This document shows positions 1 through 64,000 of a stretch of 64,000 nucleotides of DNA, piece by piece; positions within the stretch are counted from its first letter, which is position 1, and the number at the start of each line of letters is the position of its first letter. Position numbers and translations under genes: made by a program. The notes beneath the pieces were generated by a model that had not been told where the DNA came from, ran no database searches, and saw only the letters and a program-made list of their open reading frames with translations. The stretch is taken from NCBI RefSeq assembly GCF_001194135.2, contig NC_068994.1, positions 4,568,993 through 4,632,992 of the forward strand, written 5' to 3'. Origin of the DNA: Octopus bimaculoides (lineage: Eukaryota).

Positions 1-665
1 CTTCCTTTTCCTTCCCCCTCCGCCCTCCGCCCCCACCATTTCTGTACACTTTTCTTCTTCCCCTTTTCCCTCCTTCCCCTCTCCCTCTCTCCCACCCCTG
101 AACATATTTTTTCTTCCTCTTCTTTTTTATCTCTCTCCTTCCTACCTCCTTCTCCTCCCCCTCCATCCTCATCTTCTTTCTTTCTTTCTTTTTTTCCCCA
201 TCTCTTATCTTTCTCTACATTTCTCTGGTTTCCTTTATTTTTTCTTTTTTTTTTACTTTTCTTCCCATTTCTTCTTCTTTTTATATAATCTTCTTCCTTT
301 TCTTTCTTTCCATCAGTCTCTTTTTCATTTTCTAATCCATTGTTTTTTTTTCTTCTTCTTTTCTTTCCTGCCTTTCATTTCTTTTCCTTCATTTCATTAT
401 TGATGTTGTTCTTCCTTCTTGTTGTTATGGTTACTTTCCTTTTTTTTCCTTCTCCACCACCACCACTGCCGCCATTTATTTTCTATCTCACTTCATCACA
501 TTTTCTTTTTTCCTTCGATCTTTTCCAGTTTTCTTCCCCCCTTCTCCCCTCCCCCTTCCTCAACTCTTTTCTTTCACCTCTTCTCCATCTTTCTCAGTTA
601 TTTCTTTTTTATCCATCTTTTTCTTCTTTCTTGTCATCCTCTCCTAAATGTCTTCACAAACCACC
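1..665. repeat. Polypyrimidine (C/T-rich) low-complexity tract
   Basis: The + strand is almost entirely C and T; the overlapping F/L/S/P-rich ORFs are compositional. Confidence 0.9.
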
Positions 666-738
666 ATAATTTCTCTTGTCCACATAACACCAACCAATAA
701 TCAGAAAACTCTGAGTAACAACAGAACGTTATCAAATC

Positions 739-749
739 TATTATTATTA

Positions 750-819
<70 letters not shown>

Positions 820-831
820 CATTATTATTAC

Positions 832-864
<33 letters not shown>

Positions 865-866
865 CA

Positions 867-897
<31 letters not shown>

Positions 898-1244
898 NNN
901 NNNNNNNNNNNNNNNNNNNNNNNNNNNNNNNNNNNNNNNNNNNNNNNNNNNNNNNNNNNNNNNNNNNNNNNNNNNNNNNNNNNNNNNNNNNNNNNNNNNN
1001 NNNNNNNNNNNNNNNNNNNNNNNNNNNNNNNNNNNNNNNNNNNNNNNNNNNNNNNNNNNNNNNNNNNNNNNNNNNNNNNNNNNNNNNNNNNNNNNNNNNN
1101 NNNNNNNNNNNNNNNNNNNNNNNNNNNNNNNNNNNNNNNNNNNNNNNNNNNNNNNNNNNNNNNNNNNNNNNATTGCTATTATTATTAATATTATTATTAT
1201 TATTATTACTATTATTATTATTATTATTACTATTATTATTACTA

Positions 1245-1308
<64 letters not shown>

Positions 1309-1371
1309 TTTTATTATTATTATTACTATTATTACTATTATTATTATTATTACTATTATTATTATTATTAC

Positions 1372-1430
<59 letters not shown>
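739..1430. repeat. (TAT)n microsatellite interrupted by an N gap
   Basis: Direct reading; TAC/CAT variants are interspersed; gap at about 898-1171. Confidence 0.95.
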
Positions 1431-1431
<1 letters not shown>

Positions 1432-1655
1432 GGTGGTGAACTGGCAGAGTTGCTGGTGGCTTGGATAAAGTGCTTTGTGATATTCTTGCCCGTTGCTACG
1501 TTCTGAGTTCAAATTCCACCAAGGTCGACTTTGCCTTTCATCCTTTTGCGGTCAATGAAATAAATACCAGTTATTCACTGGGGTCAATGAAATCGACTAT
1601 CGCCCCCCCACCCTCCAAATTTCAGGCCTTGTGCCTATAGTAGAAAGGATTATTG
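1430..1655 (+). mobile_element. tRNA-derived SINE, family A (near full length)
   Basis: A-box-like TGGCAGAG, B-box GAGTTCAAATTCC, central GGTCGACTTTGCCTTTCATCC...AAATAAATACCAG, and 3' GGCCTTGTGCC..TAGAAAGGATT(ATT)n. More than 15 similar copies occur in the window. Confidence 0.85.
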
Positions 1656-1708
1656 TTATTATTGTTATTATTAGTATTAGTATGATTATTATTAGTCAGC
1701 CTTGGTTC

Positions 1709-1847
1709 AGGCGGTGGATTACCAGAATTGTTAGAGCATCAGGCATAATATCATGCAGTATTCGTTCCAGCTCTTTAAGTTTTGAGTTCAAATCCTGCCA
1801 TAGTCAACTGTACCTTTTATCTTTCTGGGATCAATAAAATAAAGTAC
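1709..1847 (+). mobile_element. SINE family A, diverged and 3'-truncated
   Basis: GAGTTCAAATCC B-box followed by a degenerate central domain. Confidence 0.7.
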
Positions 1848-1911
1848 TAACTAAACATCTCTCCCTATAAAACTATATCTACTTGTGTATGTGTGTGTGT
1901 ATTTGCATGAT

Positions 1912-2050
1912 ATCATCATCATCATCATCATCATCATCATCGTTTGTTGTCCATACTGGCATGGGTTGGAGAGAGCATCCAGCTGTAGACACATTGCCAG
2001 ACCAGATTGGAGCCTGGTGCAGCCTCCTGGCTCGCCAGTCCTCAGTCAAA
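1912..2050 (-). mobile_element. RTE-type LINE 3' end with an inverted 5' segment
   Basis: The (GAT)n tail and terminal piece match the copy at 57968; 1975-2050 is the adjacent upstream segment in the opposite orientation. Confidence 0.7.
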
Positions 2051-2189
2051 TAAGTCCTGGTGGTGCTCCATCCAGCATGATTGCAGTCAAACAATTGAAA
2101 CAAGTAAAAGAAAAAAAGAAAAGAAAGAATATATCATCATCATCATCATCATCATTTAACGTTTGCATTCCATGCTGGCATGGGTGGGA

Positions 2190-2234
<45 letters not shown>

Positions 2235-2368
2235 GGCAGACAGATACAAAAGTAGATACATTGTCTCATATATAGGACACTGTCATTCTCACTTCTGGCA
2301 GCTCACAAACTTTCTCCCTCACAGGTCCTTGCTTCCTTTCTCTCTCTCTCTCCCTCTCTCTCTCTCTC

Positions 2369-2413
<45 letters not shown>

Positions 2414-2463
2414 CTCATAGATATTGAGTTGCTCCTCCATCTTAACATTCATATGCACTTGCA

Positions 2464-2499
<36 letters not shown>

Positions 2500-3467
2500 C
2501 AGACACAGCAATATTTATATACACATGAATGCATAAACCTACATTTAAGTGCATAAGTGTGTGTGTGTGTGTTGGTGGGGTTGGGTGAGTGTGTGTGTGT
2601 GCGTGTATAAATACATGTTGGCTTGCTGTGTAGGGTGGTGACGATGGTGGAGTGTCTCATGTAACACTGCTACCCATTTTGCTGAGGGCGGTGGAGATAT
2701 TACAAAAAGTGGTGGTTTGTTTCTTTNNNNNNNNNNNNNNNNNNNNNNNNNNNNNNNNNNNNNNNNNNNNNNNNNNNNNNNNNNNNNNNNNNNNNNNNNN
2801 NNNNNNNNNNNNNNNNNNNNNNNNNNNNNNNNNNNNNNNNNNNNNNNNNNNNNNNNNNNNNNNNNNNNNNNNNNNNNNNNNNNNNNNNNNNNNNNNNNNN
2901 NNNNNNNNNNNNNNNNNNNNNNNNNNNNNNNNNNNNNNNNNNNNNNNNNNNNNNNNNNNNNNNNNNNNNNNNNNNNNNNNNNNNNNNNNNNNNNNNNNNN
3001 NNNNNNNNNNNNNNNNNNNNNNNNNNNNNNNNNNNNNNNNNNNNNNNNNNNNNNNNNNNNNNNNNNNNNNNNNNNNNNNNNNNNNNNNNNNNNNNNNNNN
3101 NNNNNNNNNNNNNNNNNNNNNNNNNNNNNNNNNNNNNNNNNNNNNNNNNNNNNNNNNNNNNNNNNNNNNNNNNNNNNNNNNNNNNNNNNNNNNNNNNNNN
3201 NNNNNNNNNNNNNNNNNNNNNNNNNNNNNNNNNNNNNNNNNNNNNNNNNNNNNNNNNNNNNNNNNNNNNNNNNNNNNNNNNNNNNNNNNNNNNNNNNNNN
3301 NNNNNNNNNNNNNNNNNNNNNNNNNNNNNNNNNNNNNNNNNNNNNNNNNNNNNNNNNNNNNNNNNNNNNNNNNNNNNNNNNNNNNNNNNNNNNNNNNNNN
3401 NNNNNNNNNNNNNNNNNNNNNNNNNNNNNNNNNATACATATATATATATATATATATATGAGTATAT

Positions 3468-3623
3468 GTTGGTGTGTTTACGTCCCCGTAACTTAACGGT
3501 TCGGCAAAAGAGATCAATAGAATAAGTATTAGGCTTACAAAGAATAAGTCCCGGGGTCGACTTGTTTGGCTAAAGGTGGTGCTCCAGCATGGCCGCAGTC
3601 AAATGACTGAAACAAGTAAAAGT
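3468..3623 (+). mobile_element. SINE family B, 3' half
   Basis: GGTGTGTTTACGTCCCCGTAACTTA...GGTGCTCCAGCATGGCCGCAGTCAAATGACTGAAACAAGTAAAAG; repeated many times in the window. Confidence 0.85.
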
Positions 3624-4256
3624 ATATATATATCTGATATGTGTAGGTTTGGTAGAGCAAACAGGGTATATATGTATGTATATTATAAGTGAAACTTCAA
3701 ATTATCTGAGTTCAGACTCAAATGTTTACATTGAAGTGCTTACACACACATGCATGTACACATACACACACTTGCAGATCATCATTCCCACATCCCTACA
3801 TACATACATTAACTAGTTACTTCACTCTCTATCAATCTGTCAATATCTTTTTCTCTCCAAGAATCATTTCATTTCAATCAATTATCTATCAATCTGTCTA
3901 TATATCTCGATAATCTATTTATATATTTATCCTGGTGACTGACTGTCATAAGCACGCATTAGAGGGAAACAGAGATACATAAACACACACAAAATAATAC
4001 TCACACACACACATGCTCACTCATACATCTAGACACAAACAATGAATGTATGTATATGTAATTCTAAGGAGTCGTTTATCTTCTAGAATTCAAAGTCTTT
4101 ATAGAAAAAGAAAAAAATCTTTGAAAGTTTTTCTTCATAGTGCTTGTAATATAATTTGTCTATATATTATACAAGATAATAGTTATACCATATGTGTGTA
4201 TATGCGTGTGTGTGTGTGTATATATAGATATATAATGTGTATGTGTGTGCATATAT

Positions 4257-4632
4257 ACTCTTTTACTCTTTGACTTGTTTCAGTCATTTGACTGCGGCCA
4301 TGCTGGAGCACCGCCTTTAGTCGAGCAAATCGACCCCAGGACTTATTCTTTGTACTTATTCTATCGGTCCCTTTTTGCTGAACCGCTAAGTGACGGGGAC
4401 ATAAACACACCAGCATCGGTTGTCAAGCATTGCTAGGAGGACAGACACACAAACACACACACACACATATATATATATACATATATACGACGGGCTTCTT
4501 TCAGTTTCCGTCTACCAAATCCACTCACAAGGCTTTGGTCGGCCCGAGGCTATAGTAGAAGACACTTGCCCAAGGTGCCACGCAGTGGGACTGAACCCAG
4601 AACCATGTGGTTGGTAAGCAAGCTACTTACCA
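4257..4632 (-). mobile_element. SINE family B (tRNA head plus CORE-like domain), near full length
   Basis: The minus strand reads TGGTAAGTAGCTTG..GGGTTCAGTCCCACTGCGTGGCACCTTGGGCAAGTGTC (B-box, then MIR/CORE-like CCTTGGGCAAGT), an internal (TA/TG)n tract and an (AAGAGTA)-type tail; it runs into a gap. Confidence 0.85.
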
Positions 4633-5749
4633 NNNNNNNNNNNNNNNNNNNNNNNNNNNNNNNNNNNNNNNNNNNNNNNNNNNNNNNNNNNNNNNNNNNN
4701 NNNNNNNNNNNNNNNNNNNNNNNNNNNNNNNNNNNNNNNNNNNNNNNNNNNNNNNNNNNNNNNNNNNNNNNNNNNNNNNNNNNNNNNNNNNNNNNNNNNN
4801 NNNNNNNNNNNNNNNNNNNNNNNNNNNNNNNNNNNNNNNNNNNNNNNNNNNNNNNNNNNNNNNNNNNNNNNNNNNNNNNNNNNNNNNNNNNNNNNNNNNN
4901 NNNNNNNNNNNNNNNNNNNNNNNNNNNNNNNNNNNNNNNNNNNNNNNNNNNNNNNNNNNNNNNNNNNNNNNNNNNNNNNNNNNNNNNNNNNNNNNNNNNN
5001 NNNNNNNNNNNNNNNNNNNNNNNNNNNNNNNNNNNNNNNNNNNNNNNNNNNNNNNNNNNNNNNNNNNNNNNNNNNNNNNNNNNNNNNNNNNNNNNNNNNN
5101 NNNNNNNNNNNNNNNNNNNNNNNNNNNNNNNNNNNNNNNNNNNNNNNNNNNNNNNNNNNNNNNNNNNNNNNNNNNNNNNNNNNNNNNNNNNNNNNNNNNN
5201 NNNNNNNNNNNNNNNNNNNNNNNNNNNNNNNNNNNNNNNNNGATGGAGGGGAGATAAAAAGGAAATCAAAGGGAAAGGTAGATGGAGACCTGTATTCTCT
5301 CTCTCTCTACAAACACGCACACACACACACATGTGAACGTGTGTGTGTGTATATATATATAATATGTGTGTATGCAGTATTGTTGTTGTTGTTTGTAGTG
5401 GTGGTGGTGGTGGTGGCGGCAGGGGCGGTGGTAGCAATGTGTAAGAGGCAGGTGACAGTAGGAGGATTGGTGACAGGTGGTTGGAGAGGCCATGTGGAAT
5501 AGAGTTTAACCCCCACCCACTGCCCCACCTTCCCCTCCTATGAAGAATGAATGGGAACTGTTGGGATGAATTAGTGTTGGAGAGGCAGAGACAGATAAGG
5601 AGAAGTAAAGAGAGAGGGGGAGAGGAGAGCAGGTGAGATAGAGAGAGAGAATAAGATAAGAGTGAGAAAGCTAGAGACCTCAAATAGATATGTTGTCACA
5701 TATGTTTTTGAATTTGTATGTATGCACATACATGCGTATATATGTGTGT

Positions 5750-6007
5750 GAAGGCGTATGACTCACTGGTTAGAGTGTCCGGCTTACAATCATGAGGTTG
5801 TGAGTTTGATTCCTGGACCAGGCCATGTGTTGTGTTCTTGAGCAAGACACTTTATTTCACGTTGCACCAGTTCACTCAGCTGTAGAAATGAGTTGCGACA
5901 TCACTGGTGCCAAGCAGTATCGGCCCCTTTGCCTTTCCCTTGGATAACATCAGTGGCATGGGGAGGGGAGGCTGGTTTGCATGGCTGACTGCTGGTCTTC
6001 CATAAAC
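5750..6007 (+). mobile_element. tRNA-derived SINE, family C (CORE-like)
   Basis: A-box-like CTGGTTAGAG, B-box-like GAGTTTGATTCC, then TTGAGCAAGACACTT...CAGCTGTAGAAATGAG resembling the CORE domain. Confidence 0.65.
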
Positions 6008-6014
6008 ATTGTAA

Positions 6015-6290
6015 TGACATGAGTTCAATTCCCTGTGATGCGTTTTGTTTCCTTAAGCAAGACGCTTTACTCCACATTGCTCCAGTCCACTCAGCAGGCA
6101 AAAAGGAGTAGTTTATATTTCAAAGGGCCAGTCTTGTCACATTCTGTCACGCTGAATCTCCCTGAGAACTACGTTACGGGTACACGTGTCTGTGGAGTGC
6201 TCAGCCACTTGCACTTTCATGAGCAGGCTGTTCCAATGATTGGATCAACTGGAATCCTCATTGTCGTAACCAACGGAGTGCCACCCAAGT
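6015..6290 (+). mobile_element. 5'-truncated SINE, family D (CORE-like)
   Basis: Starts at B-box GAGTTCAATTCC and shares TTAAGCAAGACGCTTTA...TTGCTCCAGTCCACTCAGC with family C, then has a different 3' body. Confidence 0.55.
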
Positions 6291-6543
6291 GTCTCCTCTA
6301 CAGCAAAACACCTGTTCTTGTGCTTCTCGACACCTGGCACAAAGCCCCTTCCCTGAGTACTGCATCCACTCTCTATGAAAGGGTCCTGTCTTGTGGTTTG
6401 TCAGTCATGAAAACAAAAAATGGCACCTGGGTGTGCTCCTACGAAGTGGTGGGCATTCAACAGAATGATAAAAAACCATAGCAAAGCAGACATTAGAAGC
6501 CCTCTGCTTAGTTGAATCCCATTGAAGTATCCAACACATAATC

Positions 6544-6660
6544 CAGTGGTTCCCAACCAGGGACCACATGGCCCTTTGGGGTCCATATAAGATCTGGTTG
6601 TTAAAATTTAAGTGAAATAAATTGGGTTATACTTGTACAATACTCAAAATGTTTTAACAT
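6544..6660 (+). mobile_element. hAT-type MITE, left part
   Basis: Terminus CAGTGGTTCCCAACC; the body matches the copies at 38463 and, inverted, 32981. Confidence 0.65.
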
Positions 6661-7122
6661 ATTTTTTTATGTGGTGGTAGTGGTGATGGTGGAAGACCAG
6701 CGTTTGTTCAGGGCCGGTTTCACTATTGTTGCTCTGAGTAGATCCTCTTTGTTGATCTTCCCTTCATTTACTTGAGTTTCTCCATGCAATGTTGCAGATG
6801 TCTCAGGGGAAGTTGACTGCAATGGACTATTATTCTATCCAGGGTTTGACTACACACTTAACAACAGAAACGAACAACTAAACACTAGGGCCAATGAATT
6901 AGTATTGATCACTTTTGATTATGTTTAGTGACACATATGTGTGTAGAATGTATATATAGACAGAGAGAGAGAGAGAGAGAGAGAGGCAGACACAGAGAAG
7001 GAGAAGTGTGTGTGTGTACATATAAATGTATAAGAGATAAGGATTTAGCACCATTTGTTGTATGTGTGTGTATGTATGTATATATATATATGTATATATA
7101 TATGAAATCATTTATTTTTATA

Positions 7123-7153
<31 letters not shown>

Positions 7154-7550
7154 AGATATATATATGCATACACACATACACACATGATTATATATATATT
7201 TATATACTAATGTAGATTAAAGAACAGGATTGTACACACACTCACACAAACACACACACACACACACACACGCGTGCATGCACATACACATAATATGACT
7301 CATTCAGTGTGTCTGTTGTTGTTGATGTTGTTGTTGTCCTATCTGTGGATGTGTAGGGCTGGGGGAGAGAGAGGAGTGTAACACACAGAATAAGAATGAC
7401 TAGTTTCCTGGTGGTGGTGGTGGTGGGTGGTGGTGGTGGTAGTAGTGAAAGGAGATGTACAGTAGGAGTAGTGATATACATTCTTTATTGCCTCTTCCTC
7501 ACCACCACAACCACTGACAACATTCTCCCTGATCATCTTTCTCTCTTTTC

Positions 7551-7591
<41 letters not shown>

Positions 7592-8084
7592 ACCCCACAG
7601 TTTTTGTCAGGAGAGACTGAGATATACATGTCACCAAGGAAGACTGGGGTGGATAGAACTTGGGTGTGTGTGTGTGTGTATACACACAATTTCTTTAGGG
7701 TATAACCATATTAAGCTCAGCTGCAGACACAGGCTATCAGAGAAATAAAGACACACACAAATACATGTACATGTTAACAAGTAATGAACCTCACAACTCC
7801 CTTTCTTCTCCCCACTGCCCAGAAACCCTATTCATTCAGATTTTATTCATCCTCAGACAATAAGTTGCGGGTTTACAGTAAAAGGGAAACAACTACAGAA
7901 ATTTAAGTTTAAAGCCACCTCACTTCCTGCTGTTTTAGATCTTCCCCTCCTGGGCCAAAAAGACCCTTGGTTAAAGGTCCATGTTCTTCAAGTATTCATC
8001 TAGCTATAGAGGGAAGCTATTGTTCATAGTGGCTAGCCTCTTTTCTTAGGTGAGTTTTATCTCATCTGCTGTATGTTCTTTTTG

Positions 8085-8232
8085 GTCATTGGACTCTGGC
8101 CATGCTGGGGCACTAATACGAAGAGCTTTAGTTGAGTAAATTGACTCTGGTACTTATTTTTGAATCTACTTTCTTTTGTTTGCCGAACTGCTATGTCATT
8201 TGGGACCGAATCAAACAGTACCACTTGTCAAG
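8085..8232 (-). mobile_element. SINE family B, degenerate 3' half
   Basis: GGCCATGCTGGGGCACT...TTGTCAAGC similarity to family B. Confidence 0.6.
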
Positions 8233-8751
8233 CTGTGAAAGACAAAAAAAAAAAAACACACACACACACACACACATTCATGCATGCATACACACACATG
8301 CCCATGCATACGCACACATATACACCATTGTCATTTCACATCCATTTCCCATTATACAGTGTGTCCTCATTTCAAAGTAGTTGAATGTGATATGAGGGGA
8401 TTTGTCTATGATTTCTAGCAATTCAAAAAAAGCCACATAGATTATCTTGTAATTTTTTTCTTTTGTAAGATTGTAGAATATGATTTGAGGATGGTCTGAT
8501 TGCTATTTCTAGCAAGGAGAGTGACTAGGTAGAGGCTCCGTCATAGTCAGGGGCTCAGAAACGTCTTTCCAGATTGTAAAAAGGATCATTTCAATCCAAG
8601 AGGCTTTTCACATCATAAAGTAATAATACTGTGTGTGTGGAGAGAGAGACAGAGAGAGTATTGGACATAGCTTTAGTTCTGTACTAGTTAAGTGGTTGAT
8701 GTGAAGTGGAGTGAATATCCACCTGGAGACAACACCAGGCTTGTTTATTTC

Positions 8752-8781
8752 TTAACAGAAATAAGTAAATGCATAGATAGA

Positions 8782-8837
<56 letters not shown>

Positions 8838-9150
8838 TAGATAAAAGTAAAGAAACAGGGCGGTAGAAGAGGTATATCTTAGATATACAAATAGCTAACC
8901 AGATATTCAGTTTTGAAGTAGTTTTATATACACACACATATATACATATATATGTGTGTGCATATGTATGTATGTATATATATGAGTGTGTATATATATA
9001 TATATACACTCGTATATATATGTGTGTGTATGTATATACATGTATATATATATATAGATAGATAGATAGATATACATATAATGTAAACACTCATACACAC
9101 AAACACATATATGTATATATAAGATATATATATATATATCTTATGTGTAT

Positions 9151-9241
<91 letters not shown>

Positions 9242-9258
9242 CACAAATACACACACAT
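8752..9258. repeat. Compound (GATA)n/(GACA)n/(TA)n/(CA)n microsatellites
   Basis: Direct reading. Confidence 0.9.
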
Positions 9259-9299
9259 AGATGTATGTTTGGGGAGGGGGGTTGTGTTTATGAAACAGT

Positions 9300-10450
9300 T
9301 AATGTTTTAATGAGAGGTTGAGATGGAGTGAAAACAGGGAGAGGGGTGGAGTAACATGATAGAGTGGTAGGGAGGGATATGAGTAGTAGGAGTAGTAGTA
9401 GTATGAGGAAGGAGGAGAGAGAGAATTAGGGAAATAATGAATGTAGGTAGTAGAGAGGGGTTGGTGGAGGAATGGAGGAGAAAGAAGAGCTGTGATGGAG
9501 GGGATGAGGCAGAGGTGGTGGGAGAGACATGCAGAGAGAGGGGGATAATGTAGAAGAAAGGGGACTACAGAACTGTTGAGAGAGAGAGTGAAAGAGAGGA
9601 ACTGCTTAATGAGGGTGACGGTGGTGGAGATAGACACACAGAGAGAGTGAGAGAGAGAGAGGGGAGGAAAGGCGATTGTAATGTATGTATGTGAGGTGGG
9701 ACAGGAGGGAGAGGAAGAGTGTGTGAAAGATTGTTTTGTGTGGGAGGAGGAGGAGAAAGTGAAGGAAAGAGAGTATGATGTGTGTGTGGAGGGAAATTGT
9801 ACAATGAATGCGTGAAGGAGGGAGAAGGAAAGAGCGTGATAAATGCGTGTATTTGTAAAGAGAAAGTAAAAAAAGAGATAGAGTGCTGTGAATGTGGCAG
9901 AAAGAGGGAGAGAGAGGGAGAAGCTATAAGGAGTGATGGTGGCGGGGAGTGAAGCTGAGATATGTGTGTACGTGTTGTATACTTTGTGTGTGTGTGTGTG
10001 TGTGTAATCATCAGAAAAAAGAGGGAAAGCAAAATGAAACAAGACAGAAAGACAGACGGACAGACATGTAGAGAGAGACTTTGTTGTAATCAGAGAATGG
10101 GAGAGTTGAAATGTGTGTGTGTGTATTTATGTAGATGTGTGTGTGTAGATGTGTTTGTGTAGATGCTTGTGTGTGTGTATATATATATATATATATGTGT
10201 GTGTGTATTTATGTTTATGAGTTTGTGGAGATGTGTGTGTGTGTGTGCAACAATGAAAGAGAAAGTGTATTAAAAAAAAAGAAAGAGGGGAAGTATGAGT
10301 GTGAAATAAGAGGGAGAAGTTGTGTGTGGATTTATGAGCTTTGTGTGTGTGTGTGTGTGTGTGCATGTGTATGATTAATTTTCTATGTAAGATGTGTGTA
10401 CATGTGTGTAGGCAAGGATAAAGTGACTGGTTTATGAGGAAGGGATGGGA
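9300..10450. repeat. Purine-rich (G/A) and (TG)n low-complexity tract
   Basis: C is strongly depleted on the + strand. Confidence 0.85.
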
Positions 10451-10959
10451 AAAGTGTGTGTGTGTGTGTGTGTGTGTAGTTGTATCTATTTATCTATTTA
10501 TCTATATATATATATATACACACACACATACATATCTACGTCTGTGTATTTATGTATGTGTGTATGTTGTCTGTAATGGTAATAATAGAAGTAATGGTGG
10601 TGGTGGCAGCAGCAGCAGCAGTAGTAGTAGTAGTTGTAGTAGTAGTAGTAATTACAGTAGTAGCAGGTGGTGGAGGCCACACATACTGATGTTAATGTTG
10701 TTCTTGTTATCATCACAACTATGATGATGATGGTGGTGGTGGTGGTGATGAGGATGATAGGGAGGAGGAGGAGGAGGACTGAAACAAACACAGTAATTAG
10801 CATTTTTCCAAACATTTCAGTCATTTTCCTAAGTTGAATAAAGATGATGTTGTGGCTTTCATTCATTTCCCAATATTCAAATAAAACTTCTAAACTGACA
10901 GAATCTTCAGAGCCTCAGAGAAAAATGCTTTGAAGTTTTGTTCCTACTTTTTTTTTTCC

Positions 10960-11235
10960 ATTCTGTGTTCAAATCTTGCCAAAGTCAACCTTTGCTTCCA
11001 TCCTTTCTGGGCCAGTAAGATTAAAGTACCAGTTATATACTGCGGTTGATGGGGTATTGACTGACACCCACCTCTCGAAACTGCTGGCCTTGTGTCTGGC
11101 AGAGTTGGCAATGTTCTGCACACAAAGCTTGCTGATATATTTCTTCTGGTTTTTACATTCTGAGTTCAAATCTCACCGAGGTCGACTTTGCTGTTCACCC
11201 TTGCAGGGTCGATAAAATAAGTTACAGTTGAACAC
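10960..11235 (+). mobile_element. Two tandem SINE family A remnants
   Basis: Two B-box motifs (GTGTTCAAATC and GAGTTCAAATC), each followed by the central domain. Confidence 0.7.
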
Positions 11236-11311
11236 TGAAGGCCTTTTCAACACAAATAGCGGGACATGTTTTTAACCAAACAAATGCATACACACACGTA
11301 CAAATATTTAT

Positions 11312-11718
11312 TTTTATCATTTACTTGCTGGAGTCATTGGATTTCAGCCATGGTGGGTCAATCACCTAAAAGGGTTCATTCAGACAAATTGACCCAGTTC
11401 TTATTTTTTTACGCCTGATACTTATTCTATTGGTCTCTTTTCCTGAACCACTAAGTCACAAGGATGTAAACAAACCAACACCTGTTGTTAAAGAATGGTG
11501 GGCGGGGCACACACAATCACAAAAACACATGCACATACATACATATATATACGTATGCAAACATGGCACACAACATGCTTCTTTCAGTTTCTATCACAAG
11601 GGTTTGATTGGCCCAGAGCTTATAATACAAAAGACACTTGCCCAAGGTGCTGTGTGGTGAGGCTGAACCCAAGACCACACGGTTGGGAAACCAGTTTCTT
11701 TGCCTGTGCTTAGCCACA
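11312..11718 (-). mobile_element. SINE family B, diverged full length
   Basis: Collinear with the 4257-4632 copy, including the internal CA/TA tract. Confidence 0.8.
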
Positions 11719-12299
11719 TATATGCATTTTTAGAATATCTCATGTCTCTGGGTGATAAATGTGAGATGCAACTCAAAAGAGAAGGGCATCTGGCCATGAA
11801 TATATCTCAACGCCCACCAGGAGGAGGGGGTAGAGCCCACTTTGAGAACCTGTGGTCAAGGTGATGTACATTATCGAAAGGGATTTAGTAAATTGTTTTT
11901 AGTTTTGTAACTTATTTCCTCCACGTCTTTATATTAAATGACCGAGTACACTTATTTGAAGTCTACACAGGGAGTTATCTCCCTTACAGGTTTATAACAC
12001 AAACACATACATACACGATTATCACTCGTCCGTTTTTACATCTGCATTTGGAAGCTGGCATGCGTTGGAAGGGACATTTCTTAGGCAATGATATTATTCA
12101 TGGCTGCAGTCAAATGACTGAAACAAGTAAGAGTAAGAGAATGTATATATCATATATATATATATATACACACACAGATACATACATACATACATATATA
12201 TGTATATAAATTGAAAAATTGTTGTCTGTGTGAATATGTGTATATATTTGTGTGTGGTTGTCCTCCCTCCCCGTCCCCTCCTTCGCACCACCAGAATAA

Positions 12300-12435
12300 T
12301 ATATAGAAGTGAGAAAAATATTTTGTCCTAGAGGAAGAGTGAGAGGAGAGAAGGAGAGTAACTAGATTTCGTAGGAGATAAAGGGGGGGAGTGTGAAACA
12401 AAAAAAAAACCAACTCACACATGTGTGTGTGTATG

Positions 12436-12468
<33 letters not shown>

Positions 12469-12990
12469 CTATACATATATACACATACACGCACACACAC
12501 ATGAGGAGATGCAGTGAGCTAAAGAGAAATGAGATGTATACAAAGAGTAGAGAGAGAAGTGATGAGGAAACTGAAAGAAGTAGAGAGGGAAAGTAGGAGG
12601 AAGAGATAGAGTTAATAAGATTAAGTGAAAGAGAGGGAGAGAGAGAAGGAGGGGAAGAGATGTACTGAGAGAAAAAGTAAAGGGAAAAAAGAATAACAAA
12701 CTGGAGAATAAGTGAGACATAGATGTAGGAAGGCGATGGCGGGGGGTGGGAGGTGGTGGCAAAAGTAGAGGTTGGGAAATAAAGAAAGAAGAAGAGGTGA
12801 ATGAGAAACAGAAAAAAGGGGAAAAAAAAACATGGAAGATAGATTTTGTTGTGAGATAAAGAGTGTGGGGGAAGAGGTGGCATAGTGAATATGAGGGTAG
12901 GAGGAGGAGGAAGAGAGGGAGAATAAGAAGTGAAAGGAAGGGGGAGACGCTTGGTGAACTGAGTCCTGTGCATGTATGTGTGAGTGTGTA

Positions 12991-13073
<83 letters not shown>

Positions 13074-13500
13074 GTATGTATATATGACATACTTCACATG
13101 CTTATACCTCCTTTCTTCTTGTCTCTCTTTCCTTCTCTTTCACTCTATCTGTCCCTGTCTCACATTCCCTATAGAGTATGTGTCTGCACATACGTATGTG
13201 TGTTAGAGAGAGTGAATAAAGGGTTGTGGGAAGAGATGACTGATAGAACGAAAAAAAAAAGAAAAGGAAGAAGGAACTAATAAATGTAGAAGGGTTTGAA
13301 TGGGTGTTGGTGTGACGATGGTGGTGGTGTAAGAAGAGAGTGAGAGCGATGTGTGAAGGGTAAGGAGGAGGACATGAAGTAATTGTAAGGGAAGAAAGAA
13401 AAGAACAAGAATTAATAAGGAAGTTACATGTGGTAGGAGAGTATAGGGGTAGAGTAGGAGGAGAAGTTATAAAGAAAGACAAGAGCAAGAAAGACGGAGA
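12300..13500. repeat. Purine-rich low-complexity tract with a long (TA)n
   Basis: Direct reading; (TA)n at about 12999-13060. Confidence 0.85.
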
Positions 13501-14254
13501 GAGTTAAAAGTAGACAGCAGCTTCTAAACATGGCTGCTTGTCTGAGTTCTGTGTGTTCTCTTAAAGGGACACGGTACAAGAAAGAGTATTTCAGAAAAGT
13601 GGACATTTTGAATCTGTAGAGTGACAGTGAAATCACATGATTACTATAGAGAGAAGTGCTGTTTTTTCTGAAGGATGTCATCTACCAGACAAGCACACAT
13701 ATGTCCTTTCTTTTAAGTTGGAATTGTCCAATTACAAGGCATGGATGACCATCACAACAGTCTCTCTTGTCTCTTTCTTTCCACTAAATTTCAAAGTTTC
13801 ATTACAAGCCAAAGAAAGGGAGAAAAGAATCTGAAACAGTTTGAAAATGGTTATAATACGTAATAGAGTGTTGTTTGAGAAAATTAAAGAAGTTTGTTTG
13901 ACCAGAAAACCTGAGAAAATCAGCTTCCTGGAGAAATTGAGGGGTGGATGTACGTGCTACTAGCCAATGCAGAATGAAGAAAAGAAAACTTGTGAGGACA
14001 ACAGCCATGGACAAATTGTGACCTGAGAGACTTTCTGAATGGCAAATCTAATGAAAAATTAGCTTGGTTTTTTTAATTAGTATGACCCACCTGATGATGT
14101 ACCATGTCTTATGTGGCCTGCATCTCAAGAAAGGTTTACCCCTGCCTTCTCTAGAAGATAGGTGAATATCTTTGTGGTTGGAGGAATGAGATGGTTTGAG
14201 GAGAAAGTTTAAGTATAAATAAAAAGAGAGAAAGGGAAAGGCAAAACATTCTCA

Positions 14255-14277
14255 GTTGTTATTATTATTATTTATTA

Positions 14278-14315
<38 letters not shown>

Positions 14316-14830
14316 GAGTGAGAGAGCAGTGCATGCCATCAAAGTGACACTGGGGTCCAAATATACGAAGCCCATTATACCCATCATGACTACCCGTCTG
14401 ATAAGGGTACACCAGGCACATGCATCACAACCATATGTACGCAACATGGTGATCTCATATCAAGATAAACAGCGCATGACCTCGCAGGTGGGGCCCAGTT
14501 AGAATTTTTTTCAGGTCGGGTAGCCCATCCCGTTCAAAAGGTCTTTGAATAAGGTTTGTTTAAAGATGTTGAGCAAAACACCCATGTTTCCAAAAGTGAA
14601 TTATTCAAACCCCAAAGAATTCCTCTCAACACATGGCTATGATGCTCCCCCACTACTTCTGCTCGTGATCAGAGATGCACATATCGTCAGCCACTAAGGG
14701 ACATGCTCAACTGATTATGGTCAAACAACTGACAAGCAAATCTGTGGTATTGAGCAGAATATTTACTGTAGCCCATCTTTTATACCAAAGCAAAACAATG
14801 TACAAGATAACACTTCCAATCAATTAAGAT
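14255..14830 (-). mobile_element. Unclassified retroposon-like repeat (family H) ending in CTCTCTCACTC(AAT)n
   Basis: The same terminus plus (AAT)n recurs at about 24500-24580 and 29868-30010. Confidence 0.6.
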
Positions 14831-15467
14831 CAGATGTTGTGGGTCTGATTTAATGGAAATTTGACCGCTGCTTTTTGCAGACCAAACGTCCATCCAAAAT
14901 GCTTCTGCGATTGCTGTCTCTGTAGACTCTCCTGCAGCAGCCTAAGACGTCTCAAAACATTGCAGCAGCATCTTGCTCTGACTCAAAGGTTGATAATTGA
15001 AGATCAACATTTGAGCCACAGCAAAATGATGCTCTTTGCCCATTTCCATGATTTTGTAGATCCTATTAATTATTATTTATATATACATATGAGACAGAGA
15101 GAGAGAAAAGGTATATATCACATAGATAAGATGAGTCTTAAATCCGATAAACAGAGACGTTTTAATATCTTCTCTGGCAGTCTGACTTTACTGTTATACA
15201 AACTCATAGAACTAAGAAAGACTTATGTTAACACACATACCTGACTATACATACATATTTACACATTTACAAACACAGTCTGGCTAGAGGGTTTTTTTAA
15301 AAGAAATTTTGGACCCAACTTGGTGTTTTCCAATTATGAGTTTTGTCTCTTGTGACATCAACGTACGTCTTTCTTTCCCCTTTTCTCCCTCTTTTAACGC
15401 TCTTCTCTCTCCCTCTTTCTTTTTCTCCCTATGTATTCTCTTACTCTTTCTCCAATTTCTTCTCTGT

Positions 15468-15475
15468 TGACGTCA
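15468..15475. promoter_or_regulatory. Perfect CRE palindrome TGACGTCA
   Basis: Exact motif in a locally CpG-retaining stretch; function untested. Confidence 0.25.
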
Positions 15476-15619
15476 TGAACACACAGGAACACATTTCACG
15501 TCCCCCGACCTGTTCTTCCACTCTCTTTCTTTCACCATATATATATATATATATGTGTGTATGTGCGTGTGCATTTTGTGTATGTGTTTAATATTTAAAA
15601 GCTCAGATACACGTGTGGA

Positions 15620-16900
15620 GAGGAGGGGGATAGTGCACAGTTATATAGAGATAGGATGAGAAAAGAGAGACGTAGAAAGAGACAGACAGATAACGATAGA
15701 ACAAAGGAGGGGAGAAAGTTACGGGTGGGGAGAGACGGGGAGTTAGAGATAATGAAAGCAACAAAAAATATTAAAAAAACAATAATATAAGAAGCTAGAA
15801 GCATATAAAATAACTAAAATATAAAAAGAGAGAGATGTAGCAAAAGAAAAAAAAAGAAAAATAGAGGAGATTTTAAAAAATATAGAGAAATAGGAAAATT
15901 AATGGAAAATAGGGGTGAAAAAACAGTTGAGAGATCGAAGAGAGAGAGTAAGGGGGGAGAGAGAGAGGCTATGTATTTGAGGGAAAGAGGGAGAAGATAG
16001 AGGTTGATAAGATAGTAATAGTGTTAGAGAGAGGGGGAAGAGAAGGAGAGAAAGATGGAAGAGATAACAAAATAGAAAAGAGAAAATAAACCGAATGACT
16101 CTGGCGCATAGAGAGAGAAAGGGGGGAAGGAAGAGGATGTGTGTGTGTGTGTGTATACGTGTGTGTGTGTGGTGTGGTAGCCAATAAGAGGGAGAGTGAA
16201 TTGAGAGAGTGGGAAGAGAGAGAATGTGGAATAGAAGGAGAAAACATGAAAGGGAAAGCTAGAGTTTCTCTCTCTCTCTCTCTCCTTCTCTATGTGTCTC
16301 TTTCTCTTTCTGACTGTCTCTTCTCTCACTCTCACTATCTCTTCTGTCTCTTCTCTCTCTCTTTCTCGTGTAAGACTAACAGAGGGGAATAGGAAAAACT
16401 TGCAGAATAATAGAAAGAAAGCAAGACGAAAGGAAATAAAACGAGAGAGACTGACAAGGGGGGAGAAGAAAGAGCGTGAATGGAGGAGAGAGAGAGAGAG
16501 AGTGACAGAAAACGAGTAAAAGAATAGTGAAAGGAGGAGGGAGTATTATTAAATGGCTTCAAAAACAGAGGGAGTAGGAAAAGATTGTGGAAGAGATAGA
16601 TAGATGGGAGGACTGGAGGGGGAAAATGATGGTATCGTCTGCTCTTTGAGTTTTTGATCGAGAAAGAAAATAGAAAATATACGATGATAAATGGTAGAAT
16701 AAGACTTAGATAGATGTAGATAGGAGAAGAGAAGGCGATGATGAAATAAATGAAAGCAGAAAAAGAGAGGTTTATATATATAAATAGGACAAGAGAAATG
16801 GACGGATGGCGGGGGGGGGACGAAGGGAAACTTGGTTTGAAAGCAGAGAGAGAAGAGGTAAGAAGAGAGAGTGATAGAAAATGGGAGGAGAGAGAGGGAA

Positions 16901-16936
<36 letters not shown>

Positions 16937-17100
16937 TAGATAGATAGATATGTATATGTAAGTGTTTGTATGCTTCTATGTGTGTGGGTGCATGTAATTA
17001 CAGTGAGGGAGAGAAAGAGGAGGATTAGAAAGATATGATCGTACAGACAGGGAGTGCGTAGCAGGAAGAAGGGGAGGAGATGGAGGTCATTGAATTCTTA
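15620..17100. repeat. Purine-rich (GA/AAG) low-complexity tract
   Basis: Direct reading. Confidence 0.85.
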
Positions 17101-19238
17101 GCAGTCTGGGTTTTGGGCGCACACATACACACGCACGCACACACACACACACAACATACACACACACACACACACACAACATACACACACACACACACAC
17201 ACGCAGAGTCTTTTTCTCTCTTTTACTCCCTCCCTCTCTTCTCTGCTTATTCCTTCTCTTCTTTCCCTCTCCCATTGTTTTTATCTCCCTCAACAGTGAG
17301 ATGAGGGAGAAAGATGGTAGTAGTGGGAGTGATTCGAAAAAGTAGGTTGTGTGTGTATGAATATATATGTGTGCGTGTGCGCGCGCTGGCGTGTGTGATA
17401 AAGTAGCGTAAAGTTAGATGGTGGCGGTGGTGTTGAAGAGGAAGTTGGGGGGAGTGTGTAAGCTCCACCGCCGCCACCATCATCATTACTATCGCCTTAT
17501 CACTGGTACTACCGCCTCCACCCCTGCTGCCGATGTATTCCGCCACCGCCGCCATTCCGCTATGACCACTATAAAACACCACCACCACCGCCAATGCCAT
17601 CGAGGCCTCTTCCACTCCTACCATTGTTTTCTTTATTCTTCGCACATCATCATCATCATCACCGGCATTATTACCATCGTCATCTGATGTCTTTTTATAT
17701 TTCCTATGAATATTATTAAAACTACTTACCATAACCACTATCATCATCATCATCATCATCGTCGTCGTCGTAGTCGATGTCGTTGTCATACCTTTTTGAA
17801 GTAGACACATGCATGTGTATATTTGTGTGCATGTATGTGTAACATATACTGCACATACATCACATATGTTATATACATACATGTATACGCGTGCACACAC
17901 ACACACACACATTATATATATATACATATAAGTAATATATATACATGTGTATATACACCTAGTTGGATCAGAGGAATGGAGAAAAGGAAGAGTTTCACCT
18001 GACCCAGAAACTAACCACACCTTAATTACAAACACCACCACCACCACTACTACTATTGTAAAGAAAAAAAGAAAGGAAATAGAAACATTCCTTGCTGAAC
18101 CCCTGCATGCTTGGGTGACAGAGGTCAACTGTATGGCTGACCTTTTATATATATATATATATATACATACACACACCTAAGATGTGTTGACCACATCCTG
18201 GACATCTCTGCTGATTTCTCCCCACCCCACCTGCACCTCAACTGACCTCACCACCCCTCCACATACTGACATCTTACCTGAGAGAGAGAGAGGCTCAGAG
18301 TGGTCACTCAAATTGCTAGATATAGTAGCCACATCTCTCGCAAGCAATACCTTACACAAAGTGGGGAAAATGCAATTCAGAGTACACTGTTTCTGAAAAT
18401 CAGACTGATGGTCATGGTTGGAATGCCTTTGAATATTGGTTTGTTTAATCAGAGGCTTACCGGCAGCTGAACAACAACTATGCAAGCATTTTAATTATAG
18501 AGATCACATAGATATGGTCTATGTTATAAGATACACATTATTTTCTTTTATTTCTTCTGAAAAATTTATTATTTTCTTAAAATTATCTATTTTCTGCTGT
18601 CAGTTTTATTAATCTCTTTTTTAATTTTCATTTTGTCTTTCATATTTTTCAGAATTTCTTCTTTGTTTGACACGAGAAAGCACCTTTGAAAGCTGTTTTG
18701 TGGCAGTAATCCCGAAGAAGTAAAAAAACCACAATTGTCTGCTGCTATCTGAACCAACAATCTTCTCTGATTCGATGATATTTAACTCTCAAATGTTTTC
18801 CACCATCAAACAAGAAGAGACGACATACAAACACATCTTAGAAACATATTTGGTTGACCAATCTCTCCTTACTTCATTTCTAACTCCAATTAAACTTTCT
18901 TAGCTGGCCCAGAATCAATGCACACACATATATATATATATGTGTATATATATATATAACATATTTTATAATATTCTCCAGCATTGATATCTAATAACGG
19001 CTGCAGTTTTTAAGACTTTACAAGATATTCTCTGACCACCTCTGACAACATTTCACTGTCTGCTCAGAGTTAACAGATGTAGAGTGAAATATTTATATAT
19101 ATATATATATATTGATATAGATATTTGTATAGATTGAAATATTGCTTTGTTACTCAGATATATAAATATCTGTATATAAAATTCTTTTTTGAAACTTCAT
19201 GTTTGCCGATTGAAAAATTAAAAAAAAACCTTGCAAAA

Positions 19239-22070
19239 ATGTCTCGAAGCAGCAATTTGAAAAGACGAAAGAAATCTCGGGCCGCAAATGTTGAACGGAA
19301 AAAAAGTGTGGATAATAATAATGGCCCGAATGAAGAAAATGGAGAAGCAGGAGATAACAACATGAAACAAGAAGCTACAGATGAACAACAACAACAACAG
19401 GAGCATCAACAAGAACAACAGATGAAAGAAGAAAATGAGAAATTGGTTGAGCAGATGTCTTCTTCGTGCCAAGAAGAAGCATGTGAAATGAACTCAGATT
19501 TCGTTGGCGATAATAACGAAAAGAAACTCATTAATGATTATGCTGAAAATAGTAGTAATGACGATATTAATAATAATACTAATTATAATAATTTCAATGA
19601 TGATAATAATAATGTTGTTAGCGAAGACAGCGAGGGTATGGAGGTAGGTGACGAAGAAGAAGACGCTGCCCGACTTGAAGAGAAGAGCAAGGAAGAAGAG
19701 GAGCAAAGACTGAAACGGATCAAAGAAGAAGAGGAATACTGCAAGCGACTGGAACAGGAAGGAGAGGAAGGCACGGCTGTCATTCGTGTTCAGACAATGG
19801 AAAATTCTCATCGGTGCCAGATTTGCAACGAGGAATTTGCTGGTTTCCTTGATCTTGAGAAACATAAACTAACCCATCGGCAAATGAAGTCATTCGACTG
19901 CAAAATCTGCAGCAAGACTTTCACTCGCCGCAACCATCTGAAACAACACAAGAGAACACACAAGAGGCCCAATAAACTGCTGAAACCATTGTTCCAGTGT
20001 AACGTTTGTGGGCTGAGATTCTCTCAGAAAATAAACTTGATTGATCACGAAAAGAATCATGAAACTGAGATTTCTCCGCAGGAAGAGTATACTCCGCCGC
20101 CCCCGCCCCAACCACAGCCCCTACAACAGCCCCTACCACAGCCCCTACCACAGCCCCTACCACAGCCCCTGCCACAGCCTCTGGCCCAACCCTTACCTCA
20201 GCCCCAACCAGTGGTCTGTGATTCAGACCGACCTTACAAATGCAATTACTGTGAACGTACTTTCTCTAGGAATGGTGACTTAATGCGACATATGAGGTTC
20301 CATGAAGAGGACACGAGGCAACAACAGCCACAATACTTGAACCCTCATCTACTGTGTCAAGATGAGAAACCATTTAAGTGTAACATCTGTGAACGTGTGT
20401 TTTCAAGGAACGGTGATCTGACGCGCCATTTTCGAGTTCACGAAGAGCCGTCATATCAGCCATCTCAAGTTGCCAACTGCCAGAATGGAGAGGTATTCAA
20501 ATGCAATATCTGCCAGTCTACATTTTCAACCAACGGTAACCTCACCAGACATATGAAGATCCACGAAGAAGTGGTCATCCAGAACAGCCCCAACCATTGC
20601 TATCAAAAAGAAGGCATGTTTTTCTGCAATGTGTGTGGCATTGAATTTACCCGCAATGGGGATCTCACCAGACATTTCAAAACCCATGAGGAACCGTTGC
20701 TCCAAAACTGCAGCCAAATCAATAACAATTGTAATAATAATGACCCCTTTAAATGTAACATCTGCGGACTTGCATTTTCCCAAAACAATGACCTTACTAG
20801 GCATATGAAGAGCCATACTGAATCCTGCATGCCCCACAATGTATACGGCTGTAACGGTGGTTGTACAGAAGAACCCCCTATGGCATTCTCTTGCCGCCTC
20901 TGCCGACGTGTGTTCTCCACGTTTATAGATATGACAGAACATATGAAGATGCATATGGAAGCATCTCACGCTCCACTCACAATGAAGCCGTGTTTTGATA
21001 GTCAAAGCCATGGCAGCCCTAAGGGTTGTATGGATGAACAACATTGCAGTATTCCACGACCTTGTCTCAAAGACGAACCTCAGAATGGCTTGAGATCGTA
21101 TCTCGAAGACCAACCCATCATTTGTCCAATATGCAAACGATTGTTCTCACGACCAGGAGATCTAACAAGACATATGAGGACGCATGGTGAAACCGTTCTG
21201 CAGGAACACGAAAATTTAGCTTTTTATCAAGAGGAGAAACCATTTAAATGCAACATTTGTACACGCACTTTCTCAAGAAACGGTGATTTGACCAGGCATT
21301 TTCGTAGTCATGAAGACACCTATCTTCAAAATGTCGGCAACCCAGTTGTTCCATACGAAACTGAAGAATCCCATCGCTGCAACACTTGTTGTTCAGTTTT
21401 CTCTACAAACGGCAATCTGACGAGACACATGAAAATCCATGAGGAATTTATTAGCCAGCAAAATCTGAACAATTCTCCATTACAAAGAAATAACAATTCA
21501 TTCCGATGTACAATATGTCAGAACTATTTCTCGACAAACGGTAATTTAACTCGGCACATGAAAACACATCGTGAATATTTTAGTCAGAACACTCCACCAA
21601 TGTCTGTGTGTCCAAATGAAGACAGTTCCATGTGTCAGAACATTTGTCCACTGGATGCAGACTTCCAAGACGGAGAAAATTTAAATTTTGATTGTGAAGA
21701 ATGCATGAAGGCTTACAATGAGAAAAACAACCAGAACCATAGCCCCTCTCTGCAGACTTTCACGTGTGTTATTTGCGAGAAAGTGTTTACAAACTGTGAG
21801 ATGTTTGAGAGGCATGTTCGAAGCCATAACCAAGATAAACCTTTCATCTGTGAAATATGTGGAAAAGGGTTTGTACAGAAATACCACCTGACTGTTCATA
21901 AAAGGACTCACACCGGAGAAAGACCCTTTAAATGTAATTTATGCGGGTTCGCTTTCTCTCGCAAGGACCATTTGGTAAGGCACCAAAGGGACAATAAGGT
22001 TGGAATGTACATCTCAGAGGCAGGTGAGACACGATATTCCTGCATCCCAGGTGGTGCTTTACCAAGATAG
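19239..22070 (+). CDS. C2H2 zinc-finger protein ZNF-A, 943 aa, single long coding exon
   Basis: Uninterrupted ORF with ATG in an A-rich context (GCAAAAATGT). It has a basic N-terminal patch (KRRKKSR), an acidic/Asn/Gln-rich region, 15 complete CxxC-x12-HxxxH fingers, one degenerate finger and one finger lacking the last His; a single TGERP linker lies near the C-terminus. No KRAB/BTB/SCAN-like domain was recognised. Confidence 0.93.
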   Translation: MSRSSNLKRRKKSRAANVERKKSVDNNNGPNEENGEAGDNNMKQEATDEQQQQQEHQQEQQMKEENEKLVEQMSSSCQEEACEMNSDFVGDNNEKKLINDYAENSSNDDINNNTNYNNFNDDNNNVVSEDSEGMEVGDEEEDAARLEEKSKEEEEQRLKRIKEEEEYCKRLEQEGEEGTAVIRVQTMENSHRCQICNEEFAGFLDLEKHKLTHRQMKSFDCKICSKTFTRRNHLKQHKRTHKRPNKLLKPLFQCNVCGLRFSQKINLIDHEKNHETEISPQEEYTPPPPPQPQPLQQPLPQPLPQPLPQPLPQPLAQPLPQPQPVVCDSDRPYKCNYCERTFSRNGDLMRHMRFHEEDTRQQQPQYLNPHLLCQDEKPFKCNICERVFSRNGDLTRHFRVHEEPSYQPSQVANCQNGEVFKCNICQSTFSTNGNLTRHMKIHEEVVIQNSPNHCYQKEGMFFCNVCGIEFTRNGDLTRHFKTHEEPLLQNCSQINNNCNNNDPFKCNICGLAFSQNNDLTRHMKSHTESCMPHNVYGCNGGCTEEPPMAFSCRLCRRVFSTFIDMTEHMKMHMEASHAPLTMKPCFDSQSHGSPKGCMDEQHCSIPRPCLKDEPQNGLRSYLEDQPIICPICKRLFSRPGDLTRHMRTHGETVLQEHENLAFYQEEKPFKCNICTRTFSRNGDLTRHFRSHEDTYLQNVGNPVVPYETEESHRCNTCCSVFSTNGNLTRHMKIHEEFISQQNLNNSPLQRNNNSFRCTICQNYFSTNGNLTRHMKTHREYFSQNTPPMSVCPNEDSSMCQNICPLDADFQDGENLNFDCEECMKAYNEKNNQNHSPSLQTFTCVICEKVFTNCEMFERHVRSHNQDKPFICEICGKGFVQKYHLTVHKRTHTGERPFKCNLCGFAFSRKDHLVRHQRDNKVGMYISEAGETRYSCIPGGALPR
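20112..20210 (+). repeat. In-frame 12-bp tandem repeat encoding (PQPL)n
   Basis: CAGCCCCTACCA units, 7-8 copies, inside ZNF-A. Confidence 0.9.
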
Positions 22071-22409
22071 TGCAGATAAATCAACTCAGTGTCCTGCATG
22101 GAATGTTTGTTGTTTTTGTCTGCCTGTGCCTGCGAATGTGGGGACTTTTGTCTGTTCCATTTGTCTCTACTCAAGTAGCAAACCCTCAACACAGCACTGA
22201 AACAGTAGGCTAGGCACATTCACTCATATACACATACTTACACAGATCTTGATATAATGTCATATATATTTTATCTTGGATAATTATGTAAAAAAAAAAA
22301 AATTTTAAAAAAAGCAAAAAGTTTTGCCAAAGAGAAATTTCTGACAATTTATTTGGATTACTTCTTCAACTACAACAACAACAATAATAATAGTAATAAT
22401 GATAATAGA

Positions 22410-22441
22410 AATAAAAGAATATATTATATTGATAAAATAAA
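22410..22441 (+). terminator. Candidate polyadenylation signals for ZNF-A
   Basis: AATAAA at 22410-22415 and 22436-22441, about 350 bp after the stop; the AT-rich context makes chance matches likely. Confidence 0.3.
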
Positions 22442-22512
22442 TGTAAATATAGATATGCATATATATATATATGTATATATATAAATGTATATATGTGTGT
22501 GTATGTATGTAT

Positions 22513-22549
<37 letters not shown>

Positions 22550-23349
22550 CTCACACACAGTGGGTAGATAGCTATTACTCAAGTTTTGTCACAATCCAGT
22601 ATGGCATGTTAAAGAAACTGAAACAATGATGATGATGAAAATAATAATTAATGATAATAATAATAATAATATGGAAACAATGGCTTACACACACACACAT
22701 GTATGAGAAGAACATTTTGTTACTAACTCAATTGTCATGGAGAGACGTGTGAAAAGAACGAGGGGAGAATTATAAACTTAGAAATAATTCTTGCTCAATC
22801 AAAAACCTGATAAATAAATTGATTGAATTTTTATATTTTCTTCTTTTTGTTAACAAAGAAGGCAACAAGAAGAAGAAGAAGAGACATTTTATTTATTTCT
22901 TGTTTTTTTTTTTATTATTTCTATGAAGATTTTTTTTATGTACACAGCCTTTTGTTGGTTTTTTTTTAACTTGTGTATTATTACCTCCCTTTATATGAAC
23001 TCTTTGTTTTCCTCCCTTGAAACTTCAATGTCTCTCTCTCTCTCCCACACTCTCTCTCTCTATGTCCTTCTCTCTCTATTCACACAGACAAACACATTTA
23101 CATTCACATCTATCCACAATCTCTGCTCTCTTTCTTTCTGTCTTATTGTTTAGTTGGACAGTAGCTATCAGAATCATAAGACTGCTAACTATTGATTCTT
23201 TGTTTCCACTTTTCCACATCTACCTTGTCTAGTTTTCTTGAAGAAAGAAAGAAAGAAAGAAAATAACAAAGAAAAAAACTGAAAAAGGAAAAGAGAGAAA
23301 ACACACAGGAATATTAAATAACACTGCATATTTGAATGTGTGTGTTTAT

Positions 23350-23420
<71 letters not shown>

Positions 23421-23841
23421 GGTGTTATAGACACACACAGACACACGTGTGTGTGTGTGTTTAAACCAAATGAATTCTTCAAGAAATGTTGGTCCAGTCT
23501 TAGGAGTTTAAATATACAAAGGGAAATTCTTTTCTCATTCTTCATTCCCAAGACAAAAAGTGGTGGAGGGGGAAGAAAAAGAATCATAAAGTAGAAATTT
23601 AATGTTTAACCTCCCTGGGTCTCCTTATTCTTCACCTCCACCTCACCTCTCCACTCACACACACACACATTTTTTTCCTCCAGTTTCCCTGCAATAAACC
23701 ATTCCTGCCCCTTCATCCCACCACCCAAATATGGCAAAAGTGTAAACATCTTCATCGTATTAAGGAGAAAAACTCTTCCAATTTATTTCTGTGTCATAGT
23801 TTCAGTTGAAATTTTCAAACCATTCTAATTTGCCACAGTCA

Positions 23842-23872
<31 letters not shown>

Positions 23873-24499
23873 CAGCAGTAGCATCATCATCATCATCACC
23901 ATCAATATTGCTTCAGTTCATATTTCTAATGATATATCGAAGGCAGACATTTTTTTTTTTGAAGAAAATTTTATTTATTTACTTTGTTTTCAAGAAAAAT
24001 TAATCTTTTTTTTGTTTATAGAAAACATTTTTTATTTATATTTTATCATTTCTTTTTTTTCTTTGTAAGAAAATTTTATTTATTTTTCTGTCAAGTATAT
24101 TTTTTTGGCATCAAAAAATGTTGCTGAGGATGAGAAAAAGGGAAGGGGTTGGCGGTGGGGGTGGGCACGACAACAGCAACAACTACAATAATGTGAAACT
24201 TAAAACACATCATTGGGTGTGGCTAATGACATTGTTGTGGTTACTGTTGTTGTTGTTGTTAGTGGAGGAGAAGTAGGAGGCAGAAACAACAGAGAATCAG
24301 ACTGAGATAGATACCTTGTGGTGTTGAAATTCTGTCATGGATTTTTTTTCTCTTTTTGTTTCTTCCCCCCTCATTCATCTTCTAAGGCCGAATAAAATAA
24401 AGAATGAGTCAAGAACTGCAATGAATTTAGTCAACTAGGAGTCCCCTCCCCTCAAATTTCAGGTCCTGTTGTGTTCTTATGTCAGAAATAATATCATCA

Positions 24500-24580
24500 T
24501 CATCATTATTATTATTATTGAGTGAGAGAACAGCACATGGCATCAAAATCACTGTGGGGTACAAATATACGAAGTCCAGG
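24500..24580 (-). mobile_element. Family H 3' end fragment
   Basis: (ATT)n-GAGTGAGAGAACAGCACATGGCATCAAA...TACAAATATACGAAG matches 14314. Confidence 0.65.
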
Positions 24581-25974
24581 ATGGAAGAGTATGGTGCAAT
24601 ACAATGGAGTACAAAGCAGAGTGCATCTGTGAATTCTAATGAATCTCTGATGGTTTTGTAAATGCTGGTGCAAGGCATGGTCCTCGTGAAAACTCCACCA
24701 AGGCCCCTGCTGCCCTCCTTCGAGTTTGTGGTTCAGAGTTTTATGCTTTTCAACAAGTGGGCTTTGTTGCATGGTCTGCAGTGTAACTCTAATCTCAGGG
24801 GTCGGCAGTAAATGAGAGTCAGTGGTTGGAAAGGCAAAACAAGAACAATTAAACAAATAGAAGACATGCACCAAAAAAATTAAATCAACCTCTTCCTCGT
24901 GTTAATTATGGAGGAACAAAAGAAAAAAAATGACTAAATAAATATTTTAAACTACTTCCTGTCACATGAACTTCTTTTTAAAAATCTCAAATGTTAAAGT
25001 ATCCAAAATGAATAAGGAATTAAAGCTGTTGATGATGGTGGTAGTGGTTGTGGTGGTGGTTGTGATGACGGTAGACTTTAAAAGTTAAGTCATCATCATC
25101 ATCGTCATCATCCTTGACAAGACATTAACTCCTTTCATACCAACCAGTCTCATGGTTTTCATACAAACTTCCTATTTTAAAAGGATTTAAATTAAAACCT
25201 CTCACAAAAATATCTCTACATTACTTGATGTTTCAAACAGCAAGTTTTTTAACTAAACTCTTCATTATTTTTTTCAAGAATTACTTGACATGCAGGAAAT
25301 ATATTTCAATGGAAATATGGTTAAAGAAATGAGTGACCCTTTTTAAAGGGTCTCCACCTCAATAAAAAAAAAAAGCTACTGTCCTCACACAGACCCTGTC
25401 TATTACAGGTATTCACCATTTTTGACTCGACTCGTTTTTCAGGCAGTTTTTTTTACACCCTGTCATGCATACACACATCAAATTGTCTATGTAAATATGT
25501 GCATGTGTATATATATTATAATATAATAAATATAATATAACATAATATAATATGTGTGTGTGTGTGTATATATATAAATACATATATATATATTCTCACA
25601 GATTAACTATAACTAATTATATGTACATAAATCTATAAATATATATATAACCAGTTCTGTTTGATAATACAAATATTAAAGAATTAATATCTTATCTTTA
25701 TTCTCTGTTTTTATTTCATTGAAATATTTTAAATATTTTCAAAAATGTTGTTAATTATGTTAACGAGATGCATGTGTCAGGTGATTTCTCAGGTGTGAAA
25801 CCTCCTCCCATTGCCACTGTCACCAGCTTATCTAATTGCCCTTCGTTACAGCTAATTGGTTGCTGGCCAGCTTATGTAACGGTTGCTACACATATATGTT
25901 TACATCTAACTAATATATAAAATATATAATCTGTGTGTATGTGTGTATACACAAATATATTATGTGTTTGAGAA

Positions 25975-26060
25975 ATATGCTTCCCAACCAAGTGATCTCA
26001 GGTTCCGTCCTATCATCTGGCGCCATTTTGCAAGTGTCTCCTACTATAGACAGTGTATTT
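25975..26060 (+). mobile_element. SINE family B head fragment
   Basis: GCTTCCCAACCA...TTGCAAGTGTCTCCTACTATAG. Confidence 0.5.
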
Positions 26061-26289
26061 GTCAAGTCTGTCAGTTCACCAATAACGTGCTGGCTCACAA
26101 TGAAACCACGGGTCATGCATTTACTGTGATGAATCCCCAACAGAGACACTACTGATTGGTGTTAATAGCAGTTTCAGTCAGATCATGAAGGATAAAGAGA
26201 GAACGGAATACCTTAGGTCTGGGATGGAATTGTATTTGACCATGGGAAACATTGCTGTATGCTGATGGTACAAGGTGGTCATGACTGGT

Positions 26290-26470
26290 GCCATGTTAAA
26301 AGCACTCAGAACACTTTGTAAAACGGTTGGCATTAGGAAGGGCATCCAACCATGGAAACCAGCCAAAACTGATTATGGAACCAGGTGTGGCTTCTGGCCT
26401 TGTCAGCTTCTGTCAAACTCTGCAACCCATAGGAGCATGGAAAACAGATGTTAAATAATGATGATGATGG
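26290..26470 (+). mobile_element. RTE-type LINE 3' UTR fragment with (GAT)n tail
   Basis: GGTTGGCATTAGGAAGGGCATCC...CATGGAAAACAGATGTTAAA(TGA)n. Confidence 0.75.
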
Positions 26471-27204
26471 TGTTTTCAATTAATCACGCATTATCTCATA
26501 GATTTGAGGTTTCAACGAGGTGATTGTTTATTTCTACAATGACATTGTAGGGCAGGTGTGATAGGTTGAATCTGGCTGGTTTTAGCATCAAACATGTAGA
26601 ATATTTAGGTTGGGTGTGGCCGGTTTAAATGCTAAAGAGCTATTGTATATAGACTGTAGACTATATAGACTATAGCTGAATAATAGATGGGATGGTCATG
26701 TTTGGAATGCTTTCAATCATATGTCTGCTGGATTTGAATTGACTTGGAGATAAACAGGAACCAAACCTCACGCTCCATCACTGTGACTCCTTCCAACCCT
26801 GACAACAACAATTTTCTGAATATTGATTTCATAACAGAAATAAGAAAATAATAATAAACAAATAAACCAATAACAACAAACAAATAACAACAAATAAATA
26901 ACAAAACATAAATGAATACATAAAGAAACTCACAATGAACAAATAGCAAAAAAATATAACAAATTCTAAAAATATAAAATTTAATCTGAAAAATCTTACA
27001 AAAACAACAACAACAACAACAATAATGACAATGATGATACGAATAATAATGTTATTAACAACACAAACAACAACAACAACATTTTTGTGATTATTGATTT
27101 AAGGAAGATAATAAAAATATAAAAATATAATCAATAATAAATAAATATTTAATGATTTTGTTTGAGTTTGGCACCAGGGTTAATTGTGCTGTATTACACT
27201 TGAC

Positions 27205-27723
27205 TGAGGTTACCCCAGTTTTGAGGTGTAGTACAGTGGGCTAAGGTTACCCCAGTTTTGTGATGTAATACAGAAGGCAGAATCACTCCAGTTCTGTTGG
27301 CTAAGGAAGAAATTGCCCCAGTTTTGTGAATTGAGGATACTTCAGCTTTGTGATGTAGTTCAGTGGGTTAAGGTTATCCCAGTTTTGTGGTGTAATACAG
27401 AAAGCAGAATCACTCCAGTTCTTTGGGCTAAGGAAGATGTTACCCCCCAGTTTTGTGAACTGAGGATACCCCAGTTTTGTGGTCTACTACAGAATAGAGA
27501 ATCACTCAAGTTTTGTGGGCTAAGGAAGATGTTACCCCAGTTTTGTGGTGTAGTACAGTGGGTTACAGTTGCCCCAGTTTTATGGTGAAATACAGAAAGC
27601 AGAATCACTCCAGTTTTGTGGGCTAAGGAAGTTGTTACCCCAGTTTTGTGAACTGAGGTTACCCCAGTTTTGTCATGTAGTATAGTGGGTTTAGATTACC
27701 CCAGTTTTGCAGTGTAATACAGA

Positions 27724-27726
<3 letters not shown>
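27205..27726. repeat. Higher-order minisatellite, 16 monomers sharing the core TTACCCCAGTTTTGTG
   Basis: Four monomer types recur in the order ABCD-ABCD-BC-ABCD-AB. Confidence 0.85.
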
Positions 27727-27761
<35 letters not shown>

Positions 27762-27784
27762 TAATATATATATATATATATATA

Positions 27785-28065
27785 TCGCATCATCATCATG
27801 ATTATTTAACGTCTGTTGTCCATGCTGGCATGGGTTGGACGGCTTGACCAGGGCTGGCAGGCTGGAAGGCTGCACCGTGCTCCAGTCTGATTTGGCAGGG
27901 TTTCTAAGGCTGGATGCCCTTCCTAATGCCAACCATTCCAAGAGTGTAATGGATGCCTTTACATGCCACCAGACAAGGGATTGGAGGACCCTGTCAAAGG
28001 CTTTCTCCAAGTCAACAATGAAAACATGTCCAGGTATGGAGAAATATAACCTTACTTGGGAATAG
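27785..28065 (-). mobile_element. Internally deleted RTE-type LINE: RT fragment fused directly to the 3' UTR
   Basis: The minus strand encodes VDLEKAFDRVLQSLVWW (RT motif) and runs straight into the 3' UTR and (GAT)n tail. Confidence 0.75.
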
Positions 28066-28334
28066 ATGGAGTTTTGGCAACAGGGAGGGCATCTGGCCTT
28101 AGAATATTTGCCTCAGAGAATTCCGTCTGATCCGTGCAAGCATGGAAAAGGGACATGAAAGCAATAATGGTGATGATGATGATGATGTTATGTAGATATG
28201 AGTGTGTATGTATGTATGTGTGTGTGCTTGTATGGATGTGTGTGCGTGCGTATGCTTGTATGGATGTGTGTATGTGTTTAGGCAATGTAAAAAAAAAAAG
28301 TACACTGAGTTGTGTCCCTTTATACCAAAAGCTA

Positions 28335-28470
28335 AGTCAGTCATTTACTGGAATAAAGATTGATAAAATATAATTTAGACGAGAGTATGTCCTGCGGTCA
28401 ATGTCATTCGACAAAACAACTCTTATCGACATTGCTCCAGCATGGCACCATCCAATGAGTGAAACCAGTG
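28335..28470 (+). mobile_element. SINE family B 3' fragment, degenerate
   Basis: TTGCTCCAGCATGGC and upstream similarity. Confidence 0.5.
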
Positions 28471-28699
28471 ACAGAGTTGAAATGGCCCAGTTGTTAGTGA
28501 ACTGATCTAGCTGTAGTTTGATCAAAGGTTCAAATGCCTCTGCTGGCATCTTGGTGTGTATGTGGCGGTGGGGGAGGGGATGGCCTGAGTAAAAACAGTT
28601 AAAATGGTTCTCAACAACAACAAAAACAACAACAACAATAAATACAGCAATAAGAATGAAATCGTGAATGAAAATTGAATAAATTGTTGTTTTTATTCC

Positions 28700-28898
28700 T
28701 CATTGGTCAGCAGAATGGACTGCTTCATAGATTTATTAGAAATTGTAACAGAGTGATTGGTCAATCAATTGGAGGTGGGGTTACATTGGATTGGATTGGT
28801 CAGTTGAGTTGATGGGAGGCGGGGTTACATTGGATTGGATTGATCATTTGGCGGGGGCAGGGGGGAAGTCAAACAGGATTGGTTGAATATATATATAG
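28700..28898. promoter_or_regulatory. Cluster of 9 inverted CCAAT boxes with GC-box-like motifs and a downstream TATA-like run
   Basis: ATTGG at 28702, 28756, 28768, 28785, 28790, 28795, 28829, 28834 and 28878; GGAGGTGGGG and GGAGGCGGGG; TATATATA at about 28887. Confidence 0.45.
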
Positions 28899-29177
28899 TC
28901 TTATAGTTAACACACATCCACACACATACAATCACACACACACTCAAAGACACACACACACGCACATGCACACACACAAGCACACATATACATTTATTTA
29001 TTTATCTTTGTAACAGATCTTAACTGTAAGACTGAGAGGGTAAAACTTTTCATATCATGCCTTGGTGTTTAGTTCAGCCACTGACATAGAGTCCAATGTC
29101 AACGATTAGTGGAGGCCCTCTTAAATCTACCATATATCTGTAGAAGTTTTGACAGGGTCTAAGCAATAATCTTTATA

Positions 29178-29181
29178 AAGA

Positions 29182-29273
<92 letters not shown>

Positions 29274-29353
29274 AGAGAGAGAGAGAGAGAGAGAGATAAA
29301 TAGATAGACAGACAGACAGATAGATAGATAGATCGATAAATAGACAGACAGAC

Positions 29354-29389
<36 letters not shown>

Positions 29390-29522
29390 GGAGATAGATG
29401 GATAGGCAGATAGAGAGAGAAAGACAGACAAATGGATAGACAGATAGATAGATAGATAGAGAGACAGACAGGCAGATAGACAGACATAGATAGATAGATA
29501 GATATACATACATATATACATA
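29178..29522. repeat. Compound (TA)n/(GA)n/(GATA)n/(GACA)n microsatellite
   Basis: Direct reading. Confidence 0.95.
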
Positions 29523-29867
29523 TAGAAGCAATTTTGCAGATAACCAAATTAGACCCATCAAATATATTTGCTTCTGTCCCCACTCAACTCGATCCCTTTT
29601 ATAGCTTTTCTTCACCTTGTGGAATGATCGATCCCTTGTAAAGATATTGGAGTCCAAGGTCGTATCTTTTGATCCCTACTAAGGCTCTCCTATACAGAGA
29701 ATCTCTGGATCTCATCTGTGAACTATCTCCATATACATATATGTGCCACAGGAACTGGGTAACTGACCCCATGAGTCTCTATGACTAGGGAAAGACTGTC
29801 GTTATCCAGCAAGGGACCAGCATAAACGGCATAGATGGAACAAACAAGTCAATGCTGTGGTCATGGC

Positions 29868-30010
29868 GTGTTGTTATTATTATTATTATTATTATTATTG
29901 AGTGAGAGAGCAATGCATGCCATCAAAGTGACACTAGGGTACAAATATACGAAGCCCAGTATACCCATCATGGCTACCCGTCTGATAAGGGTACTCCAGG
30001 CACATATATC
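29868..30010 (-). mobile_element. Family H 3' fragment
   Basis: Near-identical to 14314-14420. Confidence 0.75.
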
Positions 30011-30094
30011 AGCACACCACCACCACCACCAACAACAACAACACCACCACCACCAACCACCATCACAACCATCTACACCACCAGCATCATCATT

Positions 30095-30330
30095 ATCACC
30101 ATCATCAATTCAACGTCCATTTTTCCATGGATGGTTTGACAAAAGCTGGAAAAGGCCAGGGAGCCACTCCAGGTTCCATAGTCAGTTTTGGCATTGCTGC
30201 TACAGCTGGATGCCCTTCCTAATGCCAACCACTTTACAGAGTCAGGCTTTTAAAGACTGGCTGCTTTTTATGCAACACCAAAAGCAGTACTTTTTACATG
30301 GCACCATCATGAGTACTTTTCATGTGGTAC
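30095..30330 (-). mobile_element. RTE-type LINE 3' UTR fragment
   Basis: CAGCTGGATGCCCTTCCTAATGCCAACC motif. Confidence 0.7.
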
Positions 30331-30349
30331 CAACACCAAATCTATTTAC

Positions 30350-30465
30350 AAAGGCTTTGGATGGCCTGGGGCTATAGTGGAAAATGTTTGCCTAAGATGC
30401 CGTGCAGTGGAATTGAAACCAAAACCACAAGAGTGGAGAGCAGGCTTCTTAACCACAGACACAAA
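30350..30465 (-). mobile_element. SINE family B head fragment
   Basis: Reverse complement of the tRNA/CORE head. Confidence 0.6.
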
Positions 30466-31084
30466 AGTGAAGGAGCAACAACAACAACAATGTCATCTTT
30501 CGATTTAGTGGGCAGGGAAGGGCAAGTGTTCTTGTGGTGCAATAAATTTCATGTGGAGCCTACAAGTGCTTGGTTAGCTTTCTGGATCATTCAGCCAGGT
30601 GGACTGAGCCAACTAGAGGTATGTGTATTGATTGAGGCATGTGATGGAGCATCTACAGAACAGTTCAACCAGCTAGAAATAGCAACCAAATCTTCCTCAA
30701 ACCACAGACTATTGTGTCTTAACTCTTTTGATATTAAACCGGGTCCTATGATACAAATTTCCTATTTCAAAGTAATTTAAATTAAAATTTCTCACCAGGA
30801 TTTCATGTTTAAAAGGAATGGTCCCTGGAATTTTTCAAAGGGGAGGGCACAAGGTCAGAAGAGAATACAATTCCAGGAGAAAAAGGGCGTAATAACATTA
30901 TTTAGAAGGGTGCACTTCTTTTCTTGAGTGGAGGACATTCCCCTCAGGCCCTCTCCTTGGGTCTGCCCCTGTTTAATTAAGCTCTCAAAGTTTTTGTTTA
31001 ACAATGTGGTGAAACTGATCTTTCTAAGGTCACTCAAAAACAACAACAACAACAGCAACAACAACAACACACTATCATCTGTCT

Positions 31085-31310
31085 TACTGCCAATCTCTTG
31101 TTGATGTTTGACCCTAGGACAGCAACGTTCAAACAGACGTATGATCAGGAGACATTCTAGCCATGATCGTCCTGAGTAATTTCTATATTAGGGAATACAT
31201 TATCCAATGTGTCCGTCCTTTTTTTAGGGACACAGTAGGGTGAGATTTGAGGAACATTTGGCTATTGTTTTTAGCAGATCAAGCAATCACACGAAGGCTC
31301 TTTTGTTAGC
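31085..31310 (+). mobile_element. Unclassified interspersed repeat (family I)
   Basis: Motifs CCCTAGG..TTCCAGCCATGAC and GATTTGAGG..TTGGCT..ATTTCTAGCAG recur at about 8380-8550, 31835-32000, 34745-34920, 41870-42080 and, inverted, 18400 and 26670. Confidence 0.55.
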
Positions 31311-31449
31311 TTGACCACCCACCTGTTCAGTGTGAGTGGAGCAAGTTGTCAACCTAGCAGACTGAGGCAAGCATATGCTATAGGCCTTTATGCCACAACA
31401 ACCAGCACAATGGCCTTAGGACAAGTCGATGACCTAATAGGCAACATCT

Positions 31450-31780
31450 CAGCGTCTGGGTCTGTTTCCTGTATGCAGGGGACAGGACACAGCCCCAGGG
31501 TTTGTCTCCTGTAAGCAGAGGACAGGACAAGATGGTAAGACAGCTGCAGGACAGCTACAAATGTTTAATGACAGCTACAAATGTTTAGATTGATAAAATA
31601 CCAGACAACCAACACGGAAGTCCTTGGATCATACCCTACAACCAGTAATACACTGGGTCCAAAGCCGAGACAGTTAACTGTTAACAGATCAGTCCATAAA
31701 GCAGAAACAGGTGGCACAGGGTGTACAGACTCACACCTGTGAACCAACAGCACCAATATTGTAACACCCCCCCCCTGTTT
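31450..31780 (-). mobile_element. Possible LTR fragment preceded by a polypurine tract
   Basis: Minus strand AAACAG9 is immediately followed by TGTTACA at 31766; internal direct repeats are present; no partner LTR was found. Confidence 0.25.
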
Positions 31781-32514
31781 ACCTGAGGAATTTTTGGACT
31801 CTTCTGTTTGGTGCTGAAGATGTGGGTTTGTGTTGTTTAGCCCTAGGTCAGTCCAGATCCAGCAGTCCCATTAAACACTGGTAGTTGTTGTTTAGTCCTA
31901 GGTGAGCCCTGGTCAAGCAAACATACAATCAAATGCATTCCAGCCATGACTAACCAGCCTGTCTTTTTAGAATTATTTAGGACTACATTATCTAATGTGA
32001 CACATCCTTATTTATATAATCTGTATATTGTTGAAGTGTAACCAATTTTATTGCATGTAAATTTTAATAACAAAGTCTTATATAGATCCCCAAGGGTTAC
32101 ATGAACCCAGGTCTAGTATTTCCAGTATTAAATGGAGGTGAGATAAATCTCCACCTGGATGAATGACAGCCTCTCACAGATAGCTTTTCCCAAGCAGGGA
32201 AAAATACTACTCTGCAATAATAGCTAACAAATCACTCGTCCTATCAACAGAGGTGCCACTGCTTGGGGCCGTGGGTCGTTCCATCTGCATGGTACCTATC
32301 TACAGCCAGGTAAACTGGGCTGTTCAAAGGTTAAACTTACCTCACCTTCCAAAAATACCCAGAGCCAAGGACAAAACAGAAACTGCTGGCCACACCCCTG
32401 CCTGCTCACCATCCCACCCTCCTCCTGGTCATCCCCTGCTATCCTTACAAAGTGCTCCTTTCACTGATTTCTATTATTAGACTGTGGCCATGCTGGGGCA
32501 TGGCAAAATCGTTT

Positions 32515-32673
32515 AGATCGACCCTTGTATGTAACTGGTACTTCATTTATCAACCCCGAAAGATGAAAAGCAAAGTCGACCTCGGTGGAATTTGAACTCA
32601 GAATGTAGAGACAGATAAAATACCGCTAAGCATTTCGCCCGGCATGCTAGCATTTCTGCCAGCTCACCGCCTT
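32515..32673 (-). mobile_element. SINE family A, well preserved
   Basis: Reverse complement AAGGCGGTGAGCTGGCAGAA...GAGTTCAAATTCCACCGAGGTCGACTTTGC. Confidence 0.85.
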
Positions 32674-32980
32674 ACATTGATGTGATATTATTACATCAAT
32701 CTCTCTCTCTCTTTTCTATATAACTAGATCTGCTCTTTATTCTCCCATTCCAACTATTTAAGCGACTCCTGATTACTGACTATATATAAAAACTTCCATC
32801 TAAATGTAAATGTATTATTTGATTCTCTGTCCGAAGAATTTCTTATAGGAGATATCGTACACATTTCTCCTAAATGCACAAGTTTGTATTAACTCCTATT
32901 AGCAAATGAAACATGTGTAATGGTAAATAAGTAATACCAAAAATTTTTCAATCTCTTGTTTTGATTCAAAATATAGATAT

Positions 32981-33214
32981 CAGTGATTTTCAACCATATT
33001 TTAGTTATTCTGACGGACCCCACGAGCCATTCGATACTTAAAACTCCCTATTCAATTTTTTAATTATATATTATTAGGAATTTTATAAGAAAATTGTTAA
33101 AATATTTTGTGTATTGTAAAAAAAAAAGTATAATCAAATTTATTGCACATTGATTTTAACAAAATTTTATATGGACCCCTAAAGGTCATAAGGGACCTTG
33201 GTTGAAAACTACTC
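32981..33214 (-). mobile_element. hAT-type MITE, complete
   Basis: Degenerate TIRs CAGTGATTTTCAACC / GGTTGAAAACTACT with an AT-rich body matching 6544 and 38463. Confidence 0.7.
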
Positions 33215-33794
33215 TGACTTATATATAGATATAATACCTAGTGGTATTTTGTCTGACTCTTTACATTCTGAGTTCAAATCCCACCAAGGTCAATTTTTAC
33301 CAGTTTGAATGTACATCCGGTAGAATATTTAAGCTGGATGGATCGAAGTCTGTGCAAAGATTTGTTTCCAGCGATGAGAGGGATACACAATCCCTTACTA
33401 CACAGGTGGACTTATCCACAACTGGCCCCAACGGCAAGGAAGAGATCCAGGACAACTGGGATCAGGGACCGTGTCCACAGTATGTAGTGGGCTGCCTTGG
33501 CTTTGTCCTGCTGTAGCCAATAGCAGCAGGAAACAGAACTAGCCTCCAAATGTCGGACAGACACAGAGGGTGTGTGACCAGGGGAGTTTAAATGCTAAAG
33601 GGTCAAAATGGACTCCCACTACTGGACTGCTGCATAATTTTATCGACCCCTAAAAGAATGACCAGCACAGGTGACATCAGCGGGAATTGAACTTAGAACA
33701 TAAAGGACCAGGAAAAATTCAACAAGGCAGTTTGTATGATGCTCGACTGATCCTACCATTTCTCTACGTTCAATAATAAAGATGGATTTTTCAT

Positions 33795-34201
33795 TTAGGC
33801 GTAAAGCCAGGATTTGGAGGGGATAGGGGTTAGTAGATACCATGGACCCCAGTACTTTCCTGGTACGTTATTTTATCAACCAAAGAGGAATGAAGGACAA
33901 GATTGACCTCGGCTTAATTTGAACTCAGATTATAAAGCAGTGGCTCTCAACTATTTTACTACCGGGGCCAGATCCGAAACCTGGATCTTTTTTAGGGGGA
34001 TGTACCAAAACAAAAAAAAAAGAAAGAAAAATACAAGTCAATTAAAGAAAAATTTATTATATTTTATCGTAGGAGGACCATTGAGGGCCATATGCGGCCC
34101 TGGGGGGGTCCACGGTTGAGATCCACTGATGTAAAGAGTCAGACGAAATACGGTGAAATATCTTTTCCAATGTGCTAACAGTTCCGCCATCTCACCACCT
34201 T
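33795..34201 (-). mobile_element. SINE family A interrupted by a hAT-type MITE
   Basis: The SINE halves are collinear on both sides of 33938-34128. Confidence 0.75.
33938..34128. mobile_element. hAT-type MITE with 8-bp target-site duplication
   Basis: TIRs CAGTGGCTCTCAAC / GTTGAGATCCACTG; flanks TTATAAAG and ATGTAAAG (6/8 identical). Confidence 0.8.
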
Positions 34202-34287
34202 ATAATAATAATAATAATAATGATAATAATAATAATGATAATAATAATGATAATAATAATAATAATAATGATAATAATATGATAATA

Positions 34288-34625
34288 ATTCTTTCTATTA
34301 TAGGCACAAAGCCCGAAATTTGTAGGGAGGGGACTAGTTGATTACATTGACCCCAGTGTTTCACTGGTACTTAATTTATTGACCCTGAAATTTATTGACC
34401 TCAGCAGAACAACAACAATAATAATAATAATGGTTTCAAATTTTGGCACAAAGCCAGCAATTTTTTTAGTGGGAAGGAGGGTCAGTTGATTACGTTGACC
34501 CCAGTACCTGACTGGTACTTTATTTTATTGACTCTGAAAGGATGAAAAGTAAAGCTGCCCTCGGCAGGATTTGAACTCAGAAAGTGAAAGAGTCAGAACA
34601 AATACTGCAAAGCAATTTGATGCTG
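34288..34625 (-). mobile_element. Two tandem SINE family A copies separated by (AAT/AAC)n
   Basis: Repeated GGCACAAAGCC...CTGGTACTT...TTGACC motifs. Confidence 0.75.
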
Positions 34626-35699
34626 TAACCCACTTGACTAATTCACTATGTTGATAATAATAAATAATAATGTTATATTAATGATTATTTTATACAAGAC
34701 GAGTGGATGGTGATGATGGTGGTGGTGGTGGTAATGGTGGTGATTGACCCTAGGTCAAGCTGGACTGAACAGACCAATGGTCAAAGATGTTCCAGCCAGC
34801 CATGACACACCTGTCATTTATTCAGTTTTAGAGTGCGATCGAGGATGTGATTTGAGGGAGATTTAGCTGTTATTTCTGGCATTTTGAGTGACCATGTAGA
34901 GGCTCCATTGCTGGCTCATGGCAACATTGGTAGAAAAGGTTTGCAGAGAAGACAACAGAAGAGAAAGAGGCAAAGTGGGGGGGGGGGGAGACTGGAAATA
35001 GCATGTAATGTTAAGGTTTAGACAGAGACAATTCCACAGACCTGTAGTGAATTCTTCATGATGGTTTTGATATATTTTTTGAAATCTATCTTATATTATA
35101 TAGTATTATGCATTTTTGGGTTCTATATTTGCAGCTTTGCTCAATGAAAATCTTGCTAAACTTTGGTAGAACATATCTGTCTTTACACAAGTATACACAC
35201 AATTGCTTCCACACCGACACATTGATTCCACAGAATGAAGAATGTGGAACAGTTCCACCAATTGAAAACACAGTTTCTTTTTTTTTTTTTTGGAAATAAA
35301 ACCAAAGAACAAATGTAAAGAACATTTAAATATAAAGAAAAATTTAAATAAAAAAATACTGTCCAATGATAAAAAAAATTAATAAAATATAAATATAAAA
35401 ATTATATCAAAAAGATTTCTACAAAATTCTATTTTGGTTTATTTTTCTTTCTTTCTAAAATATCTTAAAACATCAAAACGTCCATTTTAGAATAGAATGT
35501 ATGTATGTATATAAGCACACACACACCCATATATATATACACACACACACACATACACATTCGTTCACATATATTATGCTTGTATGTATGTACATCTAAG
35601 CAGTACAAGCCTACGCAGACACACACACACACATATACAAACCAAATAAACATGACAATTGATATAGCATGTTACACAGGTGTCATTAACCTCCTAACC

Positions 35700-36120
35700 A
35701 TGCCAGTCCAGCAAACCAGAGCAAACTAGATCGTTCTTAAAATAGTCCAGTCCAGTCCAGTTCACAGCTCTCTTAATCAGACCATTCCAAAACAATTTTT
35801 GAGTGCAAAACCAGACCAAACTGGTCTGCCTAGACTAGACCAGACTGGCCCAACCTCAACCAGTTTAGACTAGCCCAGATGAAACCAGTTTAGACAGAAT
35901 TCAGATCAACCTTAGCCAGCTTAAATAAAATTGGAGCACATCAGTTTAGACAAGATAGGTTCAGCTTCAACCAGCTTAAACAAGATCTAATTTAGTCAGT
36001 TAGACAAGATCAGACCAAATCAATTTAGACAAGACCAGATCAGTGTGAACCAGCATACATTAGACCAGCACATTCCAGACCAGTTCAAACATTTTCAAAC
36101 AGATTCAGTATAGTCCAGAC
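35700..36120. repeat. Degenerate pentamer/decamer repeat (CCAGA/CCAGT; CAGTTTAGAC)
   Basis: CAG/TAG recur with about 5-bp phasing over about 420 bp. Confidence 0.65.
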
Positions 36121-37372
36121 AACAGAAAGTCAATAAGCTATATATGTATATACATACATAAATACATATATTTGTGTGTGTGTGTGTGTGACTGACCATA
36201 AAGGAAGCAAGAGGAATATAAAGTAGTTCACGTGACAACAGACTAAACTACGAGGATGGGGATGTGAGAATAGAATGGTTCTTCTCTCTTCTCAAGAGTT
36301 TCATAGTCTTTAAAAAGAAAAAGAAAAAAAAACAACAACAGTGTCCAATTGGTGAAACACTGGAAGAAAAGGTTAGAAAAAAAAAAAAACATTTCATTTC
36401 GTCTGTTAATGGTGCAATCCTTTAAGTTTTGTGAATGGTCAGGAAATAAAAAAGACACAAAAATAGATGGGGGGGAAAATGGTAAAAAAAAAAGGGTAAN
36501 NNNNNNNNNNNNNNNNNNNNNNNNNNNNNNNNNNNNNNNNNNNNNNNNNNNNNNNNNNNNNNNNNNNNNNNNNNNNNNNNNNNNNNNNNNNNNNNNNNNN
36601 NNNNNNNNNNNNNNNNNNNNNNNNNNNNNNNNNNNNNNNNNNNNNNNNNNNNNNNNNNNNNNNNNNNNNNNNNNNNNNNNNNNNNNNNNNNNNNNNNNNN
36701 NNNNNNNNNNNNNNNNNNNNNNNNNNNNNNNNNNNNNNNNNNNNNNNNNNNNNNNNNNNNNNNNNNNNNNNNNNNNNNNNNNNNNNNNNNNNNNNNNNNN
36801 NNNNNNNNNNNNNNNNNNNNNNNNNNNNNNNNNNNNNNNNNNNNNNNNNNNNNNNNNNNNNNNNNNNNNNNNNNNNNNNNNNNNNNNNNNNNNNNNNNNN
36901 NNNNNNNNNNNNNNNNNNNNNNNNNNNNNNNNNNNNNNNNNNNNNNNNNNNNNNNNNNNNNNNNNNNNNNNNNNNNNNNNNNNNNNNNNNNNNNNNNNNN
37001 NNNNNNNNNNNNNNNNNNNNNNNNNNNNNNNNNNNNNNNNNNNNNNNNNNNNNNNNNNNNNNNNNNNNNNNNNNNNNNNNNNNNNNNNNNNNNNNNNNNN
37101 NNNNNNNNNNNNNNNNNNNNNNNNNNNNNNNNNNNNNNNNNNNNNNNNNNNNNNNNNNGGGGGGGGGGGGCACATGTTTTCATTGGTTGCTCGTTGCTTG
37201 AAATCCAAACATCTTCACAGCACTGAGGATGTTGTGGCTATGCTCCAGTCTTTACAAATGGATCAAGTGATTGTCTTGGCAGTGGAATTATAACAAAACA
37301 GAGACTCTCTGATATAGTAATATGATAACAACACTAATAATAAAAATAAAAATAATAATTATTATTATTATT

Positions 37373-37902
37373 ACAAGCACAAGGCCTGAAATTTGGGGGG
37401 AGGGAGGGAGCAAGTCCATTACATCAACCCCAGTGTGTAACTGGTACTTATTTCATTGACACCAAGAAGATGAGAGGCAAAGTTGATCTCGGCAGAATTT
37501 GAACGTGGAACATGAAGACAGACAAAATGACGCTAAGCATTTCGTCTGATCTGCTAACGATTCTGCCAGCTCACCGCCTTAATAATAATAATAATAATCT
37601 TTTCTACTCTAGGCACAAGGCCTGAAATTTGGGAGGAGGGGGCTAGTCGATTATATCAAACCCAACACTCAACTGGTACTTAATTTATTGACCCCAAAAA
37701 GATGAAAAGCAAAGTCGACCTCGGTGGAATTTGAACTCAGAACATAACGGCAGACAAAATACCGCTAAGCATTTCGCCCGGCCTCCTAACGTTTCTGCCA
37801 GCTCGCCGCCTTAATAATAATTCTTTCTAATTTTGGCACAAAGCCAGCAATTTAGGAGGTTAGGGGATTACATTGACTCCGGTACTTGACTGGTACTTTA
37901 AT
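37373..37902 (-). mobile_element. Head-to-tail chain of three SINE family A copies
   Basis: Copies at 37373-37580, 37601-37812 and 37821-37902 (into a gap), each separated by (AAT)n. Confidence 0.85.
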
Positions 37903-38462
37903 NNNNNNNNNNNNNNNNNNNNNNNNNNNNNNNNNNNNNNNNNNNNNNNNNNNNNNNNNNNNNNNNNNNNNNNNNNNNNNNNNNNNNNNNNNNNNNNNNN
38001 NNNNNNNNNNNNNNNNNNNNNNNNNNNNNNNNNNNNNNNNNNNNNNNNNNNNNNNNNNNNNNNNNNNNNNNNNNNNNNNNNNNNNNNNNNNNNNNNNNNN
38101 NNNNNNNNNNNNNNNNNNNNNNNNNNNNNNNNNNNNNNNNNNNNNNNNNNNNNNNNNNNNNNNNNNNNNNNNNNNNNNNNNNNNNNNNNNNNNNNNNNNN
38201 NNNNNNNNNNNNNNNNNNNNNNNNNNNNNNNNNNNNNNNNNNNNNNNNNNNNNNNNNNNNNNNNNNNNNNNNNNNNNNNNNNNNNNNNNNNNNNNNNNNN
38301 NNNNNNNNNNNNNNNNNNNNNNNNNNNNNNNNNNNNNNNNNNNNNNNNNNNNNNNNNNNNNNNNNNNNNNNNNNNNGGTGGTGGTGGTGGTGCTGGGATC
38401 GGTCAGTTATAAAGACCCCGGTATGTGACCGGTATCTTATTTATTTACTCAAGCCCCTGGAG

Positions 38463-39570
38463 CAGTGGTTCTCAACCAGGATCTGCATGACCTTTGGGGG
38501 GTCCATTTAAGAATTTGCTGTTAAAATTTATCTGCAATAAATTGGGTCTTCCCATAAACAATACGGTTTTTTAAAATATTTCTTTTATTTTTCAAAATTA
38601 AGATAAACAAAGTTCTTTTTCAATCTAAAATATACTCTCCTTCATTTTCTGTGACAAAATACACTCCTCCAGTACTGATCTGACCTTGTCTACAGATTTC
38701 ATATTTTTTCCTGTCCAAATGATTTTGAAGATGGCAGATTAAATGGTAATCAAATGGGGCAATGTCCAGTGAATATGGTGATTGGGGCATCGTTTCCCAT
38801 TCAAACTGCTCCAGCCTTTGGAATGCCTCCTCCCTGTATGTGGCCGAGTATTATCCTGACGGAAGAACACCTTTCAACTTGAGACCAAAGATTGTCGTTT
38901 TTCTTCCAGTGCTGACTTAAATGACCGGTTGAATGACCAAATCCAAGCTTCTCTGCTAGTTCCTCGACAGCTACAATGAGATTTTATTCCACCAGAGTTT
39001 GCAGGACATCCTCATCGAGTTCTACAGATCTTCCAGGATGAAGCTCATCTTCTAGGCTGTAGTTTCTGGCTCAGAATATCTAGAACCATCGTTGACACTG
39101 GCTTATGCTTACTGTCCGATCCCCATATACTGCATTAATATTCCTCACACTTTCCATTGTGTTGTTGCCTTTATTGAACTCATAAAACAAAATATGCTCC
39201 TTTATCACTTCCATTATAGCTTTCAAAAAATAACTTAAAATGGAACTGCACTCTTCAAAACTTGCACTAAGAATAAGGACAAGGTAAAAATCCTACCTGC
39301 TTTTATAGCAAGTTGATGCAGGTAGTTTATCCCATCCCCCTCCGACTTTTAATTCACGAAACTGAAATAAACCGCATTATTTAGGGGATGACCCAATATT
39401 TCTGAAAGACACAAAATATTTTAACAATTTCTAAAAATAAAATTTCAAATAATATTTAATAATAAAAACATAATGTTAGGATTTTTTAAATACTGAATGG
39501 TTATGAGGGTCCATTCAAGTGAAATAGGAATCGAAGGGGTCCATAGGAAGGAAATGGTTGAGAACCACAG
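38463..39570 (+). mobile_element. hAT-type MITE split by a mariner insertion
   Basis: TIRs CAGTGGTTCTCAACC (38463) and GGTTGAGAACCACAG (to 39570); degenerate 8-bp flanks CCCTGGAG / CCCCAGAA. Confidence 0.8.
38542..39396 (-). mobile_element. Internally deleted, decayed mariner (Tc1/mariner, DD34D-type) transposon
   Basis: TIRs TTGGGTCTTCCCATAAACAATACGG and the inverse of TTGGGTCATCCCCTAAATAATGCGG, with TA on the right flank. The minus strand encodes MEVIKEHILFYEFNKGNN..NINAVYG, SQCQRWF, SLEDE.HPGRS, FRQDNTRPHT and PQSPYSLDIAPFDYHL with stops and frameshifts; the central part is missing. Confidence 0.88.
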
Positions 39571-40570
39571 CCCCAGAAGGATGTAAGCAAAAATGGGTCC
39601 AAGTGAGACAGCCATGTAGGGCCCCTCTGTCATATGACAATATTTTTCTGATTTTGGTATCAAGTCACCAACTGGTAGTGGAGGGGGAGATGAGCTGAAG
39701 TGAATGAAGCCAGTATATGACTGGTACAGATTCTATAGCGTCTGGTCAGGATGAAAAGCAGGAGACAAGATGGATGTGACTAAATACTGACTGCAATGCA
39801 GGGGACCCAGGACCTTATTTTCTCTGCCACTTCTAGTGCCTTGCTGCTGCTAGTGGTGGTGGTGGTGGTGGTGGCGATGGTGATGGTGGTGGAGATAATG
39901 GTGGTGGTGGTGGTGATGATGATGGTGGTGGTGATGATGATGGTGATGGTATAGGAATAGTCGATTGAACTCATTCCAGTATGTGTGTGTGGCAGACAGA
40001 CAAAAAGACAGAGAAAGTGTGTGCATACACAGAAACACACACATATATAGGAGTGTGTGTGTGTGTGTGTGTATAGATATGTATATAAGTGTAATATATA
40101 AGTATGTGTGTGTATGTATCTATATATGTGTGTGTGTGTGTGTGTGTGTATAGTGTGTCTGTATGTATGTTGTGAACAACTATTTGCTACACCTCACATT
40201 CTACACAAGCACATACATTTACACAGACACACACACACACTCACTAAGAACCATCTAGAACATCTTTGTCACATCACACACAATGTGAAGGGGAAGGCAA
40301 GTGTTGCGTTAGGAATTAAAATAAATAAATATTTTTTTTAAAAAAGCCCCCCCAAAAAAAAAAGAAAATAAAAATTTAGAAACTGAACATTTCTGAGAAG
40401 AAAATCTTAGATCAAATTCTTTTTTTCTTATTTTTTTTACCTTCTCTTTTTTTTGAAAATTCTTTTTTTTTCCTTCTTTTTTCCATTTTCATTCTGAACA
40501 TTGTTTTGTTTACAAAATATTAAATTTCCAAAAATATTGGCCAGCATCTTACAGATGGCTGCATAGCTTC

Positions 40571-40748
40571 CTAGAAACCACCATCACCACTATCATCATC
40601 ATCATCATCATCAACATTATTAGAACTACTATCACCATCACTATCATCATCATCAATATTATTACTATACAACCTCACCATCACCATTACCATCATCATC
40701 AACATTAAAACCACTACTACCACCACCACCACAACCATCATCATCAAC

Positions 40749-40789
<41 letters not shown>

Positions 40790-40915
40790 CATTATCATCA
40801 TCAACAAGCAACTTCACCACCACCACCACCACCACCCTTTCAATGTTATTGCAACCACAATCATCATCATCATCATCATCATCAATATTATGACTGCCAC
40901 CACCACCACCACAGT
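40571..40915. repeat. Compound (CAT)n/(CAC)n/(TAT)n trinucleotide repeats
   Basis: Direct reading. Confidence 0.9.
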
Positions 40916-41214
40916 TAATTTAAGGCCAATCCATGTTAAACTGTTTCATAAATCCTTGAATGGGTGACGGAGAGGTGCTTTGCCAACATTTAAAGCTGTG
41001 TTGACTCAGGTCTGCAGTTGGCTGTTGTTGTTGTTTGGTGTATGTGTAGGTGGTGGTGGTTTTGTGTGTGCATGTGTGTCCGTGTGTGTGTGTTGTAAGG
41101 TGGTGGTGTTGTCTTTATGTATGTGTGTATATGACGTGTGTGTGTGTATGTGCACATTGTTATATGTGTGTGTGTGTGTTGTGTGTGAAGTAGCAGGGGC
41201 AGGGTGGGGGGAGG

Positions 41215-41365
41215 CAGTCAATTAAATTGACCTTGTACTTAATTGGTACTTTATTTAATCAGGCCCCTGTAAGGACCAAACACAAAGTCTCAACTGAGAA
41301 TTTGAAGAGGCAGAAGAAAAACCGTGAAGAACTTGGTCGAATGATGCTCTAACGATTCTGCCAGT
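41215..41365 (-). mobile_element. SINE family A, diverged
   Basis: CTAACGATTCTGCCAG and TTGGTACTTTATTTAATC motifs. Confidence 0.55.
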
Positions 41366-42451
41366 TGACAGCATCAATAGCAATTCCGATGGAAAAACAG
41401 GAGAAAAATATTGGGTGGAGGACATCTTGCCCCTGGCCCACCTGTCCAAGCTAATCTCCTGTTCCCTTACATGTCATCCTTAACAATGTACTAATGGAAA
41501 CATTTAATAAGAATGGCCCCTTTCTAGCAAGACAAGAAACAACACTGGTGGTGGTGGTGGTGGTGAGGGTCCAGTTAGCACATTCAATGGTTTTCTTTCT
41601 AGAGATTCTGGCTTGCCCAGTGGCCGGAATCTCCCAACTTTGTCTTAACCATTAGAACCAGCAGACTGTAAAAGCCCAATACCAATTGTAGAAATCAGTG
41701 CCAGCAACAGGATATGAACCCCTTCACTCTTTAACCAATATTGTACAGCTGAAGGTATCACCAAGGCCTTAAACAAGTCAATCAGCCCAAGTTACCTCAA
41801 AGAAAGAAACTCACCTTCAAGTTGTTGAATTCGTTTTAAAAAATTCTGTGTCAATAAAACATTGCTGCTTAACCCTAGGTCAATAGGTCAAACCACAGAG
41901 CAACCCTATGATCAAAGACTTTCCAGATATGACCACTCCATCAAACTTTCAGGAATGGCAAACCAAGGGTCATATAATTCAATGTATCCTTGACAGCGAA
42001 GCATTAGTTTGAAAAAAGATTTGGCTGCTATTTCTAGCAGACCCATGACTACATAAAAGATTCCTCAATGACTTAATACTGTTATGGTGATGGTGGGTAG
42101 TCATGGTGGAATGGCAAATCCTTAGAACATTAAACAAATTTTAAACAAATAGTTTAAAATATTTAGCTATGGGTTCAAACTCCACCAAGGGCGGCTGTAG
42201 TTTTCATCTTCCCGGGACTGATAAAATGAAGTACAAATCATTATAAAGGAGGGGGAGTGGGTTAGCAGAACTGTTCCAAGTCAGAACTGAGTTGACATCC
42301 AGGTTTGCCATTTGTACATTCGGGGTTAGTTAAACCTCCGAGCGCCAACACATCTGGCTCTAAACTTTAAGGACCAGTGTTTTGTCAACCCCATGCTAAC
42401 ATGGGAAAACAGATGAATGGTGATGATGATGATGATGATTATGATGATGGC

Positions 42452-42606
42452 AAAGGCTTAGCAAAGTCATTCTGAGCTCAAATACCACCGAGGTCAACTT
42501 GGCCTTTCAATCTTTTTGCCATCAACCAATTGAACCAATCAAGTACGACTATCTTCTTCCCTCTAAAATGTTGCTGGCCTTGTGCCAAAATTAGAAAGAA
42601 TTATCA

Positions 42607-42652
<46 letters not shown>

Positions 42653-42855
42653 GGCGAGCTGGCAGAATGGTTAGCACACCAGGCAAAAATGCTTAGCAGT
42701 ATTTCATCTGCTGCTACATTCTGAGTTCAAATTCCGCTGGGGTCGACCATTGCCTTTCATCCTTTCCGGGTTCAATAAATTAAGTACCAGTCAAGTACTG
42801 GGGTCGACTTTCCCCCTTCCCCCAAAATTGCTGCTCTTGTGGCAAAATTTGAAAC

Positions 42856-42889
<34 letters not shown>

Positions 42890-43225
42890 TCCTAGGAAGT
42901 TGAGGGGGGAGCGGGAAGTGTTGGCTTGTAGCAAGTTTGTTGAAAGACGGGGTGAATGTTGGAAGAATGGCCAATGTGAAAGGACCAGTTCTGAGCATAC
43001 ACCTGTGAGAAATAAAAGGAGAAGGGATCTTGTCCCATTGATCAGGCAGCCATGACTTTTCTGGGTTTTTCCACAAGGACCTTAAAGCACCTCCCCTATT
43101 GGGATTTTTAATTTGTTTAATTTGTTACTGTCATGCTTTGTTTGCATGCAGAAAACCCATTGTATCGTTCCGTTTTTGCCTTTAATGTTATTGCATGTGA
43201 GCCCTTGTGGCTAATAAAAGAATGA

Positions 43226-43258
<33 letters not shown>

Positions 43259-43415
43259 AAGGCAGTCAGCTTAGAGCATGGGGTAAAAAAATGCTTCATG
43301 GCATTTTGTCCATGTTTAAGTTTTGACTTCCACTGAGGTCGACTTTGCCTTTCATCTTTTGGGGATCAACAGAATAAGCACCAACCGAGCAATGGGGTCA
43401 ATGTCACTGACTATC
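42452..43415 (+). mobile_element. Three SINE family A copies on the + strand
   Basis: Copies at 42452-42600, 42651-42857 and 43258-43415; the latter two are preceded by (TAT)n. Confidence 0.8.
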
Positions 43416-43424
43416 CTATTTTAT

Positions 43425-43731
43425 TTTGACCTTTAAATGATAAAAAGCAAAGTTGACCCCCCAAACAAATTTGAATTCAGAATGTAAACAGCCAGACAAT
43501 AACAATAATTATTATTTCTATTCTAGGCACAAGGCCTTGGAAATTTGGGGGGAGAAGAGAGCTAGTTGATTACATTGACCCCAGTGCATAACTGGTACTT
43601 ATTTCATTAACCCCGAAAGGGTGAAAAACAAAGTCAACTTTGGTGGAATTTGAACTCAGAATGTAGTGGCAGACAAAATACCACTAAGCATTTCGCCCGG
43701 CCTGCAAACGAGTCGGCCAGCTTGCAGCCTT
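43425..43731 (-). mobile_element. Two SINE family A copies on the - strand
   Basis: A partial copy at 43425-43490 and a near-full copy at 43516-43731. Confidence 0.8.
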
Positions 43732-43743
43732 AATAATAATAAT

Positions 43744-43780
<37 letters not shown>

Positions 43781-43873
43781 TTAGAAGCAACCAATTGAAA
43801 ACATGTTTGTGTGTTTGAGATGTTGTTGTTTGTATAAAACAGATGTTGTAGGGTCCGGGTCCTTATGTTTCTG

Positions 43874-46385
43874 TCATTTTGATGTGCTGGGGTGGCTGGT
43901 CTGGCCCTTTGTTGGGGCGGTTCCTCTTGGATACTCAATCCTACTGCATGGGAAAACACTGGGCATGTTTGCCCAGGTGGTAGGGGGCATCGAGGTCATA
44001 GAAAAGCCGCGGGGCCAGAGGTAGTTACCCTCCCAGCGCTGGGACATCTCGTGGAGGTTCATGGAGGTCATCCACGAGGAAGAGGTGTGAGGGGATGCTG
44101 ATGATGACGGAACAGACGAGGGAGATGACGCGGGCATTAACGACTGTCCTGACCGTCCACCGACTGATGGGGAGGGGATCAACAACGAGGTGTTGGACTG
44201 CTGCTGCTGTTGTTGTTGTTGTTGTGGCTGTTGTTGTTGTTGTTGTTGTGTCATGTGAGCATTCGTCTGGCGGTTGTTCTGGTTCTGGTTATGCGCCATA
44301 CTCTGAGTGTAGTCAGTAGCAGACTTCAGATTAGAACTCTCGCTCTTCACATTACCTGCATTGACTGCAGAGTTGTTTGTTGTGCTAACTGCAGTCGGAA
44401 CCCTAGGGTTATTGGCTCCACTCGGGGCTGTCTTCACACCGGTGCTGCCACCTGCGACACTGCTTCCGTTGTCCTGCAACAACATGGCGTCCCTCTCGGC
44501 AGACTGCTTAGCTGCGAGCATGAGGCTTGCGTTGTGTGCCTTAGCAGCATGCGAGCGCTTGTGGTTGATCAACGTGGTCCGTTGTGCGAAGGATTTCGAA
44601 CACAAGTCACAGGTGAATGGCTTGATGCCAGTGTGAACACGTTCGTGCGCATGCAAGTTACTAAGCTGACTGAACATTTTATTGCAGGTGTTGCATCGAT
44701 ATGGCTTCTCACCCGAGTGGACACGCTCGTGTGTCCGTAAATTAACCAGCTGAGTAAATGCCTTTGAACACATTGAACACTTAAAAAGGTCTCCTGAATG
44801 CAAGCGACGGTGGTTTTCAAGATTCGCACGCTGGCTAAAGGTCTTTGAACACTGTTCGCAGCTGTATGGTTTTTCCCCGGTGTGAATACGTTCGTGCATT
44901 TTTTGGTTGCTCTGCTGACTAAAGGCTTTCGGACAATAACTACATTTGAAAGGTTTCTCACCTGTGTGAGTCCTTATGTGAGATTTTTGCTCGGTTTGCT
45001 GACAAAATGCTTTAGGGCAATACGTGCATTTGTAAGGCTTGATCCCTGTGTGAATACGTTCGTGGTTCTGCAAGTTGATTTCCAACGTAAAGGCTTTTCC
45101 ACAAACTAAGCACTTGAACAAGTCCCCCGTGTGTATCCGCTTGTGACTGTCAAGGTTAGTTTTTTGAGAAAACGACCGATCACACTGATCGCAGTGGAAC
45201 CGTTTTTCACCAGTATGAGAACACAAGTGGGCCTTTAACGTACCCTGTTGACTAAATGATTTGGAGCAGTAGGTGCAGTGGTAGGGCTTCACCCCCGTGT
45301 GCAATCGCTCGTGGTTGTTTAGTGCACTTTGTTGCGAAAATCTCGAGCTGCAAAACGTGCAGGCAAAGGGCCGCTCCCCCGTGTGCACTCGTTCATGATT
45401 GCGTAAGTTTATCTCGAGGGTAAATGCTTTGGGGCAGGTCGAACACTTGAAGAGGTCGCCGGTGTGAATGCGTTTATGACTGTCGAGGTTTGTCTTTTGA
45501 GAGAAGGAACGGTCACAGAGGTCGCAATGGAAGCGTTTCTCACCCGTGTGCGAACAAAGGTGAGCTTTGAGAGTCCCCTGTTGGCTGAAGGATTTTGAGC
45601 AGAACGTACACTGGTATGGCTTCACTCCTGTGTGGAGGCGTTCATGATTGCGAAGTGCGCTCTGCTGAGAGAAGCGACGGTTGCAATAGGTGCAAACAAA
45701 TGGCCTCTCTCCAGTATGGATCCTCTGGTGGTTATGAAGATTTATCTCCAGAGTGAAAGCTTTGGAACAGATCTGACAAGTAAACAAGTCTCCTGTATGC
45801 ACCCTCTTGTGACTGTCCAGGTTAGTCTTCTGGCTGAAACATTTCTCACACTTGTCGCATTTGTACGGTTTCTCTCCTGAATGTGTACGAAGGTGGATCT
45901 TTAAGTTTCCCTGTTGGCTGAATGACTTTGAACAAATGGCACAGTGAAAGGGCTTCTCACCCGAATGCACACGCTGGTGGCTTTTCAGGTTTACCAATAG
46001 ACTGAAAGCCTTACCGCATGTGTTACAGGTGAAAGGTTTCACACCTGTGTGTGTTCTTTCGTGGTTGCGGAGAAAAATTTGCTGAGAGAAAGCTTTGTTA
46101 CAAAACGAACAAAAGAACGTTTTCTCTTTGGCTAGACTTTTCTGTAGTGCTGGATCGGTGACGCTTTGGAGGTTCGGCTGCCCCACCATCGGCACGGTGA
46201 GCATCGCCTGAGGGGGTGGGATTGCAGGAACTGTTAGGGGCAGGGACAGTAGACCCGAGCCACTCATTGAACACTCGTGGTTCATCATGTCCATCTTTTG
46301 GCTGAAGGTCTTCTTGCAGGCTTCACATTTGAACTGCTTTCTTTCAGAAGCATCGTTCGAGTCACACTGCGAGTCATGAGTCTTT
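43874..46385 (-). CDS. C2H2 zinc-finger protein ZNF-B (5' end hidden in the gap 46386-47333)
   Basis: Open frame from the gap edge to TGA at 43874. It contains one atypical finger (CxxC..HECS), 19 tandem C2H2 fingers at 46117-44549 with TGEKP-type or (T/S)GDL linkers, and a Gln/Ser/Asn-rich C-terminal tail. Confidence 0.92.
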
Positions 46386-47333
46386 NNNNNNNNNNNNNNN
46401 NNNNNNNNNNNNNNNNNNNNNNNNNNNNNNNNNNNNNNNNNNNNNNNNNNNNNNNNNNNNNNNNNNNNNNNNNNNNNNNNNNNNNNNNNNNNNNNNNNNN
46501 NNNNNNNNNNNNNNNNNNNNNNNNNNNNNNNNNNNNNNNNNNNNNNNNNNNNNNNNNNNNNNNNNNNNNNNNNNNNNNNNNNNNNNNNNNNNNNNNNNNN
46601 NNNNNNNNNNNNNNNNNNNNNNNNNNNNNNNNNNNNNNNNNNNNNNNNNNNNNNNNNNNNNNNNNNNNNNNNNNNNNNNNNNNNNNNNNNNNNNNNNNNN
46701 NNNNNNNNNNNNNNNNNNNNNNNNNNNNNNNNNNNNNNNNNNNNNNNNNNNNNNNNNNNNNNNNNNNNNNNNNNNNNNNNNNNNNNNNNNNNNNNNNNNN
46801 NNNNNNNNNNNNNNNNNNNNNNNNNNNNNNNNNNNNNNNNNNNNNNNNNNNNNNNNNNNNNNNNNNNNNNNNNNNNNNNNNNNNNNNNNNNNNNNNNNNN
46901 NNNNNNNNNNNNNNNNNNNNNNNNNNNNNNNNNNNNNNNNNNNNNNNNNNNNNNNNNNNNNNNNNNNNNNNNNNNNNNNNNNNNNNNNNNNNNNNNNNNN
47001 NNNNNNNNNNNNNNNNNNNNNNNNNNNNNNNNNNNNNNNNNNNNNNNNNNNNNNNNNNNNNNNNNNNNNNNNNNNNNNNNNNNNNNNNNNNNNNNNNNNN
47101 NNNNNNNNNNNNNNNNNNNNNNNNNNNNNNNNNNNNNNNNNNNNNNNNNNNNNNNNNNNNNNNNNNNNNNNNNNNNNNNNNNNNNNNNNNNNNNNNNNNN
47201 NNNNNNNNNNNNNNNNNNNNNNNNNNNNNNNNNNNNNNNNNNNNNNNNNNNNNNNNNNNNNNNNNNNNNNNNNNNNNNNNNNNNNNNNNNNNNNNNNNNN
47301 NNNNNNNNNNNNNNNNNNNNNNNNNNNNNNNNN

Positions 47334-47556
47334 TGTGTGTGTGTATGTATATATGTTTGTGTGTCTGTGTTTGTTCCCCCACCATCGCTTGACAACCGAT
47401 GCTGGTGTGTTTACGTCCCTGTAACTTAGCAGTTCGGCAAAAGTGACCGATAGAATAAGTACCAGGCTTACAATGAATAAGTCCTGGGGTCAATTTGTTC
47501 AACTAAAGGCGGTGCTCCAGCATGGCCACAGTCAAACAACTGAAACAAATAAAAGA
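47334..47556 (+). mobile_element. SINE family B, 3' half
   Basis: High similarity to the other family B tails; starts at the gap edge. Confidence 0.85.
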
Positions 47557-47570
47557 ATATAAATATATAT

Positions 47571-47750
47571 CTTTTATCTTTTACTTATCTCAGTCATTAG
47601 ACTGTGGCCATGCTGGAGCACTGCCTCAAAGGGTTTTCGTCAAACAAATCAACCCCAGGACTTCTTTAAGCCAGATGCATATTCTATCGGTTTCTTTCGC
47701 TGAACCACTAAGTTACGGAGACATAAACACACCAACACCAGTTGTCAAGT
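47571..47750 (-). mobile_element. SINE family B, 3' half (inverted partner of 47334-47556)
   Basis: Reverse complement of the same segment, about 15 bp away. Confidence 0.8.
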
Positions 47751-48921
47751 GGTGACGTTTGGGCCAAACACATGATATATATATGTATGTATGTATATAT
47801 ATATATACATATATATATATGACAGACTCTTTCAATGTCCATTGGGAATTGAAACTTGATGCAATACTTCCACCATTTCTGTTGAAAACACCACTAGCAC
47901 AACACCACTCCAAACACCATCTCTGCTAAAACCACCACCACCAACAACAACAACAACATTGCTATCAATAATACTACTACCAACACCAGCATCACCATCA
48001 GCTACATCTCAGGTAACACCAACACAACTAACACCATTTTTGTTAAAAACCACCACCGCCACCACCACCACCACTGCCACCAACATCACCACCTCAGGTA
48101 ACAACACCAACACAATAATATCCAACACTGACTTGCACTACCACAACCACCTCCACGCAGTAAAGAAAGAAAGCTGTCTCCAGAACCACTACCACCACCA
48201 TCACTACCAAATATCTCACAACATTCACTGCTACCACCACCACCACCACCGCCACCCACCCACCCACAATTCCCCAACACACAACCATCATACAACAAGC
48301 TCCACTATCACCACCACCNNNNNNNNNNNNNNNNNNNNNNNNNNNNNNNNNNNNNNNNNNNNNNNNNNNNNNNNNNNNNNNNNNNNNNNNNNNNNNNNNN
48401 NNNNNNNNNNNNNNNNNNNNNNNNNNNNNNNNNNNNNNNNNNNNNNNNNNNNNNNNNNNNNNNNNNNNNNNNNNNNNNNNNNNNNNNNNNNNNNNNNNNN
48501 NNNNNNNNNNNNNNNNNNNNNNNNNNNNNNNNNNNNNNNNNNNNNNNNNNNNNNNNNNNNNNNNNNNNNNNNNNNNNNNNNNNNNNNNNNNNNNNNNNNN
48601 NNNNNNNNNNNNNNNNNNNNNNNNNNNNNNNNNNNNNNNNNNNNNNNNNNNNNNNNNNNNNNNNNNNNNNNNNNNNNNNNNNNNNNNNNNNNNNNNNNNN
48701 NNNNNNNNNNNNNNNNNNNNNNNNNNNNNNNNNNNNNNNNNNNNNNNNNNNNNNNNNNNNNNNNNNNNNNNNNNNNNNNNNNNNNNNNNNNNNNNNNNNN
48801 NNNNNNNNNNNNNNNNNNNNNNNNNNNNNNNNNNNNNNNNNNNNNNNNNNNNNNNNNNNNNNNNNNNNNNNNNNNNNNNNNNNNNNNNNNNNNNNNNNNN
48901 NNNNNNNNNNNNNNNNNNNNN

Positions 48922-48923
48922 AG

Positions 48924-48955
<32 letters not shown>

Positions 48956-48987
48956 GTAGATAGATAGATAGATAGATAGATAGATTG

Positions 48988-49038
<51 letters not shown>

Positions 49039-49194
49039 TAGACAGACAGGCAGATAGATAGATAGATAGATAGACATAGATAGATAGAGAGAGAGATAGA
49101 TAGACATAGATAGATAGAGAGAGAGAGAGGGATGGATAGACATAGATAGATAGATAGATAGATAGATAGGCAGATAGATAGATAGAGAGATAGG

Positions 49195-49232
<38 letters not shown>
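48922..49232. repeat. Compound (GA)n/(GATA)n/(TA)n microsatellite
   Basis: Direct reading. Confidence 0.95.
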
Positions 49233-49233
<1 letters not shown>

Positions 49234-49342
49234 TAAAAAAAAAAAAGATTAGCCAAATATATAGACATATAGGTAGTGAAATAGATAAAAAGATAGTTAA
49301 ATAGACAGAAAGATAAAAAGTTAAATATGTAGGAAGAAAATG

Positions 49343-49540
49343 GAGAGGGAAAGAGTAAGAGGGAAAGAGTAAAAGGGAAAGAGTAAAAGGGAAAGAGTAA
49401 GAGGGAAAGAGTAAGAGGGGAAGAGTAAGAGGGAAAGAGTAAGAGGGGAAGAGTAAGAGGGGAAGAGTAAGNNNNNNNNNNAGTAAGAGGGAAAGAGTAA
49501 GAGGGGAAGAGTAAGAGGGAAAGAGTAAGAGGGGAAGAGA
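49343..49540. repeat. 14-bp minisatellite (GGGAAAGAGTAAGA)n
   Basis: About 13 units with a 10-N gap inside. Confidence 0.9.
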
Positions 49541-49630
49541 TGGCCAGCCAAGCAGAGAAAGAAAGAATCATACAAAGACAAATCGACAGGCAACAAAGAA
49601 ACTACGCAAATATATAAAACATTATTAAGG

Positions 49631-49669
<39 letters not shown>

Positions 49670-50714
49670 TTGACAAAATATATCTATCATATAAGAAGAT
49701 ATATATATATATATATATATATATNNNNNNNNNNNNNNNNNNNNNNNNNNNNNNNNNNNNNNNNNNNNNNNNNNNNNNNNNNNNNNNNNNNNNNNNNNNN
49801 NNNNNNNNNNNNNNNNNNNNNNNNNNNNNNNNNNNNNNNNNNNNNNNNNNNNNNNNNNNNNNNNNNNNNNNNNNNNNNNNNNNNNNNNNNNNNNNNNNNN
49901 NNNNNNNNNNNNNNNNNNNNNNNNNNNNNNNNNNNNNNNNNNNNNNNNNNNNNNNNNNNNNNNNNNNNNNNNNNNNNNNNNNNNNNNNNNNNNNNNNNNN
50001 NNNNNNNNNNNNNNNNNNNNNNNNNNNNNNNNNNNNNNNNNNNNNNNNNNNNNNNNNNNNNNNNNNNNNNNNNNNNNNNNNNNNNNNNNNNNNNNNNNNN
50101 NNNNNNNNNNNNNNNNNNNNNNNNNNNNNNNNNNNNNNNNNNNNNNNNNNNNNNNNNNNNNNNNNNNNNNNNNNNNNNNNNNNNNNNNNNNNNNNNNNNN
50201 NNNNNNNNNNNNNNNNNNNNNNNNNNNNNNNNNNNNNNNNNNNNNNNNNNNNNNNNNNNNNNNNNNNNNNNNNNNNNNNNNNNNNNNNNNNNNNNNNNNN
50301 NNNNNNNNNNNNNNNNNNNNNNNNNNNNNNNNNNNNNNNNNNNNNNNNNNNNNNNNNNNNNNNNNNNNNNNGTGTGTGTGTGTGTGTGTGTGTATATGAA
50401 TGAGTGAGTGTATATGTTCTTACATATATACTTTATATTCAAAACAAATTTACAGAGGGAGAAAAAAATGCGGATTTTCAATCTGAAAAATAATATTTTC
50501 CCTATTGAAGGAATAAATTTCTTTAGAGGTGAAATAAAGATATTTTAATTTGGTTTATCTGGAATTGTTTGGTTCTTTTCTTTTTGTGTGTGTGTGTATG
50601 TGTGTGGAGTTGGAGTGTTCTGAAAGAAAGAGGCACCACACAGCTATATAGACATGGTATATATATGTTGCTTGTGTAGATATATTGTGTGAAAAATATC
50701 TGCATTTTCACATT

Positions 50715-50975
50715 AATATCATCGTCGTCATTTCACATCCTTTTTTTTTCCCCATGCTGGCATGGGTTGGAAGGTTTGTCAAGAACAGACGAGCCAGGGG
50801 GCTCTGCTAGATTCTATGTCTGATTTGCCATGGTTTCAACAGATATCACCATCATCGTTTAACGTCCGCTTTCCATGCTGTCATGGGTCGGACGGTTTTA
50901 CAGGAGCTGACCAGGCAGAGGACTACACCAGACTTCTGTGTCTTTTTTGGCACAGTTTTTACGGTTGGATGCCCA
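50715..50975 (-). mobile_element. Two RTE-type 3' end fragments
   Basis: CCATGCTGGCATGGGTTGG and CATCGTTTAACGTCCGCTTTCCATGC termini. Confidence 0.65.
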
Positions 50976-50989
50976 ACAAACAAACACAC

Positions 50990-51130
50990 ACATGACAGGC
51001 TTTTTTCAGTTTCCATCTACAAGGCTTTGGTCGGCCTGGGGCTATAGAAGACACTTGCCCAAAGTGTGATGCATGGAACCATGTGGTTGGAAAGCAAACT
51101 TCTCACCATGGAGCCATGACTGCACCTACA
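50990..51130 (-). mobile_element. SINE family B head fragment
   Basis: GAAGACACTTGCCCAA...AACCATGTGGTTGG. Confidence 0.7.
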
Positions 51131-51284
51131 TGACTCTCTCTCATTCATTTTACATGTTTTTCTTTTCCACACCAACATGGGTTAGATGAATACTCGTTGT
51201 TTTAGTATTTTATAGCTGAATGCCCTTCCTATTATTGCTAAATATCAAAAATCCCTGTTTGCACTTTTGAAATCTGGTTACTTA

Positions 51285-51480
51285 ACCATTTTGATACCAA
51301 TGTCTTGTTTTCATAAGTTTTGAATTAAAATCTTCCACCAAACCTTAGTCACAATTTATGTTCCTAACACTAGCTGAATGATAACAAAGTTATTTTACTA
51401 AATTCTTTGTTATATTCAAAATCAATTGAAAGAAAAACAGAGCATCTCAACAGAAAATATGGTAACCAAAGGGTTCAACA
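51285..51480. mobile_element. Probable piggyBac-like (TTAA-CCC) MITE
   Basis: Degenerate termini TTAACCATTTTGATACC / GGTAACCAAAGGGTT; related AT-rich bodies occur at about 25125-25330 and 30718-30830. Confidence 0.45.
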
Positions 51481-51678
51481 ATTCCACTGTATCTGTTGTA
51501 ACTCAGTGACAAGTTTTCATAAACCCTGCTGTCATTGAGACAACATGTTCAGACCTGATTTCTTCCTATTGAACTTTGTACCTGTGAATCTGCTGTATTG
51601 TTGGTATTTTAGCTTTAGACACGTCTTAACCCTTTTTGTTAACATATTTAGATCACTTTAACCCTTTTGTTACCATAG

Positions 51679-51780
51679 TCGGTGAGCTGGCAGAAACGTC
51701 AGCACGCCGGGCGAAATGCTTAGCGGTATTTCGTCTGTCTTTTCATTCTGAGTTCAAATTCCGCCGAGGTCAACTTCAAT
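51679..51780 (+). mobile_element. SINE family A head inserted among TTAACCCTTT termini
   Basis: CGGTGAGCTGGCAGAAACG...GAGTTCAAATTCCGCCGAGGTCAAC, abruptly truncated. Confidence 0.8.
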
Positions 51781-52010
51781 GCTATTAAACTGGTTTTTGG
51801 AACAGAAATCAACATGGAGATAGGTTTTAATTTGGATCATTTTAACCCTTTTGTTAGCATAATTCTATTAAAATATATTGCCTGCATTTCAATTACTTTG
51901 AATATAACGAGCAAATTAGTAAGATAACTTTATTGTTGTTAAGCTGGTGACTGGAACATCACTGAACATAGAATTTAAATAGAAGGCTTTAATTTAAATC
52001 ACCACCACCA

Positions 52011-52195
52011 CTTGATAACTGGTGTTGTGTGGTTACATCCCTATAACTTAGCAGTCCAGCAATAGAGACCAATAGAATAAGTTCCAGGCTTAAATAAAAA
52101 AAAGTACTGGGATCTTCACATTCAACTGAAAATTCTTCAGTGTAGTGCTCCAGTATGGCCACAGTTTAAGGACTGAAACAAGTGAAAGCTAAAAG
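52011..52195 (+). mobile_element. SINE family B, 3' half
   Basis: Collinear with the family B tail. Confidence 0.75.
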
Positions 52196-52273
52196 GCAAA
52201 GACGCATTCCACCCAAGCAGGCAGGGAAAATGGCTGTTAAATGATAATGATGATGATGATGATGATGACAAAG

Positions 52274-52344
<71 letters not shown>

Positions 52345-52526
52345 CAACAAAGCCATCATTAATGACATTTAAATCAATTCGTTTGTCATTCGTTAAGTAC
52401 ATCTGGCTAATATATTTCAATAATTACTGCATGGACGGTGTAGCAGCTGCCATAATAACTTTAGACAAGGAGTTTTTCTAAGCTGAAACTTCCAACTTCC
52501 TTTGGCTACTTTCAATCTGTCCATTG

Positions 52527-52737
52527 CTTTTATCTTTTACTCGCTGCAACCATTGGACTGTGGCCATGCTGGGGCACTGTCTTGAAGGGTTTCTGGTCAA
52601 AGAAATCAACCCCAGGACTTATTCTTTAAGCCTGATAATCATTCTATCTGTTTCATTTGCTAAGCCACTAAGTTAAAGGGATATAAACAAACCAACACTG
52701 GATGTCAAGCAGGAGTGGGGGACAGACACAAAGACAC
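52527..52737 (-). mobile_element. SINE family B, 3' half
   Basis: Reverse complement of the family B tail. Confidence 0.75.
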
Positions 52738-52859
52738 TTGACTTCTACACACTTTACATCTCTCAAAGATTAAAGCAGAGATGATTTTTAAAATGAGAAT
52801 ATCTGAAAATAAACAATACTAAACACGAACCCAGCCACTCTCAAAAATTAAGTAAAAAA

Positions 52860-53055
52860 ACTAGAAAAATAATCCAGAATCCTTGTCTGGTACTGGATCG
52901 ATCCCAAAATCTGATCAGTTTGTGCCAGTCACGAGGTTAAACATCCCTAAAAGTTTCATTCGAGTCCATCCGGTGGTTCTTGAGATATCTTGTCCATGGA
53001 GAAACAAGTACAACTGAAAACAATCCCTGCACTTTTGCTAAAGGAGAGGTAACAA
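52860..53055. mobile_element. Possible Helitron/Helentron-related non-autonomous remnant
   Basis: Ends in a decayed hairpin-like CCCTGCACTTTTGCTAAAGGAGAGGTAA after AAAGTTTCAT..GAGATATCTTG; the classification is from recall only. Confidence 0.25.
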
Positions 53056-53409
53056 TCACATTACCAAAATCTCAAAGTGACAAGACAATGCTTGATTAGT
53101 TTGAATTAATAAGTATTTCATTTGAACAACGCCTTAGCTAGGAGTGGTTTCTGGTGAGAATACAGAGTATTTTAAGAACACTCCTTTGAAACATTAAGCA
53201 GAGTACAAAAAAAAAGTGTGTAGTTAGAATCAGTCGAAGAACATTGCGTTTAGTGTCAGTGAATGTGCTTACAAAATAAATACCTCCAATGACTCATCCA
53301 CGTGAGCCACAGGCATCATCAACAGCATCAACAGCATCTGATGTGCACCTTTCCATACTTGCATGGCCATGGGAAATATCACCTTGCAAGTAACAAACTC
53401 ACTTGTATA

Positions 53410-53442
<33 letters not shown>

Positions 53443-53541
53443 CACATTTACAACCATCACATGTCAAACAAGAGTGCAAACATACACACATATACATATA
53501 TATACATATATATATATATATACACATACGTGTATATGTCA

Positions 53542-53696
53542 GGGTTCTTTTAGCTTCTGACTATCAAAACACTCGCAAATCTTTGGTTGGCCTGAGGTTT
53601 TAGTAGAAGAGACTTGCCCAAGCTGTCGCACAGTGGGACTGAACACAACACCATATGGTTGGGAAGCATGCTGCTTAACCCTGCAACCATGCCTGT
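53542..53696 (-). mobile_element. SINE family B head
   Basis: GACTTGCCCAAG..CAGTGGGACTGAAC..CCATATGGTTGG. Confidence 0.75.
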
Positions 53697-54907
53697 GGCC
53701 TAAAAGATAATTCTGTCCTTAAAACGAATAAACTCACTGGCTTTGAAGATTCTCTTTTGTTTGACAATCATGTGGTTCTGCTACATTGACAAAAGGAATA
53801 AGGTTTAAACTGAATATTCCAATGTATATAGAATATCAGCTGCCTCAGAAATTAATATTGTCTCCAGTAACAGAGGTACAGGTATATGGATCCATGATAA
53901 ACAAACTAATAATCAATCATTAGAAGAATATTATAGACATGATGAAAACATCAATGAGCTACAGATTTCTAGGGGCAGTCTAACTTAGGAAGAATAGATC
54001 TATTCCTTGGGTTGGTAATTTTGAAGTAGATAAAAAAAACTATTAGAAGGAATATAATCTGGCATAATCCACCCAAGAGAAAAATTGCATTCTGAAGGTT
54101 TTCTTTGAAATATGTAGTAGGATTTGCCACTGGGGCATAGGTACTAGTAATTATTTAGCAAAAACACTGTCAAACTTTCATATTCCACAACTCCAAACTA
54201 AGTAGCTGTTACAGCAGTCACAAATAGAGCGAAATTAAATAGGTAAGATGTTAGTACATAATGTAAGTCCTGTAGCTGACATGGGGCTTACTTGGGTGAT
54301 TTTTATAATTTATTATTATTTATGAATATTTATTCATCATCGTCATCATCATCACAGAGCCACAGATGTGCTGGTAATACTAGGAATAGAAAAATTGATG
54401 GTCCCAGTATCAATCAAACAACAATAATAGATTCAAATTTTCTATCTCATTAGCAGAATACATTTTTAACTTAAAATCAAAAAAGGGGGAAACATTCAAA
54501 CTGCATTGGTCTATTGTTAATTCAGCCTTTCCTTGCCAGGGAAAAGGTCATGAGTGTTGGTCATGTCTACATGAAACTCTTGCAATCCTTGCGACTGATA
54601 CCACAAACTAACAAACGTAACGAACTGCTTATAAAGTGCAGACACCAATTAAAGTAGTTATTCTCAAACTACTTTGCACAGAGTCGATGTTTATTCCTTT
54701 CACCAACCATAGATTAAAAACATGTTCTTATACGTTTTCGATCTGACTATATTTTATATTCAGGAATACTTAGAAGCGTCCAATATTTAATTTAATATAT
54801 TTTTCCATTTATCTGTCTGTAGTTTTCCTCGTGTAATATTTAGCATGTGAGTCATGCCTACTAAGCTGCTGTCAAATATAAACAGAAATATATAAATTTA
54901 TAATATA

Positions 54908-54974
<67 letters not shown>

Positions 54975-55542
54975 NNNNNNNNNNNNNNNNNNNNNNNNNN
55001 NNNNNNNNNNNNNNNNNNNNNNNNNNNNNNNNNNNNNNNNNNNNNNNNNNNNNNNNNNNTATATAGCTTCCTATCTGTTTATTTATATTTATTGAGCTTA
55101 TAATTCTAGCATTCAATTCATGTCACAGTAAAATTCGTCGCCTGCAACATCTACCGACCCTTTCTACCTCTTTGAAAAAAAAAAAAGGTTTTCAATAAAA
55201 AAAAATTTTTTAAAAAAGAATTTTCATGATTTTGCAATATATCGAAATATTTCTAAATTTAACCTTGATTATATATATTTAATCCTCATTTTGATTTTCA
55301 TTCTAACTATTCACATACGTATTAACTTATCTTGATTACAGTCACTGCTTATATTCCGTTTTGCTATTATTCATCTTCCATTGTCCCATACTTTTTAATA
55401 TATAATTAACATCATGTTTTGTATGTATTTATCTGTCGGTATATATTGGATTTTATCATTTATAATCTTCATCATTGCTGTTGTTGTTGCTTGCATCATC
55501 ACATCACTATTATTAGTATTATTGTTATTATTGTTATTATAC

Positions 55543-55630
55543 AGGCGCAAGAGTGGCTGCGTGGTAAGTTGCTTGCTTCTCAACCACGTGTCTTTTACGA
55601 TAGCCTCAGGTCGACCGGGTTGGTCTGGTA
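55543..55630 (+). mobile_element. SINE family B head with an internal deletion
   Basis: GGCGCAAGAGTGGCTGCGTGGTAAG...CAACCAC is joined directly to GTGTCTTTTACGATAGCC; the B-box region is missing. Confidence 0.7.
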
Positions 55631-55680
55631 TAGCAGTACTTCCAGGATTCAGCCCATCTCCCACCCGGGGGATAAAATAA

Positions 55681-55711
<31 letters not shown>

Positions 55712-55714
<3 letters not shown>

Positions 55715-56150
55715 CTCAAGCTGGCAGAATCGGCATCATGCTTAGCGGTATTTCGCCAGTTCCTGCATTCTGAGTTCAAATTCTGCTAGGATCGACTTTG
55801 CCTTCCATCCTTTCGGGGTCGATAAATTAAGTACCAGTGAAATACTGGGGTCGATATAATTGACTAGTCCCCTCCCCTTAAATTTCAGGCCTTGTGCTTT
55901 TAGTAGAAAGGATTATTATTATTATTATTATTTATTTATTTATTGGTTTAAGGTGGAGAGCTGGCAGAATCACTACCACCCTGAGCAAAATGCTTCTGAG
56001 TTCAAATTCTGCCGAGGTTGACCTTTGTCTTTCATCCTTTCAGGGTCACTAAAATAAATACCAGTTGAGTACTGGGGTTAATGTAATCAACTAGACCATC
56101 ATCCCCACCCTCAAAATCTCAAGCCTTCTGCCTATAATAAAATGGATTAT
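55712..56150 (+). mobile_element. Two head-to-tail SINE family A copies linked by (ATT)n
   Basis: Copies at 55712-55915 and 55949-56150. Confidence 0.85.
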
Positions 56151-56409
56151 TGGTCTATTGGTTAAGCATTTAAGCAATTAATTGATTGATTGATTAAGCA
56201 TTCAATTAATCAATCAGTCAGCTGTTTGCCAAAGTCCTTTTGTTGCCATTCACCACCTCATTAATGAGTAGCCCTCTTACATTCTAAAGGTAAACCTGAT
56301 GCTCCCACTACAGACCCGTAATGCCTTTTTTTTTTTAAGTGGTATCAAGGAGAACTGCAGTTAAGGAGGTGATGGGTGGTGATGAGTGTCTTGATGAAGA
56401 AGGAAATTG

Positions 56410-56457
<48 letters not shown>

Positions 56458-56489
56458 CACACACGTATATATACACTGACATCAACTAT

Positions 56490-56757
56490 TCTGCTTATAT
56501 GTCTGTACACACCTTTGAATGCAGTGTATGCCAGAAGATTTGCAAATCCAACAGAGGCCTCAAAAGACATTTTAAGATCCACAAAGAGCAGAACTTATCT
56601 GCAGCTTTTGGTGGTCCAAATCAAATATGCAGTCTATGTGGGTGTCTTTCCAGAACATTGTCTGGTTTAAAAAGCCACATCAGACGCCATGAAAGGGCTA
56701 AGGTGTGGGTACAGGAGATGGTCAAACTCTGTATAAGGAGTAGACGACCACCATACA
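56490..56757 (+). mobile_element. Two C2H2-like fingers, probably the C-terminal end of an RTE-clade LINE ORF2
   Basis: FECSVCQKICKSNRGLKRHFKIH and CSLCGCLSRTLSGLKSHIRRH; the GLxSHxRxH pattern resembles RTE ORF2 C-termini; no real upstream start. Confidence 0.5.
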
Positions 56758-57024
56758 CAGACACAACTCTACCAAGACTCAGTTTCACCAAGGCACGTGA
56801 GTTTTCTCAAAAATGCAAAATAACCAGTTGACCTGGTTCTTTGTCATCACCTCCATAAGACTTGGCATCCTGAGATCAGCCTTCACCACTACATCCCATG
56901 TCTCCCTGGGGTGTCAACTCTTCTGTAAGCTCCACCCACATTTAGTAACCAGCACTTCTTTAAACATCTGTCCTCATCCAAACACATCACAGTCTTCTTT
57001 CTTGCCCACTACATCCGATTCCTC

Positions 57025-57360
57025 TCATCATCATCATCATTTAACGTCCCCTTTCCATGCTGGCATGGGTTGGACAGTTTGACTGAAAACTGGTAAGCTG
57101 CACCAGGTTCCAATCTGATCTGGCAAGGTTTCTACAGCTGGATGCCCTCCCTAATGCCAACCACTCCCAAAGTGCAGTGGGTGCTTTTTACATGCCACCA
57201 ACACAGGGGCCAGTTATGAAACACCAGCATTGGCCACAACTACGATCTCGCTTGGCTTGACAGGTTTTCTTAAGTATGGCGGCCCAAAGTTCAAAGGGTG
57301 CTGATGCCAACCACCTTACAAAGTGTACTGCATGCTTTTTATGTGGCACCAGCAGCAGTG
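57025..57360 (-). mobile_element. RTE-type LINE 3' UTR fragment
   Basis: Collinear with 57968-58323. Confidence 0.75.
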
Positions 57361-57628
57361 GGGTCACCAGGGACAGTGTCAGATGAGAGACCCTTTCCTC
57401 GACTGAGTAGTACTGAGGCAGATGGCTTTGTGCCAGGAGATGAAAAAAGTTATAGTATGAGAGGGGGAGGAGAGAAACAGGTTGCAGTTGAGGATGGATA
57501 CGAGTACCTCAGTTGGACGAAGGGAGAGCAAAGGGGAAAGGAGAACAAAGGGGAAAGGAGAGAAGCAGGTGAAGAAGGTGTCAGCGTGACCCACAAGTTA
57601 TATTTCTGCTGCTTTTAAATAAACTCTG

Positions 57629-57663
<35 letters not shown>

Positions 57664-57967
57664 GTGTATGTATGTATGTATGTGTAAACCTGGACACATT
57701 TTTTTTCTTTCTCTGTTTCTCTCAAAGACATAAACTCAGAATGTCAAAGACTTCTCCATTTTTCATGAGCGTCAAACGAATACACTTTGTTTGTTGTTCC
57801 CTCACCTGTCTTTGTCTTTTGTTTTCCGTACATTTAAATCATACACACACACACACATATGTACACGCATATATACATATATATATATATATAATTGTTA
57901 AAGAGGACAACAAACATTAAGGCAAGATAAACATCTCAAGTCATACACATTATTATTATTAATGGGA

Positions 57968-59530
57968 ATCATCATCATCATCATCATCGTTTAACGTCCG
58001 CTTTCCATGCTAGCATGGGTTGGACGATTTGACTGAGGACTGGTGAACCAGAAGGCTGCACCAGGCTCCAATCTGATTTGGCAGAATTTCTACAGCTGGA
58101 TGCCCTTCCTAATGCCAACCACTCCGAGAGTGTAGTGGGTTCTTTTACATGCCACTGGCACGAAGGCCAGCCAGGCGGTACTGGCAATGGCCACGCTCAA
58201 AATGGTGTATTTTACATGCCACCCGCACAAGAGCCAGTCCAGGAGCACTGGCAACGATCTCGCTCGAAAGTCCTTACACATGCCACGGGCACAAGTGCTA
58301 GAAAGGCGACGCTGGGCACAGGTNNNNNNNNNNNNNNNNNNNNNNNNNNNNNNNNNNNNNNNNNNNNNNNNNNNNNNNNNNNNNNNNNNNNNNNNNNNNN
58401 NNNNNNNNNNNNNNNNNNNNNNNNNNNNNNNNNNNNNNNNNNNNNNNNNNNNNNNNNNNNNNNNNNNNNNNNNNNNNNNNNNNNNNNNNNNNNNNNNNNN
58501 NNNNNNNNNNNNNNNNNNNNNNNNNNNNNNNNNNNNNNNNNNNNNNNNNNNNNNNNNNNNNNNNNNNNNNNNNNNNNNNNNNNNNNNNNNNNNNNNNNNN
58601 NNNNNNNNNNNNNNNNNNNNNNNNNNNNNNNNNNNNNNNNNNNNNNNNNNNNNNNNNNNNNNNNNNNNNNNNNNNNNNNNNNNNNNNNNNNNNNNNNNNN
58701 NNNNNNNNNNNNNNNNNNNNNNNNNNNNNNNNNNNNNNNNNNNNNNNNNNNNNNNNNNNNNNNNNNNNNNNNNNNNNNNNNNNNNNNNNNNNNNNNNNNN
58801 NNNNNNNNNNNNNNNNNNNNACCAGCAGAGGTAAGAGCTCTCTGAACTTTGCCCAGGCTATTCTTATTCTAGCAGCTACACTTTCAGCGCACCCTCCCCC
58901 ACTACTAACTTGGTCACCTAGATAGCGGAAGCTATCAACTACATCTAGTTTTTCTCCCTGGAATGTGGCAGAAGTTGTTTTCTACACATTTACAGTGTTT
59001 ATAGCTCCTGAACATCTGCTACATACAAAAACTAACTTCCTAGTTAACCTTCCTTTGATATTGCTGCACCTCTTATGTGTCCATAGCTTGCACTGGGTGC
59101 ATCTTATAGAGTTTCTACCTACGCCTTTTCTACCTTCCTACTTATTAGGACTTTGGTCTTAGGTAGGTTGATTCTAAGGCACTTTGATTATAGTCTTTGC
59201 TTCCACACCTGAAACTTCTCCTCTAGTTCTGATAGTGACACAGAAATTAGTGCAAGGTCATCAGCATGGAGGGGCTCCCAGGGGCATTCTGTCTTGAATT
59301 CCTCTGTTATAGCCTGGAGGACTATGATAAATAGGAGGGCACTGAGGACAGAACCTTGGTGTACCCCTACCTCTACCCGGAATTCTTCACTGTACTCATT
59401 GCCAACCCTCACCTTACTGACAGTGTCTCTGTACATGGCTTGCACAGNNNNNNNNNNTGCCAACCCTCACCTTACTGACAGTGTCTCTGTACATGGCTTG
59501 CACAGCTCTCACTAACCATTCTTCAATCCC
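57968..59530 (-). mobile_element. 5'-truncated RTE-type LINE (decayed RT, 3' UTR and (GAT)n tail)
   Basis: The minus strand encodes GIEEWLVRAVQAMY, GVHQGSVLSALLF, LHADDL, a Cys/His insert and VDSFRYLGDQVSSG..RIRIAWAKFRELLPLL; gap at 58324-58820; the 3' UTR and tail lie below. Confidence 0.88.
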
Positions 59531-59629
59531 TAGTTTCCTCATTGACCATCAGATAATGGTGTTTACATACCGAAGGGCTTGGTAAAAATTATTAATTATT
59601 AATTTATTAATAAATTGATAATCCTTTAC

Positions 59630-60283
59630 CCTTTTATTTGTATATATATATATACATATATATATACACATCTATACATACACATGTATGTATATATATA
59701 TATATATATACATACATATATATACACATATATATATATACACATATATATACATATACATACATGTATGCATATATGTATACACATGCATATACATATA
59801 CATATATACGCATGTATTTATACACATACACACACATACATATGTATTTATACACAAATACACACATATACATATGTATATATACATACATGCATAAACA
59901 CACACACACACATATATATATANNNNNNNNNNNNNNNNNNNNNNNNNNNNNNNNNNNNNNNNNNNNNNNNNNNNNNNNNNNNNNNNNNNNNNNNNNNNNN
60001 NNNNNNNNNNNNNNNNNNNNNNNNNNNNNNNNNNNNNNNNNNNNNNNNNNNNNNNNNNNNNNNNNNNNNNNNNNNNNNNNNNNNNNNNNNNNNNNNNNNN
60101 NNNNNNNNNNNNNNNNNNNNNNNNNNNNNNNNNNNNNNNNNNNNNNNNNNNNNNNNNNNNNNNNNNNNNNNNNNNNNNNNNNNNNNNNNNNNNNNNNNNN
60201 NNNNNNNNNNNNNNNNNNNNNNNNNNNNNNNNNNNNNNNNNNNNNNNNNNNNNNNNNNNNNNNNNNNNNNNNNNNNNNNNNNN

Positions 60284-60319
<36 letters not shown>

Positions 60320-60320
60320 C
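59630..60320. repeat. (TA/CA) degenerate dinucleotide repeat around a gap
   Basis: Direct reading. Confidence 0.9.
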
Positions 60321-60675
60321 ATCATTATCATCTTCATAAAGGCATTCATAAATAGATGTACATTTAACATCAACATCATTTAATGTCCACTCTTCCAATC
60401 TGGCATGGGTCAGGTGGAATTTCTCGAAGTGGATTTTCTGCAGCTAGATGCATTTCCTGTCACCAACGCTCACCTGTTTCCAAGAAAGGTAACAATTCTC
60501 TCCTCGGTCAAAAACTGTTTCATGGAAGAATGGAAACAAAACAACCCCACAGATATAACAATGATGCTGACTTACAAGCACCAGAGCATGTCTCAACAAA
60601 GGTGCACACAAACATATACATACATACATACATATGTATTCACACGCACATATATATCATATGTATGCCTACATA

Positions 60676-60835
60676 CAAGTTCCTTTCAGTTTCATCTACC
60701 AAATTTACTCACAAGACTTTCGCTAGATCAGGGCTACAGTAGGAGCCTCTTGCCCAAAGTGCCATGCACTGGGATCGATCCTACGTCCACACAGTTGGGA
60801 AGCAGGCTTCTTAACCACAGAGCCATGCCTGCACC
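60676..60835 (-). mobile_element. SINE family B head
   Basis: CCTTTCAGTTTC..CTTGCCCAAAGTGCCATGCA..CTTAACCACAGAGCCATGCC. Confidence 0.7.
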
Positions 60836-61161
60836 TATATATATATATATACACACACACACTCATATACATGTAAGTATACACACATATATATATACAC
60901 ATGTCTATACATGCATATATATATACACAGATATATACATACATATGTCTATACATGCATATATATACATAAATATACATATCTCTAAATATACTCATAG
61001 ATATACATATATAGGCATTCATATATATATATATATATANNNNNNNNNNNNNNNNNNNNNNNNNNNNNNNNNNNNNNNNNNNNNNNNNNNNNNNNNNNNN
61101 NNNNNNNNNNNNNNNNNNNNNNNNNNNNNNNNNNNNNNNNNNNNNNNNNNNNNNNNNNNNN

Positions 61162-61200
<39 letters not shown>

Positions 61201-61411
61201 ATACACATTCATACTATATATATAAAATAAATACATACACATTCATACTATATATACCCACAAATACACACACATATATACACATGCATACATATATATA
61301 GATATGTATACCCACACACATACACATATTTATGCATATATATATATTTATTTATTTATTTATATATATATATATTTAGACATACATGTCCATTTTCAAC
61401 CGCATATATTC

Positions 61412-61444
<33 letters not shown>

Positions 61445-61499
61445 TATTTTATCAAATGATGTTTGCAAATAACAAAGAAAGAAATGGAATACATAGGGA

Positions 61500-62560
61500 T
61501 AACGGCGAGACAATACATACCTGCTGTCATATGCAGTGTCCTGTCCAAGAGAAAAGACCCTGAAATTGGTCTCAAGTGGAAGGGCCAAAGTGTCCTGTAC
61601 AGATGACCTGGTCTAATTTTGTCCGGACTGGTTGGAGGTGAGAGAGTATCTTCTATCCTAAGCAGAACCGTACCACGTTCAATTCCAGTCAGTCAATAAA
61701 GAATCCTTTAGTTTTGAAATCTCACTCTTCCTACATTATATATATACATATATCTATATACATATACATATATATACAGTACTGTAGCTTTATTTGAAAA
61801 ATTTAATTAATTCATTAAATTTTAATTAATTTGATCACATGAAAACGGTTATTATTTTACAGCTCTTAGCTTTTTCTTTGCCGGGGGTCTGTTCCGTTGT
61901 AGCTGAACACGAAAAGGTTAAGGCGGACATTGAGGAAAATAATTAAAAATTAAAATCGCCTGAACCAGCAAAGCCCCCTTTTAATGAATGGAAAATCTGG
62001 AGCGAAGAACCAACAGCTTCGAACGGGCGATTTAAAGAAGTTAGTTACATTTTTATATTTGTGTTTTTCTACAATTATTATATCTGTCATGTGTTGTCCG
62101 TGTGTCTGCCTGGTGCCACTGTGTTTATATACACACATATATACACACATACATACATATACATATATATATATGTATATATATATATAACCACGCACCC
62201 ACAATTTAAATGAATCACTTGCTGTTTTGTTGGTTCGTCGGCGGCGGCGGAGGAGCGGAGGAGGGGGGGATCTTGGAGTTGTTTTTAGTTCCTCTTTGAG
62301 ACAAGTTGGAAGCAGATTATTGCGTATCCTTTTTTAGCAGACAGGCTGTGATACAAAGGGGGTTGTTGGCAAAGTGTGTTTAAAAAAAGTTTCAAGAGGA
62401 CAGTGTCGTGGAAAAAAGAGCCTTTTTCCTAATGCGATCTCATGCTACTGCAATAGAGTGGCTCACTGCCACCCACTCCGCCCCTTTCCCCCCCCTCTCC
62501 CCCAATGTAAACATAAGGGAGGTAATCCACTCGGCTTGCCCTCTCTACAGCTTGGAAGCC
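61500..62560 (-). promoter_or_regulatory. CpG-retaining unique region; candidate promoter and 5' exons (possibly of ZNF-B)
   Basis: GGCGGCGGCGGAGGAGCGG at about 62240; minus-strand donor-like sites CAG|GTATGT (intron start 61520) and GCT|GTAAAA (61860). Confidence 0.3.
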
Positions 62561-62695
62561 AGGACTTTTAAAATTACACACACACACATACATATGTATA
62601 TATATATATATGTGAATAAATATATTGATATATGTGTATATGCAAATATATATATATTTATGTGCGTGTGTGTAATTATATATACATACATACAT

Positions 62696-62727
<32 letters not shown>

Positions 62728-63364
62728 TGTCTAAATGTCCATATTGTATATTTAGTTAAAATCATATGTTGTTATAATTAATATTATTGAATAAAAAAAA
62801 CATTACAAATAAAGTATTATTATTGTGGTGGTTGTTGTTATGCACGCAATACATTAGGCGCAAAGTGTTAGTGTCTTTGTGTATGTCTATATACACATGT
62901 CTATATATATGTGTGTGTGTGTGTGTGTGTGACGCGTGTTTATGTCTGTATGTGTGTAATTCCAGACTAAAAACGGAAATTATTTTATTTCTGAATTCCT
63001 AAAAAGTTGATGTACAAACTATCAACTGAAATATGATTCAATTGAAAAACAGGACAAGAGAAAAACATTGAGACTAAGAGAATAAAGAGGCATACATTTT
63101 GCTCTGACGTGGAAGAAATTACGACCATCGATGTTTTTCGCTTGTCACCGGTCTCTTTGTTGTTAAGGCTTTGATCTTTCCTGTAAAATTCTGTTTACAT
63201 TTTGCTTGATACGGTCTTAGTTCCACGCCTTGGCACGCTTTGGATTATATTCACTGATTCTGTTCTTCGTTTGGCGAGATACAATATTGGTGGATTACAC
63301 ACACATACATAGATAACATACATACATAGTATATGTGTGTGTGTGTCATTTTATATAAATGTAC

Positions 63365-63520
63365 ATACATAGTTGTTTGGTAAAGAGGTGTGATTCGTAA
63401 CCACGTGCTTACGAATTCGATTCCATTGCGTAGCAAGTGTCTTCTCCCGTGGCCCCTGGTCGACACGTATCCTATGTTTACAGTTTAGTTGACGGAAACT
63501 GTGCGGAATCTCGTGTGTGG
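63365..63520 (+). mobile_element. SINE family B head, diverged
   Basis: AACCACGTG..GAATTCGATTCC..AGCAAGTGTCTTC..GACGGAAACTG. Confidence 0.55.
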
Positions 63521-63829
63521 CAGTGACTGTTGATTTGCTTTCCCTAATGTCAGATTGTAATCTAGCCATTCGGTGGACAGAAATCGATAAAATAAGTCCT
63601 ACTCAAAATGAAGATTAAGTTCAATATGACAAATTTAAACTGTCTTAAATAGCACCACAGCATGAATGCAGTCTCGTAACTAAAATCAGTAGAAGTTATA
63701 CATACATAGACAAAGCCTGCTTTGGATTGTGAAGAAGTTCTCTAGAGGATGGTATGGCTGTATGGGTAAGAAGTTCACCAAGGCTTGGTTCTCAGCTCTC
63801 TCTTGTTTATCACAGTAACTCCAGGCCTT

Positions 63830-64000
63830 AACAGAGGAATTCAAAACCGGCTGTGTGTATAACACAAGTAAGACTCAAAAGAGATCTAAGGAAGAATGTG
63901 ACGATCGAGAAGGTGAATGACAATGACCTTATTCTGTGCACAGTCTGTGACAGACGATGCCTTTCTTTTGCTGGGCTCAAATCTAATTTGTGAACCCATG
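63830..64000 (+). mobile_element. Decayed LINE ORF2 C-terminal zinc-finger fragment
   Basis: CTVCDRRCLSFAGLKSNL*TH, of the same type as 56490-56757 but with a stop. Confidence 0.5.

What the first reader, a model, noticed from the sequence alone, without database searches (positions are those of the whole stretch)
20235..21569. ZNF-A: beads-on-a-string fingers with cloned helices and long acidic-start linkers
Seen: ten consecutive fingers are separated not by the 5-aa TGEKP linker but by 18-23 aa linkers (one of about 54 aa). These linkers mostly begin EE, ED, GE or TE and often contain Cys. Helices are reused: RNGDL(T/M)R four times, RPGDLTR, QNNDLTR and TNGNLTR three times, while the linkers have diverged freely; fingers 4-7 parallel 10-13. 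Known: canonical linkers are needed for contiguous 3-bp-step DNA wrapping, and isolated fingers bind DNA weakly and often bind RNA or protein. Inference: selection keeps one or two specificities multivalent on a flexible chain, suited to spaced or repetitive sites, DNA bridging, CpG-methylation-sensitive GCG reading or RNA binding.
Basis: partly seen in the sequence, partly recalled or inferred. Interest (0 to 1): 0.7.

Follow-up and report, generated by a model that had tools for sequence, protein, structure and literature searches.

The report
Octopus zinc-finger gene: ten tethered single fingers
An Octopus bimaculoides gene encodes ten separate DNA-reading zinc fingers joined by floppy acidic spacers; the fingers are old copies that selection has kept nearly identical, an unusual but not unprecedented design whose targets are unknown.

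Summary
Window 19239-22070 (+) is one intact 943-codon reading frame in Octopus bimaculoides. It has 16 C2H2 fingers. Fingers 4-13 (20241-21569) are separated by 20-25 residues, and once by 56, against 7 in a canonical linker. Their helices are RNGDLTR x3, RNGDLMR, RPGDLTR, QNNDLTR, TNGNLTR x3 and one divergent TFIDMTE.

"Cloned" is wrong as history. Identical helices use different codons, and synonymous sites between fingers are saturated: 214 of 550 identical-residue codon pairs share a codon, against 224 expected from independent draws. The copies are therefore ancient and held by purifying selection, not recent duplication or gene conversion.

The linkers did not diverge freely. They keep an H-EE-x-φ-φ-Q-N start, a (K)PFK end and a narrow length range.

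AlphaFold2 gives confident fingers and low-confidence linkers.

The gene is a divergent member of a small family found here only in coleoid cephalopods. That family carries an NGNLTRH finger followed by an isolated RNGDLTRH finger. Here that pair has been amplified to ten.

No orthologue, transcript or characterised relative was found.

The most likely mechanism, inferred rather than shown, is multivalent reading of clustered GCG and GAT triplets. Closest analogues are plant EPF/ZPT proteins and BCL11B. I rate it a new variant of a known kind, of moderate interest.

The parts
19239..22070 (+). Whole coding sequence: a single exon of 943 codons plus a TAG stop. The collection calls it as a gene in Octopus bimaculoides GCA_001194135.2, CM046614.1.
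   Evidence: ORF list. Exact-product look-up. Relatives are also single-exon.
19239..19808 (+). N-terminal region without fingers. It holds a basic KRRKKSR stretch that looks like a nuclear localisation signal, then acidic, Q- and N-rich sequence with two long predicted helices (residues 43-79 and 139-177).
   Evidence: Translation. AlphaFold2 secondary structure with pLDDT above 90 for both helices. No Pfam effector domain.
19815..20060 (+). Fingers 1-3, the family's N-terminal cluster. The gaps are 7 and 12 residues but the TGEKP sequence is lost, and the helix of finger 3 has diverged (QKINLID against family NGNLTRH).
20105..20210 (+). Tandem repeat with a 12-nt period (8.8 copies) encoding (PLPQ)n, inside the 60-residue spacer between fingers 3 and 4. 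This is a young repeat, unlike the finger array.
   Evidence: Tandem Repeats Finder.
20241..20378 (+). Module 4: finger CNYCERTFSRNGDLMRHMRFH (20241-20303) plus the 25-residue linker EEDTRQQQPQYLNPHLLCQDEKPFK.
   Evidence: AlphaFold2 extends the helix 6 residues past the last His.
20379..20501 (+). Module 5: finger CNICERVFSRNGDLTRHFRVH (20379-20441) plus the 20-residue linker EEPSYQPSQVANCQNGEVFK.
   Evidence: Closest DNA copy is module 11, 78% over 90 nt.
20502..20624 (+). Module 6: finger CNICQSTFSTNGNLTRHMKIH (20502-20564) plus the 20-residue linker EEVVIQNSPNHCYQKEGMFF.
20625..20753 (+). Module 7: finger CNVCGIEFTRNGDLTRHFKTH (20625-20687) plus the 22-residue linker EEPLLQNCSQINNNCNNNDPFK.
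20754..20891 (+). Module 8: finger CNICGLAFSQNNDLTRHMKSH (20754-20816) plus the 25-residue linker TESCMPHNVYGCNGGCTEEPPMAFS, which holds 3 Cys.
20892..21122 (+). Module 9: divergent finger CRLCRRVFSTFIDMTEHMKMH (20892-20954) plus the 56-residue Cys/His-rich linker. The linker is predicted disordered (pLDDT 25-30).
21123..21248 (+). Module 10: finger CPICKRLFSRPGDLTRHMRTH (21123-21185) plus the 21-residue linker GETVLQEHENLAFYQEEKPFK. Its P-I-I-C start matches the third isolated finger of the B-type relatives (PYIC).
21249..21377 (+). Module 11: finger CNICTRTFSRNGDLTRHFRSH (21249-21311) plus the 22-residue linker EDTYLQNVGNPVVPYETEESHR.
21378..21506 (+). Module 12: finger CNTCCSVFSTNGNLTRHMKIH (21378-21440) plus the 22-residue linker EEFISQQNLNNSPLQRNNNSFR.
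   Evidence: The helix runs 8 residues past the last His.
21507..21569 (+). Finger 13: CTICQNYFSTNGNLTRHMKTH, the last finger of the array.
21687..21752 (+). Degenerate relic of the family's 'W finger' (FDCEECMKAYNEKNNQNHSPSL). The CxxC is kept and the His pair is lost. It lies inside the 65-residue spacer after finger 13. The O. vulgaris relative P0121 has lost the same His pair.
   Evidence: Alignment A1. Family table.
21765..21983 (+). Fingers 14-16, the family's C-terminal cluster, with near-canonical linkers (NQDKPF, TGERPF). Finger 16 (21933-21983) has C2H only, and the next possible ligand is Cys at 22041-22043 (SCIP).

Best explanation
This is a real, selectively maintained, single-exon gene for a nuclear C2H2 protein. 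It belongs to a small family found here only in coleoid cephalopods.

The family's ancestral plan has four parts:
- three tandem N-terminal fingers, the last with helix NGNLTRH;
- after a long spacer, one to three isolated fingers with helix RNGDLTRH followed by H-EE;
- a Trp-containing finger;
- a C-terminal tandem cluster.

In this gene the isolated-finger module was duplicated internally long ago to give ten modules of about 43 residues. Each module is a classical finger whose recognition helix runs on into a short conserved acidic extension (EE-x-φ-φ-Q-N). A variable, disordered stretch of about 10 residues follows, ending in (K)PFK.

Shown:
- the anatomy;
- the antiquity of the copies;
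- purifying selection on the helices;
- conservation of the same helices across cephalopods;
- predicted independence of the fingers.

Inferred:
- Each module reads its own 3-bp subsite: GCG for R-x-G-D-L-T-R, GAT-like for T-N-G-N-L-T-R, GCA for Q-N-N-D-L-T-R.
- One finger alone binds weakly. Useful affinity would therefore come from avidity, with many modules on one flexible chain engaging clusters of these short motifs at variable spacing, orientation and strand.
- The better-linked terminal finger clusters could act as anchors.
- The acidic linkers (net -21 against +21 for the fingers) would damp non-specific binding.
For: Gene reality:
- The frame is 943 codons with no stop, in DNA of 35% G+C.
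- It is called as a gene in GCA_001194135.2.

Anatomy.

Antiquity and selection:
- Between fingers mean pS is 0.95 and mean pN is 0.30.
- Identical RNGDLTR and TNGNLTR helices are spelled with four Arg codons, six Leu codons and four Thr codons.
- 214 of 550 identical-residue codon pairs share a codon, against 224 expected from independent draws.
- Tandem Repeats Finder does not detect the array.
- Specificity positions have about half the entropy of surface positions and of the neighbouring canonical ZNF-B.

Family:
- P0127, P0131, P0121, P0124, P0132, P0061, P0079, P0084 and P0106 share the helices, the HEE start and both terminal clusters.

Linkers:
- The head and tail are conserved, the cores are mostly unalignable (mean z 0.6), and 8 of 9 lengths fall within 20-25 residues.

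Structure:
- Fingers have pLDDT 80-94, linkers below 50, and pTM is 0.28. Helices extend 5-8 residues past the last His in fingers 4, 6, 12 and 13.

Subsites:
- RSGDLTR = GCG and QSGDLTR = GCA (PMC5260015).
- TSGNLVR = GAT and RSDDLVR = GCG (PMC9705829).

Precedents for the mode of action:
- Plant EPF/ZPT fingers on long linkers each bind their own core site, with a preferred spacing (PMC3268024).
- The homotypic BCL11B finger arrays on a long acidic linker bind clustered short motifs in variable orientation and spacing (PMC13225276).
Against: - There are no binding data of any kind.
- No orthologue turned up in three word-index searches or one exhaustive HMMER search. Orthologue dN/dS could therefore not be computed, and the age of the array rests on within-gene comparison alone.
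- No transcript-derived copy of this protein was seen. The exact sequence is absent from the protein collection, so expression is unverified.
- Position +2 is Gly, not the Asp that buttresses Arg(-1) in Zif268-type GCG fingers. The triplet assignment is therefore approximate.
- Parts of the gene look relaxed: finger 3 and finger 9 helices have diverged, the W finger has lost its His ligands, and the family's C-terminal VPHY[MI]NI tail is absent.
- Acidic residues directly after the last His could disfavour DNA contact.
Confidence: 0.5

Rival explanations
1. The isolated fingers are not DNA readers. They are protein-protein or RNA-binding modules, as in Ikaros-type dimerisation fingers, FOG-type fingers or JAZ/dsRBP-ZFa dsRNA fingers. 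The repeated helix would then be a conserved docking surface for a repeated or oligomeric partner.
For: - Isolated fingers on long linkers are typical of the JAZ/dsRBP-ZFa and FOG classes (established knowledge).
- Acidic residues flank every finger, and the array as a whole is net neutral.
- Pfam gives a summed zf-C2H2_jaz score of E 1e-12.
Against: - All ten fingers have H-x3-H spacing, not the H-x5-H of the JAZ type.
- No single stretch passes the JAZ or zf-met models inside the array.
- The residues held constant are exactly the canonical base-contact positions: Arg/Thr/Gln at -1, Asp/Asn at 3 and Arg at 6. They match helices with known DNA triplets.
- The closest solved structures are all DNA-bound classical fingers: ZNF568, Aart, Zif268/Egr1 and CTCF.
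Confidence: 0.2
2. The array works as an ordinary polydactyl reader of one long contiguous site. The 20-25-residue linkers simply loop out, or let fingers skip bases, and have no role in spacing tolerance.
For: - Linker length is tightly held at 20-25 residues in 8 of 9 cases, although the core sequences have diverged. This suggests a geometric constraint.
- Engineered finger arrays tolerate longer linkers (PMC3589541, seen but not read in detail).
Against: - A contiguous site read by ten fingers with only three helix types would itself be a near-repeat, (GCG/GAT)n. That collapses into the main explanation.
- The loss of TGEKP removes the helix-capping lock that stabilises adjacent-finger binding (established knowledge).
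- AlphaFold2 gives no fixed arrangement between fingers (pTM 0.28).
Confidence: 0.12
3. The gene is a decaying or functionless lineage-specific duplicate, or an annotation artefact. The repeated helices would then only reflect shared descent.
For: - No orthologue or transcript-derived copy was found.
- The C-terminal family motif is lost.
- One finger is degenerate and two helices have diverged.
Against: - A 943-codon open frame in 65% A+T DNA cannot persist without selection.
- pN is about 0.3 while pS is saturated, and several helices are identical at the amino-acid level after complete synonymous turnover.
Confidence: 0.05
4. The helices are identical because the fingers were copied recently, by tandem duplication or gene conversion. 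This is the literal sense of the reader's word 'cloned'.
For: The helices are repeated 3-4 times, and the finger order partly recurs (5-6 against 11-12).
Against: - Nucleotide identity between fingers is only 46-72%.
- Synonymous sites are at the level expected for independent codon draws.
- TRF finds no tandem array.
- Gene conversion would have homogenised the silent sites as well.
Confidence: 0.02

Closest known systems
Coleoid cephalopod family carrying the NGNLTRH and RNGDLTRH fingers. It is unnamed. Members are annotated only as 'zinc finger 473', 'OZF-like', 'KRAB' or 'ZNF70-like': P0121 from O. vulgaris, P0131 from O. sinensis, P0124/P0132/P0127 from Acanthosepion and Logan contigs, P0061/P0079/P0084, and P0106 from Argonauta.
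   Same: - Single coding exon.
- N-terminal three-finger cluster.
- Isolated RNGDLTRH finger followed by H-EE-x-φ-φ-Q-N.
- C-terminal cluster ending QKYHLTVHKRTHTGERPFKC..CGFAFSRKDHLxRHQRxNK...SC[IV]P.
- 64-67% identity in the C-terminal block.
   Different: - Relatives have one to three isolated fingers, whereas this gene has ten.
- Its N-terminal fingers have lost TGEKP.
- The W finger has lost its His pair.
- The VPHY[MI]NI tail is absent.
- A 190-residue acidic N-terminal extension has been added.
- It is about equally distant from the A and B types, so it is a third old lineage and not the orthologue of any retrieved protein.
Plant EPF/ZPT (Q-type) TFIIIA-type zinc-finger proteins
   Same: Classical C2H2 fingers are separated by long, sequence-diverse linkers. 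All fingers share one helix type. Each finger binds its own short core site, and linker length tunes the preferred spacing (PMC3268024).
   Different: - The plant signature helix QALGGH is absent here.
- Plant proteins have 1-4 fingers, not 10.
- The core site is AGT rather than the predicted GCG/GAT.
- There is no sequence relationship beyond the C2H2 fold, so this is an analogue and not a member.
BCL11A/BCL11B bipartite finger arrays
   Same: Homotypic finger modules with near-identical base-contact residues sit on a long, acidic, disordered linker. They bind clustered short motifs with variable orientation and spacing (PMC13225276).
   Different: BCL11 has two multi-finger modules on one linker of about 300 residues. 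This gene has ten single-finger modules on linkers of about 22 residues. There is no orthology.
Other beads-on-a-string C2H2 arrays in animals, all uncharacterised: lungfish XP_043923561 (P0257), mantis shrimp XP_076061278 and XP_076043436 (P0258, P0282), sturgeon KAK1155109 (P0313), the wasp Eretmocerus KAJ8682271 (P0239), and P0247 and P0240.
   Same: They have runs of 8-19 consecutive fingers separated by 15-45 residues, with a few helix types recurring.
   Different: - The helices are unrelated.
- In several of them (P0247, P0239, P0257) the linkers are themselves near-identical repeats, which points to young tandem duplication. Here the linker cores have diverged completely.
- None has a known function.
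Krüppel-type polydactyl ZNFs, for example the neighbouring ZNF-B at 44549-46111 (- strand) and vertebrate KZFPs
   Same: The finger consensus and single-exon finger array are the same. ZNF-B also has old internal block duplications with saturated silent sites.
   Different: - These proteins have canonical 7-residue linkers.
- Their variability is concentrated at helix positions -1, 2, 3 and 6: 1.73 bit in ZNF-B against 0.91 bit here.
- This gene shows the opposite pattern, with constant helices and variable spacers.

Membership tests
Classical TFIIIA/Krüppel-type C2H2 zinc finger (Pfam PF00096) | C-x2-4-C-x12-H-x3-5-H ligand spacing with a conserved Phe and Leu core | tested here: met
   All ten array fingers are C-x2-C-x3-F-x5-L-x2-H-x3-H; finger 9 has Met in place of the core Leu. 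PF00096 scores E 9e-80 with 13 stretches.
Krüppel-type polydactyl array | Adjacent fingers joined by a conserved linker of the TGEKP type, 7 residues from His to Cys | tested here: not met
   None of the 9 linkers within fingers 4-13 is canonical; the gaps are 20-56 residues. Only fingers 14-15-16 have NQDKPF and TGERPF.
KRAB / SCAN / BTB / ZAD zinc-finger proteins | An N-terminal effector domain of that type | tested here: not met
   The Pfam scan of the whole protein returns only finger models and weak spurious hits. The 'KRAB' label on the Acanthosepion relatives has no KRAB hit behind it.
JAZ / dsRBP-ZFa / ZNF346-type dsRNA-binding fingers (PF12171) | H-x5-H ligand spacing and a match to the JAZ/zf-met model for the individual fingers | tested here: not met
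   All fingers have H-x3-H spacing. PF12171 and PF12874 have no stretch, or one, that passes alone, and their best stretch is at residues 219-242, outside the array.
JAZ / dsRBP-ZFa / ZNF346-type dsRNA-binding fingers (PF12171) | Fingers separated by long linkers of tens of residues | tested here: met
   The gaps are 20-56 residues. This feature alone does not define the family.
Plant EPF/ZPT Q-type C2H2 proteins | An invariant QALGGH motif in the recognition helix | tested here: not met
   The helices are RNGDLTR, TNGNLTR and QNNDLTR.
Plant EPF/ZPT Q-type C2H2 proteins | Long linkers of diverse sequence between fingers that share one helix type | tested here: met
   The comparison is with PMC3268024.
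Plant EPF/ZPT Q-type C2H2 proteins | Each finger binds a separate core site at a preferred spacing | not testable with these tools
   This needs SELEX or gel-shift experiments.
Coleoid NGNLTRH/RNGDLTRH family (defined in this report) | An isolated finger with helix RNGDLTRH followed by H-E-E, flanked by spacers of at least 20 residues | tested here: met
   The window protein has seven such fingers (4, 5, 7, 10 and 11, with variants). Each of P0127, P0131, P0124, P0121, P0061, P0079 and P0084 has one to three.
Coleoid NGNLTRH/RNGDLTRH family (defined in this report) | A C-terminal cluster ...QKYHLTVHKRTHTGERPFKC..CGFAFSRKDHLxRHQRxNK...SC[IV]P | tested here: met
   Alignments A1 and A2. Identity to P0127 and P0132 in this block is 64-67%.
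Coleoid NGNLTRH/RNGDLTRH family (defined in this report) | An intact Trp/Leu finger (C..C[WL]KAF...H...H) before the C-terminal cluster | tested here: not met
   The CxxC is kept (FDCEECMKAY) but the His pair is lost. The same is true of O. vulgaris P0121.
Coleoid NGNLTRH/RNGDLTRH family (defined in this report) | A C-terminal VPHY[MI]NI motif (A and B types) | tested here: not met
   No match was found in any of the six frames of the 64-kb window. The frame stops 9 codons after the SCIP Cys.
RREB1 / Hindsight | An orthologous arrangement of about 14 widely spaced fingers | tested here: not met
   Only finger 3 of RREB1 (FTTNGNMHRHMKIH) resembles the TNGNLTRHMKIH fingers. The other fingers and their order differ.

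The most novel reading that the evidence does not exclude
This gene would be the first animal example of an ancient array of ten homotypic single-finger modules kept by selection. It would work by avidity, as a 'counting' or clustering reader. It would recognise the local density of very short motifs (GCG or CpG-containing, and GAT) rather than one long word. Possible targets are satellite or tandem repeats, or CpG-rich islands, in the repeat-rich octopus genome. The alternating blocks of charge (basic fingers, acidic linkers) would tune specificity or drive condensate-like assembly. That would make it a mode of C2H2 recognition distinct from both the Krüppel-type contiguous code and the two-finger plant EPF system.
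Probability: 0.25. Interest if true: 0.65.

Novelty: new variant of a known kind. Interest (0 to 1): 0.42.

Why it matters
C2H2 proteins make up about 4% of O. bimaculoides genes (PMC12513265), and almost none has a known target. In most expanded ZNF families the scaffold stays constant and the DNA-contact residues vary. This gene shows the reverse: the contact residues have stayed constant through complete turnover of silent sites, while the spacers changed.

That is a clean natural case of selection for valency rather than for a longer recognition word. Together with similar uncharacterised arrays in lungfish, sturgeon, mantis shrimp and a wasp, it suggests a recurrent, unstudied architectural class of animal zinc-finger proteins.

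It also offers a simple biochemical system. There are ten near-identical modules with predicted triplets, which can be used to test how linker length and charge set spacing tolerance and avidity.

Tried and rejected
- **Orthologue search.** I ran three word-index searches: whole protein, array only and a family profile. I also ran one exhaustive HMMER search of 1.84 billion representatives. None gave a protein with more than about 250 bits over the array. Top hits were generic polydactyl ZNFs scoring through many separate fingers.
- **Exact look-ups.** The exact protein is not in the protein collection. The look-up for the O. vulgaris relative P0121 failed.
- **C-terminal tail.** I looked for the family's C-terminal VPHY[MI]NI tail on a downstream exon or in another frame. 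There is none in the window. A GT after 'HL' at 21975 looked like a splice donor, but relatives read straight through the same sequence (RKDHLVRHQRDNK), so I rejected splicing.
- **Tandem-repeat detection.** Tandem Repeats Finder reports only low-complexity repeats and the (PLPQ)n repeat, not the finger array.
- **Extra zinc sites in the Cys-rich linkers.** AlphaFold2 gives them pLDDT 25-45 and no structure, so there is no support.
- **Solved structures.** PDB sequence search gave only generic classical fingers, and no protein with this spacing.
- **Family outside cephalopods.** The profile search found no member outside cephalopods. A one-finger resemblance to RREB1 finger 3 was noted and not pursued.
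- **Clustering of paralogues.** Family genes in O. sinensis, O. vulgaris, Acanthosepion and Argonauta stand alone within ±10 kb.
- **Literature.** A search for the helix strings returned nothing.
- I did not run fold search, because a multi-domain model with pTM 0.28 would only match single fingers.

Full report
**Where and what**

The window is from Octopus bimaculoides (GCA_001194135.2, chromosome CM046614.1, about 4.58 Mb). It has 35% G+C and 14 assembly gaps.

The finding lies in a single uninterrupted reading frame, ATG 19239 to TAG 22068-22070 on the + strand, 943 codons. The collection calls exactly this product as a gene. Related genes in O. sinensis, O. vulgaris and Argonauta are likewise single-exon.

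Pfam finds only classical C2H2 models (PF00096, E 9e-80, 13 stretches) and no KRAB, SCAN, BTB or ZAD domain.

**Checking the observation**

A pattern parse gives 15 complete fingers and a 16th with C2H only.

- Fingers 1-3 (19815-20060) are close together.
- A 60-residue spacer follows. It contains a young 12-nt tandem repeat encoding (PLPQ)n (20105-20210).
- Fingers 4-13 then occupy 20241-21569.
- Their His-to-Cys gaps are 25, 20, 20, 22, 25, 56, 21, 22 and 22 residues, against 7 for a canonical linker.
- Their helices at -1 to +6 are RNGDLMR, RNGDLTR, TNGNLTR, RNGDLTR, QNNDLTR, TFIDMTE, RPGDLTR, RNGDLTR, TNGNLTR and TNGNLTR.
- Linkers start EE (five times), TE, ME, GE and ED. Twelve Cys lie in five of the first six linkers and none in the last three.

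The claimed parallel between fingers 4-7 and 10-13 holds for 5/11 (87% aa identity, 78% nt identity over 90 nt) and 6/12 (78% aa). It does not hold for 4/10 or 7/13.

**Are the helices 'cloned'?**

No. Nucleotide identity between the ten fingers is only 46-72%. The mean proportion of synonymous differences is 0.95, which is saturated. The mean for non-synonymous differences is 0.30.

The three identical RNGDLTR helices and the three identical TNGNLTR helices are written with four different Arg codons, six Leu codons and four Thr codons.

Over all finger pairs, 214 of 550 codon pairs that encode the same residue use the same codon. Independent draws from the gene's own codon usage would give 224. 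Tandem Repeats Finder does not see the array at all.

The duplications are therefore old. The amino-acid identity of the helices is maintained by purifying selection. It does not come from recent duplication or gene conversion, which would have kept silent sites alike.

Shannon entropy at specificity positions -1, 2, 3 and 6 averages 0.91 bit, against 1.81 bit at the surface positions of the same fingers. In the canonical 19-finger gene ZNF-B in the same window, the specificity positions average 1.73 bit.

**Did the linkers diverge freely?**

Only in their middles. Global alignment of linker cores against shuffled controls gives a mean z of 0.6.

Anchoring on the last His shows a conserved head, H-E-E-x-φ-φ-Q-N: EEVVIQN, EEPLLQN, GETVLQE, EDTYLQN, EEFISQQN and REYFSQN. 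There is also a conserved (K)PFK tail.

The same head follows the isolated finger of relatives in other species: EESLLPQN, EESLYPAN and EESLSQP.

Eight of nine lengths fall within 20-25 residues although the core sequences are unrelated. This suggests that length itself is constrained.

The linkers carry a net charge of -21 and the ten fingers +21.

**Structure prediction**

AlphaFold2 was run on the full protein with a ten-sequence family alignment.

- Every finger has pLDDT 80-94, every linker in the array is below 50, and pTM is 0.28. These are independent beads on a disordered string.
- In fingers 4, 6, 12 and 13 the recognition helix is predicted to continue 5-8 residues past the last His. 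This covers the conserved EE-x-φ-φ-Q-N head.
- The Cys-rich linkers, including the 56-residue one, have pLDDT 25-45, so nothing supports extra zinc sites there.
- Two long helices are predicted with high confidence in the acidic N-terminal region (residues 43-79 and 139-177). They follow a basic KRRKKSR stretch.

**Relatives**

Searching with the whole protein returns only generic polydactyl ZNFs. Searching with the array alone brings up a small set of cephalopod proteins:

| Group | Proteins | Isolated RNGDLTRH-type fingers |
|---|---|---|
| A type | P0127 (Acanthosepion/Logan), P0131 (O. sinensis) | one |
| B type | P0124/P0132 (Acanthosepion), P0121 (O. vulgaris) | three |
| More distant | P0061/P0079/P0084 | one |
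| More distant | P0106 (Argonauta) | none |

All share several features:

- an N-terminal tandem cluster whose last finger has helix NG/SNL(T/A)RH (NVNLTRH or YVNLVRH in the B type);
- long spacers;
- a Trp/Leu finger;
- a C-terminal cluster ending ...QKYHLTVHKRTHTGERPFKC..CGFAFSRKDHLxRHQRxNK...SC[IV]P.

The window protein has all of these landmarks. In the C-terminal block it is about equally distant from A (64%) and B (67%), and A and B are 67% alike. It is therefore a third, old lineage of the family and not the orthologue of any retrieved protein.

Its array alternates the family's two helix types, RNGDLTRHF-like and NGNLTRHM-like. This fits amplification of the ancestral finger pair.

It has also changed elsewhere:

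- TGEKP is lost between fingers 1-3.
- The helix of finger 3 has diverged.
- The Trp/Leu-finger His pair is lost, as in O. vulgaris P0121.
- The VPHY[MI]NI tail is absent from the whole window.
- A 190-residue acidic N-terminal extension has been added.

**No orthologue found**

An exhaustive HMMER search of 1.84 billion representatives and a family-profile search found no orthologue of the ten-finger array and no family member outside coleoid cephalopods. The exact protein is not in the protein collection, so I saw no transcript evidence. I could not search other cephalopod genomes at the DNA level. Absence of orthologues is therefore not shown.

**How unusual is the architecture?**

It occurs at most twice in any of the 427 other proteins retrieved.

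Long runs of spaced fingers do exist elsewhere, though. The exhaustive search surfaced arrays of 8-19 consecutive long-linker fingers with recurring helices in the following:

- a lungfish (XP_043923561);
- a sturgeon (KAK1155109);
- a mantis shrimp (XP_076061278, XP_076043436);
- a parasitoid wasp (KAJ8682271);
- unnamed contigs.

All are uncharacterised. Several have near-identical linkers, which marks them as young tandem duplications, unlike the array here.

**Mechanism**

The residues held constant are the canonical base-contact positions. Published finger modules with nearly the same helices have known triplets:

- RSGDLTR binds GCG and QSGDLTR binds GCA (PMC5260015).
- TSGNLVR binds GAT and RSDDLVR binds GCG (PMC9705829).

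The closest solved structures are all DNA-bound classical fingers. All fingers have H-x3-H spacing, and none passes the dsRNA-type JAZ model on its own.

I therefore favour DNA reading. Each module would take one 3-bp subsite: GCG for six fingers, GAT-like for three and GCA for one. Without a TGEKP lock, affinity would come from many weak contacts made by one flexible chain on clusters of such subsites. Spacing and orientation could vary, and the terminal tandem clusters may act as anchors.

Two characterised systems work this way:

- Plant EPF/ZPT proteins have fingers on long linkers. Each finger binds its own AGT core, with a preferred spacing near 10 bases (PMC3268024).
- BCL11B has two homotypic finger arrays on a long acidic linker. 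They bind clustered short motifs on either strand (PMC13225276).

This step is inference. Position +2 is Gly rather than the Asp that supports Arg(-1) in Zif268, the acidic head after each finger might oppose DNA contact, and there are no binding data.

**Rivals**

- Protein or RNA binding by the isolated fingers remains possible (0.2).
- An ordinary contiguous-site reader with looped linkers is less likely (0.12).
- Decay or artefact is very unlikely, given the open frame and the pN/pS contrast (0.05).
- Recent copying is excluded (0.02).

**Novelty and score**

The fold is ordinary and the gene belongs to the known cephalopod C2H2 expansion (PMC12513265). That paper does not discuss linker architecture; 'linker' does not occur in its text. 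No paper in the library contains these helix strings.

Three things are new:

- a small coleoid family defined by the NGNLTRH/RNGDLTRH finger pair;
- within it, one gene in which the isolated module has been multiplied to ten;
- the finding that the helices, rather than the scaffold or spacers, have been conserved through full turnover of silent sites.

I rate it a new variant of a known kind. Interest is moderate (0.42). It is a tidy, testable natural example of valency selection in zinc fingers, but it has no functional data and it has precedents for the mode of action.

Noticed in passing
window 43874-46385 (- strand; fingers at 44549-46111; the frame runs into the assembly gap 46386-47333): This is a second single-exon zinc-finger gene (ZNF-B). 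It has 19 canonical-linker fingers and a Q-rich C-terminal tail. A four-finger block (helices QQGTLKA / QKTNLDS / LEINLxN / QQSALxN) recurs three times. Every QKTNLDS finger is followed by a shortened HTGDLF linker. Its repeated fingers also have saturated synonymous sites (pS 0.84-1.4, pN 0.03-0.22), so old internal duplication with conserved helices is not unique to ZNF-A.
   Followed up: partly
window 20105-20210: A near-perfect tandem repeat with a 12-nt period (GCCCCTACCACA, 8.8 copies, 81% matches) encodes (PLPQ)n inside the coding sequence, between fingers 3 and 4. It is a young repeat next to a very old one and could vary in length between individuals.
   Followed up: partly
window 19239-19808 (protein residues 1-190): The N-terminal extension is absent from all relatives. 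It has a basic KRRKKSR stretch followed by E/Q/N-rich sequence. AlphaFold2 predicts two long helices there (residues 43-79 and 139-177, pLDDT above 90). These may be single alpha-helices or coiled coils.
   Followed up: no
window 56376-56831 (+), finger-like motifs at 56520-56582 and 56628-56690: A short 151-codon frame is flanked by TA/CA microsatellites. It holds two atypical C2H2-like motifs (CSVCQKICKSNRGLKRHFKIH and CSLCGCLSRTLSGLKSHIRRH) that lack the core Phe. It may be a fragment of a mobile element or a decayed gene.
   Followed up: no
window 21933-22043: The last finger of the family has only C2H in the usual positions. A conserved Cys follows at variable distance: H-x5-C in P0061, H-x11-C in P0131 and H-x19-C here. 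This may be a C2HC finger with an insertion-tolerant loop. In this gene the loop is longest, and the frame ends 9 codons later.
   Followed up: partly
P0424, P0426, P0414 (RREB1/Hindsight homologues of fish, abalone and psyllid), finger 3: Finger 3 of RREB1 (C..C....FTTNGNMHRHM[KR]IH) closely resembles the TNGNLTRHMKIH fingers 6 and 12 of the window protein. The rest of the RREB1 architecture does not match. I did not examine whether this is distant common origin or convergence.
   Followed up: no
P0257, P0239, P0247, P0258, P0282, P0313, P0240, P0366 (retrieved proteins): These are uncharacterised proteins from lungfish, a parasitoid wasp, mantis shrimp, sturgeon and unnamed contigs. They carry 8-19 consecutive fingers separated by 15-45 residues, with two or three alternating helix types. 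In the wasp protein the 'linker' itself holds a second, shorter CxxC...H...H motif. Together they look like a recurrent, unstudied architectural class.
   Followed up: partly
window, 14 runs of N (for example 2727-3433, 36500-37158, 46386-47333); many (TA)n/(CA)n tracts, for example 18920-18960 and 22440-22560: The window contains 6006 N in assembly gaps, and dense dinucleotide microsatellites flank both ZNF genes. One gap truncates the 5' part of ZNF-B.
   Followed up: no

What the first reader, a model, noticed from the sequence alone, without database searches (positions are those of the whole stretch)
44549..46117. ZNF-B: 333-bp four-finger cassette with a 4-residue (T/S)GDL linker after every fourth finger
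Seen: 19 fingers; linkers after fingers 4, 8, 12 and 16 are TGDL, TGDL, TGDL and SGDL (one residue shorter, no basic residue or Pro), and the others are TGEKP-like. Helices cycle QQG(N/T)LK, QKTNLDS, LEINLxN, QQSALxN with a period of 111 aa (starts 45949, 45616, 45283, 44950). Amino-acid-identical stretches differ at many third codon positions (45421-45540 versus 45088-45207), so the repeat is old and constrained rather than a fresh duplication. Known: linker length sets finger register on DNA, and Q(-1), N/A(+3) favour A/T bases. Inference: a ruler-like protein built for a periodic AT-rich site of about 12 bp per cassette, or for hinged four-finger units; I do not recognise this architecture from characterised proteins.
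Basis: partly seen in the sequence, partly recalled or inferred. Interest (0 to 1): 0.75.

Follow-up and report, generated by a model that had tools for sequence, protein, structure and literature searches.

The report
Conserved octopus zinc-finger gene, periodic short linkers
This is an unannotated Octopus bimaculoides gene for a 19-zinc-finger protein in which every fourth linker between fingers is one residue short, a layout kept unchanged in cuttlefish, so it is under selection, but its target and the role of the short linker are untested.

Summary
The minus-strand ORF 46384..43874 encodes 19 C2H2 fingers (46117..44549). The linkers after fingers 4, 8, 12 and 16 are TGDL, TGDL, TGDL and SGDL, with an exact 111-aa period.

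The window is Octopus bimaculoides chromosome CM046614.1. The gene has no protein entry because its N-terminus lies in an assembly gap.

The cuttlefish (Sepia pharaonis) orthologue is one 867-aa ORF with the same 19 fingers and the same four short linkers. There is no indel across the 524-aa array. Amino-acid identity is 89.5%, synonymous sites are saturated, and dN is 0.07. 75 of 76 base-contacting residues are identical.

The gene belongs to a small cephalopod-only family with its own N- and C-terminal motifs. Three paralogue groups carry [TS]G[DE]L linkers. All 11 are conserved between Octopus and Sepia, but their spacing differs between paralogues, so "every fourth finger" applies only to this gene.

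AlphaFold models fit DNA-bound finger arrays less well when TGDL is central than in an all-canonical control.

Most likely this is an ancient DNA-binding factor for A/T-rich DNA, built by cassette duplication, with the short linker as a selected joint between finger blocks. The "ruler" mechanism remains untested. I rate it a new variant of a known kind, of moderate interest.

The parts
43874..46384 (-). Open reading frame of ZNF-B from the edge of the assembly gap to the TGA stop (836 aa plus stop). The 5' end of the gene is missing.
   Evidence: Pfam zf-C2H2 and zf-H2C2_2 well above cut-off
46386..47333 (.). Run of 948 N (assembly gap). It hides the roughly 50 N-terminal residues that carry the family's MYPxQ... 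motif.
   Evidence: no N-terminal match anywhere in the window; alignment to the Sepia ORF
46271..46333 (-). Lone N-terminal finger with C-x2-C-x12-H-x-C spacing. The same spacing is seen in Sepia; the finger is a regular C2H2 in paralogue P0082.
44549..46117 (-). Array of 19 C2H2 fingers (524 aa), made of four full 111-aa units and one three-finger unit.
45785..46117 (-). Unit 1 (fingers 1-4), 57-62% identical to the other units.
45452..45784 (-). Unit 2 (fingers 5-8; helices LEINLHN, QQSALRN, QQGTLKA, QKTNLDS).
45119..45451 (-). Unit 3 (fingers 9-12). It is 86% aa and 71% nt identical to unit 2, with third-position identity of 35%.
44786..45118 (-). Unit 4 (fingers 13-16), diverged. Fingers 14 and 15 have Gln at helix +4.
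44549..44785 (-). Unit 5 (fingers 17-19), partial.
45785..45796 (-). Short linker 1, TGDL, after finger 4.
45452..45463 (-). Short linker 2, TGDL, after finger 8.
45119..45130 (-). Short linker 3, TGDL, after finger 12.
44786..44797 (-). Short linker 4, SGDL, after finger 16.
44198..44248 (-). Poly-Gln tract in the low-complexity C-terminal region.
43946..44080 (-). C-terminal family motif SSWMTS..LHEMSQRWEGNYLWPRGF..W.NMPSVFPC.

Best explanation
ZNF-B is an intact but unannotated gene of Octopus bimaculoides. Its relatives are single-exon genes. It belongs to a small family found only in cephalopods, defined by an N-terminal MYPxQPxY motif and a C-terminal SWENNYLWxRGF motif.

The 19-finger array was built before the octopus-cuttlefish split by duplicating a multi-finger cassette. 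One linker in that cassette had lost a residue (TGEKP-type became [TS]G[DE]L). Since then, purifying selection has frozen every finger, every base-contacting residue and every linker.

Most likely (inferred, not shown) it is a sequence-specific DNA-binding factor for a long A-rich, A/T-only target. Three near-identical four-finger blocks would read three similar sub-sites of about 11-12 bp.

The short, non-basic, proline-free linker would then act as a selected joint. It pulls the QKTNLDS-type finger and the LEINLxN-type finger closer than the canonical geometry allows, so the array works as blocks of three or four fingers rather than as one continuous wrap.
For: Shown:
- Architecture and exact period.
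- The window is O. bimaculoides CM046614.1.
- The Sepia pharaonis orthologue is a single 867-aa ORF with the same 19 fingers, and TGDL/TGDL/TGDL/SGDL at the same places.
- Across the array: 89.5% aa identity, third-position identity 41% (saturated), dN 0.069, no indel over 524 aa. Each unit is closest to its orthologous unit. Gly and Leu codons in the short linkers differ between copies.
- 75 of 76 specificity residues (-1, 2, 3, 6) are identical, against 73% at the remaining positions that are neither zinc ligands, core residues nor on the helix.
- All 11 short linkers in three paralogue groups are conserved between Octopus and Sepia or a Sepia-type sequence.
- A profile of the C-terminal tail finds only 10 protein clusters among 1.84 billion, and all the named ones are cephalopod.
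- No KRAB or other Pfam domain is present.

Suggestive:
- Both AlphaFold models are confident (pLDDT about 90).
- The control with all-canonical linkers fits DNA-bound arrays at TM 0.80-0.86 and rmsd 2.0-2.5 A.
- The model with TGDL in the centre fits the same targets at TM 0.63-0.72 and rmsd 3.5-4.9 A.
- The best structural match is Aart, designed for ANN triplets. Finger 16 (QRANLEN) resembles the published AAA-binding helix QRANLRA (my own knowledge).
Against: - There is no binding, expression or structural data.
- No protein or transcript-derived sequence for this gene exists in the 15-billion-protein collection.
- The structural contrast rests on one model each, and I could not inspect the coordinates.
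- Spacing of the short linkers differs between paralogues, so no particular block length is required.
- Linker length is rarely free to change in any conserved finger array, so conservation alone does not prove a special role.
- The recognition code is unreliable for Leu at -1 and for positions 6 = S/A/I.
- A guessed 12-mer was not clearly enriched in the window (5 matches against 1.5 expected; 3 of 100 shuffles reached 5).
Confidence: 0.55

Rival explanations
1. Frozen accident. A one-residue deletion in one linker was tolerated and then copied along with its cassette. The periodicity is only a footprint of duplication, and the short linker has no role beyond not breaking the protein.
For: - The spacing is 4-4-4-4 here, but 3-3-4 in P0082 and 1+3 in P0011.
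- The same pattern (TGEM/TGEF/TGEL once per duplicated cassette) is seen in two other ZNFs, beetle P0050 and the unnamed ENA entry P0030.
- Family members with similar QRTNL-type fingers use ordinary 5-residue linkers.
Against: - All 11 short linkers are kept in two lineages whose synonymous sites are saturated, with only D/E and T/S exchanges.
- The other unusual linkers (TGVKP, TGEKR, TGERP) are also kept position by position. This argues that each linker is individually tuned.
- The predicted geometry differs from the control.
Confidence: 0.27
2. The array, or part of it, binds RNA or proteins rather than double-stranded DNA. The short linker would then mark a packed finger pair used as an interaction module.
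For: - Long finger arrays often use only some fingers for DNA (PMC10287918).
- Classical fingers can bind RNA (PMC5100589).
- There are weak Pfam hits to zf-C2H2_jaz.
Against: - 14 of 18 linkers are the TGEKP type, the hallmark of canonical DNA docking (PMC3668361).
- Both models adopt DNA-wrapping shapes.
- Conservation is strongest at the DNA-contacting positions.
- The jaz hits are generic and occur in any C2H2 array.
Confidence: 0.1
3. It is one of the fast-evolving, lineage-specific cephalopod C2H2 genes, comparable to KRAB-ZFPs that chase transposons.
For: - Coleoid genomes carry 1,800-2,800 C2H2 genes (PMC9068888).
- Sepia relatives are labelled 'KRAB' in the database.
Against: - There is a one-to-one orthologue in cuttlefish with 75 of 76 specificity residues identical.
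- No KRAB domain is present.
- The family is small, with 10 clusters.
Confidence: 0.03
4. It is an assembly artefact or a collapsed or misjoined repeat.
For: The window has many N gaps, one of them inside the gene.
Against: - An independent assembly of another species gives the same 19-finger layout.
- The units differ at most synonymous sites, so they cannot be misassembled copies.
Confidence: 0.01

Closest known systems
Paralogues in the same cephalopod family: O. bimaculoides 'ZFP2' (P0082), O. vulgaris 'zinc finger protein 2 homolog' (P0011), and their Sepia or Sepia-type counterparts
   Same: - Same N- and C-terminal motifs, and single-exon genes.
- Same finger types.
- [TS]G[DE]L linker after the QK[TI]NLDxH-type finger.
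- P0082 lies on the same chromosome, about 1.2 Mb away.
   Different: - 13 fingers in the array rather than 19.
- Short linkers spaced 3-3-4, or two per four fingers.
- 40-55% identity to ZNF-B.
- None of them is characterised.
ZFY / ZFX / ZNF711 even-odd two-finger repeat ('jumping-linker' proposal; PMC11030341 and the references it cites)
   Same: A long C2H2 array with a higher-order repeat in which finger type and linker alternate, conserved over long evolutionary times.
   Different: - Period 2, not 4 (here lag-2 similarity is 0.26 and lag-4 is 0.49).
- Not homologous beyond the finger fold.
- Different linkers.
Engineered poly-finger proteins built from 2- or 3-finger blocks joined by altered linkers (Kim and Pabo 1998; Moore, Klug and Choo 2001; my own knowledge)
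   Same: The idea that a long array works better as blocks separated by a non-canonical linker at regular intervals.
   Different: The engineered linkers are longer and more flexible. Here the linker is one residue shorter, which should tighten the junction rather than relax it.
Aart, a designed six-finger protein for ANN triplets (PDB 2i13)
   Same: - Best structural match for both models.
- About 50% identity.
- Q/N-rich helices of the type used for A-rich triplets.
   Different: All of its linkers are canonical, it is an artificial protein, and it has no cassette structure.
Natural arrays split by non-canonical linkers (TFIIIA, CTCF, WT1 +KTS; my own knowledge; CTCF review PMC8084297)
   Same: Linker variation divides an array into functional sub-arrays.
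   Different: Those linkers are longer or irregular, and they are not periodic.
Other ZNFs with TGE[MLF] 4-residue linkers: P0050 (beetle Gonioctena quinquepunctata) and P0030 (ENA entry without a name, taxon unknown)
   Same: A four-residue TGEx linker recurs once per duplicated 5-6 finger cassette.
   Different: Different finger types and long inter-cassette spacers, and apparently of independent origin.

Membership tests
Classical (Krueppel-type) C2H2 poly-zinc-finger proteins | Repeated C-x2-C-x12-H-x3-H fingers recognised by Pfam zf-C2H2 / zf-H2C2_2 | tested here: met
   19 fingers. PF00096 scores 294 bits and PF13465 scores 419 bits, far above their cut-offs.
Classical (Krueppel-type) C2H2 poly-zinc-finger proteins | Five-residue TGE(K/R)P-type linkers between fingers | tested here: inconclusive
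   14 of 18 linkers are this type. Four are 4-residue [TS]GDL.
KRAB zinc-finger proteins (the database label on the Sepia relatives) | N-terminal KRAB domain (PF01352) | tested here: not met
   No KRAB hit in the window ORF, in P0082, or in the N-terminus of the full Sepia orthologue.
Cephalopod 'MYP... / ...WENNYLWxRGF' zinc-finger family (working name, defined here) | C-terminal motif W.(T/S)S..L..M.Q.WE.NYLW.RGF...W.N.P...C | tested here: met
   Alignment A1. The profile search returns only family members.
Cephalopod 'MYP... / ...WENNYLWxRGF' zinc-finger family (working name, defined here) | N-terminal MYPxQPxY...N.(F/Y)N motif | not testable with these tools
   In the window it lies in the N gap 46386-47333. 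It is present in the Sepia orthologue.
Cephalopod 'MYP... / ...WENNYLWxRGF' zinc-finger family (working name, defined here) | Whole protein encoded in one exon | tested here: inconclusive
   True for P0082, for the Sepia orthologue and for other members. In the window the ORF is uninterrupted from the gap to the stop codon.
Fast-evolving lineage-specific cephalopod C2H2 expansion | Turnover of base-contacting residues and lack of one-to-one orthologues between octopods and decapods | tested here: not met
   One-to-one Sepia orthologue with 75 of 76 specificity residues identical.
ZFY/ZFX-type alternating arrays | Two-finger (even/odd) periodicity | tested here: not met
   Lag-2 similarity is 0.26, against 0.49 at lag 4.

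The most novel reading that the evidence does not exclude
The one-residue deletion is a register device. By pulling the following finger about one base-pair rise closer, it would make each four-finger cassette span about 11 bp, one turn of B-DNA, instead of 12. Repeated cassettes would then read a phased A/T-rich repeat or impose a regular kink. This would be a natural counterpart to engineered block-linked finger arrays. The family's private N- and C-terminal motifs would be a cephalopod-specific effector pair, analogous to KRAB in tetrapods or ZAD in insects.
Probability: 0.12. Interest if true: 0.75.

Novelty: new variant of a known kind. Interest (0 to 1): 0.5.

Why it matters
Rules for how long zinc-finger arrays read DNA are still poor, and linker geometry is one of the least understood variables.

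This gene offers a natural experiment. The same four fingers are repeated three times with identical base-contacting residues. They are separated by a linker that is shorter than any seen in the solved DNA complexes matched here. The whole layout has been held fixed since octopus and cuttlefish diverged, about 270 million years ago by published estimates (my own knowledge).

Paralogues with different spacings of the same linker provide built-in controls. If the short linker shifts register or splits the array into blocks, that would inform motif prediction for long arrays and the design of artificial finger proteins.

The gene also marks a small, conserved, cephalopod-only transcription-factor family. 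That family is distinct from the huge fast-evolving C2H2 expansions of these genomes and is largely mis-annotated or missing in public gene sets.

Tried and rejected
- **Tandem Repeats Finder** on 43500-46400 saw no 333-bp period, because the DNA is too diverged.
- **First protein search** was swamped by generic vertebrate ZNFs. Only three family members were usable.
- **Word-indexed search with the C-terminal tails** found nothing. The exhaustive profile search was needed instead.
- **Search of the window for the family's N-terminus** found nothing, so it lies in the gap.
- **PDB sequence search** for a solved pair of fingers with a 4-residue linker. All the aligned chains shown need a one-residue insertion. 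Only a ZFAT NMR entry has equal matched length, and I did not examine it.
- **Literature searches** for short or four-residue finger linkers and for cephalopod finger linkers found nothing relevant.
- **A 12-mer guessed from the recognition code** (TAAATAATAAAT, one mismatch) gave 5 matches against 1.5 expected, none tandem. This is not informative.
- **tblastx of the Sepia flanks against the window** showed no conserved neighbours within 10 kb.
- **Repeat sharing with other loci** did not identify the species. An exact look-up of the neighbouring gene did.
- **Third protein search not used.** Any finger-containing query would again be outranked by long generic arrays. As a result, the frequency of TGDL-type linkers across all cephalopod ZNFs was not measured. 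In the small sample at hand (46 linkers in 5 other cephalopod arrays) there were none. About 2,100 linkers in 120 mostly vertebrate ZNFs showed this type only in the family itself and in two other proteins, P0030 and P0050.
- **Rejected readings:** KRAB-ZFP, fast-evolving expansion member, assembly artefact.

Full report
**What is there**

The minus strand of the window carries one long ORF. It runs from the edge of a 948-base N gap (46386-47333) to a TGA stop at 43874-43876 and encodes 836 residues. In order, it encodes:
- a lone degenerate finger (46271-46333);
- a Pro-rich spacer;
- 19 classical C2H2 fingers (46117..44549);
- a Ser/Asn/Gln-rich tail with a poly-Gln tract (44198-44248);
- a Trp-rich C-terminal motif (43946-44080).

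The four linkers after fingers 4, 8, 12 and 16 are TGDL, TGDL, TGDL and SGDL. The other 14 are five-residue TGEKP-like linkers. The period is exactly 111 residues with no indel. Finger similarity at variable positions peaks at lags 4, 8 and 12 (0.49, 0.42, 0.38, against 0.25-0.34 at the other lags up to 11). In a permutation test, 0 of 20,000 shuffles reached the observed lag-4 value.

The clean cycle QQG(N/T)LK / QKTNLDS / LEINLxN / QQSALxN covers fingers 3-13. Fingers 14-19 are much more diverged.

**Age and constraint**
- Units 2 and 3 are 86% identical in protein but only 71% in DNA.
- Third codon positions are 35% identical, which is at the level of unrelated units. 65 of the 96 identical residues use different codons. 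dN is 0.10.
- The window is Octopus bimaculoides chromosome CM046614.1. The neighbouring gene ZNF-A matches a called gene there exactly.
- A profile of the C-terminal tail was run against 1.84 billion representative proteins. It returned ten clusters, and the named ones are all cephalopod.
- One of these, a 249-residue Sepia (Acanthosepion) pharaonis fragment labelled 'KRAB', is the orthologue. Its genomic locus holds a single 867-residue ORF (L002 8147-10750) with the full N-terminus, the lone finger, 19 fingers, and TGDL/TGDL/TGDL/SGDL at the same four places.
- Over the 524-residue array there is no indel. Identity is 89.5%, third-position identity is 41% (saturated) and dN is 0.069.
- Each octopus unit is closest to its cuttlefish counterpart, so the cassette duplications predate the split. 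The Gly and Leu codons of the short linkers differ between copies.
- 75 of 76 base-contacting residues (-1, 2, 3, 6) are identical. The remaining finger positions, which are neither zinc ligands, core residues nor on the helix, are 73% identical. The odd linkers TGVKP, TGEKR and TGERP are kept position by position.
- dN/dS is therefore far below 1.

**The family**

Three proteins from the first search share the window protein's C-terminal motif and, going by the Sepia orthologue, its N-terminal motif MYPxQPxY. They are P0082 (O. bimaculoides), P0108 (a Sepia-type sequence) and P0011 (O. vulgaris). They also carry [TS]G[DE]L linkers, always after a QK[TI]NL[DN]xH-type finger.

The spacing differs between paralogues:
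- after array fingers 3, 6 and 10 in P0082 and P0108;
- two short linkers per four fingers in P0011 and in its Sepia orthologue (L006 4615-6759).

All 11 short linkers in the three groups are conserved between the octopus and cuttlefish lineages. Other members have only ordinary linkers: Argonauta P0128, and two tandem genes in Sepia at L003 10001-12112 and 40768-42804.

No Pfam domain other than zinc fingers is found, and there is no KRAB domain. P0082 is single-exon and lies about 1.2 Mb from ZNF-B on the same chromosome.

ZNF-B itself has no protein in the collections searched. It is unannotated, probably because of the gap.

**How unusual the linker is**
- Among about 2,100 linkers in the 120 best generic ZNF hits, 96% have the canonical length.
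- TG[DE]x-type four-residue linkers occur only in the three family members and in two other proteins, the beetle protein P0050 and an unnamed ENA entry (P0030). In both, the short linker also recurs once per duplicated cassette.
- Five other cephalopod arrays at hand (46 linkers) have none.
- Every solved multi-finger chain shown residue by residue needs a one-residue insertion to align across the junction.
- A genome-wide count in cephalopods could not be made with these tools.

**Structure test**

I ran two AlphaFold2 models of four fingers each.
- One has TGDL in the centre (fingers 7-10): pLDDT 90.7.
- The control has only canonical internal linkers (fingers 9-12): pLDDT 89.5.

Fit to DNA-bound arrays in the PDB (TM-score / rmsd in Å):

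| PDB target | Control | TGDL-centred model |
|---|---|---|
| 2i13 | 0.80 / 2.5 | 0.72 / 3.5 |
| 6ml3 | 0.86 / 2.0 | 0.63 / 4.9 |
| 5v3g | 0.82 / 2.2 | 0.71 / 3.6 |
| 5kkq | 0.80 / 2.0 | 0.68 / 3.9 |

This is weak evidence, with one model each and no coordinates to inspect. It does suggest that the short linker moves the two halves away from the canonical wrap without disordering them.

**Interpretation**

Shown:
- This is a functional, strongly constrained, ancient gene.
- The array was built by cassette duplication.
- The short linkers are under selection for length.

Inferred from the established recognition code and the TGEKP hallmark (PMC3668361):
- The protein binds DNA.
- The target is A-rich and A/T-only. 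Gln at -1 and Asn at +3 and +6 read adenine, and Ala or Thr at +3 favours thymine.
- Three similar sub-sites would be read by units 1-3.

Speculative:
- Removing one residue, and with it the Lys and Pro, shortens the span by roughly one base-pair rise. That could shift the register or make a fixed joint.

The different spacings in the paralogues argue against a strict four-finger ruler. They favour a 'block joint' that travelled with whichever cassette was duplicated.

The main rival is that the short linker is a tolerated accident frozen along with everything else. Long arrays with higher-order repeats are already known (ZFY/ZFX/ZNF711; PMC11030341). The coleoid C2H2 expansions (PMC9068888) are a different, fast-evolving population.

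**Verdict**

This is a real, conserved and unusual variant of a very well-known protein kind, with no characterised relative. I rate its interest as moderate: it makes a clean natural test case for linker geometry in long finger arrays. Nothing yet shows a new mechanism.

Noticed in passing
window 43874-46384 and 46386-47333; L002 8147-10750: ZNF-B has no entry in the protein collections searched, because its 5' end is lost in an assembly gap. The Sepia orthologue is annotated only as a 249-aa fragment named 'KRAB', although the ORF is 867 aa and has no KRAB domain.
   Followed up: yes
window 44987-44989 and 44903-44905: Fingers 14 and 15 of the octopus protein have Gln (CAA) at helix position +4. 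Sepia has the usual core Leu (CTG, TTA) there, and paralogue P0082 has Trp in the equivalent QQTE finger. Two adjacent fingers may be destabilised or used differently.
   Followed up: partly
window 46271-46333: The lone N-terminal finger has the spacing C-x2-C-x12-H-x-C in both Octopus and Sepia, an unusual last-ligand position. The paralogue has a regular C2H2 finger there.
   Followed up: partly
window 19239-22067 (+): ZNF-A is an annotated 943-aa gene with 15 fingers separated by long 20-65 residue acidic linkers. It has near-identical helices (SRNGDLTRH / STNGNLTRH) and a PQPL repeat at 20105-20210. This is a different kind of non-canonical finger array.
   Followed up: no
L003 10001-12112 and 40768-42804: Two further members of the same family lie in tandem about 30 kb apart in Sepia pharaonis. 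The database gene model P0126 spans from the start of the first ORF to L003 37994 and includes that ORF's N-terminal and C-terminal segments but not its finger array.
   Followed up: partly
window 739-897, 1177-1430, 14259-14315, 34202-34289, 40751-40795, 42600-42652, 42857-42889, 43226-43257, 43731-43778, 55681-55710: (AAT)n-type trinucleotide microsatellites are very frequent, with ten arrays in 64 kb and several just downstream of ZNF-B. They are the kind of A/T-only sequence the finger helices would be expected to read. I found no link between them and the protein.
   Followed up: no
window 56520-56690 (+): Two isolated C2H2-like fingers sit in a short ORF next to microsatellites. This may be a remnant of a transposon or a gene fragment.
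   Followed up: no
P0030 and P0050 (proteins): Two ZNFs, an unnamed ENA entry (P0030) and the beetle Gonioctena protein (P0050), show duplicated 5-6 finger cassettes. Each cassette has one four-residue TGEM/TGEF/TGEL linker. This looks like an independent case of periodic short linkers.
   Followed up: partly
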